From assembly GCA_038883795.1 (NCBI GenBank), contig JAVZLK010000014.1, forward strand, positions 1-35,426: a DNA stretch of 35,426 bases, in the 5' to 3' direction. Source of the stretch: Candidatus Bathyarchaeia archaeon (GTDB taxonomy: Archaea; Thermoproteota; Bathyarchaeia; Bathyarchaeales; Bathycorpusculaceae). The notes beneath the pieces are model-generated. The model did not search any database. It saw nothing but the letters and a program-made list of their open reading frames with translations, and was not told the origin of the DNA. Within the stretch, counting starts at the first letter, position 1. Each line of letters opens with the position of its first letter. Shown piece after piece: positions 1-35,426 of the stretch. The translations under genes were made by a program, and so were the position numbers.

Positions 1-1
1 C

Positions 2-817
2 TGCCAAAAATTAGGCGAAGAAAACGGAAGGCCAGCCGAAGAAATCTTTAAAGAATTCTTGGAATTGATGAAGAAGTACGCAGATTTCTTTTTCAGCGAT
101 CCTTGGCCTGAAACGTTGAATAAGTCTTATAGTTTGGAAGGGTTTGTCGGCGATGATTTAAACTTTATAAAAGGCGCCAAAACCTATAGGGAAGAATGTG
201 AACGTTTTACGGTTATATGTTTGAAAAGAAACATAAGCCTTAAAGGCTTTGACGCCGACGGCTTCGAAGAGGATTCTAAATGGTTTGGGAAACTGGCATG
301 CTGGCATTGTGTTGTTCCAGACGCCGTGAACCTTAGAGAGAAAATAGAGAAAGTGGAGGAAGCCATCCGAAAGAACGAGGAAGAAGTGAAGCAAGGCACA
401 GCATCAGAAATTACGAAAGAAATGTACGCCTATTATAGGAAGCCTCATGTTGTAAGGGAGAACAAAATGATGTATGTAGAGCTAAAGCTTTATGAGGATT
501 TAGACCTCGCCGAGGGAAAAAACTGTGATATAAGAAATAAGTATAGGTGTCCATATGGAGAACAGTCAAACGAGCTGGTTGAATGGGGAGGGTTAGCTAG
601 GCTAATCTGGGATGTCATATGGTGGTATGACCGCCATTGGAACCCTAGAGAAGGCTATGAGCCTGGAGAAAGCGAATTAAAGTGGTACCATTACGGTGAG
701 CCAAGCATAATTGAGGTGACAAGCTATGAGGATATTCTTAAAGCATTGGAAAATGGAAGGTTTAAGAGGATACTTGAAGAATACAAAAAATACAGGGAAG
801 AATATAAGGTCATATAA
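2..817 (+). CDS. Hypothetical protein, 5'-truncated by the window edge
   Basis: The frame of ORF 59..817 is open back to position 2 (CQKLGEENGRPAEEIFKEFL...). Charged, Trp/Tyr-rich protein with no family I recognise. Confidence 0.7.
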   Translation, partial: CQKLGEENGRPAEEIFKEFLELMKKYADFFFSDPWPETLNKSYSLEGFVGDDLNFIKGAKTYREECERFTVICLKRNISLKGFDADGFEEDSKWFGKLACWHCVVPDAVNLREKIEKVEEAIRKNEEEVKQGTASEITKEMYAYYRKPHVVRENKMMYVELKLYEDLDLAEGKNCDIRNKYRCPYGEQSNELVEWGGLARLIWDVIWWYDRHWNPREGYEPGESELKWYHYGEPSIIEVTSYEDILKALENGRFKRILEEYKKYREEYKVI

Positions 818-862
818 GGTTAATTTTTATGGTCTTCTCGTTCTTTCAGTGGACGCAAATGT

Positions 863-1309
863 TTAATATGGGAATTCGGCCACGTGATAAGCTTCGATAG
901 GCGGTTTTCTTGATTCAAGTTTTTCTATGAAGTCTTCTTTGTCTAGGGGATACTAGGATGGCGTTTTTGTCTAGGGCTGTTTTAGGTAGATGGCGTCTAT
1001 TACATAAATGTTGTATTCTGCGCAGAGGGGGTAGGCTGATGTGCAGAAGGTCTTGTCGCAGTTTGTTAAGAGTGAAGGATGTATCATTAGGTCTAATTGT
1101 TCTTTTGCCTTGTCTGCCGCTGTTTTTCCAACTTTTCTTGCCAGCGTTCCGCAGACTTCTTGATAGATTATGCTTGGTTCTGTTAGGATGAATTTATCCG
1201 GCACTTTTTCCAGTAGTCCAATGCATTTCGCATTGTAGGGCTCGTCGTGTTTTAATGTGGCTATCAAAACATTTGAGTCTAATGTTAGTAGGCGGCTGGG
1301 CGGATTCAT
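863..1309 (-). pseudogene. vapC: PIN-domain (VapC-like) toxin with two compensating homopolymer indels
   Basis: The N-terminus LTLDSNVLIA and the later DAIYL motif are typical of PIN domains. The called ORF stops at 971. Adding one A in the run near 980-983 and removing one C near 946-949 gives ...DAIYLKTALDKNAILVSLDKEDFIEKLESRKPPIEAYHVAEFPY* (stop 863-865, 148 aa). Confidence 0.75.
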
Positions 1310-1376
1310 GATGCCTTAACCTTCTTGTTTCTTCAAGCACTGTTGGAGGACCAGCCCATTTGTTTGAAGTGAGGCC
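1306..1376 (-). pseudogene. Possible C-terminal remnant of the cognate antitoxin
   Basis: The minus strand immediately upstream of and overlapping the PIN start reads LTSNKWAGPPTVLEETRRLRH, resembling the 'W.Gp..vEeiR..R' tails of archaeal VapB-type antitoxins. No intact N-terminus is visible; the repeat region begins there. Confidence 0.3.
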
Positions 1377-1418
1377 TCACCGGCTGAGTTTCACCGGTGA
1401 GTTGGTGAGTGAGGCTGG

Positions 1419-1758
1419 ATATATATTATACATTTTATAAAAGCCCACTTGGTGAGTAATTCGGTGAACTTAACTGATGAGCTCATTTTTATGATATTTC
1501 ATTAGGTTTTAGATGGCTTTACGATGGGGGACTCCTTGGTGGACTCTATGTGGACTCCTCTGTGGAGTTGCTGGCAAGTTGCTGCGGAAGTTGGTGAGGA
1601 AGTTGCTGGAGAGTTGCTGTGGAGTTGCTATAGAAACCCGATATATCCATTATATGGAAGTCTACTTGGTGAAAAACTTGACAAGCAAACTCTATGAGCA
1701 ACTTGGTGAACTTAACCAATGAAACTCATTTGGTGAAATATTTAATTAAGTTCTTAGA
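1419..1758. repeat. Two imperfect ~100-bp direct repeats (~1419-1512 and ~1641-1758) flanking the tandem array
   Basis: GGTGAACTTAAC is identical at 1463-1474 and 1705-1716, and both copies continue ..ATGA..CTCATTT...TAG/AAG.T.TTAGA. ACTTGGTGA occurs at 1447, 1664 and 1701. TTGGTGA occurs six times between 1402 and 1736. Confidence 0.6.
1529..1631. repeat. Degenerate tandem array of nine ~11-12-bp units (GGACTC.../(G/A)AGTTGCTG...)
   Basis: ACTC/AGTT cores start at 1531, 1543, 1554, 1566, 1577, 1589, 1601, 1612 and 1623 (spacings 12,11,12,11,12,12,11,11). Confidence 0.75.
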
Positions 1759-2042
1759 ATTTTTGGCGATATGTTTTGGGAAAAGCTTTACAATAGGCTT
1801 TTAAGTCTTTTAGTCCATCTTCGCCCGTTGATGTTGGAGCTCTATTTTGTAGCCATGGCAAAATTGTGATGTTCCGGCGGTTCGCATTTAAATCACGGTT
1901 AGAAGGGGTTTGAGATTTTATGCGGCGCATGTTAGTAGCTGCTAGGATTGACTGTTGGCTGAATTTTGTTCGTAAACTGTGGACAAATGTATTAGTTCTA
2001 TTGTCGCACTGCCCTCAAATGTTTATTTTTAACGTCTAATTC

Positions 2043-5000
2043 TTAAATAGATGTGGTTAAGAATGCGAATTTTAGCTGGTAAACGCCATTTGCTTCTTCC
2101 GTGTATGCTAAACCGATGATATTGTTGTAGCTTTGGAAAAATCCTGATATCCCGTCATATTGGTAGTAGCCTGCTAAGTTGCTTTCGATTATCCATGGAT
2201 TTGAGCCTTCGACGAAATTCCATGTTGAACCGTTATAAACTTTGTAGTAGATGCAGTTTGCTGTTGGGGCGCCTGCCCAAAAGCAATAGAGTTTGTTTGT
2301 CGCCACATCAATGGTTAGGACGGGGGATGTTTCGCTGGTTACTGCGGGCTGGACTATAGTTTCTGGTCCCCAAGAATTTAAATCATAGCTGTATTTTGTG
2401 TAGACAAGGTCGTGGGTTAAATCTTTTATGAAGACTAGGTGGACGTCGTCGCCTTGATTTACGGCAGATAAACCGCATTCAATAATTCCATCGCTTGTTA
2501 TTGCGCTTCTTGTAGTTTGTTTTTCGCTCCATGAAGAGCCGTTCCATAGGTAAGATTCAATTTGCCATCCACCACATGAGACTATGGCCAGCATTTTTTG
2601 ATTTGTTAATGGCACAATCATAACGTTTATTCCTGTATAGTTGGTTGGGGATAACTGATGTGGAAATCCTGGTGCAGTTATCCATGTTCCGTTAGAGGTT
2701 AAAGATGTTGTTATGAAGGCGTATCGGCTATTTTCAGTAGCGTTTTTTCGAGCGTAAGCCACCCAAGGTCTTCCTTCGCTGTCAATTGCGATTGAAGGCC
2801 ATAGATGTCCCGTATCACTTTCGCCAACAGTGATGTTTTGCTCATCGTCTAACCACGTTATTGTTCCATCGGCATTCGGCAATCCACACCTATAATATAA
2901 CGGGTCGCCGTTTTTCCCTGTGCTAAAAACGTAATGTAAGTGGGTTCCGTTGAAGGCGACGGCGAACCGCCATCCAGCACCGCAAGCTTTGGGTGAAAAT
3001 GGTGTGAAAGGCGTCCATGAGAAACTATCAGTTGAGGTGCTATATCCTGCACTGCTTGCGCCGTTGTAGTAGAATACCCAGAATCTTCCATTAGCGTAAA
3101 AGATTTTTCTTTGGCAAGCATATTCGACAGCTGCATATCCATAAGTTGTCAATGTTGCAATGGTGCTTTGATTCCCTGAAATTGTTAGAATTTGTATTCC
3201 AGTGGATGTCCAATTTCCTGCTGTGTTGTTTGCCCAAATACACCATTGAACCACCGCACCTATTGTGCTATTAAGGATTTTTACTATGGATGCTAGGGCA
3301 AAGGTTTTTCCTTCGCCGAAAGAAAATGTTTCGTTTACCCATACTCCTGTGTTGTTTGTGCCGAAAATATAGTGGCTGAGGTTACTGTTTTCAGCTATAA
3401 ATACTGCACTGAAATTACAAGGCGCTGCAGCTTTTGTAGTGTTTAAACTTATTTCGGAAACTTTTATGGAAGGAATTTGTGCAAGCACCGCCGTTATGGT
3501 TTTGTTTCCGTCTATAATTATAACTGCTGGATTTTGACTTCCAGAAAGATTACCGCTCCACCCTACGAAGGACCAGCCCGAAGCTGGAACCGCTGTTAGT
3601 TCAACAACATCGCCATAATAATATGGCGCTGTCTTGTTAAGGTTAACCGTTCCGCCTTCAGAGGGCGACCAGTTTATTGTTAATGTGTACTCGTTGGGGG
3701 CGAAGAACACTACTATTGTGCGGTTAGCATTTATGGAGTAGAACGTGTACGTGCCTATTGGTCCTTGGGATACGTCGTCAACAACCACATCGTATATGTG
3801 GTAGCCTACTTCTTGCGTGATTGCGAATGTTATGTTTTCGCCATAATAGGCGGTTATTAGGCCGGATGGTTGTATTGTGCCGCCAGTGCCTATTACTGAA
3901 GCATTTATGACGTATTGTTTAGGCGCAAAGTGAACTGTGATAGTCATGTTTTTGGTCATGGTTATTGTTATTGATATTTCATTACTTTCGAAGTCTCCAG
4001 TCCAGCCGACAAACTCGTAGCCTTCATCTGGAAAGGCTGTCAAAGTGACATTTTCACCTTGTTTATAGGCGGCTTTTTCCGGGTTTATGTATACTGATCC
4101 GTTGCCGTCAATTGTTATGGTCAGTAGGTAGGTTTCTTCAAATATCTCTTCTTCTGGTCCTATTGTGTAGAATACTGATGGATTAAGCTGGTTATTATAT
4201 TCTGTTAGTATCCAAACTGCGCTACGTGTAATGTTTGACACCCTAACTTCATCGATGAAGCCATAGAACTTGCGCACATGATCGTAGCGGTCGCCAATAT
4301 ACATGTTTCGGGATGGCCAAATGGGGTTTGAAGCGGGAGTAGAGGCTGGAGATCCGTCATTGACATATAGCTTAGCGGTTGTGCCGTCGAAGGTTGCCAC
4401 GACGTAGTACCATTTGTTAATGGTTATGGATTTGGAAACCATAATGTTGTTGATATATAATTCGATTCTGCTATCGCTGTAGACTTGCAGGAATGCACCC
4501 TGATATGGACTCTGGTATTGAGAAATGAAGTAGCGTGCGCCAGGTTTTGGATAAATCCAAGCGCTGAAAGTGAATTGTATTTCGGTAGTGAAGATCCGTG
4601 GCAGCTGGATGTAGCCGCCGTTGAATTTAACGCAGTTTCCTATGTATCCCATCGTACCTTGGACTAGACTGCCGTATGGTGTACCATTGTTATCGTTTAT
4701 TGTGGAATCGTAGAGTATTTCTGATCCCTCGTTTAAGTGCATTACAAGTTTGTAGTTTGTATCCCATACTCCTGTTGAATTCTGTTGGTTTCCACAGTTT
4801 TGGTTTCCATAGTACATGTAAAGAACAGTGTCCGTTATAGGAGACAAGTATGGTGCTTTAACCCAAACGATTAAGTGTCCCGTTGCACTATCATAAAGCT
4901 CTATTTGATGATCTAGTTTGATGTGGTTCGCATCTGTGAAAACGAAGTCATCTCCGTCTGGCTGTGCCTTTTCAGTGAAGCTGCTGTCAATTATTTCGAT

Positions 5001-5066
5001 TAGCACTGGGAAGTCTGTTAGTTCTCCGCCTACTTTTGTGTGATTTATTGTTATTGTTCTACGGTA
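2043..5066 (-). CDS. C-terminal half of the interrupted giant surface protein: DUF2341-type module, LamG/concanavalin-like domain, three InlB-B/bacterial-repeat Ig-like units, C-terminal beta-propeller-like region
   Basis: The frame of ORF 2043..5006 stays open up to 5069 and reads YRRTITINHTKVGGELTDFPVLIEII. It contains DUF2341 motifs (AQPDGDDFVFTD, LDHQIE, VWVKAP, LYMYYGN) and LamG motifs (FTFSAWI, WYYVVATFDG, GFIDEVRVS). It has no signal peptide of its own. Confidence 0.9.
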   Translation of the reverse strand, partial: YRRTITINHTKVGGELTDFPVLIEIIDSSFTEKAQPDGDDFVFTDANHIKLDHQIELYDSATGHLIVWVKAPYLSPITDTVLYMYYGNQNCGNQQNSTGVWDTNYKLVMHLNEGSEILYDSTINDNNGTPYGSLVQGTMGYIGNCVKFNGGYIQLPRIFTTEIQFTFSAWIYPKPGARYFISQYQSPYQGAFLQVYSDSRIELYINNIMVSKSITINKWYYVVATFDGTTAKLYVNDGSPASTPASNPIWPSRNMYIGDRYDHVRKFYGFIDEVRVSNITRSAVWILTEYNNQLNPSVFYTIGPEEEIFEETYLLTITIDGNGSVYINPEKAAYKQGENVTLTAFPDEGYEFVGWTGDFESNEISITITMTKNMTITVHFAPKQYVINASVIGTGGTIQPSGLITAYYGENITFAITQEVGYHIYDVVVDDVSQGPIGTYTFYSINANRTIVVFFAPNEYTLTINWSPSEGGTVNLNKTAPYYYGDVVELTAVPASGWSFVGWSGNLSGSQNPAVIIIDGNKTITAVLAQIPSIKVSEISLNTTKAAAPCNFSAVFIAENSNLSHYIFGTNNTGVWVNETFSFGEGKTFALASIVKILNSTIGAVVQWCIWANNTAGNWTSTGIQILTISGNQSTIATLTTYGYAAVEYACQRKIFYANGRFWVFYYNGASSAGYSTSTDSFSWTPFTPFSPKACGAGWRFAVAFNGTHLHYVFSTGKNGDPLYYRCGLPNADGTITWLDDEQNITVGESDTGHLWPSIAIDSEGRPWVAYARKNATENSRYAFITTSLTSNGTWITAPGFPHQLSPTNYTGINVMIVPLTNQKMLAIVSCGGWQIESYLWNGSSWSEKQTTRSAITSDGIIECGLSAVNQGDDVHLVFIKDLTHDLVYTKYSYDLNSWGPETIVQPAVTSETSPVLTIDVATNKLYCFWAGAPTANCIYYKVYNGSTWNFVEGSNPWIIESNLAGYYQYDGISGFFQSYNNIIGLAYTEEANGVYQLKFAFLTTSI

Positions 5067-5083
5067 GGTTCACTTAGTAGTTA
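5059..5083. repeat. Left attachment site (attL): core CTACGG(TA) plus arm TAGGTTCACTTAGTAGTTA
   Basis: The core at 5059-5066 is repeated at 9876-9883. Arm 5065-5083 matches the reverse complement of 9857-9875 at 16/19 positions. Confidence 0.88.
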
Positions 5084-5097
5084 GAAAACTATAAATA
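5084..5097 (+). promoter_or_regulatory. Putative archaeal BRE/TATA promoter of the first recombinase
   Basis: GAAAAC-TATAAATA, with the TATA at 5090-5097, ~35 bp upstream of ATG 5133 and immediately inside the left arm. Confidence 0.5.
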
Positions 5098-5132
5098 CGG
5101 ATTCCGACAGAGACTAGGCTAGGTAAGGAAAA

Positions 5133-6440
5133 ATGGAAAACGTAACAAAGTGGTTAATGAAAGTGTCCAATTCAAAGGCTACCGTAAGTAACTATGAATA
5201 TCGCATTAGAAAATTTGCGTCATATATGAAGGAGCATTTCAACATTGACATAGAAACATTGAAGGATGCATATCGAGAAGCTAAGTATAAGGGTGAAATT
5301 GAAAGAGAGAAATTCTTAGATAGGCTACATGATGCGATTGAGGATTATGTTTGTTTCTTTAAGACGCAGGGCTATACCAATATGCACGTTAAAGTTATGG
5401 TTTCGATAATCTCTAGCTACATAAAGAAGGGATGCGGAATAAGAGATATTGACATAGATATACCGAAAAGACCTTTCCCAATATATCATAACCGAGACAT
5501 AACAAAAGAAGAGATTAGAAAAATCCTAGAGCATTGTTCACTTAGAGACCGTGCATTCTTTCTAATGATGGTTGAAAGCGGATTAAGACCTAGCACACTT
5601 CTAGGCTTACGTTATAAGCATATCAAACAAGACTTTGAAAGAAACATTATTCCAATGAAGATAGAGTTACCTTCAGAATTGTTGAAAGACCGCATAAGTG
5701 CAAGATGGAGTTTCATAGGTGAAGACGGCTTTAAAGTATTGAAGGAATATCTTAGCGCACGAAAAGACATAGGTGATAACGATTTCTTATTCTTACCTGA
5801 AAAGCCTAGTAGAGTAAAAGCTGAAGTTCCTAGCGAATCTGCAATGAGCAACAAATTTAACCGAATAGTGTTAAAACTAGGCTTAGACACGCCATTACAT
5901 AAAGGAAAACCCAAAAGCCTAAGGTTGTATAGCTTACGCAAATATTTCTTTAACAATATGAAGTGTGATAGTGCATACCGAAACTATTGGTTCTGTCATA
6001 AAAGCATTGATGACCACTACATAAGTCAAGACGTGCAAAAACATAGAGAAGAGTATGCCAAAGGCTACAAGTTTCTAAGAATTTATGAACCTAGCGATAT
6101 AGATGTGCGTATTGAGGCTTTAACTAGAGAATTAAAGGAAAAACATCAGAGAATACAAGAATTAGAAGAGAAGTTTGAAAGGTTACAACCATTGATAGAC
6201 TTTGTTAATGAATTTTTCAATGAGACGACTCTATCACAGTTTCTTAACGATATAAAGAATGTAGATGTCTTGAGTGTTGAAAAAAAGAATGGTGAAGGAA
6301 TTTCGTTTATGAATTTGAGTCGCCAAACTGTGAAGCTTTTAGCGGAATTTATGAAAAGGCATAACATAAGTGATCCTGACGAAGCATTAAATACCCTCTT
6401 TAGAATGGTAATAGAATCAAAGAAACAACAACAACCTTAA
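5133..6440 (+). CDS. Tyrosine recombinase/integrase 1 (XerC/D-like) with C-terminal coiled coil and RHH-like tail
   Basis: N-terminal SAM-like region (SKATVSNYEYRIRKF). Catalytic motifs are LRDRA...ESGLRPS (Arg), YSLRKYF (YxxR in place of HxxR) and WFCHKSIDDHY (His, Tyr). Confidence 0.9.
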   Translation: MENVTKWLMKVSNSKATVSNYEYRIRKFASYMKEHFNIDIETLKDAYREAKYKGEIEREKFLDRLHDAIEDYVCFFKTQGYTNMHVKVMVSIISSYIKKGCGIRDIDIDIPKRPFPIYHNRDITKEEIRKILEHCSLRDRAFFLMMVESGLRPSTLLGLRYKHIKQDFERNIIPMKIELPSELLKDRISARWSFIGEDGFKVLKEYLSARKDIGDNDFLFLPEKPSRVKAEVPSESAMSNKFNRIVLKLGLDTPLHKGKPKSLRLYSLRKYFFNNMKCDSAYRNYWFCHKSIDDHYISQDVQKHREEYAKGYKFLRIYEPSDIDVRIEALTRELKEKHQRIQELEEKFERLQPLIDFVNEFFNETTLSQFLNDIKNVDVLSVEKKNGEGISFMNLSRQTVKLLAEFMKRHNISDPDEALNTLFRMVIESKKQQQP

Positions 6441-6462
6441 CCTTCTCTTTTTTCTTTTGTTT
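6441..6462 (+). terminator. T-rich archaeal-type terminator candidate
   Basis: CCTTCTCTTTTTTCTTTTGTTT directly follows the integrase 1 stop codon. Confidence 0.4.
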
Positions 6463-6507
6463 CGTAAGAGTTCATACTTAAATATTGAATCTTTCATAAT
6501 AACAATT

Positions 6508-6693
6508 ATGCAATATAGACTAAACAAAAAAAACTTTACTAGACTGCAGAATAAGTTTATGCCTTTCAAATGTTATCGGTGTGGAAGACGGTTTAAAATT
6601 GGCGACTTTATTATATCTAAACGGAATGCAAGGGCGAAACATAGAAAGTTTTATCACTATTCCTGCTTCGAATCTTTATATTTGGAGGCGTAA
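6508..6693 (+). CDS. Small basic Zn-finger protein (CxxC...HxxC)
   Basis: KCYRCGRRF...FYHYSCF. ATG 6508 is a more plausible start than TTG 6457. The stop lies 3 bp before the next ORF. Confidence 0.7.
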   Translation: MQYRLNKKNFTRLQNKFMPFKCYRCGRRFKIGDFIISKRNARAKHRKFYHYSCFESLYLEA

Positions 6694-6696
6694 GAG

Positions 6697-7140
6697 TTGA
6701 GTGAGTTTCAACTTCCAAATTTAACCATAAAAGACAAAATCAACTATCCATACATTTTGGCTAATGCACTTCTAAAGTTTCAAGAGGCTATCATTAAAGC
6801 TGAAGGAGAACTAAGCGAGCAAGAGGTTAGAGAAGCGGCATTATGCCTTTTTAACATGATTCCTAAAACTTGGTATGATGAAAAATTCATAAAAGACGTA
6901 AAAAAGGCTACGTTTAAAGTGAAAGTTGATGTTCGTAAAGAATGGTGTGGTGTAAAGGTTGGACAACCAAAATATGAAAAGGTTGAAGAGATTAACCCTT
7001 ATAGGCTTGTCAATGCTTGCGTGAATCTTTTAGAACGTAGAGAACTTATTTCTAAGAAAGAAAGAATTGAGAAGGTGGAAGGTGTTTACATTGAGCCTGA
7101 CGGAGAGTTTGAAGAGCCTACGGAAGAAGTCAGCACCTAG
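6697..7140 (+). CDS. Hypothetical protein (element-encoded, acidic C-tail)
   Basis: 147-aa ORF with GGAGG ~8 bp upstream of the TTG start; tightly packed in an operon with the Zn-finger and ATPase genes. Confidence 0.75.
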   Translation: MSEFQLPNLTIKDKINYPYILANALLKFQEAIIKAEGELSEQEVREAALCLFNMIPKTWYDEKFIKDVKKATFKVKVDVRKEWCGVKVGQPKYEKVEEINPYRLVNACVNLLERRELISKKERIEKVEGVYIEPDGEFEEPTEEVST

Positions 7141-7144
7141 CTAC

Positions 7145-8053
7145 ATGAATTTTCACGGTTTCAAAGTTTTTAGAGATGCGGATAGAGGATATTCACCTTA
7201 CTTTCAAAGTATGCTAGCCTATCGGATTAAAAGAAAATTGGCAACTAACATAGTTGTTACGGGTGAAGCTGGAATCGGCAAAAGCTATTTGGCTACGGAT
7301 ATCGCTAGAATCATCGAAGGCTTAGACGAGAATGGAAATGATAGGTTTAGCCTAGACCAGGTAGTATTCACTTATGCCGAGTTTATGGATTTGGTTCTAG
7401 AGTTAGAGCATGGAAGACCTATCGTTTTTGATGAGCCTAGTTATGCTATGGGTAAGCGTGAGTGGTATAGGGATTTGAATAAGGTTCTAGTTCAAACCAT
7501 TGAATCTTTTCGGTTTAAAGTGCATCCGTTAATCATTCCAATAATCAATAAGAGCCTTTTAGACAAGACGTTGAGAGAACATTTAATTCAATATCAAGTT
7601 GTGGTTTATGATAGAGGTAAAGCTACGGTTTACCGTGTTAAGCCTTCCCAATTTATTGACCGAGTCTATTATGCCTATTTCTGCAAGCTAGAGTATAGCC
7701 TATTGGATATGCACTTATGCAACCGTGAATCATGCCTAGACTGTAGCCAACTGGCGACTTGTAACATCTTTAGGGCTAGGTATGAACGTAAAAAGGCAAG
7801 CATACAAGACACAAGATACGAGCAGGCAAGAGACCAGGCGGCACAAGTTGAAACTAGGAAGCTAACGGTTTCTCAATTGGAGAACCTAGCTTTATCCATA
7901 AAAGACAAGTTCATTGAAAACGGCAAGCTGTCGGTTCAGAAACTACGAGTAGCAATGATGGACACATACGGAATAAGCCTATCTAATCCTAAGGCATATC
8001 AGTTGAAAGCTAGCCTAGAAATCCACTATGGAAACAAACTATACGAAAGTTAG
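7145..8053 (+). CDS. P-loop NTPase (Zot-like/virus-associated AAA-type) with a Cys cluster
   Basis: Walker A GEAGIGKS, Walker B PIVFDE, and the Cys motif CNRESCLDCSQLATC. ATG 7145 lies 4 bp after the upstream stop and is preferred over the overlapping 7067 start. Confidence 0.85.
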   Translation: MNFHGFKVFRDADRGYSPYFQSMLAYRIKRKLATNIVVTGEAGIGKSYLATDIARIIEGLDENGNDRFSLDQVVFTYAEFMDLVLELEHGRPIVFDEPSYAMGKREWYRDLNKVLVQTIESFRFKVHPLIIPIINKSLLDKTLREHLIQYQVVVYDRGKATVYRVKPSQFIDRVYYAYFCKLEYSLLDMHLCNRESCLDCSQLATCNIFRARYERKKASIQDTRYEQARDQAAQVETRKLTVSQLENLALSIKDKFIENGKLSVQKLRVAMMDTYGISLSNPKAYQLKASLEIHYGNKLYES

Positions 8054-8256
8054 CACTATAATTATCATTTTTCTTTTCACCATCTTTTCATTAAGTTTTA
8101 AACACTAGCTTTTCTAACATTCAAATAGAGAGAAAAGAAGGCTAAACAATAATTATATGTTGAACTTGTCTGTTTAATTAATCATAATAGTTATAAGTTA
8201 GAAGGGGCATTTTTCTTCTGGATTGAGTTAGAAATCTAGGCAAAGGTGAGAGTATA

Positions 8257-9750
8257 GTGAGCTTAGAAAGGTTCTTAGAGAAAGAGAACGTTCAACCTTC
8301 CATAGAAAAGAAAACTCAAGTCGGCTTTGTTGATGATTGGCTTAACAAAAACTTCCGAGTTGAAAAAACAAAAAGGGATTATGTTTTAGCAATTCAACTT
8401 TTCGTAAAGGCTATCTATGGTAATGATGCTACTGATTACAATGGCTTTATTTCGAGATACTTTAAGGAACAAAGAAACTTTCTAGAAGACTTAAAGACAT
8501 TCATTCAATATATGAATAGAGAAGGATATGCACCTCGTTCTATTCATACGCTAACAATCGTAATTAAGAAGTTCTTTTCAAGACATGGGCATAAGATTTC
8601 TGATGATGACTGGGAAGATATTAGCCGAGGTTTACTACCACCTAATGTAGCGGCTACACAAGACGAGATTCTAACAAAAGACCAATGCAAAATGTTGTTA
8701 CCTCACTTCTCGGTTCTAGGCAAAGCAATATTCCTTTTCCTATTAAACACTGGTGCAAGGATAGGTGAAACATTGAAACTTAGAGTGGATGACTTCAATT
8801 TGGAGACGGATCCGCCTAGCGTGTATATTCGCCCACAATATACTAAGGGCGGTGTTGGTGGGCGTGTTATGTGGTTTAGCTATGAGGCGAAAGAGGCTCT
8901 TATAGAATGGTGGAAAGTTAAGGATACAAAAAAGAAACGTGGTAGAGCTGGTAAATTTCCGAAAGAAATGGCTTTTGGCATCAAACCAATTGGTTTTAAT
9001 CTGATGTTAAATATGGCATTACGCAAAGCTGGTTTAGCGAAAAGAGACCCTTCAACAAAAACCAAATTCTACATCTATCATGTTCATACTTTGCGGAAGT
9101 TCTTTTCTACGGCTATGAGTGAAGCTGGAGTTCCAGAATCTATCATTCACGCATGGATGGGACATAAAGGCTACCTGGATAGTGCATACAAGCGTTACAC
9201 GAAAGAAAAGCTGGCTCAAATCTATAAGGAACACATGGATGCGGTTACAATTCAGGGCGGAGTTTCAAAGCACATTCTAGAAGAGCTTAAAATGTTAAGG
9301 CAAAAAAACGAAGAGATAGAGACGCTTAAGAAACTATGTGAAGAGAAAGGAATCAAAAATGGAAGACCTTTAGTTGAGATGTTTAAGGATTTGGCTCTAG
9401 TATTGGCTAAAGAACTTAGTGAAGTTTCTAAGCCTATTCAACCACAACCGATTAAGCCAATTCCACAAGAAACATCACAACCTACTAAAAGTGAGGCAGT
9501 TAGGCCTACCCAAGTAGTTGAAAATGTGCCTATCCCTGAAAAGCCTAAGGAATTGGAAAAGCCAAAAGTTGATTCTACACCTAAAACTTATACACAGTTG
9601 ATTAAAGAAGGAAAATGCCTTAGACAATTGGATTTAAAGGATGCGAAACAATGGGAAATAGCTTGCCATTGGTGTTTCAACAATTACCGTTACACTTATG
9701 ACCAGTGTAGGGCTACGGTTAAAGTGCAAGTAGCAGAGAAAACAATTTAA
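8257..9750 (+). CDS. Tyrosine recombinase/integrase 2 with Pro-rich linker and C-terminal Cys cluster
   Basis: Catalytic set is NTGARIGE (Arg), TKGG (Lys), HTLRKFF (HxxR) and WMGHKGYLDSAY (His, Tyr). RBS GGTGA lies upstream of the GTG start. The C-tail has KPIQPQPIKPIP then C...ACHWC...C. Confidence 0.93.
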   Translation: MSLERFLEKENVQPSIEKKTQVGFVDDWLNKNFRVEKTKRDYVLAIQLFVKAIYGNDATDYNGFISRYFKEQRNFLEDLKTFIQYMNREGYAPRSIHTLTIVIKKFFSRHGHKISDDDWEDISRGLLPPNVAATQDEILTKDQCKMLLPHFSVLGKAIFLFLLNTGARIGETLKLRVDDFNLETDPPSVYIRPQYTKGGVGGRVMWFSYEAKEALIEWWKVKDTKKKRGRAGKFPKEMAFGIKPIGFNLMLNMALRKAGLAKRDPSTKTKFYIYHVHTLRKFFSTAMSEAGVPESIIHAWMGHKGYLDSAYKRYTKEKLAQIYKEHMDAVTIQGGVSKHILEELKMLRQKNEEIETLKKLCEEKGIKNGRPLVEMFKDLALVLAKELSEVSKPIQPQPIKPIPQETSQPTKSEAVRPTQVVENVPIPEKPKELEKPKVDSTPKTYTQLIKEGKCLRQLDLKDAKQWEIACHWCFNNYRYTYDQCRATVKVQVAEKTI

Positions 9751-9856
9751 TGCCTTTTGCTAAGTGTTCTATTGAGGCTATGAAGACATCGAGGTAATAT
9801 GAAGGGGACAAGATGATTTGTTTTTCCGCTTCTGAGCCTCTTTAAAGCTGATACAT

Positions 9857-9883
9857 TAACTACTAACTTAATCTACTACGGTA
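9857..9883. repeat. Right attachment site (attR): arm TAACTACTAACTTAATCTA plus core CTACGGTA
   Basis: Inverted partner of arm 5065-5083. It contains the TAG stop (9863-9865, minus strand) that ends the upstream host ORF. Confidence 0.88.
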
Positions 9884-12800
9884 CTTCCAAGAGATGTTCC
9901 ACCAGTCTGCTGGAATTTCCACGAAGACAGCTGTAATATTTTTGTTTCCGTCGATGATTATGGTGATCGTCTCGTTTGTTCCGGACAGGTCGCCACTCCA
10001 GTGAGAAAATGTCCAACCATTCTCAGCGATGGCTGTTAACTCCACCACGGTGCCATAAGTGTATGTTGGCAGATCTGGATTCTTTGTCACTGAACCGCTT
10101 CCTTCCGGAGAAACGTTCACTGTTAAAGTGTAATTGTTTGGAGCGAAGAACGCTGTTATGGTATGGTTTGCGCATACAGCGTAGAATGTATATGAGGATA
10201 TTGATCCTCGGGATTCGCCGTCCACTAATACTTCAAGAATATGACAGCCTATGTTAGGCGTAATTGTGAAAGTTATGTTTTCGCCATGATATGCTGTTAC
10301 TGGGCCAGAGGGTTCTATAGTTCCACCAGTACTGCCTACCAACGCAGCAATAATGTATTGTTTGAGATTGAAGTGTGCCGTTACAGTCATGTTGCCAGTA
10401 ATTATGAAGGTTATAGGATTATCTAAACTTGAAATGTTCCCGCTCCAGTGGCTGAAACTCCAGCCAATATAAGCGGATGCGTTCAATTGAACTGGGGTTC
10501 CATAAGTGTATGTTGGCTGTTCTGGCGATTTAATTACATTTCCTGAGCCTTCAACATTTATGGTCAGAACATATTGTTCTTGGGTGAAGTTAGCATAAAC
10601 TGTTTTATTGTTATCCATTAGAATTATTGTAGGATTCTCGCTGCCTGAAATGTCTCCGCTCCACCAAACAAATTTCCAGCCCGCGTCTGGTACAGCTGTT
10701 AATGTTACGTTTTCGCCGTGAGCGTAGAATGCAAAGTCCGGGTTTTTGTTTACCGTACCATTGCCGATTATGATAATGGTTAATGTGTATGGGTTTTGCG
10801 TAAAAATTGCTGTTACGGATTCGTTGCTATTCATCATAATCGTTATTGGATTCTCACTACTTGAGGTATCACCGCTCCAACCAGCAAACATCCAGCCGGG
10901 ATAAGCAGTGGCTGATAGTGTTACGTTTTCACCATAAGTGTACGTTAGTTTGTTTGGTTCGATTGTCACGTTGCCGTTTCCAAGAATGGTTATTGTTAAG
11001 ATGTAGTGGTCTTGTGTGAATACCGCTGTCACCGTTTTGTTATCATCAATTATTATGGTTGTTGGGTTTTGGCTGCCATTTAAATCCCCCTCCCAATGGG
11101 AGAATGACCATCCAGCATTTGGAACAGCAGTCAATTCAACTACGTCGCCATAATGGTATGGGACTGTTTTGTTAAAGTTAACGTAGCCACCGTCTATTGG
11201 TGATATGTTTATCGACAGTGTGTATTCGGTTTTGTTAAAGACGGCAACTACGGTTTTGTTCCCATTCATTAGTATAGTTGTTGGGTTTTTGTTGCCTGTT
11301 AAGTCGCCATCCCAATGTGAAAATGCATAGCCAATGTCTGCTATTGCAGTCAACTGGACAAGTGTGCCGTAGGGATAAGTTTCATTGTCAGGGTTTTTGG
11401 TGACTGAACCGTTTCCAACCGTTGATATGGTTAAGGTCACATTTCCCTGGCTTGGTGGAACTTCTTCTGTTGTAAACGTGAAGGTTTTTGTATTTGTGTT
11501 GGTTCCATCCGTGGCTGTTACTGTCCAAGTGTAGGTTGTTGAGTAGGCTAAGCTGTTGACTGGAACCGTAATTATTCCATTAGGTACGTTTATACCGCTA
11601 GCTGATACTATGTTTGGGTTAGTTGTGACTGTGTAATTTATCGGGTCGCTTTGGTAATCTGTCAATTTAAAGCTCAAGTACGGAAGAGTCACCGAAACGT
11701 TTGTTAAGCCATCATTAGGCGAGATTTCAGATATTCTTGGCTCTTGTGGTCCTGGTGGAGGCCTATAAACTGGTACGCTTCCCCTGTATTGGTGGTAGTG
11801 GGTAAGCCCGGATTTTGGTAGCGGGTTTGGTGCAGACACTTCTACGTCATAGACGCTAATCCAACTATTATGCTGATTGAAGACTAGTTCAAGCTTGCCG
11901 TCGGCGTCTATGTCTTGAACTATGAAAAACGCATGGACCATGGGCAGGTTTATGGTTCCTATGATATCATAATTTTTTGTGACGGAATTATATTTGAAGA
12001 TGGTTACGTTATTTACGTTGCAGTCTAATATCTCCCATTTTCCATCTCCATCCACATCAGCTAATCCAGGAGGATGTAGACATGGAAACGGAAGCGTAGC
12101 ATCCAATTTCCAGTTAACCAAATCCCATATCTTGGGCTGCTTTCGATCACGAGCCGTTATCAATTCAAGGTTGCCGTCGCCATCCACGTCAGCAACGGTT
12201 GGAGGATCATGCGCTGGCAAACCAAGGTTCAGTTTCTTCCGATATATGCCCTTATACGTGTTAACACTTCCGTCCGTGTTAATAACTGCGATGCCACCAC
12301 TTGTAGTACCTTGGTTAAGTATGATTATTTCAAGATCTCCATCATTATCCACGTCTGCAATTGTAGGAGCTTGACTGCTACACAGTATGTCAGGGTAGGC
12401 CCATATTTCAGTTAGATTATCTGCCCAAAAAGCTCTAAGCCCCCTTCCACCAGAGGGATACGATGGATACGATTCGCTTCTTTCACCTAAATAAACTTCA
12501 AATACTCCGTCAAAATCAGTGTCCGCTAAACTCATTCCACCATAACACGTATAATAAGTATAGGTGGAGGCAAATATCTGACCATCATAAGTTAGAGCGG
12601 TAACCCGGCTTGGATAAGCAGAAAAGATTTCAGGATATCCGTCAGCGTTAATATCGCCCACAGCTATGTACGTACCTTTTCCAGCAGCTTTTGTATTATA
12701 CCACCAAATAGAACCGTTGATTCCGTGTAGAACCATTACTCCGTTGCTGGTAGTTCCGTTGACATATTGGGGGGCCATCACTATTTCCAGAAAGCCATCT

Positions 12801-13141
12801 TTGTTTAAGTCTACTATCTCCATAGGAACATGATCACCACCATATGGTACTGACCATATAACTTCGCCTGTTTCGGGATCTAGTGCTGCTGTCTTCCCGG
12901 TTAACCCGGATATCACTATTTCCATATCGCCGTCGTTGTTTAAATCAGCTGCCAACGGACCCATCCACGTACTGCCGGTGCCGGCATTAGCTTTCCATTT
13001 TAACGTTATCGAAAGTGTGTTTTGTTGTCCAAACACGTGGGTAACATCTATAAAGCTAACAAAGCCTTGAATAACTAGAATGATCAAAATTATGCTTAAC
13101 AATTTTTTATGTAAGTTCAATCGGTACCTTTCTCCAACCAT
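9863..13141 (-). CDS. N-terminal half of the interrupted giant secreted surface protein: signal peptide, FG-GAP/VCBS-type beta-propeller, Ig-like domain, seven InlB-B/bacterial-repeat units
   Basis: Hydrophobic N-terminus (KKLLSIILIILVIQGFVSF), repeated Ca-binding DxNxDGxxEI motifs, and YTLTI...G.V.K.P...Y.YG..V.LTA....GW.F..W.GD repeats. The last four residues (SRLS*) derive from the element end. Confidence 0.92.
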   Translation of the reverse strand: MVGERYRLNLHKKLLSIILIILVIQGFVSFIDVTHVFGQQNTLSITLKWKANAGTGSTWMGPLAADLNNDGDMEIVISGLTGKTAALDPETGEVIWSVPYGGDHVPMEIVDLNKDGFLEIVMAPQYVNGTTSNGVMVLHGINGSIWWYNTKAAGKGTYIAVGDINADGYPEIFSAYPSRVTALTYDGQIFASTYTYYTCYGGMSLADTDFDGVFEVYLGERSESYPSYPSGGRGLRAFWADNLTEIWAYPDILCSSQAPTIADVDNDGDLEIIILNQGTTSGGIAVINTDGSVNTYKGIYRKKLNLGLPAHDPPTVADVDGDGNLELITARDRKQPKIWDLVNWKLDATLPFPCLHPPGLADVDGDGKWEILDCNVNNVTIFKYNSVTKNYDIIGTINLPMVHAFFIVQDIDADGKLELVFNQHNSWISVYDVEVSAPNPLPKSGLTHYHQYRGSVPVYRPPPGPQEPRISEISPNDGLTNVSVTLPYLSFKLTDYQSDPINYTVTTNPNIVSASGINVPNGIITVPVNSLAYSTTYTWTVTATDGTNTNTKTFTFTTEEVPPSQGNVTLTISTVGNGSVTKNPDNETYPYGTLVQLTAIADIGYAFSHWDGDLTGNKNPTTILMNGNKTVVAVFNKTEYTLSINISPIDGGYVNFNKTVPYHYGDVVELTAVPNAGWSFSHWEGDLNGSQNPTTIIIDDNKTVTAVFTQDHYILTITILGNGNVTIEPNKLTYTYGENVTLSATAYPGWMFAGWSGDTSSSENPITIMMNSNESVTAIFTQNPYTLTIIIIGNGTVNKNPDFAFYAHGENVTLTAVPDAGWKFVWWSGDISGSENPTIILMDNNKTVYANFTQEQYVLTINVEGSGNVIKSPEQPTYTYGTPVQLNASAYIGWSFSHWSGNISSLDNPITFIITGNMTVTAHFNLKQYIIAALVGSTGGTIEPSGPVTAYHGENITFTITPNIGCHILEVLVDGESRGSISSYTFYAVCANHTITAFFAPNNYTLTVNVSPEGSGSVTKNPDLPTYTYGTVVELTAIAENGWTFSHWSGDLSGTNETITIIIDGNKNITAVFVEIPADWWNISWKYRSRLS

Positions 13142-13260
13142 TAAATGTTAAAGCTTGCAGTTAAATGTTTAGGATTATTTACCTATAAGATTTTCAAGCC
13201 GCTTCGCCTGAACTGCTATCTCTGCTACTGTGGTGTGTGTGGCTTCTTGGTCCATATATG

Positions 13261-14385
13261 TCATTCCATTAATTGCTTGTAAATTGAGCATAGTTTATTG
13301 CAAGCGTTTTCCAATGAGTATTGCTCTTTAACGAGTTTTCGCCCATCACGAGCCATTTTTAACCTAACATCCTCGTTTTTAAGCAAATAATCTATAGCTT
13401 CTGCCAGCTGGATGGAATTGCCTGGCGGAATTAAAATCCCAGTCTCATGGTTTTTGATTATTTCTGGAGCACCGCCAACAGGAGTCGCTATTACGGAGGT
13501 TTCACAGGATAGAGCTTCTAGAATTGTCACGGGGAAGCCTTCAGCGAATGATGGGAGAATGAGAAGTGAAGCCTTTTGATACCATTCTATTATTTCGCTT
13601 TGTTCCATGGCGCCCAAATATTTTATTTCGTGTTTTCCTTTCTTGTTTTCATTTTTAATTAGATTTAACAAGCTTTGATAGTAGTTGGCATTCCAGCCCG
13701 GCGGCCCAATTATGACCAAGTGCACACTTTCTTTCAAATATTTTAGAGCTCTTATTAGTATGTGTAAGCCTTTAAGTTCTGAGATTCTGCCAACGTACAG
13801 AAGCAAATTTTTCTCTTTATGGTTTCCTGGTTTGAAGAAGTTTGTGTCTATGCTGTTTGGCACGTAAGTGATTTTGCTTTCTGGGATTCCAAGGGCTATT
13901 AACTCTTTTGTCATCTGGTTTGATAGGGAGACGTATATGTTAGCTAAATGTTTTAGCAGGAATCTGCTTACGTGATGTTTTTTTAGGAAGTTGGATTTTA
14001 TTCCATGCAGGTGGATTATTTTTGGTTTTTTTATGAAGTATGAGAAGAATGGGAAGCTTAGTTCAAACTCGTGAAAGTGTATAATATCATAGTTTTTTAA
14101 TATGTTAGTGAATCTTCCTGGTATGAAGTTGACTCCTGCTGTAATTTTGTATGAATGTAGTTTCCATAGCCAATTTAACGCTGGGATTCTGAACACTGAG
14201 ATTCCGTCGATTTTTTCTGTTTTTCCATGCCATTTTGGTTTTCTATTTTGATCCACGTTGAATGTCATTATGTCTGTTTGTATGCCGTTTTTGTTAAGGG
14301 TTATGGCAAGGTTTCTAACTATTGTTTCTGTGCCGCCTTTAACCGGATAGTAACAAGGAGTAACCATTAAAACGTGCATAGGCAT
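13261..14385 (-). CDS. Glycosyltransferase family 4 (GT-B)
   Basis: YYPVKGGTE N-terminus, LYVGRISELKG, and PSFAEGFPVTILEALSC (EX7E). Confidence 0.93.
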   Translation of the reverse strand: MPMHVLMVTPCYYPVKGGTETIVRNLAITLNKNGIQTDIMTFNVDQNRKPKWHGKTEKIDGISVFRIPALNWLWKLHSYKITAGVNFIPGRFTNILKNYDIIHFHEFELSFPFFSYFIKKPKIIHLHGIKSNFLKKHHVSRFLLKHLANIYVSLSNQMTKELIALGIPESKITYVPNSIDTNFFKPGNHKEKNLLLYVGRISELKGLHILIRALKYLKESVHLVIIGPPGWNANYYQSLLNLIKNENKKGKHEIKYLGAMEQSEIIEWYQKASLLILPSFAEGFPVTILEALSCETSVIATPVGGAPEIIKNHETGILIPPGNSIQLAEAIDYLLKNEDVRLKMARDGRKLVKEQYSLENACNKLCSIYKQLME

Positions 14386-14396
14386 CCTTTAAGCGA

Positions 14397-15344
14397 TTAT
14401 TGAAGTGTTTCATAGAAAAATGTATGAAAGTGGTTTTTGATGAATTTTGGATGGTAATTGAAGCGGTTTACAGCCCATCTGATGCTTGTTTGGTAGGAGT
14501 TGTTTATTTTTTCTTTGGTTATTGTTAGTTTTTTGTATGGGGTGTTGAGGGTGATGCTGGTGTCTATTATTTTGGCTTTCTGTAAAGTTTTTATTCTTTT
14601 TATCAAGAGTTCGAGTTTTTGGAATAGGCGTTCTATTTCTTCTGCTGGTCTTTTGGGGACTGTTGAGAGGGTTTTCGGGTTTCCTTTATAATATATGGAG
14701 TCCCATTCGATTTTGTTCACGAGTAATGTTGGATGTAGGTCGAAAATTGTTATTTTATGTCGTAGTATTGAGGAGAGGAGACATTTGTAGTTGTATGTTG
14801 TACCGTTCCATTGCTGTGTTACTGTATATGGGTAGAAGGTTAATTTCTTATAGGAAACTGGTTCTGAGTTTGTGAGGTTTGCGGAGAAATCGTATTTTAT
14901 GCCGAGACTTTTTAAGGCTTCAAGGTGTGGCGGTGTCCAACACATGCCCGGCGCTCGAAAGGCCTCTATTTTTTTGGGATGAAATAGTTTTTGAAGGAAG
15001 TATATTCCGCCTTCTCCCTCTATTTTTCCTGTTAACGGGTTTATATGGGAAGTTTCCCTTTCCGCTGCGATTTCGCAAGCTTTTTCGTAGCTTTTTAGGT
15101 CGGTGTATTCTGGGATTGTTGGGCGAACCGAATGGTTGGAAGAATGAAAGCCAATTTCGTGGCTTTTAAGCATCTCAACAATTTGTGGGTAACTACTTAT
15201 TTTTTCAGCCATAAGCCCTGTAATAAAGAATATAGCCTTCAACTTATATTTTTGTAAGATTTTAAGGATTCTTTGAAGCGCAGAAGTAGCGTTTGGGTTT
15301 ATGAAATCTTCAACATCAAATGTTAATAACAACTTTTGTTTCAT
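14397..15344 (-). CDS. Polysaccharide deacetylase family protein (NodB/CE4-like)
   Basis: LLTFDVED, HEIGFHSSNH and FRAPG motifs. Confidence 0.85.
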   Translation of the reverse strand: MKQKLLLTFDVEDFINPNATSALQRILKILQKYKLKAIFFITGLMAEKISSYPQIVEMLKSHEIGFHSSNHSVRPTIPEYTDLKSYEKACEIAAERETSHINPLTGKIEGEGGIYFLQKLFHPKKIEAFRAPGMCWTPPHLEALKSLGIKYDFSANLTNSEPVSYKKLTFYPYTVTQQWNGTTYNYKCLLSSILRHKITIFDLHPTLLVNKIEWDSIYYKGNPKTLSTVPKRPAEEIERLFQKLELLIKRIKTLQKAKIIDTSITLNTPYKKLTITKEKINNSYQTSIRWAVNRFNYHPKFIKNHFHTFFYETLQ

Positions 15345-16507
15345 TGTTTGTTTCCTTTCTGGCTTAAAAAGGGTAATTTTTCTAAGGTTTCATCTATTTT
15401 AGCCTGTTTTACTGCTTTAATTCCCCAGTTATAGAGTCTAGAAGTAAGCTTGCCGTTGATAAATCTGATGCTGAGATTTCTCTTATACTCTCTAGTCCAT
15501 TTAGATTTATAAGGTTCATCACCTTTCATAAAATCAAATTCCTTTAATTTTTTCATAATGCATTGTTCTATTACTTTTAAGGTTAATAGATTCCCGATGC
15601 TGTATCGAGAATAGTTAAGGTTAAAACCACTTAATGCAAAATATAATTTTCCTCCGTATTCAAAGCAGTAATGAGCCGCTACGGGTTCATCGTTAGCCGT
15701 GAGAAAATACAATGCAAGCCATCCGTTTATATCAAAGCTTTTGGCTACGTTGATGTAGAAATCACGGATAATCTGTGTGCTAAGAACTCCCGGCATCTGT
15801 CTAAATTTCCACCTTTTTTGATGCAGCTTGAAAAAAATTTCCATAGCGTCTTCAACCGAACCAAAGTCGTTATGGCTATTTAATTCAATTTTACCGTAAT
15901 CTTTCTGTAAGTTTTTCATACATCTCCTTAGATTTTTCCGAAACTTACCGTCTAATCCTTCTAAAAACATGTCCATAGATGCTGGTAAGGTTATGTAAGG
16001 ACACATTGCACCCCTTTTTATTTCAAATTTTGGAGTAGACATTATTATTTTTCCAAGTAGACTTAAAACTGATGATGTTTCTGGAACATCGTATAAGTAT
16101 ATGAAATCCCAGTCATTTTGTTTTGTTAAATAGTTCAAGAATAGTTTAAAACATTCTTCTTCTTTTTCTCCTAATAATAAACCTGTGTAGTCTCCACCTT
16201 CTGGCATCAGACCCCTATACCCTAAAGGTTCTATAACATCATAACCAAATGAACCCACAATGCCGAAATGGGATTGCCTAAGCGGAGCAATAGCAACAAT
16301 CTCATCTTCATCTTTCACGCACAATATCCTCAGCTTTGCTCTCCTCCCGAAATATCGCCAAAAGGTTGACAAATACTCCCAAGTTAAGAAGATATTATTG
16401 TCCTTACTTTTAGCAAGAACTTCATTCCATTTCTGTTTTAATTCTAGAAATTCGTTTAAGGTGCTAATTTCAAATATTTTTAACAAACTGTTCACTTCAT
16501 TTGACAT
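15341..16507 (-). CDS. GNAT-family acyltransferase (CelD/BcsL-like)
   Basis: NIFLTWEYL, GKFRKNLRR, LHQKRW, YSIGNLL and FDFMKGDEPYKSKW motifs. Confidence 0.88.
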   Translation of the reverse strand: MSNEVNSLLKIFEISTLNEFLELKQKWNEVLAKSKDNNIFLTWEYLSTFWRYFGRRAKLRILCVKDEDEIVAIAPLRQSHFGIVGSFGYDVIEPLGYRGLMPEGGDYTGLLLGEKEEECFKLFLNYLTKQNDWDFIYLYDVPETSSVLSLLGKIIMSTPKFEIKRGAMCPYITLPASMDMFLEGLDGKFRKNLRRCMKNLQKDYGKIELNSHNDFGSVEDAMEIFFKLHQKRWKFRQMPGVLSTQIIRDFYINVAKSFDINGWLALYFLTANDEPVAAHYCFEYGGKLYFALSGFNLNYSRYSIGNLLTLKVIEQCIMKKLKEFDFMKGDEPYKSKWTREYKRNLSIRFINGKLTSRLYNWGIKAVKQAKIDETLEKLPFLSQKGNKQ

Positions 16508-16568
16508 CGTTTACTTGTGTATAAGACTAAGCAGGATGCACTCCCAACAAAATCAAGCTCAAGCGTCA

Positions 16569-17621
16569 TCATTTTACTTTAACCGGTTTGTAAGCATCTA
16601 GACTTTCTTGAATACATTCAAGTAGGTGTATCGCTCTTCTTCCATCTTCCGGTGTTACAGGCGGATCAGTATTGTTTTTTATAGACGATATAAAAGCAGT
16701 TATCAAGTTGTAATGGTGCAAGCATCTTAATAATTCTCGTTTTTTAATGTTGCCAATGATTGGCCCAATCCATTTTTGGAATGCTGCTTTACAATCCGAA
16801 TAGAGACCTTGCAAGAAATTTGCAGGAGATTTAGAAAGGTCTAATAGGTGATTGTATCCTACTATCTGTATTCGTTTTCCGTCGCAGCTCATAAATTCAT
16901 ATAAAGCCTCCGGCGCATTCGCAAACCATGAAACTTCCATAATTCCTACCGCTTTATTAGTTGGCAGTAGCAATACACAGAAATTGTCGTGAATTGAATA
17001 TTTGATCCTATTTCCAATAGCCGAGACTTCATCTATCTCTTTTAAAAAATGTAATTGAAGGTATGCAAGGTGAAGACCTTCTTCCCATAGTATACCTCCT
17101 TGTTCTGGTGTTCCAACCCATGCAGCTGCAGGGCCAAGCGTAGTTGGATTTGTCTTTATAGAAGTACGCAAATATATAAGGTCAAATTCTCCTGAGTCAA
17201 CCATTTTTTTCATGCGCATAACGTGAGGGATGAAAAGCTGGTTGTGGCATACGCAAAGCTTGACTTTATGCCTCGAGACTTCATGGATGATTTGGTCGCA
17301 GTCCTTCGTATTCCTAGCCATAGGCTTTTCCAATAAAATGTTATGCCCAAACTTGGCAGCCTCGCAAGCTAGCGTTGCATGCGTAGATGTTGGAGTACAT
17401 ATATCCACAAAATCCAAATCTTTCAGTTCGAAAATCTTAGAAACGTCACCATAAGCCCTCTCTATTTTATATTTCTGAGCAAAGGCTTTAGCTTTCTCAA
17501 GGTTTATATCTGAAATCGCTGTGACCTTTGCTTCTGGAATGTGTTTGTAGGCTTTCATGTGAATTTCGGAAACCCTACCGCAACCAATTAGTCCGACCTT
17601 TATTTCTGACGTCCCAACCAC
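16569..17621 (-). CDS. Gfo/Idh/MocA family NAD(P)-dependent oxidoreductase
   Basis: GLIGCGRVS Rossmann motif, DICTPTSTH, LLEKPM, and GGILWEEGLH. Confidence 0.92.
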   Translation of the reverse strand: MVGTSEIKVGLIGCGRVSEIHMKAYKHIPEAKVTAISDINLEKAKAFAQKYKIERAYGDVSKIFELKDLDFVDICTPTSTHATLACEAAKFGHNILLEKPMARNTKDCDQIIHEVSRHKVKLCVCHNQLFIPHVMRMKKMVDSGEFDLIYLRTSIKTNPTTLGPAAAWVGTPEQGGILWEEGLHLAYLQLHFLKEIDEVSAIGNRIKYSIHDNFCVLLLPTNKAVGIMEVSWFANAPEALYEFMSCDGKRIQIVGYNHLLDLSKSPANFLQGLYSDCKAAFQKWIGPIIGNIKKRELLRCLHHYNLITAFISSIKNNTDPPVTPEDGRRAIHLLECIQESLDAYKPVKVK

Positions 17622-17730
17622 CTAAAAGTTTCCTCTCTTTATTTTATATAATCTCTAAAACACCTCAGTCCTTTTTGTTGGCACATATTTTTACAACTTT
17701 TAATGTCTTTGCCAACGCTTAAATCTTCTT

Positions 17731-18492
17731 TCATCGAAATGTTTGCATCACTCTCTTCGCCATTTTGACTAGATATACATAAACTATCCACATTCTACGT
17801 CGTAGTCTAGATACTTTAGGTATTCTGTAACCAAACCCTTCTTTAATTGCAATGGTGCATGGAACACAAATGCCACATGGTTTGTTATGCCATGGAATGT
17901 GACAGAACCACGTTTTTTCAAGTATGTCCAGAAAGCCCTTTTCCTCCGCTATTCTTTTCATATCCTTTTTCGACAACTTTAATAACGGAAAGCTAAAGAA
18001 AGAAAAAATTGAGGCGTCATCATTTTCATTGAATTGTTCCGTCTTTAAATCGCCATTTATATATTTTGAAAGTAGATGGACTAACGTGTTGGGTGCGCGT
18101 TCGCTAAGTTCAATGCATAATTCTAAGTTTGGGATGTTCCACTGTTTTGCAAAACGGGCAAAATACTCATATTGGGGTCCTATGGGCCTTGGAAGCTTTT
18201 CATTAAGCCTATTAAATTTGGCTGTAATATCCGGATCAGGTTTAATATTGTGAACTGAAACGATTATTGTGGGCTTTATTAAATCTGCCAGTCGAGGATC
18301 TCTTTTGGCAACCTCTTTCCGAATAACTTGCATGGCCCTTAATTCATGCGATGCGGAACGCCTTGCGGTGTCAACAATGTAAAAGGGTTGCACACGCTTT
18401 CTTTTAACAAAAACTAAATATGAGAGACGGAAAGTACTGTCCCATCCTCCTGACCATAACAAATTTATTCCAGTTTCGCCGCCACAATCCAT
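17731..18492 (-). CDS. QueC-like PP-loop ATPase (7-cyano-7-deazaguanine synthase-like fold)
   Basis: LLWSGGWDST PP-loop and C-terminal TWFCH...PCGICVPC Zn site. The context argues against a canonical queC role. Confidence 0.7.
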   Translation of the reverse strand: MDCGGETGINLLWSGGWDSTFRLSYLVFVKRKRVQPFYIVDTARRSASHELRAMQVIRKEVAKRDPRLADLIKPTIIVSVHNIKPDPDITAKFNRLNEKLPRPIGPQYEYFARFAKQWNIPNLELCIELSERAPNTLVHLLSKYINGDLKTEQFNENDDASIFSFFSFPLLKLSKKDMKRIAEEKGFLDILEKTWFCHIPWHNKPCGICVPCTIAIKEGFGYRIPKVSRLRRRMWIVYVYLVKMAKRVMQTFR

Positions 18493-18551
18493 CTAAACAC
18501 CCTTCAAACATGCCAAATAATTGAGCTTTGCTCTTAACCAGCAAATTTTGA

Positions 18552-19856
18552 CTAGACTACCATCGAAACGAACAATTTTCTTTTTCCAGTCCTTTCCATT
18601 GGAATTTCTTTAACAAACTGTATTTCAACTTCTAGTTTTTCTCCCTGCTTAGCAAAAAATTCTTCAATATTATTCTTTATCCTTAAGAGTAGATTTTGAT
18701 CAAAATTCAAACCTTTTACAACCTTGAAAACTATTCGATCAGGGCGTTCTTGGACTAGTTGGTATTGAGATATACTAAATGGTTTTTTCAGAAAATCAAG
18801 TTCGTAAAAACAACGTATTAAATATAACCACGAAATTTTTCTACCACCAGGTAGAACCACAAAATCATTGGATCTTCCCTCAATGGACTTTAGCAAAGGC
18901 CACGATCTTTTACATGGACATTTCTCATCAGTCATCACTCCTAAATCACCAATTCTGTATCGTATAAGCGGCATCACATAATTATGCAAGCCCGTAACGA
19001 CAATTTCTCCTAGCTCTCCTGGAGAAACAGGCTCGTCCTCTTCATCCAACAATTCAATGTAAACGTTATCAGTTATAATATGTAGAGCGAAATGTTCTGT
19101 ACATTCAAAAGCTATGCTTCCAAATTCGACAGAACCATAAGTCTCAAAAAGATCCCCGCCAAATTTTTTCTTCACAACTTCTCTGCAGTGAGAAGTAACC
19201 ACTTCACCCTGCATAAAAATTAATCTAGGGTTAACCTCGGAGAGGTCATACTTCGACAAAGAAAGTAATAATGATGGAAAAGTCAGGATAACATCCGGTT
19301 TAATTTGCCTTAAGATATTAACGAGTTTTTCTTCGGGAAATAATGGCACAATAGTTTCACTAATGTCACCCCACAACCTAGTATATTTTGAGCCCCACTT
19401 GATGGATTCAGCTCGCTGCGAAATTGTCACAAAATTATCATTTAGCTTCACTCCACATTCGAAAAATGGGTATCTTGATGATCCTGGGGAAGGGTAACGG
19501 TCAGATATTACCTTTAAAGGTGTCCCAGTTGAACCAGATGTTGTATGAAAAGGTAACCTAGATACGTCAATGCCTTCTGTAATAAAGTTTTGATAATCTT
19601 TTTGAATATCATGCTTAGACACTAAAGGAAGTTTCCTTAAGTCTCCAAAACTTTTAATGTCGTCTGGCTTAACACCAACAGAAGAAAAAGCTTTACGATA
19701 ATGGGGCACATAGTTATAGGCATGTTTAATAACAGCCTTCAACCTTTTAAATTGAATCCTCCTAAGTTCCTTTAGATCTTTCCACTGATCCCTTTTAAGC
19801 TGAAACAAATAATAATTGGCTATTACTTGGCCAATTAATTTGTGTAGTTTGCTCAT
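18552..19856 (-). CDS. Phenylacetate-CoA ligase family / CapK-like adenylate-forming enzyme
   Basis: TTSGSTGTP P-loop, ETYGSVE, MPLIRYRIGD, IEGRSND and terminal TGKRK. Confidence 0.9.
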   Translation of the reverse strand: MSKLHKLIGQVIANYYLFQLKRDQWKDLKELRRIQFKRLKAVIKHAYNYVPHYRKAFSSVGVKPDDIKSFGDLRKLPLVSKHDIQKDYQNFITEGIDVSRLPFHTTSGSTGTPLKVISDRYPSPGSSRYPFFECGVKLNDNFVTISQRAESIKWGSKYTRLWGDISETIVPLFPEEKLVNILRQIKPDVILTFPSLLLSLSKYDLSEVNPRLIFMQGEVVTSHCREVVKKKFGGDLFETYGSVEFGSIAFECTEHFALHIITDNVYIELLDEEDEPVSPGELGEIVVTGLHNYVMPLIRYRIGDLGVMTDEKCPCKRSWPLLKSIEGRSNDFVVLPGGRKISWLYLIRCFYELDFLKKPFSISQYQLVQERPDRIVFKVVKGLNFDQNLLLRIKNNIEEFFAKQGEKLEVEIQFVKEIPMERTGKRKLFVSMVV

Positions 19857-20091
19857 GAATCTTAGCCTTCAGTTTAGACGATATCTACAAGTTTTATCTA
19901 AGAAATAAACGCCAATAAACAACGAATTTACATATTCGTTTTCACAATACTTGCGTTAATTCACTTTTGAAATAAAAGTTGTCTCTTACCTATTTTACTT
20001 GTTGGAGGAATCTGTTCAACGGCCTCTAAACCACTTTTAATAGCGCTCCATTATTCCTTTTAATTCCGAAAGTCTGCATTACCACTTAACT

Positions 20092-21039
20092 TCAAATTCT
20101 AAAGATGAAGGAATAATTTTCATTCTTAATGTCGTTAAGGTGCCTAATCGCTTCAAAGTAGGAGGTTATTATATGCTTAATTTTTGTGGCTTCGGGAAGC
20201 GACCAAAATATACTTAAGATTATGCGGCCTATTTCGCTCCAGAGAAAGATTATCTTATTTTTTAACGTTTGTTCAATGTTGTTAAGGAAAAAGCCTGAGG
20301 GATACGCGGTTATTATATAAATTTTCTGCTTACCTGTGTTTTTTAATGGAAGTCGGTGATGATATGCCCGAGCGAGTGGGGTCAAAAAGAGACTTCTCGG
20401 ATATTTTTTGTAAATCTTATAAGAAAATTCTTTATCTTCTCCAAGCGAGTAACCAAGCAATTTCTCGTTAAAACTAAACTCCTTAAAAACCTCCTTTTTA
20501 TATGCCACGCCTAGCCCAAGGAGCCATTCGCAGAGAATAACCCTATTTGACGCATAGGCAAATGTGGTTTTTCCTGACGGAAGCATCCGACATTTATCTT
20601 TCTCCGCATGCCAATAAAAAAATACTTTCTTTATAGAGTTCCAGAAATGCGAGTATTGTGCATTCGCCACTATGCCTTGGACGCCTAGGGCATTTGGCTT
20701 AGCCTTAAATACTTTCAAGATTTCTTCTAAATAATTTTTGTCTATTGTAACATCATCATCAAGAAAAAGCAAAATGTTACCTTCTGCTTCTTTTGCGCCA
20801 AGATTTCGAGCTTTAGATATGCTTTTCAAGTTTCCATCGGGCATTATATGCTTAAGCTTAATTCCTTTTTCTAAAAAGCGAGCATATAACTGTTCAACCA
20901 GATTTTTGGTTTCCAAACCATCACTATCATCCACCACAATAACTTCATCGGGAACAGTTGTCTGTTTTAAAATCGAAAGTAACAATCTTCTCAAGCTAGT
21001 GCTTCTGTTTTTTGTTGGTATAACTACGGAGAACTTCAA
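20092..21039 (-). CDS. Glycosyltransferase family 2
   Basis: FSVVIPTKNR, VIVVDDS, LFLDDD and GEDKEF. Confidence 0.92.
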   Translation of the reverse strand: MKFSVVIPTKNRSTSLRRLLLSILKQTTVPDEVIVVDDSDGLETKNLVEQLYARFLEKGIKLKHIMPDGNLKSISKARNLGAKEAEGNILLFLDDDVTIDKNYLEEILKVFKAKPNALGVQGIVANAQYSHFWNSIKKVFFYWHAEKDKCRMLPSGKTTFAYASNRVILCEWLLGLGVAYKKEVFKEFSFNEKLLGYSLGEDKEFSYKIYKKYPRSLFLTPLARAYHHRLPLKNTGKQKIYIITAYPSGFFLNNIEQTLKNKIIFLWSEIGRIILSIFWSLPEATKIKHIITSYFEAIRHLNDIKNENYSFIFRI

Positions 21040-21078
21040 ATTGAAAACCTCTAACTATAGCGATTACTTTAAAGCACG

Positions 21079-21930
21079 TCACTTATGCGAATTTAAAAAG
21101 TTGTCCAAGTAAATTAATCGCGCGCGTTCTTTTAGTCTAGTCATGATAACCGTTGTTCTAATCAGCGGAAAATAGATAATCATTGAAGGATGAATTTTTA
21201 TGGAAAACCATATACCTATCCAAAATGCCTCTAGAATCAACCTAATTTGATTGCAATAAAATCTGAACAAAGATTTGCTTTCAACTTGTGAGGAAATAAT
21301 ATATTTAAGACGATGTGGAGATTTTGCCCACCAATGCACATGATGAAGATATTCGAGCATATTCATTGGATGATAAACGACGATTTCCTTAGCCCATACC
21401 CATTTGTAGCCAGCATTTAGAAGGCGCAAGTATAAATCAAAGTCTTCCCCGGCGCCTTGTATTGTCTCGTCAAAGTTACCCACCTCTAAAACAGCACTAC
21501 GCCTAAACATGGTATTATGGCAACCCCAATCTTCACGACTGTTTAAACGCAAATAGTCATGATATAGTTCAAGCGGTTTGCAACCATAACCATAAATACA
21601 TGTGCCCATAACAGCGGCAACTTTGGGATCTTCAAAGTATTTAATTAGCCGCCTAAACCACCCTTTGGTTAGGATTATGTCACTGTCAATCATTGCAACA
21701 ATTTCTGAAGTTGCCTTTTCCATCCCCAATTTTCTTGCGGCGCCAAGCCCCTTATCTCCATCCCAAAAAACTTGGTTTGTGTATTTCTCAGCTACTTCCT
21801 TTGTATCATCTTTTGAACTCCCGTATATTACGATTAAGTTCTTAAAAGGTATTTCACGAACAATTTGTTGTAAAACTCTGTCTAGGGACTTAGCTCGGTC
21901 CTTGACGCAAACGACCACATCTACATCCAT
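21079..21930 (-). CDS. Glycosyltransferase family 2
   Basis: VDVVVCVKDR, GLGAAR, MIDSD and GEDFDL. Confidence 0.9.
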   Translation of the reverse strand: MDVDVVVCVKDRAKSLDRVLQQIVREIPFKNLIVIYGSSKDDTKEVAEKYTNQVFWDGDKGLGAARKLGMEKATSEIVAMIDSDIILTKGWFRRLIKYFEDPKVAAVMGTCIYGYGCKPLELYHDYLRLNSREDWGCHNTMFRRSAVLEVGNFDETIQGAGEDFDLYLRLLNAGYKWVWAKEIVVYHPMNMLEYLHHVHWWAKSPHRLKYIISSQVESKSLFRFYCNQIRLILEAFWIGIWFSIKIHPSMIIYFPLIRTTVIMTRLKERARLIYLDNFLNSHK

Positions 21931-21949
21931 ATTTTACCGACCTTTTAAG

Positions 21950-24076
21950 CTAGCCATTTTTGCAAAGGATTTCGGTTTCTCCGTTCGTGTATACTTTACT
22001 CATTTCATACAAAAATTGAATTTCACTAACATTCCACGAACTATAAAGAGCAACATAATCACCATAAACAACACTTAAAGAACTAAGATAAACTACGCCA
22101 CCGACCGCCACAGGCACAACCTTCGAAAGATAATGGGGATATCCTTGGTAAATCAAGGCGTAACATCGTAAATCGCTGAAAGGATCACAATAAATGGGGG
22201 TTCGCCCAGCAATCACATTGCTAGATAACCACCACTGTCCGTATGCATCATAAGATTTTTTACTATATCCGACTTGATACATTCGCAAGGGGCTCATTCG
22301 ATAATTACTTAACGACACAGACCAACTATCGCTTCCCGTAATCTCGTAAACAAAATTTGTTTGAAAGAGGAATAATGGAACTAACACCACTAAAAGAAGA
22401 ATCAATGCTTTTATCTCACTATTCCTCTTAGAAACGACATTAATAACTGTCTCAGCGCCTAACGTGCAAAGAGGTGCTAGAAAGAATAAGAGTATGTGAT
22501 AGAACCTCGTCATATTCATCGTGCTTGACAGACCTGGCACCGCAATAAGGGCTCCTAAAAGAAGCATGGAACAAAAAACCAAAAGGAAAGAATCTTTATC
22601 CAAATAAACCTTGTTCCTTTTTAAAATAACGCTGATGAAGCCAATAACTATCAAGATCTCAGTTACATAAAAAAATATCCTACTTAGCATATTCCAAATG
22701 GTGGGCGGTGGCTCAAGCCCTAAACCCCTTAATACTTCCGGCTCCCTTGACTGCAAATTGAAAAAGTCGTTAAGTTCGTTGATGACTCGTTCTCCAAAGC
22801 TTATAAAACTTTCAAAGACTGTTGAGCTTGATGTAAATAGATACCAGGCAAACATTACGGTGAAAAATGTCAAGACAAATGTAACAGTTATTTTTCTGCT
22901 CGGTCTTCTAGTTATCATCGAAGATATCAGAACGAACACGCTAAAAAATAGGAAAATTTCAGCTAAAGCATAATGAGAAACTATTAAACCAAAGCTAAAA
23001 ATTATCAAACATACATTTTTTTGAAGCCGCCACCCTTTCCCTTCGCTAAGGAGCGAAGTCAATAGTAAAACTAGGAACAACTCGCCCAAAATTTGTTTAT
23101 TCAACCCTAAAAGTTCACCGTAAAAAGGCTGAAACGCCATGAAAAAGAAGGCCGAAACAAAAGCCAATTTCTCGCCTACAAAATTTTTCCATAAATTATA
23201 AATTCCTAGTGGAACCAAGGTGAGGAATATCGCATAGAAAAGCTTGAAAACCAGCACCACGTCTAAATCAAGCAAAACCGAATAGATTGTTGGAAGCAAC
23301 GTTACACTCAGCATCGCGTATGTTCGGCCAACACTCTGATCCCATGGAAAAGGATTGACCGGATTCCAGTAGGCGTTTTTCTCAACAATTTTTTGAGCGA
23401 AAACTTCGCCCCCTACATCAGATCCAAAGCTGATAATCCTTTCAGAAATAAGCGCCGAATGGTAAATTAACGATATAGCAATTATCACTACAAGGAAAGG
23501 ATACAGTCTTGTGAATACAGCCTTTCTAGAGATTGTTGCCGCTGTGAAAACTGCAGCTATAGCAACTATTGTGAAAAGTAAAATTCTGTTGTCTCCATAG
23601 CTCCCAGATATCATGGCGCCTACGATACTTAGAGCGGGAATGCATAATAAAGGGAAGATAATCAGAGGATTTTTAACTTTGGAAGTAAAGGACTCAGCGT
23701 CCTCGTTTTCACCCCTTAAATATGCTACTATCGCGCATGTCAGAACGAAAATGTTTATGGCAGGTAATAGGAACGATAGTGAAAGCGGTTTTAAGACACC
23801 AACCAACGGGTTAAGTTGGTTAACAAAAAGCCCAATCAACATAAGAGAGGCAACGCTTAAACCAGTAGCAAAAAGAAGAGTTTCTGCCAAACCGTTCATT
23901 TTCATCTTTAAAAGCTTAATTAAAGCTATGCCAGGAACAAATGTTACGTAAATAAAGCCTATTGCTTGCCTAGCAACAGGGACACCCATAAGGATTGTAA
24001 TGCAAGCCATAAATTGCAGGAATAGGATTGTTAACAGAAATTCTATATGTTTTTGGCTAAGTGTTGGATGGTTCAC
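21950..24076 (-). CDS. DUF2206-type polytopic membrane protein
   Basis: 708 aa with many TM helices and the motifs AMLSVTLLP, SHYALA and TMNMTRFYHILL, as in archaeal DUF2206 proteins found in glycosylation loci. Confidence 0.75.
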   Translation of the reverse strand: MNHPTLSQKHIEFLLTILFLQFMACITILMGVPVARQAIGFIYVTFVPGIALIKLLKMKMNGLAETLLFATGLSVASLMLIGLFVNQLNPLVGVLKPLSLSFLLPAINIFVLTCAIVAYLRGENEDAESFTSKVKNPLIIFPLLCIPALSIVGAMISGSYGDNRILLFTIVAIAAVFTAATISRKAVFTRLYPFLVVIIAISLIYHSALISERIISFGSDVGGEVFAQKIVEKNAYWNPVNPFPWDQSVGRTYAMLSVTLLPTIYSVLLDLDVVLVFKLFYAIFLTLVPLGIYNLWKNFVGEKLAFVSAFFFMAFQPFYGELLGLNKQILGELFLVLLLTSLLSEGKGWRLQKNVCLIIFSFGLIVSHYALAEIFLFFSVFVLISSMITRRPSRKITVTFVLTFFTVMFAWYLFTSSSTVFESFISFGERVINELNDFFNLQSREPEVLRGLGLEPPPTIWNMLSRIFFYVTEILIVIGFISVILKRNKVYLDKDSFLLVFCSMLLLGALIAVPGLSSTMNMTRFYHILLFFLAPLCTLGAETVINVVSKRNSEIKALILLLVVLVPLFLFQTNFVYEITGSDSWSVSLSNYRMSPLRMYQVGYSKKSYDAYGQWWLSSNVIAGRTPIYCDPFSDLRCYALIYQGYPHYLSKVVPVAVGGVVYLSSLSVVYGDYVALYSSWNVSEIQFLYEMSKVYTNGETEILCKNG

Positions 24077-24213
24077 GGTCTTTTGCTCCAGTGTAGTGAA
24101 ACGTAAGACTTATTATATTGTTTTGAGAAATGTATTAATGGCGTACACATGAACACAAATTGGAAAACACTAACGTTATTTAGTTTCACCAAATTAACAA
24201 ATATTCAGCAAGG

Positions 24214-25512
24214 ATGGTTAAATTGAAAATAAAAGTATATCAAACAAGGTTCATCACGCTTTTGGCAATCATCTTAATTGTAACTGCGTGTATGGTCAAC
24301 GCCCAACTAACAAACACTGTAACAATCCAAAACACTGGCCAAATATCATCAACTACTGTTTGGGCAAAAAGCGGCACCGCAGAAGACATACAAGCAGCTG
24401 TTGACGCAGTAGCGGCTGCAGGCGGAGGCACAGTATACGTCCCCGAGGGAGATTTTCCTTTCGATATTAACGGGAGCAAAATATATCTCGGGGTTCCAGT
24501 TGGAGTAATCGTTAAAGGTGGTATAAGTATAATTGGTTCTGGAAAGGATAAAACCATCCTGCGTCAGACACGTTCCGATATAAATGAGGCAAACTTCTTC
24601 TACTGTGATGGAATAAATGGCAAGCCCATAAGAATTTCAGGTCTAACGCTTATTGGGAATGTAACGGATGAGGCTTTTAACAATCGGGGCATCAGAATGC
24701 TTAGAGCTACGGACTTTCGTATCGACCATTGCAAATTTATTGACTTTTCTGGCTCAGCTATTATTGCTTCAAACTATCTTGCACCATACGGGGCTAACCG
24801 TGGAGTAGTTGACCATTGTGAGTTTGACAATCCTTACAAGGATGATCCGAATGTGATTGGCGCTGGCGGAAATGGAAGGAAAATATGGGGTTACGGCGTT
24901 CATTTAACTGGAACTTCTTATAACTGGGAAGAGAATATAGACAACCTGCTTGGTAAGTACGATGAACTGTCCAACATTGTTTATGTTGAAGATTGCACGT
25001 TCAGACGGTGCAGACACGCCGTTACTTCTAATGGCGGAGTCTTTTATATAGTTCGCTACTGCAAATTCTATGAGCCGAGACCAGAACATTACCAGATGGT
25101 TGACGTCCACGGGACATCTGGAGATGCTCCAGCTGTTGGGGGTAGAGGCTTAGAAGCATACAATAATATTTTTTATGGTTGTGAATACAAATGGCAAGCT
25201 GAACCACCTTATGATTGGCACAGTATGGCTTTTGGTATTCGAGGAGGGGGAGGAGTAATCTTCAATAATACAATTATAGACTGCGAAACAGGCATTTTGT
25301 TAGCTGCTGACCCTGGACAACAAGAAAAGTGCAGAATCCACGATATGTGGATTTGGAATAATGTAATGGCTCAACAAAATGCGACTGGAAGCATGGTTTA
25401 TATAAAAAATACAGGGGGATATGTGGAAAACGTGGATTATTTCCTCTACGGAAAAACAGATTATACACCATATCCATATCCACATCCCCTTACCCTTGAA
25501 AAAGCACCATAA
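24214..25512 (+). CDS. Secreted right-handed beta-helix (pectate lyase-like) protein
   Basis: Signal peptide, then DIQAAVDAVAAAGGGTVYVPEG, repeated IDHC.F/VEDC.F/YNN.F rungs, and terminal YTPYPYPHPL. Confidence 0.8.
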   Translation: MVKLKIKVYQTRFITLLAIILIVTACMVNAQLTNTVTIQNTGQISSTTVWAKSGTAEDIQAAVDAVAAAGGGTVYVPEGDFPFDINGSKIYLGVPVGVIVKGGISIIGSGKDKTILRQTRSDINEANFFYCDGINGKPIRISGLTLIGNVTDEAFNNRGIRMLRATDFRIDHCKFIDFSGSAIIASNYLAPYGANRGVVDHCEFDNPYKDDPNVIGAGGNGRKIWGYGVHLTGTSYNWEENIDNLLGKYDELSNIVYVEDCTFRRCRHAVTSNGGVFYIVRYCKFYEPRPEHYQMVDVHGTSGDAPAVGGRGLEAYNNIFYGCEYKWQAEPPYDWHSMAFGIRGGGGVIFNNTIIDCETGILLAADPGQQEKCRIHDMWIWNNVMAQQNATGSMVYIKNTGGYVENVDYFLYGKTDYTPYPYPHPLTLEKAP

Positions 25513-25537
25513 AAGTCATAATAAACGAATACAAAGT

Positions 25538-26590
25538 TTATAAAGGAACGTAAGTAACAGGTTTTCGTTCCTTAAGAGATTCTTGTATACATTCAATAAG
25601 TTTGATAGTGTTTCGTCCATCTTCCCCCGTTACTGGTGGCAAAGAGTCTTTTTCTATGCTCTCCATGTAAGCTATGATTAAATCCAAGTGCCCTGACTGT
25701 GGTTTTTTAAGCTGATCTACTGTAAACTTTACCCATTTTTTGTAAAGCCTTTTCAGGTCGGTAAAGAAGTTCTGCGTAACTCCAAGGACGCTTGCAGGGG
25801 ATTCTTGCGTTCTTTCGATTATATAGCCATGGGGAAGGAATGTCTGCACTCTTTTCCCGTTCGAACTTACTATTTCGTATAGAATTTCTGATTCTTTTGC
25901 AATCCATGAGATTTCCATGACCCCCCAGCGTTCAGAAGATGCCCGTAATAAGACTGTAAAGTCATCCCACACGGAATATTTTGCTTTAGTGCCTAAGGCA
26001 TAAACTTCCTCCACGTCCTTTAGGAAGTATAATTGTAAATAAGCCAGATGTGTGCCTACTTCCCACAATATTCCCCCATGTTCTGGGTTGATGTTCCAAG
26101 GTTGCGCCAAACCGTGAGCCAAAAGCCAATCAAAATTTTCTCTATGCAATGTTTTAAAGGATATTAGATTGAAGTCTTCAGAGTCAGCTATTGCCTTTAA
26201 GCGTCTGACGTATGGATAGAAAAGTTGGTTGTGGCAAACGCAGACTTTGATCCCATGCTTTCTTGCAGCTTCAACCATCCTCTCGCATTCTTGGCTATTT
26301 CTGCCTAAAGGCTTTTCCGCAAGAACATTTATTCCAGCCTTTGCAGCTTCACACACAATTGGTTCATGTGTAGCTGTGGGTGTGCATATGTCAACAAAAC
26401 CAAGGTCTTTGAATTCAAAAAGTTGTTTGTAATCCGAAAAGATTTTTTCGATTTTGTATGTTTCTGCAAAGGATTTTGCTTTGTTTATGTCGGCGTCGGC
26501 GACGGCAACAACTTTAGCCTTTTTTATTGCTTGGTACGCTTTCATGTGGATGTGGGCGACTCTTCCGCATCCTATTAGCCCGACATTCAT
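25538..26590 (-). CDS. Gfo/Idh/MocA family oxidoreductase
   Basis: GLIGCGRVA, DICTPTATH, AEKPL and GGILWEVGTH; close paralog of 16569..17621. Confidence 0.92.
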   Translation of the reverse strand: MNVGLIGCGRVAHIHMKAYQAIKKAKVVAVADADINKAKSFAETYKIEKIFSDYKQLFEFKDLGFVDICTPTATHEPIVCEAAKAGINVLAEKPLGRNSQECERMVEAARKHGIKVCVCHNQLFYPYVRRLKAIADSEDFNLISFKTLHRENFDWLLAHGLAQPWNINPEHGGILWEVGTHLAYLQLYFLKDVEEVYALGTKAKYSVWDDFTVLLRASSERWGVMEISWIAKESEILYEIVSSNGKRVQTFLPHGYIIERTQESPASVLGVTQNFFTDLKRLYKKWVKFTVDQLKKPQSGHLDLIIAYMESIEKDSLPPVTGEDGRNTIKLIECIQESLKERKPVTYVPL

Positions 26591-26606
26591 CAGGTATACC
26601 CTCTCA

Positions 26607-27518
26607 TTACTTTAAGGTTGGAGCGTATGAGTCTAAATGACTTCTAGCGAAGCCAGCATACCACGCAGTCATTTTAAAGAAGGACTGTAATGGCAAAGCG
26701 AAAACAATTTTCTGTCGTGTCAATTTATAGAGCTTTAACGCATAAATAAGACCGGAAAAGATTGCAGCGGACGGAAACATGCGGTAATGTTTTATGACTC
26801 CACCATTTTTATGAAGAAAGTAATGGGTGTGATACCCCCTAACCCAATATCTAATCCACAAATCTTTCCAGGTTAAACCAAACCTCTCGTAATCAAGAAA
26901 GTACGCATCAACGGTGGATAACCGCCATCCGACTGCCCTTGTTCTAATTTCAAGATCCCAATCTTCATTGTATCCTCTTAATTTCTTATCAAAGCTACCC
27001 ACTTGCTCGAAAATTTGCCGCCTGTAAATTGCGCCTCCTGTTCCAAGCGCCTTAAAACGACCTTTATCTGAGGCGTAATCTACCATTCTTCCAGCAGCCC
27101 GTGAATATGATTCTAAGGTTGCTAGCACATTCTTTCCATGTATTAGGGCTTGTTTTCCCTTAGCGATGCCTACTTTCGGGTGTTGTTCCATAAAGTCCAC
27201 AAGTTTTTTGATGAAATCTTTTGACAAAACCATATCGCCGTCGACCCAAACGATGTATTTGCCTTCTGCATTATTGACCACAACATTCCTTGAATAGCCT
27301 AACCCTTTCCATTCATGATGAAATATTTTGACTTTCATATCCATTTTTGAAGCATAATCATTTATAATAGAAAGCGTATTGTCAGTGCTGCCATCATCAA
27401 CAAAAATAACCTCCATTAGTTCATGAGGATAATCTTGGGCCATAACACTTTCAATAGCCTCACGAAGAGTAGAAGCACCATTTCTCACACAAATCCCTAT
27501 AGTAACTTTCGGTTTCAT
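26607..27518 (-). CDS. Glycosyltransferase family 2
   Basis: KVTIGICVRN, FVDDGSTD, WVDGD and NEDWD. ATG 27518 is preferred as the start. Confidence 0.92.
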   Translation of the reverse strand: MKPKVTIGICVRNGASTLREAIESVMAQDYPHELMEVIFVDDGSTDNTLSIINDYASKMDMKVKIFHHEWKGLGYSRNVVVNNAEGKYIVWVDGDMVLSKDFIKKLVDFMEQHPKVGIAKGKQALIHGKNVLATLESYSRAAGRMVDYASDKGRFKALGTGGAIYRRQIFEQVGSFDKKLRGYNEDWDLEIRTRAVGWRLSTVDAYFLDYERFGLTWKDLWIRYWVRGYHTHYFLHKNGGVIKHYRMFPSAAIFSGLIYALKLYKLTRQKIVFALPLQSFFKMTAWYAGFARSHLDSYAPTLK

Positions 27519-27526
27519 ATTCAACA

Positions 27527-28429
27527 CTACATATCTAAGACAATATTATGTCCATATCCATCTATGTGCGCTCTAAGAAAACCAAAAAACCATGCAATTT
27601 TCTTGAAGATATATTGTATTGGAAACAAGAACGCTATTTTTCGCCCCGTTATCTTATATGCAACAATAGTCCTCTTAAAGCCCTCTAAAAACGTGGAAAA
27701 CCGCCTATTTCTACCATGCTTATGCATAAAATAGTGTCCGCCATAACCATACCAGAAATTCTCATTCCAAATATCTTTCCACGTTCCCTTACGCCTATCA
27801 CAAAAGACAGCATCAGTAATAAAATAGGTTAACCATCCAAAATCCCCCATTCTATATTCTGCATCTAAATCTTCAAGCGCCCCTTTTATGCGGGTATCAA
27901 GACCACCTATTTGTCGTAGCGCTTCGACTCTATATATGCATCCGCCCGCGCGGTGAAGGTTAGGTCTTGTGCTTGCTTTTCCTCCATAAATATGATCCAA
28001 AACAATCCATTCCACGCTTTCTAATGACGCAATTAAATTTTCGCCCGGATAACTTTGAAACTTTCCTCCGGCAATTCCCACTTTTGGATTATTCTCCATA
28101 AATTCAACTTGTTTACTGACATGATTTTGGGCTAACACTATGTCCCCATCAACCCACAAAATATAATCACCAGCTGCATTGTCAACAACAATTTGTCTTG
28201 CAAACCCTAATCCTTTATCCTCAAAGAAAAACTTAGCCTCGATATCAGAGGAGCTTAAAATTTCTTTTACAATCTGCATAGTCTTGTCGTTGCTATACCC
28301 ATCTACAACAATTATTTCCATAAGTTCATGGGGATAATCTTGTTTGATAATGCTGTCTAACGCCTCTTTCACCGTAGCCTCACAGTTTTTAATACAAAAA
28401 CCGATAGTAACCTTAGGTCTCAGTTGCAT
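27527..28429 (-). CDS. Glycosyltransferase family 2
   Basis: KVTIGFCIKN, VVDGYSND, WVDGD and LEDLD; tandem paralog of the downstream GT2. Confidence 0.92.
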   Translation of the reverse strand: MQLRPKVTIGFCIKNCEATVKEALDSIIKQDYPHELMEIIVVDGYSNDKTMQIVKEILSSSDIEAKFFFEDKGLGFARQIVVDNAAGDYILWVDGDIVLAQNHVSKQVEFMENNPKVGIAGGKFQSYPGENLIASLESVEWIVLDHIYGGKASTRPNLHRAGGCIYRVEALRQIGGLDTRIKGALEDLDAEYRMGDFGWLTYFITDAVFCDRRKGTWKDIWNENFWYGYGGHYFMHKHGRNRRFSTFLEGFKRTIVAYKITGRKIAFLFPIQYIFKKIAWFFGFLRAHIDGYGHNIVLDM

Positions 28430-28453
28430 AATAACACCTCAACAAATTGGATT

Positions 28454-29254
28454 TCAATGGGCAAGACAAAGCTTCTTAACTAAAACTCCAATATTTGCTC
28501 CTGCTAACCTCAAGGGAGGAAAATGTTTCGCAAAAAAGTTTTCAAGCCTATTTGAAATTACTTGAAGAGGCCATTCTATTTTTAAAAGTTTTCTAACTCT
28601 TGGCGGGAGATGTAAGAAATCAACACTCCTCAGCGCAATTACTTCTACTTTGTGCTGATTTAGAAGTTTCCTAAGTTTAAACACATGAAATATACGCTCT
28701 TTTTCAACGGAAACATGGGACTTGACATAACCAGGCTGTCCTATTAGAAGCAGAATCATGTTTTCGAAAAACGCGGTGCTTAAAAAGTTTGGAACGGTTA
28801 GGCATAAATATCCCGATTTTTTAGTAACTCGAACCAACTCGCTGAAAGCTTTCTCGTAATCTGGGACATGCTCCAAGGTCTCGGAACAAACCAAAACGTC
28901 ACCGCCATTCTCCTTAAATGGGAGAAACTGAGCATCACCCACAATGAAATTTACTCGATTCTGCAAGCCAAATTTTTTAGCCAAGTCTTTAGCTATGTGA
29001 ATAGCTTTTGATGAAACATCAAGACCAACAACTTCTTCACAACTCTTAGAGATGTTCAAAAGAAAGCCGCCGAGGCCGCAACCAACCTCGATAACTATTT
29101 TCCCGTTTAGGTCTCGAAAATTCGAACATAACATTTCAATTACAAGCTGATACCACGGGTCAACCAGGGAAAGCTTATCCTTGATAAATTTAGACGAAAA
29201 GTCATCGTCTATTATAACCAATTCTCCACCAACGAAACAATTAACAACAGACAA
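28454..29254 (-). CDS. Class I SAM-dependent methyltransferase
   Basis: IEVGCGLG motif I, GLDVS, GDAQFLPF and SETLEHV. The start is uncertain. Confidence 0.9.
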   Translation of the reverse strand: MSVVNCFVGGELVIIDDDFSSKFIKDKLSLVDPWYQLVIEMLCSNFRDLNGKIVIEVGCGLGGFLLNISKSCEEVVGLDVSSKAIHIAKDLAKKFGLQNRVNFIVGDAQFLPFKENGGDVLVCSETLEHVPDYEKAFSELVRVTKKSGYLCLTVPNFLSTAFFENMILLLIGQPGYVKSHVSVEKERIFHVFKLRKLLNQHKVEVIALRSVDFLHLPPRVRKLLKIEWPLQVISNRLENFFAKHFPPLRLAGANIGVLVKKLCLAH

Positions 29255-29343
29255 TTCATTAAACGAAATTTATAAAAATCTATTCCTGAAGTACTGGCGA
29301 GACGTGAAATTTTATTTCAAACTTAATAAAATCTGCACTATTT

Positions 29344-30342
29344 TTACTCGATCTGATTTTTGTATGCTCTAGCAATTGCTTCTAAATCCCTTAACGCATC
29401 TTCACCTGAAAGTCGATTCTCTTTATTATCATCATTTACATAGTCAACGAAGCGCGAAAGTTCTTTTAAATAAGGTATGAAAAACTTTGGTGTTTTACCC
29501 AAAATTAGCTTAATCGCAGTAATTACTTTGCTTGAAGGAGAATGATAAGCTCGAGCCTGCGACACTGTTCCAAAAAGTTCAACACCTATTGCAGCGCTTT
29601 GCGAAAACCATCCAACGTTTATAATCGCGGATGCCCCAAATTCAAAGTCCACAATGCAAGTTGCACAGTCTTCAAAGTCAAAATTGAACCGGTAGCCCAA
29701 GCGGGCTTTTACGTCTGAAACTTCTCCAAAATACCATCGTAACAAGTTTATCATGTGACAGCCCAAATCCATAAGGGCGCCACCGCCAGTCAACTCTTTG
29801 TTCAGCCACCATTCAGGGACTGGATGGGGAGTGGTACTTTCTGCCCTGTGAAAGAAGGGACCTGCACCGATATCGACCGCGTAAGCAAATTGTATTTCGC
29901 CTAGCACACCACTTTCCAGTTGTCTCTTCAAATTTACAAATTCAGCAGAATACCTTAAAGGATATCCCACCATAAATTTAACGTCATGTTTATTGACGGC
30001 GGAGATTATCTCCTTTCCTTCTTTAGGATTTCTTGCAAGTGGTTTCTCTAGAAAAACATGCTTCTCTTCTTCCATTGCATTTATTGCGCAATCTGCGTGT
30101 AAATGTGTTGGAAGCGAGATTATTACGGCGTCCAAATCTTTAAGCTTCAGAAGCTCACGGTAATCGATGAACAAATTTTTAACTCCAAATTCCTTGGCAT
30201 AGTTTAAAGCCTTCTTTGACGTGTCAGCCGCAGCCACCACCCTCACAGACTTCAACTTTAAACAGTTCCTTAGGTGAACCTTACCTATAAAGCCGAGACC
30301 AATCAGTCCCAAATTGAGTTTTTCCATTTCTACCACAGACAC
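29344..30342 (-). CDS. Gfo/Idh/MocA family oxidoreductase
   Basis: GLIGLGFIG, LPTHLH, LEKPL and GGGALMDLGCH. Confidence 0.92.
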   Translation of the reverse strand: MSVVEMEKLNLGLIGLGFIGKVHLRNCLKLKSVRVVAAADTSKKALNYAKEFGVKNLFIDYRELLKLKDLDAVIISLPTHLHADCAINAMEEEKHVFLEKPLARNPKEGKEIISAVNKHDVKFMVGYPLRYSAEFVNLKRQLESGVLGEIQFAYAVDIGAGPFFHRAESTTPHPVPEWWLNKELTGGGALMDLGCHMINLLRWYFGEVSDVKARLGYRFNFDFEDCATCIVDFEFGASAIINVGWFSQSAAIGVELFGTVSQARAYHSPSSKVITAIKLILGKTPKFFIPYLKELSRFVDYVNDDNKENRLSGEDALRDLEAIARAYKNQIE

Positions 30343-31250
30343 TAGACTAAACGTTTATCTAAACCCAATTTACAAGCAACCCTATACCCCAAAGCTATGG
30401 TCTTTTCAGAAAGACCTCTGCGAGGAAATCTTTTCTTAAAATAGTCTAGATTCGCCCCCTTAACAACAAATGAAGTCTTTCCTAGGCCTCCACCCTCCGC
30501 TAACCTTAAATGAACCACTGATTTAGGATTGACACCCATGATTATTGCAGCCACCGCATCAGTTGCCACAGGATCTCGGCTTGCCATCACAAACCCCAAC
30601 CTCAACGTTTTGGAACCGCAAACAGTCAAGCCATCAAGCACATGCAAATCAAATGGCATAACCTTATTCAAGGCAACAATCACCTCATCAATTTTAGAAT
30701 GATACTCAAACTTTTTCGGGTAAGGATTACATCCATAAATATTCTTTAGAGCAGCAGAGATCTTCGTGAAACTCATATACTTCATCTTCGGAACATTCAC
30801 CCGCAAATCCGCATCTCTAACGATTTTAGGAATCAAAAACTCGAAAACTTCACCATTTACCTTGACAGAAGCCTTTTCTGACTCAACGTTAGAAAGGTTA
30901 ACCAAATTTACACCGTACTCTTTTGCAAGCTTCTCGTAACCCAAATACTTGAATGCATACTTACATTTCATGGCAGAAGCATCGGATTCCACAATAGAAA
31001 CTTCAACATCGCGAGAAATCTCCTCACGAAACAAATCTATCAAAGCAGCAACAAAAACCGGGTCCGTAGTCTGCCCTGTAGACCAATCCCAATAATAACA
31101 CATGTTTGGCTTAATGACTATCTTTCTCGCTTTAGGAAGCGGATAATCGATTAACTTAAGTGCTTCCTTAACTGCCTCTTTAATTGAATTGACATTTCGA
31201 CTTTTACATTCAACCAATCCAACCAAGCTCAACAAATTCACCTTCCCCAA
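30342..31250 (-). CDS. DUF362 domain protein
   Basis: IVIKPN, TTDP, NVPKMK, ALKNIYG and DPVATD motifs. Confidence 0.85.
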   Translation of the reverse strand: MGKVNLLSLVGLVECKSRNVNSIKEAVKEALKLIDYPLPKARKIVIKPNMCYYWDWSTGQTTDPVFVAALIDLFREEISRDVEVSIVESDASAMKCKYAFKYLGYEKLAKEYGVNLVNLSNVESEKASVKVNGEVFEFLIPKIVRDADLRVNVPKMKYMSFTKISAALKNIYGCNPYPKKFEYHSKIDEVIVALNKVMPFDLHVLDGLTVCGSKTLRLGFVMASRDPVATDAVAAIIMGVNPKSVVHLRLAEGGGLGKTSFVVKGANLDYFKKRFPRRGLSEKTIALGYRVACKLGLDKRLV

Positions 31251-32350
31251 GCAACATAACGTCGTCCAAACAAATAGGTTACCAAGCCACCCGCCAAAAT
31301 AACGTTATCAATGAAAAGCTCAATAAAGACCCGCCGCGCCAAAACCAACAAACCCAAAACTGAAAAAATAATCGCTAGACTAAAGGAAGAAAAAGGATTC
31401 AAAACTATTAAGGCTATGCTGCTACCTGTTGTTATCAAAAAGATTATGGGGTTAAAAATGAAGAAGACTACTTCAGGTACCGCTATCTTTTTCGGAAGAG
31501 AAAGCCTCCCCTTAACCATAAGCTTTAAACATTTAACCCACAAACCAATCAGCTGATTAGCACGACGAGCCTTAGTCTTAAACTTCGCGGATAAACTTGG
31601 CGGAAAACCAGTATAGAATACTGCTTCAGGAACCAATATGCTCCTATAGCCTCTAGAAACCACCCTCAAAGCCGTCCCAGAATCATCAGAGCCTGTCTCG
31701 CAGTCAAAAAGGTCGAAGGCATCTCGCTTATAGGCACAGAACCCGCCCTCAAACCTTATGGTTGAGTGAATCTTTGATTCGCCAAGCCTAACAAAATTAG
31801 CAAATTGCAAGTAGGATTCTTCAGCCCTAGTAACCCAAGACTCACCAACATTCACGTTTACACTCCTCCCCGTAACCGCGCCAACCTTCGGATCAGCCAA
31901 AAAAGGCAACGCCTTACGCAAAATATCCGGAGGCCACCGCGTATCAGCATCAGAAACCACAACGATAGGCTTAGTTGAAGCAGGCAATGCTTTATTCAAA
32001 GCCGCCGACTTCCCAGCCCGAGGATTCTGCCTCACCAACTTAATGACTAAGTCAGAGCGTTTCCGCATAAAACCTTCAACCTTATCCGCAGTACCATCGT
32101 CTGAGGAGTCATCAGCAACAATTACCTCCATCTTCTCCTTTGGATATAAAACATTCTCTATGTTTTCCAGTTTAGATTCAATATTTGTTTCCTCATTATG
32201 GACGGGAACCAATATAGATATTTCAGGCTCAAAACCCTCATTCACTTGGATATCCCAAGGCTTTCCAGAATATTTCTTGATATAAAGATAGTAGGTAAGA
32301 TAAGTTCCTAAGAAAATGGATAAAGAACATAAGAAAACAAGTTCCAACAT
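31238..32350 (-). CDS. Membrane-bound GT2 (PgaC/IcaA/cellulose synthase-like)
   Basis: N-terminal TM, ILVPVHNEE, DDSSDD, GKSAALN, SDAD, SDDS and C-terminal TM helices. Confidence 0.88.
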   Translation of the reverse strand: MLELVFLCSLSIFLGTYLTYYLYIKKYSGKPWDIQVNEGFEPEISILVPVHNEETNIESKLENIENVLYPKEKMEVIVADDSSDDGTADKVEGFMRKRSDLVIKLVRQNPRAGKSAALNKALPASTKPIVVVSDADTRWPPDILRKALPFLADPKVGAVTGRSVNVNVGESWVTRAEESYLQFANFVRLGESKIHSTIRFEGGFCAYKRDAFDLFDCETGSDDSGTALRVVSRGYRSILVPEAVFYTGFPPSLSAKFKTKARRANQLIGLWVKCLKLMVKGRLSLPKKIAVPEVVFFIFNPIIFLITTGSSIALIVLNPFSSFSLAIIFSVLGLLVLARRVFIELFIDNVILAGGLVTYLFGRRYVAWGR

Positions 32351-32379
32351 TCTAAATCGCTACTCTCGCTAATCACGTG

Positions 32380-33282
32380 TTACAACATTTTTTCCCTAAG
32401 TAGCTTAAAAGTTCCAGTAGCATGCTTTTCTTTTGAGATGCCTACCGCCACGCCTTTTATGTTTGGCAAACCCGCTATGTAGTCCACAGCCTCTTCAGGC
32501 TTCAAATAACCAGCCGCCAAAATGCTGATAGCCAAAACATTAGGTTTAGGCAGACTCTCCAAAGCTCTTTCGCATTCCTCCCTCGAAGGAACCATCTGAA
32601 AACCAACCTTGTTAAACGGCGCAGCAATCACAACATCTTCCAAGTTGATGTCCCAACCCCTAAACTTCTCGACCAACAAAGCGAAGTTGCCAGTATTAAA
32701 GCCAGGCACAATGCCAGCCCCCCAAAAGAACTCAGTATAGGATTTAAAAACCCAGTCTAAGTCTAAACCAAGACACAGATCCGTTAAAAGCTGATGAAGC
32801 AGAACAGACTCAAGCTTAGCCTTTCCGCCAGCTGAACGCCTAATCCTAGAAACTTCATAAAGCAAATAAGTTTTAACAAGCGAAGCCAAATCAGACCTCA
32901 AAACCCCATTCAAACCCGAAGCTGTGGCGCGAAGGTTTCCAGAAAAAACAATTTCTCTAACCAACTTTTTGGCTAAGCCTGGAATCCCGCCCATTGCACC
33001 TGCAAGCCTCACATACTCGTAAGCATAAGGCACAATAGCATACAAGCGCAAACTACTGTTTTCGCCGTTCTTTCGCAGAACATCTAAAATTGAGAGGGTT
33101 TTCTCGCTGACAGAGAACATAAAACCGTCTGCACCATTCTCAACCGCCAACCCTATCAGCCTAGCCGCATACTTGGGATTTGCTGGCGTATCGCCTCTAA
33201 CACGGCTTCTCTCCTGTGAAAGGTGGCTTATCCCATGAAACGGATTGTCGCCAACGAGCAAAACCTTTTCTTGGCTAACCAA
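32380..33282 (-). CDS. Conserved archaeal hypothetical protein (possible aldo-keto-reductase-like TIM barrel)
   Basis: LLVGDNPFHGISH, PFNKVGFQM and AISILAAGYL; translationally coupled within the operon. Confidence 0.7.
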   Translation of the reverse strand: MVSQEKVLLVGDNPFHGISHLSQERSRVRGDTPANPKYAARLIGLAVENGADGFMFSVSEKTLSILDVLRKNGENSSLRLYAIVPYAYEYVRLAGAMGGIPGLAKKLVREIVFSGNLRATASGLNGVLRSDLASLVKTYLLYEVSRIRRSAGGKAKLESVLLHQLLTDLCLGLDLDWVFKSYTEFFWGAGIVPGFNTGNFALLVEKFRGWDINLEDVVIAAPFNKVGFQMVPSREECERALESLPKPNVLAISILAAGYLKPEEAVDYIAGLPNIKGVAVGISKEKHATGTFKLLREKML

Positions 33283-33283
33283 T

Positions 33284-34276
33284 TTAACCAGTCCTGGTCA
33301 AAACCTCATCTATCAATCGGTCAACTTTTGCAGCTGTTTCGAAACATGGCTCTGCAGGTTTACCTTGCAAAACGGCATTTACGAAGTGTTCGTCTTCCCG
33401 GTAATATTCTGGGCTTCCAAGCCAAAAGCCAACCCTATCGCCAAGATCATGCCTAAACCACTTTTGCTTTTTCCCATTTTTCAAGCTTACCGCTAATTCA
33501 TCGCCGTTAACGCTTAAACTGCCCTCAGAACCCTCAACAAAGAAGCCTACTTCAGGCATGCGATAGCCGTCAACACACCATGAAACACTAAACTCGCCGG
33601 TGACATCGCCTGAAGCCTTAACCATGAAAAAGGCTGAATCCATAGAACCATCATTCACAACCGACTCAACCCTTGTATCTTCAACCAGTAAATCTCCGAA
33701 AAACCACAAAGCCAAATCCAACGCGTGGCAGCCCAAATCCCTAACAACCCCAACCTTCGGCGTCTGAACCTTCGAGTTACCCTTCACTCCGAAAAAGTCG
33801 GATGAATAAGCATAAGCCTTAAAAGAGAACGGCTTGCCAACAACGCCTTCATCCAACAAGTCCTTAGCCTTCATAAAAGTGACGGAAAAACGCCTCATAT
33901 AACCAACCATGTTAACGCCCACAAACTTCCGCGCCAACTCACAAAGCTCGCGGGCTTCTTTAAAATTTGAAGCAAGCGTCTTCTCAACAAACAGGTTACG
34001 CGTAATCTCACCTTCATAAAGGCTTTTAACAACTGGAAAATGCGACTCTATAGGCGTAGTCACATAAACAGCATCCAAATCAAGCCCTGAAAACTTTTCA
34101 ACACAATCCACAACATGGATATCCCTGACTGCCTTTTTCAAAAACCTTTGAATCAAATTACTTTTTTCACAAAAGGCGACAAGCTTTACCCTTGGCAAAA
34201 CGTTCAAAATACCAGCATGCAACATGCCCATCTTGCCAAAACCAACAACACCAACTCTCAATTTTTCACTCACCAT
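33284..34276 (-). CDS. Gfo/Idh/MocA family oxidoreductase
   Basis: GVVGFGKMG, TTPIESH, FVEKTL, VGYMRRF and DLGCH. Confidence 0.92.
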   Translation of the reverse strand: MVSEKLRVGVVGFGKMGMLHAGILNVLPRVKLVAFCEKSNLIQRFLKKAVRDIHVVDCVEKFSGLDLDAVYVTTPIESHFPVVKSLYEGEITRNLFVEKTLASNFKEARELCELARKFVGVNMVGYMRRFSVTFMKAKDLLDEGVVGKPFSFKAYAYSSDFFGVKGNSKVQTPKVGVVRDLGCHALDLALWFFGDLLVEDTRVESVVNDGSMDSAFFMVKASGDVTGEFSVSWCVDGYRMPEVGFFVEGSEGSLSVNGDELAVSLKNGKKQKWFRHDLGDRVGFWLGSPEYYREDEHFVNAVLQGKPAEPCFETAAKVDRLIDEVLTRTG

Positions 34277-34492
34277 TTACATCCACCGAGCTAACCATCA
34301 AAAACTAAGCGAATCGGCTATGCGGCCATACCTCACATCAAACTTTAAACAAAGAACGTCATTTATAAGCCGTAAAGTGACAAACTGCCATTAAATTGAA
34401 AAGCTTACACTCGCTTTGCATAAACATAACTTAAAACAAAATCCACAAAGGCTTGCAAATAACCAAGTCCGGTTCTTTTGTAGCTGCGCAGT

Positions 34493-34900
34493 TTATGGCT
34501 CAATCCGCTTTAGCCCTTCAACTTCCTCAAAATCCTTGTCATAACTAACAATATCCCCTATATTATTTTCTAAAGCCGCTGCAGCGTGAATTGCATCTCT
34601 AGGTTTAATTTTATATTTTTCCATAATCTCCTGCGCTTTAAAAACTGTGCTTTTCTTAACTCCCAAAAGTTTCAAGTTTGGAAAGGCCAGAAACTTCTTG
34701 CTTTCCTCCGCAGAAGGTTCGAAACCAAAAATCTTGCGGATAATCCATGCAATTTCATCCCACGTGATTGTTGCTGTACAAGCTTCAACGGTTCCTTGAG
34801 CAATTTTGAGAAGGAAATCTTTAGACTTCTTCGCTTCAATTATAACTTCAGAATCATATATGATGGGGTATAGAAACACGTTCGAATCAATGTAAAGCAA
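34493..34900 (-). CDS. vapC: PIN-domain VapC toxin
   Basis: LYIDSNVFLY, TWDEI, PRDAIHAA and SYDKDF. TTG 34900 is preferred as the start; it overlaps the antitoxin stop. Confidence 0.9.
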   Translation of the reverse strand: MLYIDSNVFLYPIIYDSEVIIEAKKSKDFLLKIAQGTVEACTATITWDEIAWIIRKIFGFEPSAEESKKFLAFPNLKLLGVKKSTVFKAQEIMEKYKIKPRDAIHAAAALENNIGDIVSYDKDFEEVEGLKRIEP

Positions 34901-35141
34901 ATCTTTCTTCAGCCTCCTGCTCCAACAACCCTTCCAAATCAATTTTTTTGGTCAACTTCTTCCCAGCCACTCGACAGAAACTTTCCACAAAATCTTTAGG
35001 GTCTACGCCTGAACGGATCACCACTTCTTTCTCTCTAACTTCCATAACAACCTCGTCGCCAGGCATTATACCAACATACTCTCTTATATCTTTTGGAATC
35101 ACTATCTGCCCCTTCTGCCCAATTCTCCTCCTAATTCTCAT
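34887..35141 (-). CDS. AbrB/MazE/SpoVT-family antitoxin
   Basis: RRIGQKGQIVIPKDIREYVGIMPGDEV signature; starts at ATG 35141, directly upstream of the PIN gene. Confidence 0.9.
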   Translation of the reverse strand: MRIRRRIGQKGQIVIPKDIREYVGIMPGDEVVMEVREKEVVIRSGVDPKDFVESFCRVAGKKLTKKIDLEGLLEQEAEERFALH

Positions 35142-35222
35142 GCTAACCACAAGGAATGAAATTGTAAAACCTATACTTAAAACTTTTTCATACACTTACT
35201 TCCAACAAAGGCGAAAAGACAA

Positions 35223-35426
35223 CTAAACAGAAACCGTCATATTAAGCCGCAAACTAACAAACCGTCCATGATACTGAAAACTGTTTACGCTAGCATTATA
35301 TAGCCATAATTCAAAGAATAGGAAACCTCGGAACTCCCCTTTCTCAGAGTCCCAAAATATCGTGTAATCAGCCATGTTTAACCAAGCACCGTTCAGCCGC
35401 AAACCAGAAAATTCAACCCTTGAAAG
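35223..35426 (-). CDS. C-terminal end of a DUF1616-like protein (truncated by the window edge; not in the ORF track)
   Basis: A 67-codon open frame from the edge reads ...FRGFLFFELWLYNASVNSFQYHGRFVSLRLNMTVSV*, which resembles DUF1616 C-termini. Confidence 0.6.
   Translation of the reverse strand, partial: LSRVEFSGLRLNGAWLNMADYTIFWDSEKGEFRGFLFFELWLYNASVNSFQYHGRFVSLRLNMTVSV

Follow-up and report, generated by a model that had tools for sequence, protein, structure and literature searches.

Probable recent insertion of an sRNA-targeting tyrosine-recombinase element into an adhesin-like gene of a Bathyarchaeia archaeon

Introduction

Tyrosine-recombinase elements of archaea are listed with tRNA, intergenic and protein-coding targets (PMC8371274, PMC6563490), and non-coding RNAs are known integration targets that make up 13.5% of the RNA targets given in PMC13626063. 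In the literature searched, we found neither an archaeal C/D sRNA attachment site nor an element-borne C/D guide; the supplements of PMC13626063 may list cases. Among elements that interrupt genes, SPbeta in spsM and skin in sigK are described as occupying dedicated, developmentally induced sites, and the SPbeta arrangement is found in more than one species (PMC4191935).

Here, we analyzed a window of 35,426 nucleotides (the whole stretch of DNA studied) from a Candidatus Bathyarchaeia archaeon, in which an element interrupts a surface-protein gene. Like SPbeta/spsM (PMC4191935) and skin/sigK, the gene would be rebuilt by precise excision, whereas, in contrast with those systems as described, the adhesin site is occupied in one genome only, is not the target of the element's relatives and has yielded no excision product. 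The locus also resembles archaeal tRNA-targeting elements, as far as the surveys above describe them, in having an intact tyrosine integrase beside att, short direct repeats and a conserved RNA gene as the target of its lineage, which in two relatives (G508 and G248) is restored by an element-borne half. Unlike those elements, the lineage targets a C/D-box sRNA guide, and the window element brings an entire extra RNA gene with it, has two integrases and sits in the middle of a gene rather than at a 3' end.

Results

The split surface-protein gene

The gene and the element that splits it are arranged as follows.

9863-13141, reverse strand: 5' half of the surface-protein gene (1,092 aa; FG-GAP propeller and seven Flg_new_2 repeats)
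2043-5066, reverse strand: 3' half of the same gene (DUF2341 and LamG domains, repeats, C-terminal region without classification)
5059-9883, forward strand: integrative element (4,817 bp and a single copy of the core)

An earlier note on this DNA had claimed a precise split, and our analysis agrees: with the repeat at 5059-5066 and 9876-9883, removing 4,817 bp in silico left one 6,282-bp reading frame, which encodes 2,093 aa and whose only stop is the terminal one. Both halves were recovered intact, as had also been proposed. The 1,092-aa ORF has a hydrophobic N-terminus and ends in WKYR-SRLS and a stop, the terminal four residues being encoded by the element, and the 3' half is a 1,008-aa frame without stops and without its own signal peptide. 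The FG-GAP, Flg_new_2, DUF2341 and LamG domains were matched as expected, but the region of the 3' half taken for a second propeller gave zero matches in a Pfam search. The cut was thought to fall at a domain boundary; instead, it lies about 10 residues into the W..W.YR motif that is conserved at the N-terminus of the DUF2341 module.

The junction was uninterrupted in all 29 other DUF2341 loci examined in relatives, and in G194, G075 and G029 the gene is continuous across the very codons of the cut. G194, which belongs to a different genus, has the identical 8-mer and a near-identical flank with no insertion. The stop-free 3' half is compatible with an insertion age below about 0.9-2.1% neutral divergence. 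The dN/dS values of the DUF2341-LamG block (0.13 against G029, 0.11 against G194 and 0.15 against G075, at dS 0.8-1.0) were not used as evidence of current selection because they record the history before the insertion.

Attachment sites

The 8-mer CTACGGTA is present at both 5059-5066 and 9876-9883, with the copies 4,817 bp apart, and is the sole exact repeat of at least 6 nt between the junction regions scanned (5030-5110 and 9840-9910). The genome holds 15 copies of this 8-mer, we estimate about 0.1 chance 8-mer repeats in the scanned area, and by itself the repeat is poor evidence for the element ends. We consider it more than chance because inverted arms of 20 nt with 85% identity (5064-5083 and 9857-9876) lie at the same ends, the closest relative has the same arms and cut points, and the genes of other genomes are unbroken.

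5059-5083, forward strand: left attachment site (6-bp core CTACGG, then an inverted-repeat arm)
9857-9883, forward strand: right attachment site (inverted-repeat arm, core CTACGG, then TA)

A direct-repeat core with inverted arms, together with the empty site in relatives, identifies a tyrosine-recombinase integrative element. The claim of an excisable element is supported in part: the element is discrete and apparently intact, and its precise excision would restore the ancestral full-length gene.

Related elements and their target

L030 is the closest sequenced relative and the only close one with both ends sequenced. Its integrase 1 is 78% identical and its end arms are the same, but its core is TCGAGG at both ends, differing from CTACGG in the window. 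L030 interrupts a conserved C/D-box sRNA gene within its D' guide, which is complementary to 23S rRNA; L030 has no spare sRNA, and box C is left unrestored. Contigs of related elements from two further runs diverge from the window near the element ends: one in run X2 begins to match the window at 5063, and one in run X3 ceases to match at 9875, as predicted for a differing core that shares GG. The elements in G508 and G248, whose integrases are 40% and 37% identical and form a clade apart from that of the window and L030, occupy the same sRNA hexamer, and at the far end of each the 5' half of the sRNA is reconstituted. The sRNA site was occupied in just 3 of the 37 integrase-1-related loci examined, most of which had no definable ends, and the L024 element is inserted in an intergenic 13-bp repeat.

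The adhesin site and the sRNA target site have only GG-TAC in common. Judging from the two cores TCGAGG and CTACGG, integrase 1 may be mismatch-tolerant. Such behavior would be similar to that of IntDOT of CTnDOT, for which a variable coupling sequence, a conserved dinucleotide at one edge of the overlap and imperfect flanking inverted repeats are described; unlike the present element, CTnDOT is a conjugative element of bacteria, and its overlap measures 7 bp (PMC2817482).

Wider searches added no members. When 301 genomes were searched with a loose pattern for split sRNA genes, the result was mostly noise; of 11 candidate loci checked, none had an integrase-1 homologue and none had a C/D context. 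No relatives were found in a scan of genome contigs with the ATPase as a single protein or in scans of viral contigs with the alignment or integrase 1, and two ATPases gave no tblastn match to named phage records. The 7 and 10 DNA-pattern matches in viral contigs were attributed to chance, since they lacked both neighboring element proteins and a C/D context.

The element-borne C/D-box sRNA

The element contains an additional RNA gene.

9774-9839, forward strand: complete C/D-box sRNA copy (boxes C, D', C' and D with a terminal stem)

This copy is homologous to the host gene G000:C7:39532-39602(-), which is intact and unoccupied, and 33 of 35 family genomes contain the sRNA. Among 26 aligned sequences, 103 of 104 stem cells were paired and two of the four pairs showed compensatory change; the element copy itself has two compensatory changes in its 4-bp terminal stem. 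All four Rfam matches were to CD-box families, every one below the gathering score. The D' guide forms 10 Watson-Crick pairs with the 23S rRNA of G012 near position 2623, the D guide gave nothing beyond 7 Watson-Crick pairs in 16S or 23S rRNA, and the host genome encodes a Nop-domain protein. The free energy of folding was unremarkable (z of -0.5 and -1.5), as expected for C/D RNAs. At the adhesin site, the copy has no evident purpose. Extra sRNA copies in six genomes (13 loci checked) proved to be host paralogues with no integrase nearby.

Gene content of the element

The GC content of the element is 36.5% against 42.7% for the gene halves. It has five ORFs, all with open frames.

5133-6440, forward strand: integrase 1 (tyrosine recombinase, 435 aa)
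6559-6693, forward strand: Cys/His, zinc-finger-like ORF (44 aa; cluster HMM E 4e-7)
6697-7140, forward strand: orf147 (helical protein outside known families)
7067-8053, forward strand: P-loop ATPase of viral type (PHROG 5484 'DnaA-like'; also Zot/pI-like)
8257-9750, forward strand: integrase 2 (497 aa; tyrosine recombinase with 22% identity to integrase 1)

PF00589 was above the cut-off in both integrases. With its start some 70 nt away from the left core, integrase 1 lies beside the attachment site, and it is presumably the enzyme acting on the element ends because the ends of L030 go with integrase 1 while integrase 2 differs. The 44-aa Cys/His ORF, also present in related elements, might be a regulator or directionality factor.

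PHROG 5484 was matched in 63 of the 65 members of the ATPase family, and ATV ORF286 was the best named and second-best overall fold match of the ATPase (E 6e-7, TM 0.37-0.41). The orf147 gene stands immediately 5' of the ATPase gene in many related virus-like elements, and the pair of ATPase and preceding gene of about 150 aa is also part of larger virus-like elements. Family and fold searches with orf147 gave generic helical-bundle matches only, none significant (best Z 6.5). No capsid-like gene was found among the element genes, and no replication gene was recognized among the five ORFs. A spindle-virus-type ATPase without a full virion module is characteristic of pSSVx/SRCE-type satellites, and the element is possibly a virus satellite. 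Like pSSVx/pSSVi and the haloarchaeal SRCE satellites, as described in PMC9608457 and bioRxiv 10.1101/2025.02.15.638363, it is small and capsid-less and has a virus-type ATPase after a gene of about 150 aa. In size and position orf147 is similar to their A154, with no significant family or fold match. Unlike them, the element has no recognized replication gene, and an HMM search for helper-type virus genes in the host genome G000, which is 87% complete, found none. Larger related elements encode a 70-aa hydrophobic hairpin; since it has no PHROG, Pfam or PDB sequence match, we treat the terms 'capsid protein' and 'virus' for it and these elements as leads.

Three short stretches of genome sequence matching the element proved to be coding sequence rather than CRISPR spacers. 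Scans for sigma-70 promoters and terminators, with models ill-suited to archaea, were at chance level.

Assembly support and search for excision products

We examined the contigs of run X1, the probable source run of the window DNA itself. Misassembly, which the earlier note had considered, is unlikely because both junctions are crossed by X1 contigs (depth 20.6 and 21.3): at each junction, a single contig matches for thousands of bases to one side and continues for over 31 beyond it. Depth was equal within and outside the element (20.6 and 21.3). The X1 contigs are interrupted within the sRNA copy at 9771-9800. The empty-site and circle joints that an excising element would leave were absent from the contigs of X1 and of all four runs searched, although contigs lose rare variants; X1 retained contigs as shallow as depth 2.8-4.4.

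Discussion

Taken together, the locus is probably a recent secondary-site insertion of an sRNA-targeting tyrosine-recombinase element into a Bathyarchaeia-type adhesin-like gene. Where the earlier note left a choice between a switch and a recent insertion, we prefer the insertion because the relatives occupy the sRNA gene, the spare sRNA has no evident purpose here, none of the 29 homologous loci is interrupted and the X1 contigs show no excision products. Under the insertion model, the usual target of the element lineage would be TCGAGG, a hexamer within the D' guide of the C/D-box sRNA gene, and integrase 1 would recombine 6-bp cores, tolerating mismatches if the terminal GG is common, as with the conserved dinucleotide of IntDOT. 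The spare sRNA may offset damage to the usual target, and orf147 with the ATPase could let an excised circle exploit a helper virus of the spindle type, much as pSSVx does. Most cells of this host would make the truncated protein of 1,092 aa; an exact repair of the gene by excision is conceivable, with no sign of host control. Several points sit uneasily with the insertion model. The adhesin core CTACGG is found at both element ends; one mismatch-tolerant insertion leaves the donor core at one end, so repair or an earlier excision cycle is needed. The sRNA site is occupied in only 3 of the 37 loci, the G508 and G248 integrases belong to a separate clade, and a single close relative has both ends sequenced. 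In addition, L030 has neither a spare copy nor a restored box C, and compensation is thus not universal.

The identical adhesin-type cores would also fit a retargeted element whose circle captured the CTACGG core after a first off-target event and which now enters and leaves DUF2341 adhesin genes, producing long and short variants stochastically and without host regulation. The empty host sRNA site, the open element frames and intact 3' half, the available site in G194 and the rank of the adhesin site (14 of 422 CTACGG sites by arm similarity) are consistent with such cycling. On the other hand, the arm score is weak, being equalled by 1,081 of 8,394 NNNNGGTA sites, the other DUF2341 loci are all unoccupied, including that of G194, the spare sRNA is still intact, and X1 has no excision joint despite its shallow contigs (rare variants being lost). 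We therefore regard cycling as possible but rather unlikely. A combined scenario appears doubtful. In it, a group of elements, some of them satellites of as yet unreported spindle-like viruses, would attach at the sRNA gene and repair or complement it, their integrase would tolerate core mismatch and could take up a new 6-bp core, and this retargeted copy would toggle the surface protein, through reversible excision, between lengths of 1,092 and 2,093 aa.

Host-regulated excision of the skin/sigK or SPbeta/spsM type, in which a signal switches the surface protein from short to long, is very improbable, and we consider a regulated switch unsupported. The gene could be restored precisely, the short form retains the N-terminus and whole repeats, and the small zinc-finger ORF is a potential directionality factor; yet the interrupted state is not conserved as at a dedicated site, the relatives sit elsewhere, the virus-type cargo and sRNA fit another life style, and the contigs hold no excision product. 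A chimera joining the element of another strain into the gene, to which the related elements in the same run and the contig breaks in the sRNA copy might point, is least credible of all given single contigs across each junction, equal depth and a core exactly duplicated at arm-defined ends.

The sRNA target stands under either reading of the adhesin locus: two integrase lineages share one hexamer of a conserved, predicted rRNA-methylation guide gene. The outcome at the sRNA site varies, being rebuilt by an element half in G508 and G248 and broken in L030, with a whole spare in the window element. Because two close elements share their arms and differ in their cores, they offer a direct test of whether a tyrosine integrase can switch targets. 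Frequent excision from the adhesin gene, if it occurs, would mean mobile-element-driven surface variation in an uncultivated archaeon.

Split adhesin gene and its ancestral frame

The window corresponds to contig C14 in a genome of 2.18 Mb and 87% completeness. The 8-mer CTACGGTA occurs at 5059-5066 and again at 9876-9883, and when the 4,817 bp between its copies were deleted in silico, a frame of 2,093 codons without internal stops was obtained, which bears out the earlier note on both the bracketing repeat and the restoration of the frame by precise removal. The domain content described there was also seen, with FG-GAP and seven Flg_new_2 repeats in the 5' half and DUF2341, LamG and further repeats in the 3' half, whereas the cut, which had been placed at a domain boundary, lies about 10 residues into the N-terminal motif of the DUF2341 module. 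A gene of genome G194 aligns continuously across residues 595-1420 of the joined adhesin and carries the same 8-mer at the site, and genes of G075 and G029 are also uninterrupted there. Real genes thereby show the joined frame to be ancestral. Matches to DUF2341 occurred in 38 of 301 family genomes, and 30 loci were taken from these for comparison. A stop in the 12 codons upstream, or an integrase nearer than 1.5 kb, was seen at the window's locus alone, and the other 29 loci are all unbroken at the equivalent site. The split is real and, in principle, reversible.

A paralogous FG-GAP and DUF2341/LamG gene of the same genome (C22, 23339-25798), truncated by the contig end, has the equivalent motif uninterrupted. 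Glycosyltransferase and polysaccharide-deacetylase genes (13261-15344, reverse strand) lie directly upstream of the adhesin gene, which suggests that the neighbourhood is a surface-glycan locus. Just beyond the adhesin 3' end is a PIN-domain gene (971-1309, reverse strand), followed by short imperfect repeats (1377-1740) that are matched by short contigs of other runs.

Junctions in assembled runs

The empty site and the circle proposed in the earlier note were sought in assembled contigs of four runs (X1-X4) from two studies. In X1, the possible source run, both junctions were spanned, the left by an 8.5-kb contig at a depth of 20.6 and the right by a 22.7-kb contig at a depth of 21.3. Neither a skip nor a circle joint was found among the X1 contigs, which cannot prove absence; considering that contigs of depth 2.8-4.4 were retained, we infer that the empty-site fraction, if any, is minor. 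The match of an X2 contig begins at 5063 and that of an X3 contig ends at 9875, the break points expected if the first four bases of the core differ, and X4 contigs gave no match.

The element and its relatives at an sRNA gene

The element, on the forward strand, contains the following genes:
5133-6440, integrase 1
6559-6693, 44-aa Cys/His ORF
6697-7140, orf147
7067-8053, ATPase
8257-9750, integrase 2

Its GC content is 36.5%, versus 42.7% in the adhesin gene, and no second copy was found elsewhere in the genome. Imperfect inverted arms of 20 nt adjoin its two cores, so that the ends are built like a tyrosine-recombinase site, as arm, 6-bp core and arm. In the related locus L030, integrase 1 is 78% identical to that of the window and integrase 2 is different; arms and cut points are as in the window's element, both ends have TCGAGG as their core, and the two flanks together make one C/D-box sRNA gene, a predicted guide for rRNA methylation. 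Elements of G508 (4.4 kb, integrase 40% identical) and G248 (6.1 kb, 37%) split the same sRNA hexamer, and in these, but not in L030, box C is rebuilt at the far end by an element-borne 5' half. These three were the sRNA-site insertions among the 37 integrase-1-related loci examined. L024 shares its order of four genes with the window's element but is inserted in a 13-bp intergenic repeat; no ends could be defined for the other loci. In the integrase tree, the window and L030 form a supported clade and G508 and G248 a separate one, the join between them being without resolution. Relatives of the element's proteins carry the label Candidatus Bathyarchaeota, and one genome so labelled also has the sRNA, which points to a host of Bathyarchaeia type.

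The L024 element (6235-10679) has an integrase 1 from a different clade, and its direct repeat lies just downstream of a radical-SAM-like gene. The G248 element (L151, 2221-8600, on C2) encodes an ABC transporter in three genes (binding protein, permease and ATPase with a TOBE domain), presumably of the tungstate/molybdate type, and ends with the attachment/sRNA segment in three tandem copies of 110 bp. Seven integrase-1 relatives (L153, L185-L187 and L189-L191) have a common motif upstream of the integrase and a conserved divergent small gene.

The host sRNA gene on contig C7 is intact, with no insertion. The element's own copy at 9774-9839 is a complete homologue with all four boxes recognisable and an invariant D' guide core, and two of the four pairs of its terminal stem are changed on both sides. 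Its four Rfam matches are all to CD-box families and score under the cut-offs. Because the host gene is intact, the spare copy is without evident use at the adhesin site, and it points to a life of the element at the sRNA site. This segment is also matched by short contigs of X1, where they represent a second variant at low depth, and of X2 and X3. By exact pattern, the gene was detected in 37 of 101 relatives, including at least two false matches (L122 and L143). A covariance model, built from the window copy and 25 of 30 fetched loci (omitting L121, L122, L133, L135 and L143), gave hits in 33 of the 35 genomes of the family and in 68 of the 151 of the order. The core lies within the D' guide, which can form 10 Watson-Crick pairs with the 23S rRNA of G012 near position 2623, and no clear rRNA target was found for the D guide. 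The N+5 rule gives the methylation target of C/D guides (PMC4644070, in the part consulted). From sequence, it predicts the same 23S cytidine for the host and element copies. This cytidine probably corresponds to E. coli C2498. Thirteen loci (L294-L306) hold sRNA paralogues with the D' guide mostly kept and the D guide variable, with three copies in G151.

Origin of the insertion

The most likely cause of the split is a recent insertion at a secondary site. The sRNA and adhesin targets have only GG and then TAC in common. IntDOT, a bacterial integrase, recombines variable coupling sequences that share a conserved dinucleotide (PMC2817482, text seen in part), and by analogy the element's integrase may tolerate core mismatch in much the same way. 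Arm similarity adds little to explaining the choice of site: the adhesin site comes 14th of 422 CTACGG sites and the host sRNA site 5th of 512 TCGAGG sites, and with a four-sequence matrix 1,081 of 8,394 NNNNGGTA sites equal or exceed the score of the adhesin site. Against the simple model, both element ends read CTACGG, while a single mismatched insertion should give unlike cores. Both heteroduplexes may have been repaired toward the host core, or the circle could have gained CTACGG during an earlier excision. The latter would make it a retargeted cycling element, the main rival, which CTACGG at both ends favours and which we regard as rather improbable. As the cores are identical, excision would now be exact, and comparable elements excise in Asgard archaea (PMC11529989, in the sections available). 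Recent secondary-site insertion is also compatible with the stop-free 3' half, which limits neutral divergence since insertion to at most about 0.9-2.1% at 95% and does not require selection. Of the two options in the earlier note, recent insertion is the better fit, and a regulated switch, for which the accessible text of PMC4191935 offers a precedent of gene-restoring excision, is very unlikely.

Virus-type cargo

The element's ATPase has 435 relatives; of the 65 members that were aligned, 63 match PHROG 5484, 'DnaA-like'. Its structure model (pLDDT 90) best matched unnamed viral proteins, ATV ORF286 and Zot/pI proteins, with modest TM scores. Among 82 ATPase loci surveyed (omitting the marginal L106), a common membrane-anchored gene is present in 32, a multi-pass membrane gene in 20, a large spike-like gene in 21, a 70-aa hydrophobic hairpin in 12 and a long integrase of the window's cluster in 10; the first three occur together in 17 of the 26 loci of at least 9 kb. 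This content is similar to that of spindle-shaped proviruses and their reduced satellites. In the portions seen, pSSVx has A154 and a B251 ATPase (PMC9608457), Huangdivirus of Bathyarchaeia an ATV-like ATPase (PMC10541130), and haloarchaeal SRCEs are of a similar kind (bioRxiv 2025.02.15.638363). Neither the hairpin nor orf147 could be assigned to a family, the element showed no recognisable replication gene, and a search of the host genome, 87% complete, found no helper genes. That the element is a spindle-virus-type satellite is a lead.

A virus-like module in L036, L048-L062, L067-L077 and L104 (e.g. L060, 688-10566) runs from the spike-like gene through the multi-pass membrane gene, the hairpin, two further conserved genes, orf147 and the ATPase to a 210-270-aa integrase. 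It had no PHROG or PDB match and may represent a group of spindle-like viruses not yet reported; L104, in a bin titled Anaerolineae, is probably misbinned. In L067 (251-1432), the virus-like element encodes a DUF2341-LamG protein, the same module type as the adhesin's insertion target.

sRNA genes as integration targets

In the text available, the targets given by a review of archaeal recombinases (PMC8371274) and a thaumarchaeal survey (PMC6563490) are tRNA genes, intergenic sites and coding genes; sRNA does not occur in the former, nor snoRNA in the latter. Non-coding RNAs make up 13.5% of RNA targets in a study whose main text, as far as seen, names no C/D RNAs (PMC13626063), and the consulted part of a Pyrobaculum C/D survey has MITE-like sRNAs, with integration and viruses unmentioned (PMC6009581). 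Titles and abstract openings, most subscription journals and supplements being outside this scope, gave no report of a C/D sRNA as attachment site or element cargo. The notable part of the finding is the C/D sRNA target together with the element-borne sRNA copy.

Follow-up and report, generated by a model that had tools for sequence, protein, structure and literature searches.

In the window analyzed here, a stretch of 35,426 nucleotides, a 4.8-kb element (positions 5059-9883) forms a precisely bounded insertion in the gene for a surface protein of ~2,100 aa. The combination of a spindle-virus ATPase, two different integrases and an element-borne copy of a small host RNA gene suggests a new kind of integrating virus satellite. 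The reading that we favor, with moderate confidence, is that it is an integrative, satellite-like derivative of a spindle-shaped-virus-like lineage of Bathyarchaeia-type archaea, so that the satellite suggested by an earlier sequence-only reading is retained as the leading interpretation. The archaeal host proposed in that reading is borne out by a CdvA gene in the element's own genome and by the genome-collection loci that encode the ATPase, two of three of which are titled Candidatus Bathyarchaeota.

The borders of the element are marked by two identical 8-bp direct repeats, CTACGGTA, which form the cores of attL (5059..5066) and attR (9876..9883) and lie 66 nt upstream of the first recombinase gene and 125 nt downstream of the second. 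Just inside them are imperfect inverted-repeat arms of 20 nt, IRL (5064..5083) and IRR (9857..9876), which are 85% complementary; the conserved sequence continues from IRL to ~5097 and begins at ~9850 on the right. Both 8-bp copies are in the same codon phase of the interrupted gene, whose N-terminal fragment (9863..13141, minus strand) encodes FG-GAP and InlB B-repeats and whose C-terminal fragment (2043..5066, minus strand) encodes DUF2341, LamG and B-repeats, with a frame that is open up to the repeat. The upstream fragment ends in ..WKYR/SRLS and a stop codon, the reading frame gives YRRTITINHTKVGG.. above the downstream fragment, and an unbroken paralogue in the same genome has W.YRKTIIIDHTKVSG here; removal of the element restores the reading frame. 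The GC content is 0.33-0.36 within the element versus ~0.42 outside, and no tRNA genes were found in the window. The element thus entered the gene through a conservative, site-specific recombination event at an 8-bp identity bordered by inverted arms. A sister element, L022, shares IRL and a further ~30 nt in conserved form and also has the IRR motif GATACATTAACTA.. at its right end; L022 is the only locus that shares the ends of the window element. None of the three CRISPR spacers of the genome matches the element.

All five ORFs of the element lie co-directionally on the plus strand, which confirms the compact order of integrase, zinc finger, hypothetical protein, P-loop ATPase and integrase described from the sequence. 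Int1 (435 aa, 5133..6440) matches PF00589 (8.3e-12, 45.7 bits) and the phrog_1 integrases (2.4e-18), and Int2 (497 aa, 8257..9750), which has a long Pro/Lys-rich, Cys-containing tail, matches PF00589 at 8.8e-15 (55.3 bits); both scores exceed the curated Pfam cut-off of 27.1 bits. With an identity of only 21.6%, the two tyrosine recombinases are indeed dissimilar. The solved structure closest to Int1 is XerA (4a8e), to which its Arg-I could be aligned, while the YSLRKY and CHKS...DHY motifs in its C-terminal part, in which Tyr replaces the first His, were read by eye only. Alignment of Int2 to the same structure revealed the full catalytic set of Arg, HxxR and H..Y. Directly after Int1 follows a small zinc-ribbon protein (78 aa, 6457..6693) with a CxxC...HxxC motif that has no family match in Pfam, PHROGs or NCBIfam; ORFs of 60-61 aa with CxxC...CxxC occupy the same place in L022 and L041, and the protein is a possible directionality factor. 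Searches against Pfam, PHROGs and NCBIfam detected no Rep, primase, helicase, relaxase or capsid protein in the element, and none of its five ORFs encodes a short protein with two hydrophobic helices. The claim that genes for replication, conjugation and capsids are absent therefore stands for Rep, primase, relaxase and capsid, but is qualified by the match of the ATPase to the 'DnaA-like' SSV1 B251 family.

This ATPase was listed as an ORF at 7067-8053, and its start is likely at 7145 (7145..8053) since homologues are ~300-315 aa long. It has a Cys-rich helical C-terminal half and matches phrog_5484 (9.8e-11) over profile positions 18-166 of 239, the same family that SSV1 B251 matches at 5e-101. 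An hhalign comparison of the ATPase (A1) with B251 gave 75% (E 2.4e-5), the motif after Walker B included. For the structure model (pLDDT 88), one of the three best BFVD matches was Acidianus two-tailed virus ORF286 and two were nameless; matches in the PDB to RuvB and Zot were weak, and the nearest ESM Atlas clusters were labelled Viruses, which is a lead only. By these comparisons, the window ATPase belongs to the SSV1 B251 AAA+ family, whose members are the signature ATPases of archaeal viruses with spindle-shaped particles. A search of 100 relatives' genomes found this ATPase in none of them.

Upstream of the ATPase lies its conserved partner h147 (147 aa, 6697..7140, plus strand). The two genes are a conserved pair in the metagenome loci (80+ loci), and, after length filtering, an h147-type ORF was found directly upstream of 43 of 79 ATPase ORFs in related loci; in L022, a 192-aa membrane-like protein is encoded where h147 would be. 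The AlphaFold2 model of h147 (pLDDT 83) found no convincing fold match, with an uncultured archaeal virus protein as the best BFVD match (E 0.012) and a best PDB match of Z 6.4. A relationship of h147 to the SSV1 A153/A154 partner (phrog_6627) was not detectable: its profile scored a probability of 1% against A153, and no PHROG matched. A ~224-aa protein of the larger elements described below (cluster c0b) scored 63% against A153 (E 7e-5) over 36 columns.

The annotation of phrog_5484 and phrog_11254 as 'DnaA-like replication initiation protein' raises the alternative of an autonomous integrative plasmid, in which the B251-like ATPase is the initiator of a self-replicating ~4.8-kb circle that the recombinases integrate and excise without a helper virus. 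In agreement with this, many relatives of the ATPase are found on contigs of roughly 4-6 kb, and no helper was found in the element's own 87%-complete genome, where HMMs of 12 virus-module clusters (c1, c0b, c3, c4, c6, c7, c9, c11, c12, c14, c15 and c17) matched nothing. However, a circularly redundant contig of ~4.2 kb (L043) carries, besides h147 and the ATPase, a rolling-circle Rep-like gene (a weak PF23343 match of 4e-5, below the cut-off), and the pSSVx and SRCE elements discussed below are described as pairing this ATPase with separate plasmid replication proteins, which argues against initiation of replication by the ATPase alone. The likeness to DnaA itself goes back to a sequence prediction from 1992, as cited in the reference list of PMC9608457. 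We therefore regard the autonomous plasmid as unlikely.

The relatives of the ATPase comprise 435 proteins (E<=0.001, out of 1,453 candidates), and a search of IMG/VR returned no relative. From 153 metagenome stretches encoding a relative, 80 were kept, and 25 of these had enough flanking sequence to judge the context: 21 were larger virus-like elements, while two had the compact layout with a recombinase at either end (L017 and L022), which is also partially visible on a shorter contig, L041. The seed search proposed earlier thus recovered the layout of integrase, ATPase and second integrase in two of 25 loci and one short contig, and the ends with L022 only; the suspicion that the group is recurrent and apparently undescribed is supported. 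The larger elements encode paired hydrophobic proteins of 60-80 aa with two predicted helices that resemble spindle-virus capsid proteins, a protein of 1,000-1,500 aa, a DUF2341/LamG protein and, downstream of the ATPase, a minimal tyrosine recombinase (c2). The capsid and end-filament candidates are putative assignments by size, hydrophobicity and gene order, and hhalign of the candidate capsid proteins against SSV1 VP1 and VP3 was not significant. The pair of h147 and B251-family ATPase is a module that these larger elements have in common with the window element.

That the ATPase module resides mostly in large virus-like elements is the pattern that the sequence-only reading had named as pointing to a deletion remnant or a chance composite. 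Such an element would be immobile, derived from a large provirus or from two integrase cassettes, and the single copy of the ATPase in the genome, the non-orthologous second recombinases of sister elements (see below) and the lack of an excision product among the assembled contigs are all consistent with it; neither an empty site nor a circular junction was seen among these contigs, which drop rare forms. Yet all five ORFs are open, the catalytic set of Int2 is complete, the direct repeats match exactly and the inverted arms have been retained. Moreover, a contig from another hot-spring study (run X2), a 90-95% relative, is similar over positions 9789-9875 and ceases to match at the same right edge, and L022 and L017 reside in different targets with their own repeats of 9 bp and 13 bp. 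The ATPases of L017, L022 and L041 are only 57-70% identical, and recurrence of the compact layout at this distance implies long maintenance. We consequently consider a dead remnant even less probable than the autonomous plasmid.

To compare the recombinases of the sister elements, we used the phylogeny that had been suggested for both enzymes, with a different outcome for each. Orthologues of Int1 are encoded at the head of L022 (71-78% identity), L041 and L017, and with these first recombinases Int1 forms a clade of seven rows (SH-aLRT 98). Int2 groups with the second recombinase of L017 (SH-aLRT 100), whereas the second recombinases of L022 and L045 fall in a different clade, and thus are not orthologous between sister elements. 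Since the ends vary with Int1 from one sister element to the next, Int1, perhaps with the zinc-ribbon protein, probably works the ends of the element. Because the terminal repeats follow Int1 while the second recombinase is non-orthologous, an obligate XerC/D-like pair, one of the roles first considered for the two enzymes, is unlikely. Int2 lies beside the ATPase, a position that in SSV1 and the larger elements is occupied by a recombinase of their own, and it may be a second, exchangeable recombination module. An SSV-type 'suicidal' integrase with the att site inside its gene was ruled out, as Int1 and Int2 are intact and the repeats lie outside both.

The earlier statement that there is only one pair of att sites overlooked that the element harbors, at 9771..9847 (plus strand), a copy of a C/D-box-like small RNA gene whose chromosomal counterpart is an integration target. 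The copy matches, over its full length, a covariance model trained exclusively on 10 host copies (51.2 bits, E 1.8e-10) and keeps all five stem pairs, three of them through changes on both sides; it is an intact, though diverged, homologue of the family's chromosomal target. Among 101 related genomes, counting the window's own, 59 have the gene. The chromosomal gene of the window's own genome is uninterrupted, while L022 splits the gene exactly at a conserved site with which it shares 9 bp. In the alignment, a terminal stem encloses the C box (..GAUGA) and the D box (CUGA), between which lie D' and C' boxes, all recognized by the C/D box consensus. Archaeal C/D box sRNAs typically have about 12 nt between boxes, which this RNA does not fit, with 15 nt from C to D' and from C' to D as counted on the alignment. 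No Rfam family matched, and no guide targets were found in the genome or its relatives, whose assemblies mostly lack rRNA genes. The copy beside Int2 may serve Int2 as its attachment site in recombination with the chromosomal gene, or may be a spare for a gene that family members split when they integrate. Elements that integrate into tRNA or tmRNA genes can bring along a partial copy of the RNA gene, a situation resembled by the conserved landing site of L022 and by the RNA copy next to a recombinase gene in the window; here, however, the RNA is C/D-box-like, L022 splits the gene with 9 bp shared, and the window element carries the whole gene. Our literature search revealed no precedent for a guide-RNA gene as an attachment site copied into a mobile element.

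The exact entry of L022 into a conserved site also bears on the least probable alternative, a tyrosine-recombinase transposon like the bacterial SE, Tn554, GInt and RIT elements, which likewise enclose more than one such recombinase within imperfect inverted repeats at their termini, next to short flanking sequences (SE carries two RHRY recombinases bounded by inverted repeats of 13-19 bp; PMC10214605), and which would explain the mid-gene position and the differing, loosely defined targets by joint action of both enzymes on the inverted ends, but whose recombinase genes are described as adjacent, operonic and at one end, whereas those of this archaeal element are 1.8 kb apart at opposite ends with three genes between, the second is exchanged for one of another clade in L022/L045, and the flanking 8-bp copies are identical, unlike the 'fingerprint/footprint' pattern of SE.

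For the satellite-like derivative that we favor, Int1, maybe with the zinc-ribbon protein, would act on the inverted ends, and the retained h147-ATPase module would allow the circular form to be replicated and/or packaged by a helper virus. Dependence on a helper is proposed because a capsid gene is missing and no Rep is recognizable, and is modelled on proposals for pSSVx and haloarchaeal SRCE elements. Int2 would be the exchangeable second module, with the adjoining small RNA copy perhaps as its attachment site. Speaking against this view, the virus-module HMMs detected no helper in the 87%-complete genome, the assembled contigs showed neither an empty site nor a circular junction, the ATPase was not found among the relatives' genomes, and IMG/VR yielded no relative. 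More tentatively, we propose a group of integrating satellites of uncharacterized Bathyarchaeia spindle-shaped viruses that use a C/D-box-like guide-RNA gene as landing site, as tRNA genes are used elsewhere; some members would carry an intact RNA copy, and with two independent recombinase modules landing would occur in two ways, by Int1 at the inverted ends or by Int2 at the RNA copy.

The element has the satellite trait of a virus signature ATPase without a full virion module. [quoted passage not shown] Like the window element, pSSVx of Saccharolobus and the haloarchaeal and nanohaloarchaeal SRCE elements are small (2.7-9 kb) and combine this ATPase with an incomplete virion module; the capsid protein is missing from pSSVx, which retains A154 and B251 as a gene pair. 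They are plasmids with a Rep or primase-helicase that are not described as integrating, whereas the window element is integrated, lacks a recognizable Rep, and differs in its two tyrosine recombinases, its small RNA copy and its host lineage. An integrating satellite is known in pSSVi, a satellite plasmid of the spindle-shaped virus SSV2; it is listed with an Int(N) moiety when integrated, so its integrase gene appears to be split on integration, while both recombinase genes of the window element are intact with the ends outside them. To our knowledge, pSSVi has no B251 homologue. Fuselloviridae such as SSV1, and the Bathyarchaeia spindle provirus 'Huangdivirus', share the B251-family ATPase and its integrase neighbor: the B251 gene of SSV1 adjoins the integrase gene, and in Huangdivirus integrase and AAA+ ATPase are numbered as neighboring genes 16 and 17 (PMC10848311). 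The window element differs in lacking capsid, end-filament and other virion genes, and resembles these viruses in sequence only in its ATPase. The cryptic integrated elements described from Thaumarchaeota also bear integrases, with att sites down to 8 bp, some in intergenic DNA or in protein-coding genes; unlike the window element, they occupy the 3'-distal parts of genes, 'two integrase' does not occur in that account, and no small RNA target was seen there (PMC6563490).

Until 2025, the known archaeal virus satellites comprised two Saccharolobus plasmids, together with the haloarchaeal circles proposed in bioRxiv 10.1101/2025.02.15.638363. The virome of Bathyarchaeia is barely described, with one study of 56 genomes that includes a single spindle provirus (PMC10848311). 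The present locus connects a small integrating element with an extensive family of 435 ATPase homologues that is unannotated and absent from IMG/VR, and offers a testable case of a guide-RNA gene that serves as an attachment site and is copied into a mobile element. The site occupied by L022 and the empty site in the window's own genome are concrete substrates for recombination assays. As a whole, the ATPase family appears to represent a lineage of spindle-virus-like elements that is widespread in hot springs and sediments.

The element at 5059-9883 consists of five co-directional ORFs. Specifically, the first tyrosine recombinase, Int1 (5133-6440, +), is followed by a 78-aa CxxC...HxxC protein (6457-6693, +), the 147-aa protein h147 (6697-7140, +), a P-loop ATPase (+) and the second tyrosine recombinase, Int2 (8257-9750, +). 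The longest ORF of the ATPase starts at 7067, and 7145 is the likely start since 40 aligned homologues are ~300-350 aa long. Int1 and Int2 both score above the PF00589 cut-off, share 21.6% identity and have the archaeal XerA (4a8e) as their best solved relative. The element is flanked by an 8-bp direct repeat, CTACGGTA (5059-5066 and 9876-9883), immediately inside which lie inverted 20-nt arms with a complementarity of 85%. Its GC content is 0.33-0.36 versus ~0.42 outside, and no tRNA gene was found in the window. A small zinc-ribbon ORF is present 3' of Int1 here as well as in L022 and L041, two sister elements with the compact two-recombinase layout, and we consider that its product may be a directionality factor.

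The insertion separates two parts of a surface-protein gene. The N-terminal fragment (9863-13141, -) contains FG-GAP and InlB B-repeats and runs to ...WWNISWKYR, after which come four residues encoded by the element, then a stop. The C-terminal fragment (ORF 2043-5006, -, with the frame open to the left repeat at 5066) contains DUF2341, LamG and B-repeats, and the frame upstream of this ORF reads YRRTITINHTKVGGELTDFPV... up to the left repeat. Since the codon phase is identical at both copies of the 8-bp repeat, excision of the element together with one repeat copy yields one open gene of ~2,100 codons. In a paralogue on another contig of the same genome (C22), the motif W.YRKTIIIDHTKVSG..FPVLI is unbroken. 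No orthologous empty site was found, as judged by DNA matches to the 617-nt right flank among 40 relatives. It is purely speculative whether inactivation of this surface protein has an effect on virus attachment. The interrupted gene lies at the edge of a long minus-strand envelope-glycosylation cluster (13261-34276) that fills the rest of the contig and encodes several GT2 and GT4 glycosyltransferases, four GFO/IDH/MocA oxidoreductases, a polysaccharide deacetylase, an acetyltransferase, a methyltransferase, a DUF2206 membrane protein and a beta-helix protein.

Among the PHROGs, the ATPase matched phrog_5484 (9.8e-11) and phrog_11254, which are the same two families that are matched by SSV1 B251 (from NC_001338; 5e-101 and 2.5e-15). 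A direct comparison of the ATPase profile with the B251 sequence (75% probability, E 2.4e-5) aligned Walker A, Walker B and the subsequent ...K..WY.. motif. The element ATPase is, accordingly, a spindle-virus ATPase of the SSV1 B251 family. Its AlphaFold2 model is confident (pLDDT 88); ORF286 of Acidianus two-tailed virus was among the three best neighbours in BFVD, the other two being unnamed, while the PDB returned only generic P-loop matches (RuvB, Zot, RFC-like). The closest ESM Atlas clusters, also unnamed, are labelled viral, which we treat as a lead only. A tblastn search of 50,697 phage and archaeal-virus records with the ATPase returned nothing meaningful, and for the h147 fold no convincing match was obtained in BFVD or among 48,161 PDB representatives. 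One study describes spindle-shaped viruses as having a signature module in which an AAA+ ATPase accompanies a hydrophobic alpha-helical capsid protein, and the ATPase as being retained in pSSVx and the new SRCE circles (bioRxiv 10.1101/2025.02.15.638363).

To place the element among its relatives we collected ATPase homologues, which amounted to 435 proteins at E<=0.001 among 1,453 candidates, mostly on short contigs. The locus set comprised 83 loci (3 from genomes and 80 of the 153 metagenome hits); the IMG/VR virus collection gave 20 pattern matches and no relative. With length filtering, ORF clustering gave 43 cases of h147 directly 5' of the ATPase, as compared to 79 ATPase ORFs. Twenty-five loci were informative, having at least 2.5 kb upstream and at least 1.8 kb downstream. 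A larger conserved module was present in 21 of these, the compact layout with the ATPase between two integrases in two (the sister elements L017 and L022), an upstream integrase alone in one, and neither in one. Among the shorter loci, both recombinases were found in L041, the ATPase followed by a recombinase in L045, and an upstream integrase alone in four; 40 were too short for classification, and five lacked an ATPase ORF of at least 280 aa. The sequence-only reading had proposed a possibly undescribed family of minimal archaeal integrative elements or satellites, and had named as a refuting outcome, pointing to a deletion remnant or chance composite, that homologous ATPase modules occur mostly with a single integrase or within large proviruses. 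By this criterion, with 21 of the 25 informative loci being large elements, the proposal is not supported as it was worded. The compact layout nevertheless recurs, with ATPases of only 57-70% identity. One further locus, L043, is a 4,900-bp contig with overlapping ends, and therefore probably a circle of ~4.2 kb. Besides h147 and the ATPase, it encodes two proteins, one of 373 aa that weakly matches a rolling-circle Rep and one of 245 aa. The arrangement is pSSVx/SRCE-like, and L043 is a candidate for a plasmid-type satellite within this lineage.

The large elements have a two-strand organization. One strand encodes two adjacent 60-80-aa proteins with two hydrophobic helices each (ORF clusters c9 and c15), a DUF2341 and LamG protein (c20), a 1,000-1,500-aa protein (c3) and a ~300-aa protein (c4). 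The opposite strand encodes c6, c1, c0b, h147, the ATPase, often a ribbon-helix-helix protein, and c2. Of these, c0b (~224 aa) is similar to the ATPase's C-terminal half (95% probability) and weakly to SSV1 A153 (63%), and c2 is a 216-aa protein with tyrosine-recombinase motifs and a weak PF00589 match. This gene order mirrors that of SSV1, where A153, B251 and the integrase adjoin one another; in Huangdivirus, integrase and ATPase are genes 16 and 17 (PMC10848311). We infer that the large elements are spindle-shaped viruses, and go no further than that because hhalign comparisons of their clusters with SSV1 VP1, VP2, VP3, B277, A291, C166 and the integrase gave no significant match. Two diverged copies of the large module (L064 and L071) lie ~20 kb apart on one 48.8-kb metagenome contig, an HNH endonuclease ORF is inserted directly 3' of the ATPase in some large elements (L053, L054 and L058), and L058 also contains a PAPS reductase-like gene (13784-14551).

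A helper was sought in the window's own genome, G000 (87% complete), using HMMs of 17 clusters against its six-frame ORFs, and none was found. None of the 12 virus-module clusters had a match, and h147 and the ATPase matched in the window only. The other matches were two weak ones for c2, three for c10 and four for c20; the best match for c20 was the C-terminal surface-protein fragment (2043-5066, -; E 3.5e-41).

Next, we considered how the two recombinases relate to the element ends. A set of 25 recombinases was placed in a quick maximum-likelihood tree (SH-aLRT supports in brackets). Int1 grouped with the recombinases at the first position in L022, L041 and L017, with the sole integrase of L026 and with the integrases of two large elements, L081 and L056 (98). 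Int2 had the second recombinase of L017 as its sole partner (100), the corresponding enzymes of L022 and L045 formed a separate clade (100), and the upstream integrases of L023, L025, L028 and L031 a fourth. In fuzzy searches the terminal motifs of the window element (left GGTAGGTT...TAGTTAG.AAACTATAAATA, right GATACATTAACTA...) recurred in L022 alone, the Int1 of which shows 71-78% identity; a match on contig C76 (E 0.3) was taken as chance. Since L022, matched in Int1, alone shares the terminal motifs, the element ends follow Int1. Together, tree and motifs indicate that the slot 3' of the ATPase holds exchangeable recombinases, this slot being occupied by c2 in the large virus-like elements, by the integrase in SSV1 and by Int2 in the window. 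Both observations argue against an obligate pair of the XerC/D type (a XerC/D-like pair had been one possibility raised from the sequence), and likewise against an operon resembling SE or Tn554 as defined in PMC10214605. Neither recombinase gene is split, so this is not an SSV-type integrase element.

The window element works most like the pSSVx/SRCE satellites. It differs from these plasmid satellites in lacking Rep, one of their defining features, and resembles pSSVi in being integrated. Thaumarchaeal integrated elements offer precedents for short att sites and for insertion within protein-coding genes (PMC6563490), and a phrase search of a review on archaeal tyrosine recombinases found no mention of two integrases, two tyrosine recombinases or a second integrase (PMC8371274).

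The window spans an entire contig of 35 kb, from an assembly of 2.18 Mb with 87% completeness, and the host is an archaeon because CdvA is encoded elsewhere in the same genome. The runs with this DNA are labelled as hot-spring metagenomes. The ATPase is present in one copy in G000 and was found in none of 100 relatives searched. Three loci with the ATPase came from genome collections, two of them titled Candidatus Bathyarchaeota. The third, L015, is a virus-like 27.8-kb contig binned as Anaerolineae; this assignment may be, and probably is, a binning error, and calls for caution on host range. L015 carries a complete virus-like module (c3, c4, c6, c1, c0b, h147, ATPase, c2). With 26 PF00589 matches, 22 of them above the cut-off, G000 is unusually rich in tyrosine recombinases for a 2.18-Mb genome; many are on short contigs and several form close pairs (for example C63 5268-5729 / 6135-6599 and C35 10274-10726 / 11131-11592; also on C41, C21 and C19). 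A CRISPR array on C30 (19200-19467) has a 37-nt repeat and three spacers before the contig ends, and none of these three spacers matched the element or any locus.

The insertion site of L022 led to a small-RNA gene. A 9-bp repeat, ATCGAGGTA, adjoins the arms of L022, and both its flanks align to a single intergenic site on contig C7 of G000, with a transglutaminase-like gene on one side and a small membrane ORF on the other; an amidotransferase gene near this site also flanks L022. As the L022 flanks align there as one site, it represents the empty target. With G000 itself counted, 59 of 101 related genomes from several families of the order share a ~70-nt core of the site, at 70-96% identity. 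This core has a terminal stem GGAC/GUCC enclosing GAUGA, 15 nt, CUGA, a spacer, and again GAUGA, 15 nt and CUGA, where we take the GAUGA and CUGA elements to be the boxes that name this RNA class. From these features the core (C7 ~39470-39600; 5029-5106, -, in locus L098), with its two 15-nt guide spacers, reads as a C/D-box-like small RNA, an assignment made with some reserve. Archaeal C/D guides have a spacing of ~12 nt, so the 15 nt found here are longer. Rfam gave no match for this RNA or anywhere in 4900-10000. No rRNA target of the guides was found in the genome and its relatives, from whose assemblies rRNA genes are mostly missing; a 12-mer match near an rRNA gene was discarded as lying outside that gene. 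In two same-genus genomes (L145 and L146) the small-RNA gene is inverted relative to the downstream flank. A limited literature search found no paper on a C/D box sRNA gene as archaeal integrase target; a Pyrobaculum sRNA study (PMC6009581) and a wider search gave transposon-like sRNA duplication and MITE-like elements, with no integrase target mentioned.

We searched 95 sources, together 709 kb, with a covariance model derived exclusively from ten host copies. Of its three matches, two were the gene halves that L022 separates (58.3 and 16 bits). The third was a full-length copy in the window element (9771-9847; 51.2 bits, E 1.8e-10), located after the stop of Int2 and before the right arm. 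This copy keeps the boxes, both guide cores and all five stem pairs, three of them through changes on both sides (GGAC/GUCC to GAGGC/GCCUC), which points to an RNA under selection rather than a scar. The region after Int2 in L017 aligns loosely to DNA downstream of the host small RNA, but this alignment was set aside, the covariance model having no match there and the stretch being A-rich.

Read-level evidence came from the assembled contigs of two sequencing runs, X1 and X2, which showed no joint skipping 5067-9883 and no 9883-to-5059 circle junction, although contigs cannot exclude such junctions. In X1, the probable source run, contigs break at 9771-9800, the left edge of the RNA copy, and a lower-depth 626-nt contig has these 30 letters behind another left flank, one that occurs neither in the genome nor in any locus. 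This suggests that the element RNA copy also exists in a second context in the community. In X2, from another study, relatives at 90-95% identity cover Int1 and 9430-9875, with no cover at 6574-9381, and one contig of 414 nt aligns over 9789-9875 and loses similarity precisely at the right end of the element.

The position of the RNA copy could not be derived from a simple aberrant excision. It may be a captured site or, by analogy with elements that target tRNA genes, the attachment site of Int2. Alternatively, the element may carry the copy as a spare, compensating for the target that its relatives disrupt.

Follow-up and report, generated by a model that had tools for sequence, protein, structure and literature searches.

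A 4.8-kb mobile element inside a surface-protein gene of a Bathyarchaeia archaeon seems to have strayed from its usual address. We consider it fairly likely that the tyrosine recombinase int1 of a guide-RNA-targeting element made a secondary-site insertion of the kind performed by the integrase IntDOT, which was then followed by spacer capture. The occupied DUF2341 site is most likely such a secondary site and shares only GG|TAC with the usual target, because relatives of the element target the RNA gene, the element carries a copy of this RNA, and the host's own copy is empty. The stretch of DNA analyzed (35,426 nucleotides; hereafter, the window) corresponds to contig C14 in a genome of 2.18 Mb. 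Named matches to its genes indicate Bathyarchaeia, and the single sequencing run containing it is a hot-spring metagenome.

The element spans positions 5059–9875 (4,817 bp) and is bounded by an 8-bp direct repeat, CTACGGTA, at 5059–5066 and 9876–9883, with no third copy within the window. When the 4,817 bp between the repeats were excised, a minus-strand ORF of 2,093 amino acids with a single stop at its end was obtained. This restored ORF reads WWNISWKYRRTITINHTK through the joint and contains FG-GAP, Flg_new_2, DUF2341, and LamG domains. The features around the junctions are as follows.

2043..5058, minus strand: interrupted giant surface-protein gene, 3' part (DUF2341, LamG, and Flg_new_2 repeats)
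5059..5064, plus strand: left-junction spacer CTACGG, 6 bp, host-derived, within the YRR codons of the W..W.YRR.ITI motif
5065..5083, plus strand: left element arm, putative core-type recombinase site, kept in the relative L022
9857..9875, plus strand: right element arm, giving the TAG (9863–9865, minus strand) that closes the truncated host ORF
9876..9881, plus strand: right-junction spacer CTACGG, 6 bp, followed by host TAC
9882..13141, minus strand: interrupted host gene, 5' part (FG-GAP and Flg_new_2 repeats)

The spacer CTACGG can be recognized as host sequence because it encodes the conserved YRR. With the element ends rejoined, the two arms (9857–9875 and 5065–5083) form an inverted repeat that matches at 16 of 19 positions around the 6-bp CTACGG, and the rejoined host site (attB) is asymmetric (7/19). 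A 4-bp spacer on the identical axis gives an equal arm score; the size of 6 bp comes from the direct repeats of the window element and of the relative L132, which overlap by exactly 6 bp. The rejoined element ends, the 16/19 arms, the CTACGG spacer, and the asymmetric attB reported in a first-pass annotation of this DNA are thereby confirmed, as are its assignment of the arms and spacer to the core geometry of tyrosine recombinases and its remark that the right arm supplies the stop codon of the truncated host ORF (9863–13141). Among 884,361 pairs of identical 8-mers located 1–20 kb apart across the genome, which served as the pool for the chance estimate, eight pairs at four places, including that of the window, reached 16/19; the ends of the window element had been set independently of arm symmetry, by the restoration of the ORF. 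The three other places with such arms around direct repeats are C1 246618/264224, C5 5392/6425, and C49 4528/6060; the repeats at C49 are longer, and this place might represent a small element.

The 10-mer TTAGTAGTTA by itself is at chance level in the window (three matches with one mismatch versus 3.47 expected), and the arm motifs had only chance-level matches elsewhere in the same genome, where the element is single-copy. A DNA search of 40 relatives found neither the element nor an empty orthologous gene. Contigs of run X1, possibly the source sample, extend across both junctions at an even depth of 20.6 and 21.3; no circle or empty-site joint occurred among these contigs, a form of data from which rare forms drop out. 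Elsewhere in the window, a long glycosylation cluster (13261–34276) adjoins the interrupted gene and encodes glycosyltransferases, Gfo/Idh/MocA oxidoreductases, a polysaccharide deacetylase, and DUF2206, and PIN-domain genes are located at 971–1309 and 34493–34942.

All genes of the element are on the plus strand, in the order int1, 78-aa cysteine ORF, orf147, P-loop ATPase, and int2.

5088..5096, plus strand: TATA-like box ahead of int1, kept in L022, putative promoter
5133..6440, plus strand: int1, 435-aa tyrosine recombinase
6457..6693, plus strand: 78-aa ORF with CxxC and H/C residues, zinc-ribbon-like by eye, with a weak PHROG match only
6697..7140, plus strand: orf147, of no known family
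7067..8053, plus strand: P-loop ATPase, with a likely start near 7145
8257..9750, plus strand: int2, 497-aa second tyrosine recombinase with a full catalytic set

Both recombinases matched PF00589 (int1, 45.7 bits; int2, 55.3 bits; cut-off, 27.1). In int1, the residues R152, K185, R269, H289, and Y296, with Y266 in place of the first H, were invariant in 42 aligned sequences, and in int2, R168, K197, H277, R280, H303, and Y311 were invariant across 41 aligned homologues; we take these to be the catalytic residues from the known motif. Identification of either protein as XerA was rejected (NF040815, 52 and 70 bits versus a cut-off of 220), and a PDB sequence search with int1 matched only the XerA of entry 4a8e. 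A suicidal integrase of the SSV/pTN3 type was likewise rejected, as int1 and int2 are whole ORFs and attL is located 68 bp ahead of int1. The repeats of the element offered no obvious internal candidate site for int2.

The ATPase has 435 homologues, which orf147 partners in 41 of the 49 loci having enough upstream DNA. In 29 of 40 loci, most of them lacking int1, the gene behind the ATPase encodes a tyrosine recombinase, whose type varies. For the ATPase model, the nearest named fold was ATV ORF286 (E 2.7e-7, TM 0.49), with a match to phrog_5484 as well; a PDB sequence search gave nothing significant, and the PDB fold matches were generic P-loop structures. The viral_contigs set contained no relatives of the ATPase or int1, and an Atlas search with orf147 returned nothing usable. 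It appears to be int1, and not int2, that belongs with the element ends and would act on them, because L022 has nearly the same arms but an unrelated second recombinase, L132 and L138 lack a second recombinase, and the int2 homologue in L016 is accompanied by other arms. Judging from these gene neighborhoods, int2 occupies an exchangeable slot behind the ATPase, apparently untied to the ends of the window element.

The orf147/ATPase pair is also carried by large contigs that are viral-looking by layout only. Four loci (L047, L050, L055, and L062) and approximately 20 long metagenome loci seem to be large elements of a common layout, with big reverse-strand genes, ORFs of around 250 and 210 amino acids, orf147, the ATPase, and a short tyrosine recombinase; that of L042 additionally has a helicase. 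Among the neighboring genes tested, no PHROG match was found apart from integrases and a helicase. These large elements are possibly an undescribed virus group and the helper of the small elements. Two contigs (L040 and L078) have two tandem ATPase modules each, perhaps tandem elements.

To characterize the target, we examined 26 int1-family loci, in nine of which, including the window, both ends were mapped (17 of 26 unmapped). A class-wide search with the int1 alignment (3 of 396) contributed no further locus. Because direct repeats guided the end search, it would have missed elements with unequal spacers; the spacer calls of L016, L127, L133, and L139 rest on the symmetry center. All nine mapped elements had a symmetric attP (13–16 of 22), an asymmetric attB (4–9 of 22), and an identical 6-mer spacer at both junctions; the predicted intermediate, with unlike spacers at its two ends, was absent from this set. 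A symmetric attP with an asymmetric attB is therefore the norm for the int1 family, and the window is ordinary in this respect.

The closest mapped relative, L022, encodes an int1 with 78% identity to that of the window, has near-identical arms, and is flanked on both sides by TCGAGG inside the guide-RNA gene. In a quick tree (P0122–P0171, every third protein up to P0240, and the 26 loci, cut at 400 amino acids), L022 and the window formed one int1 clade with a support of 98; the proteins P0122–P0137 are 59–82% identical to int1. L132 and L138 (int1 40% and 37% identical) have TCGAGG at the identical guide-RNA site, and L126, which is nearer to the window clade than these two, has the spacer TGCTTA, without GG, approximately 50 bp before a tRNA-Ala gene. 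Further spacers were CTTATG (L127 and L133), ATTCTA (L016), and ATATTA (L139). Among close relatives, junctions were readable only in L022, and the clade thus offers two readable spacers, CTACGG and TCGAGG, whose sites have only GG|TAC in common. The earlier suggestion that target recognition needs little homology is supported.

Several of these loci have features of their own. One int1 subclade returns to a single intergenic promoter-like site with the spacer CTTATG, upstream of a divergently read gene; both ends were found in L127 and L133 and the left end in L026, L078, L128, L129, L134, L135, and L137 (spacer variant TTTATG), so right ends are known in only two of nine loci. The L126 element (6483–16261 in G634; 9.8 kb) has a primase-like gene, a distant ATPase, and a second recombinase, and its insertion site is TATA-like. 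L138 (G375) carries within the element, at 2918–5731, what looks by eye like a tungstate/molybdate ABC transporter, and its right end has three tandem spacer-RNA units of 110 bp each.

TCGAGG lies within a conserved gene for a C/D-box-type guide RNA. A two-guide pattern describing it was found in 121 of 401 genomes of the order and in 118 of 247 genomes of the host's own family, and a reversed-pattern control matched three genomes. We read 122 of the 124 pattern matches, the other two being the window copy and L132: 114 had a C box and a promoter-like stretch upstream, three were chance-like, and five were second halves behind an arm. The C, D', C', and D boxes and the terminal stem of archaeal C/D-box sRNAs are present, and a C directly follows TCGAGGTA in all 114 C-box copies. 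Of 111 copies scored, 106 have a paired stem, with compensated changes (GGAC/GTCC in 103, GGGC/GCCC in 2, and TGAC/GTCA in 1); variants of the D' box are common. The folding energy was unremarkable (z −1.19), Rfam gave four weak C/D matches, all below the gathering score (best E 0.092), and the host copy (L265) had no Rfam match at the gathering score.

Guide 1 pairs with the 23S rRNA of the relative G006 over 10 nt in the host copy and 12 nt in the element copy, the latter length being reached in 1 of 2,000 shuffles. Under the +5 rule, the methylation target lies opposite the fifth base before the box. From this pairing, guide 1 is predicted to direct 2'-O-methylation at 23S C2498, the first C of CCUCGAU. 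In the accessible text of PMC3488215, C2498 (E. coli numbering) opens the motif CXUCGAU. Guide 2 has no perfect 10-mer in the 23S or 16S rRNA, and its best 10-bp pairing requires one G-U.

Because the crossover lies in guide 1, insertion splits the guide RNA. Occupied sites are rare: a strict left-junction pattern gave nine matches in 332 genomes, of which two were real (G375 and G413) and the other seven, without a nearby int1 match, were taken as chance. Six genomes (G317, G609, G594, G612, G617, and G543) have a tandem arrangement of RNA, arm, spacer, and 3' half but no element body, with arms resembling the L132/L138 type; loss of the body between the left spacer and the internal RNA copy would leave such an arrangement. 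In the viral_contigs set, none of the 90 RNA-pattern matches had C and D boxes together. Five further loci (L189, L193, L194, L195, and L201, in G341, G016, G629, G285, and G015) have a foreign RNA 5' end with a promoter resembling the L132 arm, and no int1 was found upstream in the fetched DNA, apart from a weak integrase match in G341. Copies with an ACCAAAA..TTGAAAT-type promoter were considered as element-borne and rejected, as no int1, int2, or ATPase lay upstream in seven regions and two of family f6.

The window element carries a complete copy of this RNA, which lies 16 bp inside the right arm and was overlooked in the first-pass annotation.

9738..9752, plus strand: BRE/TATA-like stretch approximately 22 nt before the RNA copy, putative by comparison with host copies
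9774..9840, plus strand: complete element-borne copy of the C/D-box-type guide RNA
9774–9778 and 9836–9840: terminal stem of the copy
~9778–9783: C box
9785–9796: guide 1
9799–9802: D' box
~9811–9816: C' box
9817–9831: guide 2
9832–9835: D box

The host's own RNA gene (C7:39545–39588) is intact and empty. The element copy is closest to copies of another family (G253 and G150), and the host copy ranks only 93rd of 114. At window position 9797, the element copy has an A (TAA, not TAC, after the guide core), whereas 114 of 114 chromosomal copies have a C; this A removes GGTAC, which might stop the element from recombining with its own RNA copy. L138 also carries RNA copies, and L132 rebuilds the 5' end of the RNA with a C box in its arm. 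In L022, only a few bases of the 3' stem and no replacement RNA are visible; replacement is thus not obligatory. The element copy would presumably replace a guide RNA split by insertion.

The ends of sister elements in metagenome contigs are compatible with the same target. The runs X2 (another study) and X3 are only small shares and were used for contig ends, not for habitat. Record 22 of X3 is identical to the window over 9812–9875 (64 bases) and then enters a different flank, record 15 of X2 ends at 9875, and record 9 of X2 starts at 5063, i.e., at GG. The X2 contig over int1 has 38 differences in 986 bases, and this sister also has the 3' end of int2. Judged from contig ends alone, the break points in X2 and X3 fit TCGAGG, not CTACGG.

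We propose the following course of events. int1 would bind the two symmetric arms and recombine them, across the 6-bp spacer, with an asymmetric host site. For the int1 clade, the usual target appears to be guide 1 of the C/D-box RNA, as shown for L022; insertion there would split the guide RNA, and the element would supply a full copy, presumably as a replacement. At the DUF2341 site, the first strand exchange could proceed on the 2-bp GG homology and the second across four mismatches, which after replication would leave one old and one new spacer. Since one event leaves such an unequal pair, target spacers at both ends require a second step. Excision would give a mismatched circle, segregation or repair would convert it to CTACGG, and the CTACGG circle would re-enter the restored site with full homology. 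The reconstructed attP thus seems target-derived at both ends; the attP of the first-pass annotation, which missed the host origin of CTACGG, would be a reprogrammed one, preserving a natural case of target switching through spacer capture. A bolder version, which we regard as doubtful, holds that int1 reads almost only its own arms and GG|TA and leaves the target 6-mer at both junctions, so that every stray insertion reprograms the address, that the home of the element is the guide RNA, replaced by a foreign copy, and that the element thereby controls the methylation of the host peptidyl transferase center.

Some of the evidence also fits a low-specificity transposon, in which int1 inserts at many NNNNGG|TAC sites with a 6-bp duplication in one step and the RNA is a hot spot: both spacers equal the target in all nine mapped elements, near-identical ends adjoin different spacers, and GGTAC occurs 872 times in the host genome. 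This is nevertheless unlikely, as three of the four other mapped GG-ending or RNA-context elements, from two separate clades, share the exact base of the RNA gene, six genomes have arm-plus-RNA scars at the guide-RNA site, the element is single-copy in its own genome, and a single fixed site is likewise reused by the CTTATG subfamily. Moreover, conservative tyrosine recombinase chemistry produces no target duplication in a single step. An old, fixed change of specificity, by which int1 of the window lineage has come to prefer the CTACGG site, leaving the RNA copy as a relic, would agree with the variation of int1-family targets over evolutionary time (TCGAGG, TGCTTA, CTTATG, ATTCTA, and ATATTA), with the 22% of residues at which the window int1 differs from that of L022, and with the loss of the C after the guide core. 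We consider it improbable, given that the X2 contig, so similar in int1, comes with ends that stop at the spacer, that the right end in X3 is followed by another flank after 64 identical bases, and that the RNA copy keeps its boxes, stem, and 12-nt guide; both halves of the host gene also remain open frames, which points to a recent insertion.

Slightly less probable still is that int2, alone or paired with int1 in the manner of XerC/D, made the insertion. Although its catalytic residues are invariant in the 41 aligned homologues and the X2 sister also has its 3' end, L022 combines the same arms with an unrelated second recombinase, L016 has an int2 homologue with other arms, L132 and L138 have none, and the recombinase slot behind the ATPase is mostly filled without int1. 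The least probable reading is that offered in the first-pass annotation, in which conserved YR(R/K) codons of DUF2341 surface-protein paralogs serve as the target. In its favor, the insertion in the window falls inside that motif, and the paralog on C22, the other full DUF2341 motif of the genome, matches the spacer at four of six bases, which could now bring such sites within reach of a CTACGG circle. However, none of the eight other mapped elements is in a DUF2341 context, as far as their flanks were read, and three, the closest relative included, are in the C/D-box guide RNA gene with TCGAGG. The element carries an RNA copy, C22 is empty with its frame open over 820 amino acids, and, in X1, a paralog contig diverges from the window at 5060 with no element arm. 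The tabulation of insertion sites suggested in that annotation yielded unrelated loci and variable spacers, the pattern that it had itself set against paralog targeting.

Secondary-site insertion with spacer capture has partial precedents. Integrases of the Tn916 type use an overlap like that of IntDOT, and their attL and attR spacers differ after insertion at a non-matching site. The comparisons below draw on the accessible portions of the papers cited. IntDOT of CTnDOT integrates with a dinucleotide conserved at one end of its overlap and mismatches elsewhere in it (PMC2817482); the window element appears to resemble it in the dinucleotide kept at one end and the variable other bases, seen in two spacers of the clade, and resembles it in the imperfect inverted arms. 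Unlike IntDOT and Tn916, it has a 6-bp spacer, the same target-derived spacer at both junctions, no conjugation genes, and a strong return to one RNA site, and its tolerance of heterology is putative. In lambdoid phages, secondary sites are a route to new specificity (Rutkai et al. 2006, cited in PMC8371274), and secondary-site insertion similarly changes the overlap sequence carried by the element, whereas no arm-type sites, Xis, or IHF are shown for the window element. The archaeal review PMC8371274 describes target change in tyrosine integrases as unresolved and, in the portion available, gives SSV1 alone as a case of relaxed specificity in archaea, with two mismatches, versus four of six here.

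A parallel in lifestyle is the tRNA-dependent lysogeny of Fionnbharth-type actinobacteriophages, in which a tyrosine integrase uses a core of approximately 10 bp within a host RNA gene, the gene is not rebuilt, a replacement is brought along, and secondary sites, which retain little of the core, are found in protein genes (PMC10865867). The present case differs in its RNA, a C/D-box methylation guide, in its archaeal host, in the size of the elements, which are 4–10 kb and lack capsid genes, and in the absence of a copy from L022. The cryptic integrated elements of Thaumarchaeota are also small, with a tyrosine integrase and att repeats down to 8 bp, and insert into tRNA and protein genes as well as intergenic DNA (PMC6563490); the portion of that paper available describes no sRNA or snoRNA target or replacement RNA for them. 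Core geometry of this kind and 8-bp att repeats are already known (PMC8371274 and PMC6563490). In the available text of both papers, sRNA and snoRNA targets are not mentioned, and the portion of the Bathyarchaeia virus paper PMC10541130 consulted gives no attachment sites. Within the open literature, as opposed to subscription journals and supplements, we did not find guide-RNA targeting in print, and the att tables of PMC6563490 could list such sites as intergenic.

The dif/lox-like label that the first-pass annotation gave to the attP holds for its shape, inverted arms around a short asymmetric spacer as in dif/XerA and loxP/Cre, but not for the arm length, the asymmetric partner, or the type of recombinase. 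The loxP site of Cre has perfect 13-bp arms, an 8-bp spacer, and identical partner sites, whereas here 10 of the inner 13 arm bases match, the spacer is 6 bp, and the partner is asymmetric. The dif site has 11-nt arms and a 6-nt spacer (PMC8371274, in part); in contrast, arms in the window family are 19–22 bp with the perfect part outside, the partner is asymmetric, and the recombinases score below the XerA cut-off. In terms of how the element spreads, a life as a virus satellite is a lead, because its tandem of a small ORF and an ATPase recalls ORF154/ORF288 of pSSVx, a satellite of fuselloviruses in which these are putative packaging components (PMC1635272, in part). Both systems have a tandem of an ORF of approximately 150 amino acids and an ATPase of approximately 300 amino acids in common with larger virus-like genomes; the window element differs from pSSVx in lacking a Rep gene, and orf147 is likened to ORF154 by layout.

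If these readings hold, near-identical arms with two natural targets, the guide RNA (TCGAGG) and a protein gene (CTACGG), provide substrates with which spacer capture can be tested using one thermophile enzyme. With a C/D-box RNA as attB and its replacement carried by the element, tRNA-dependent lysogeny would gain a counterpart for guide RNAs, and the foreign copy in the window element is a case of mobile DNA taking guide RNAs from one host family to another.
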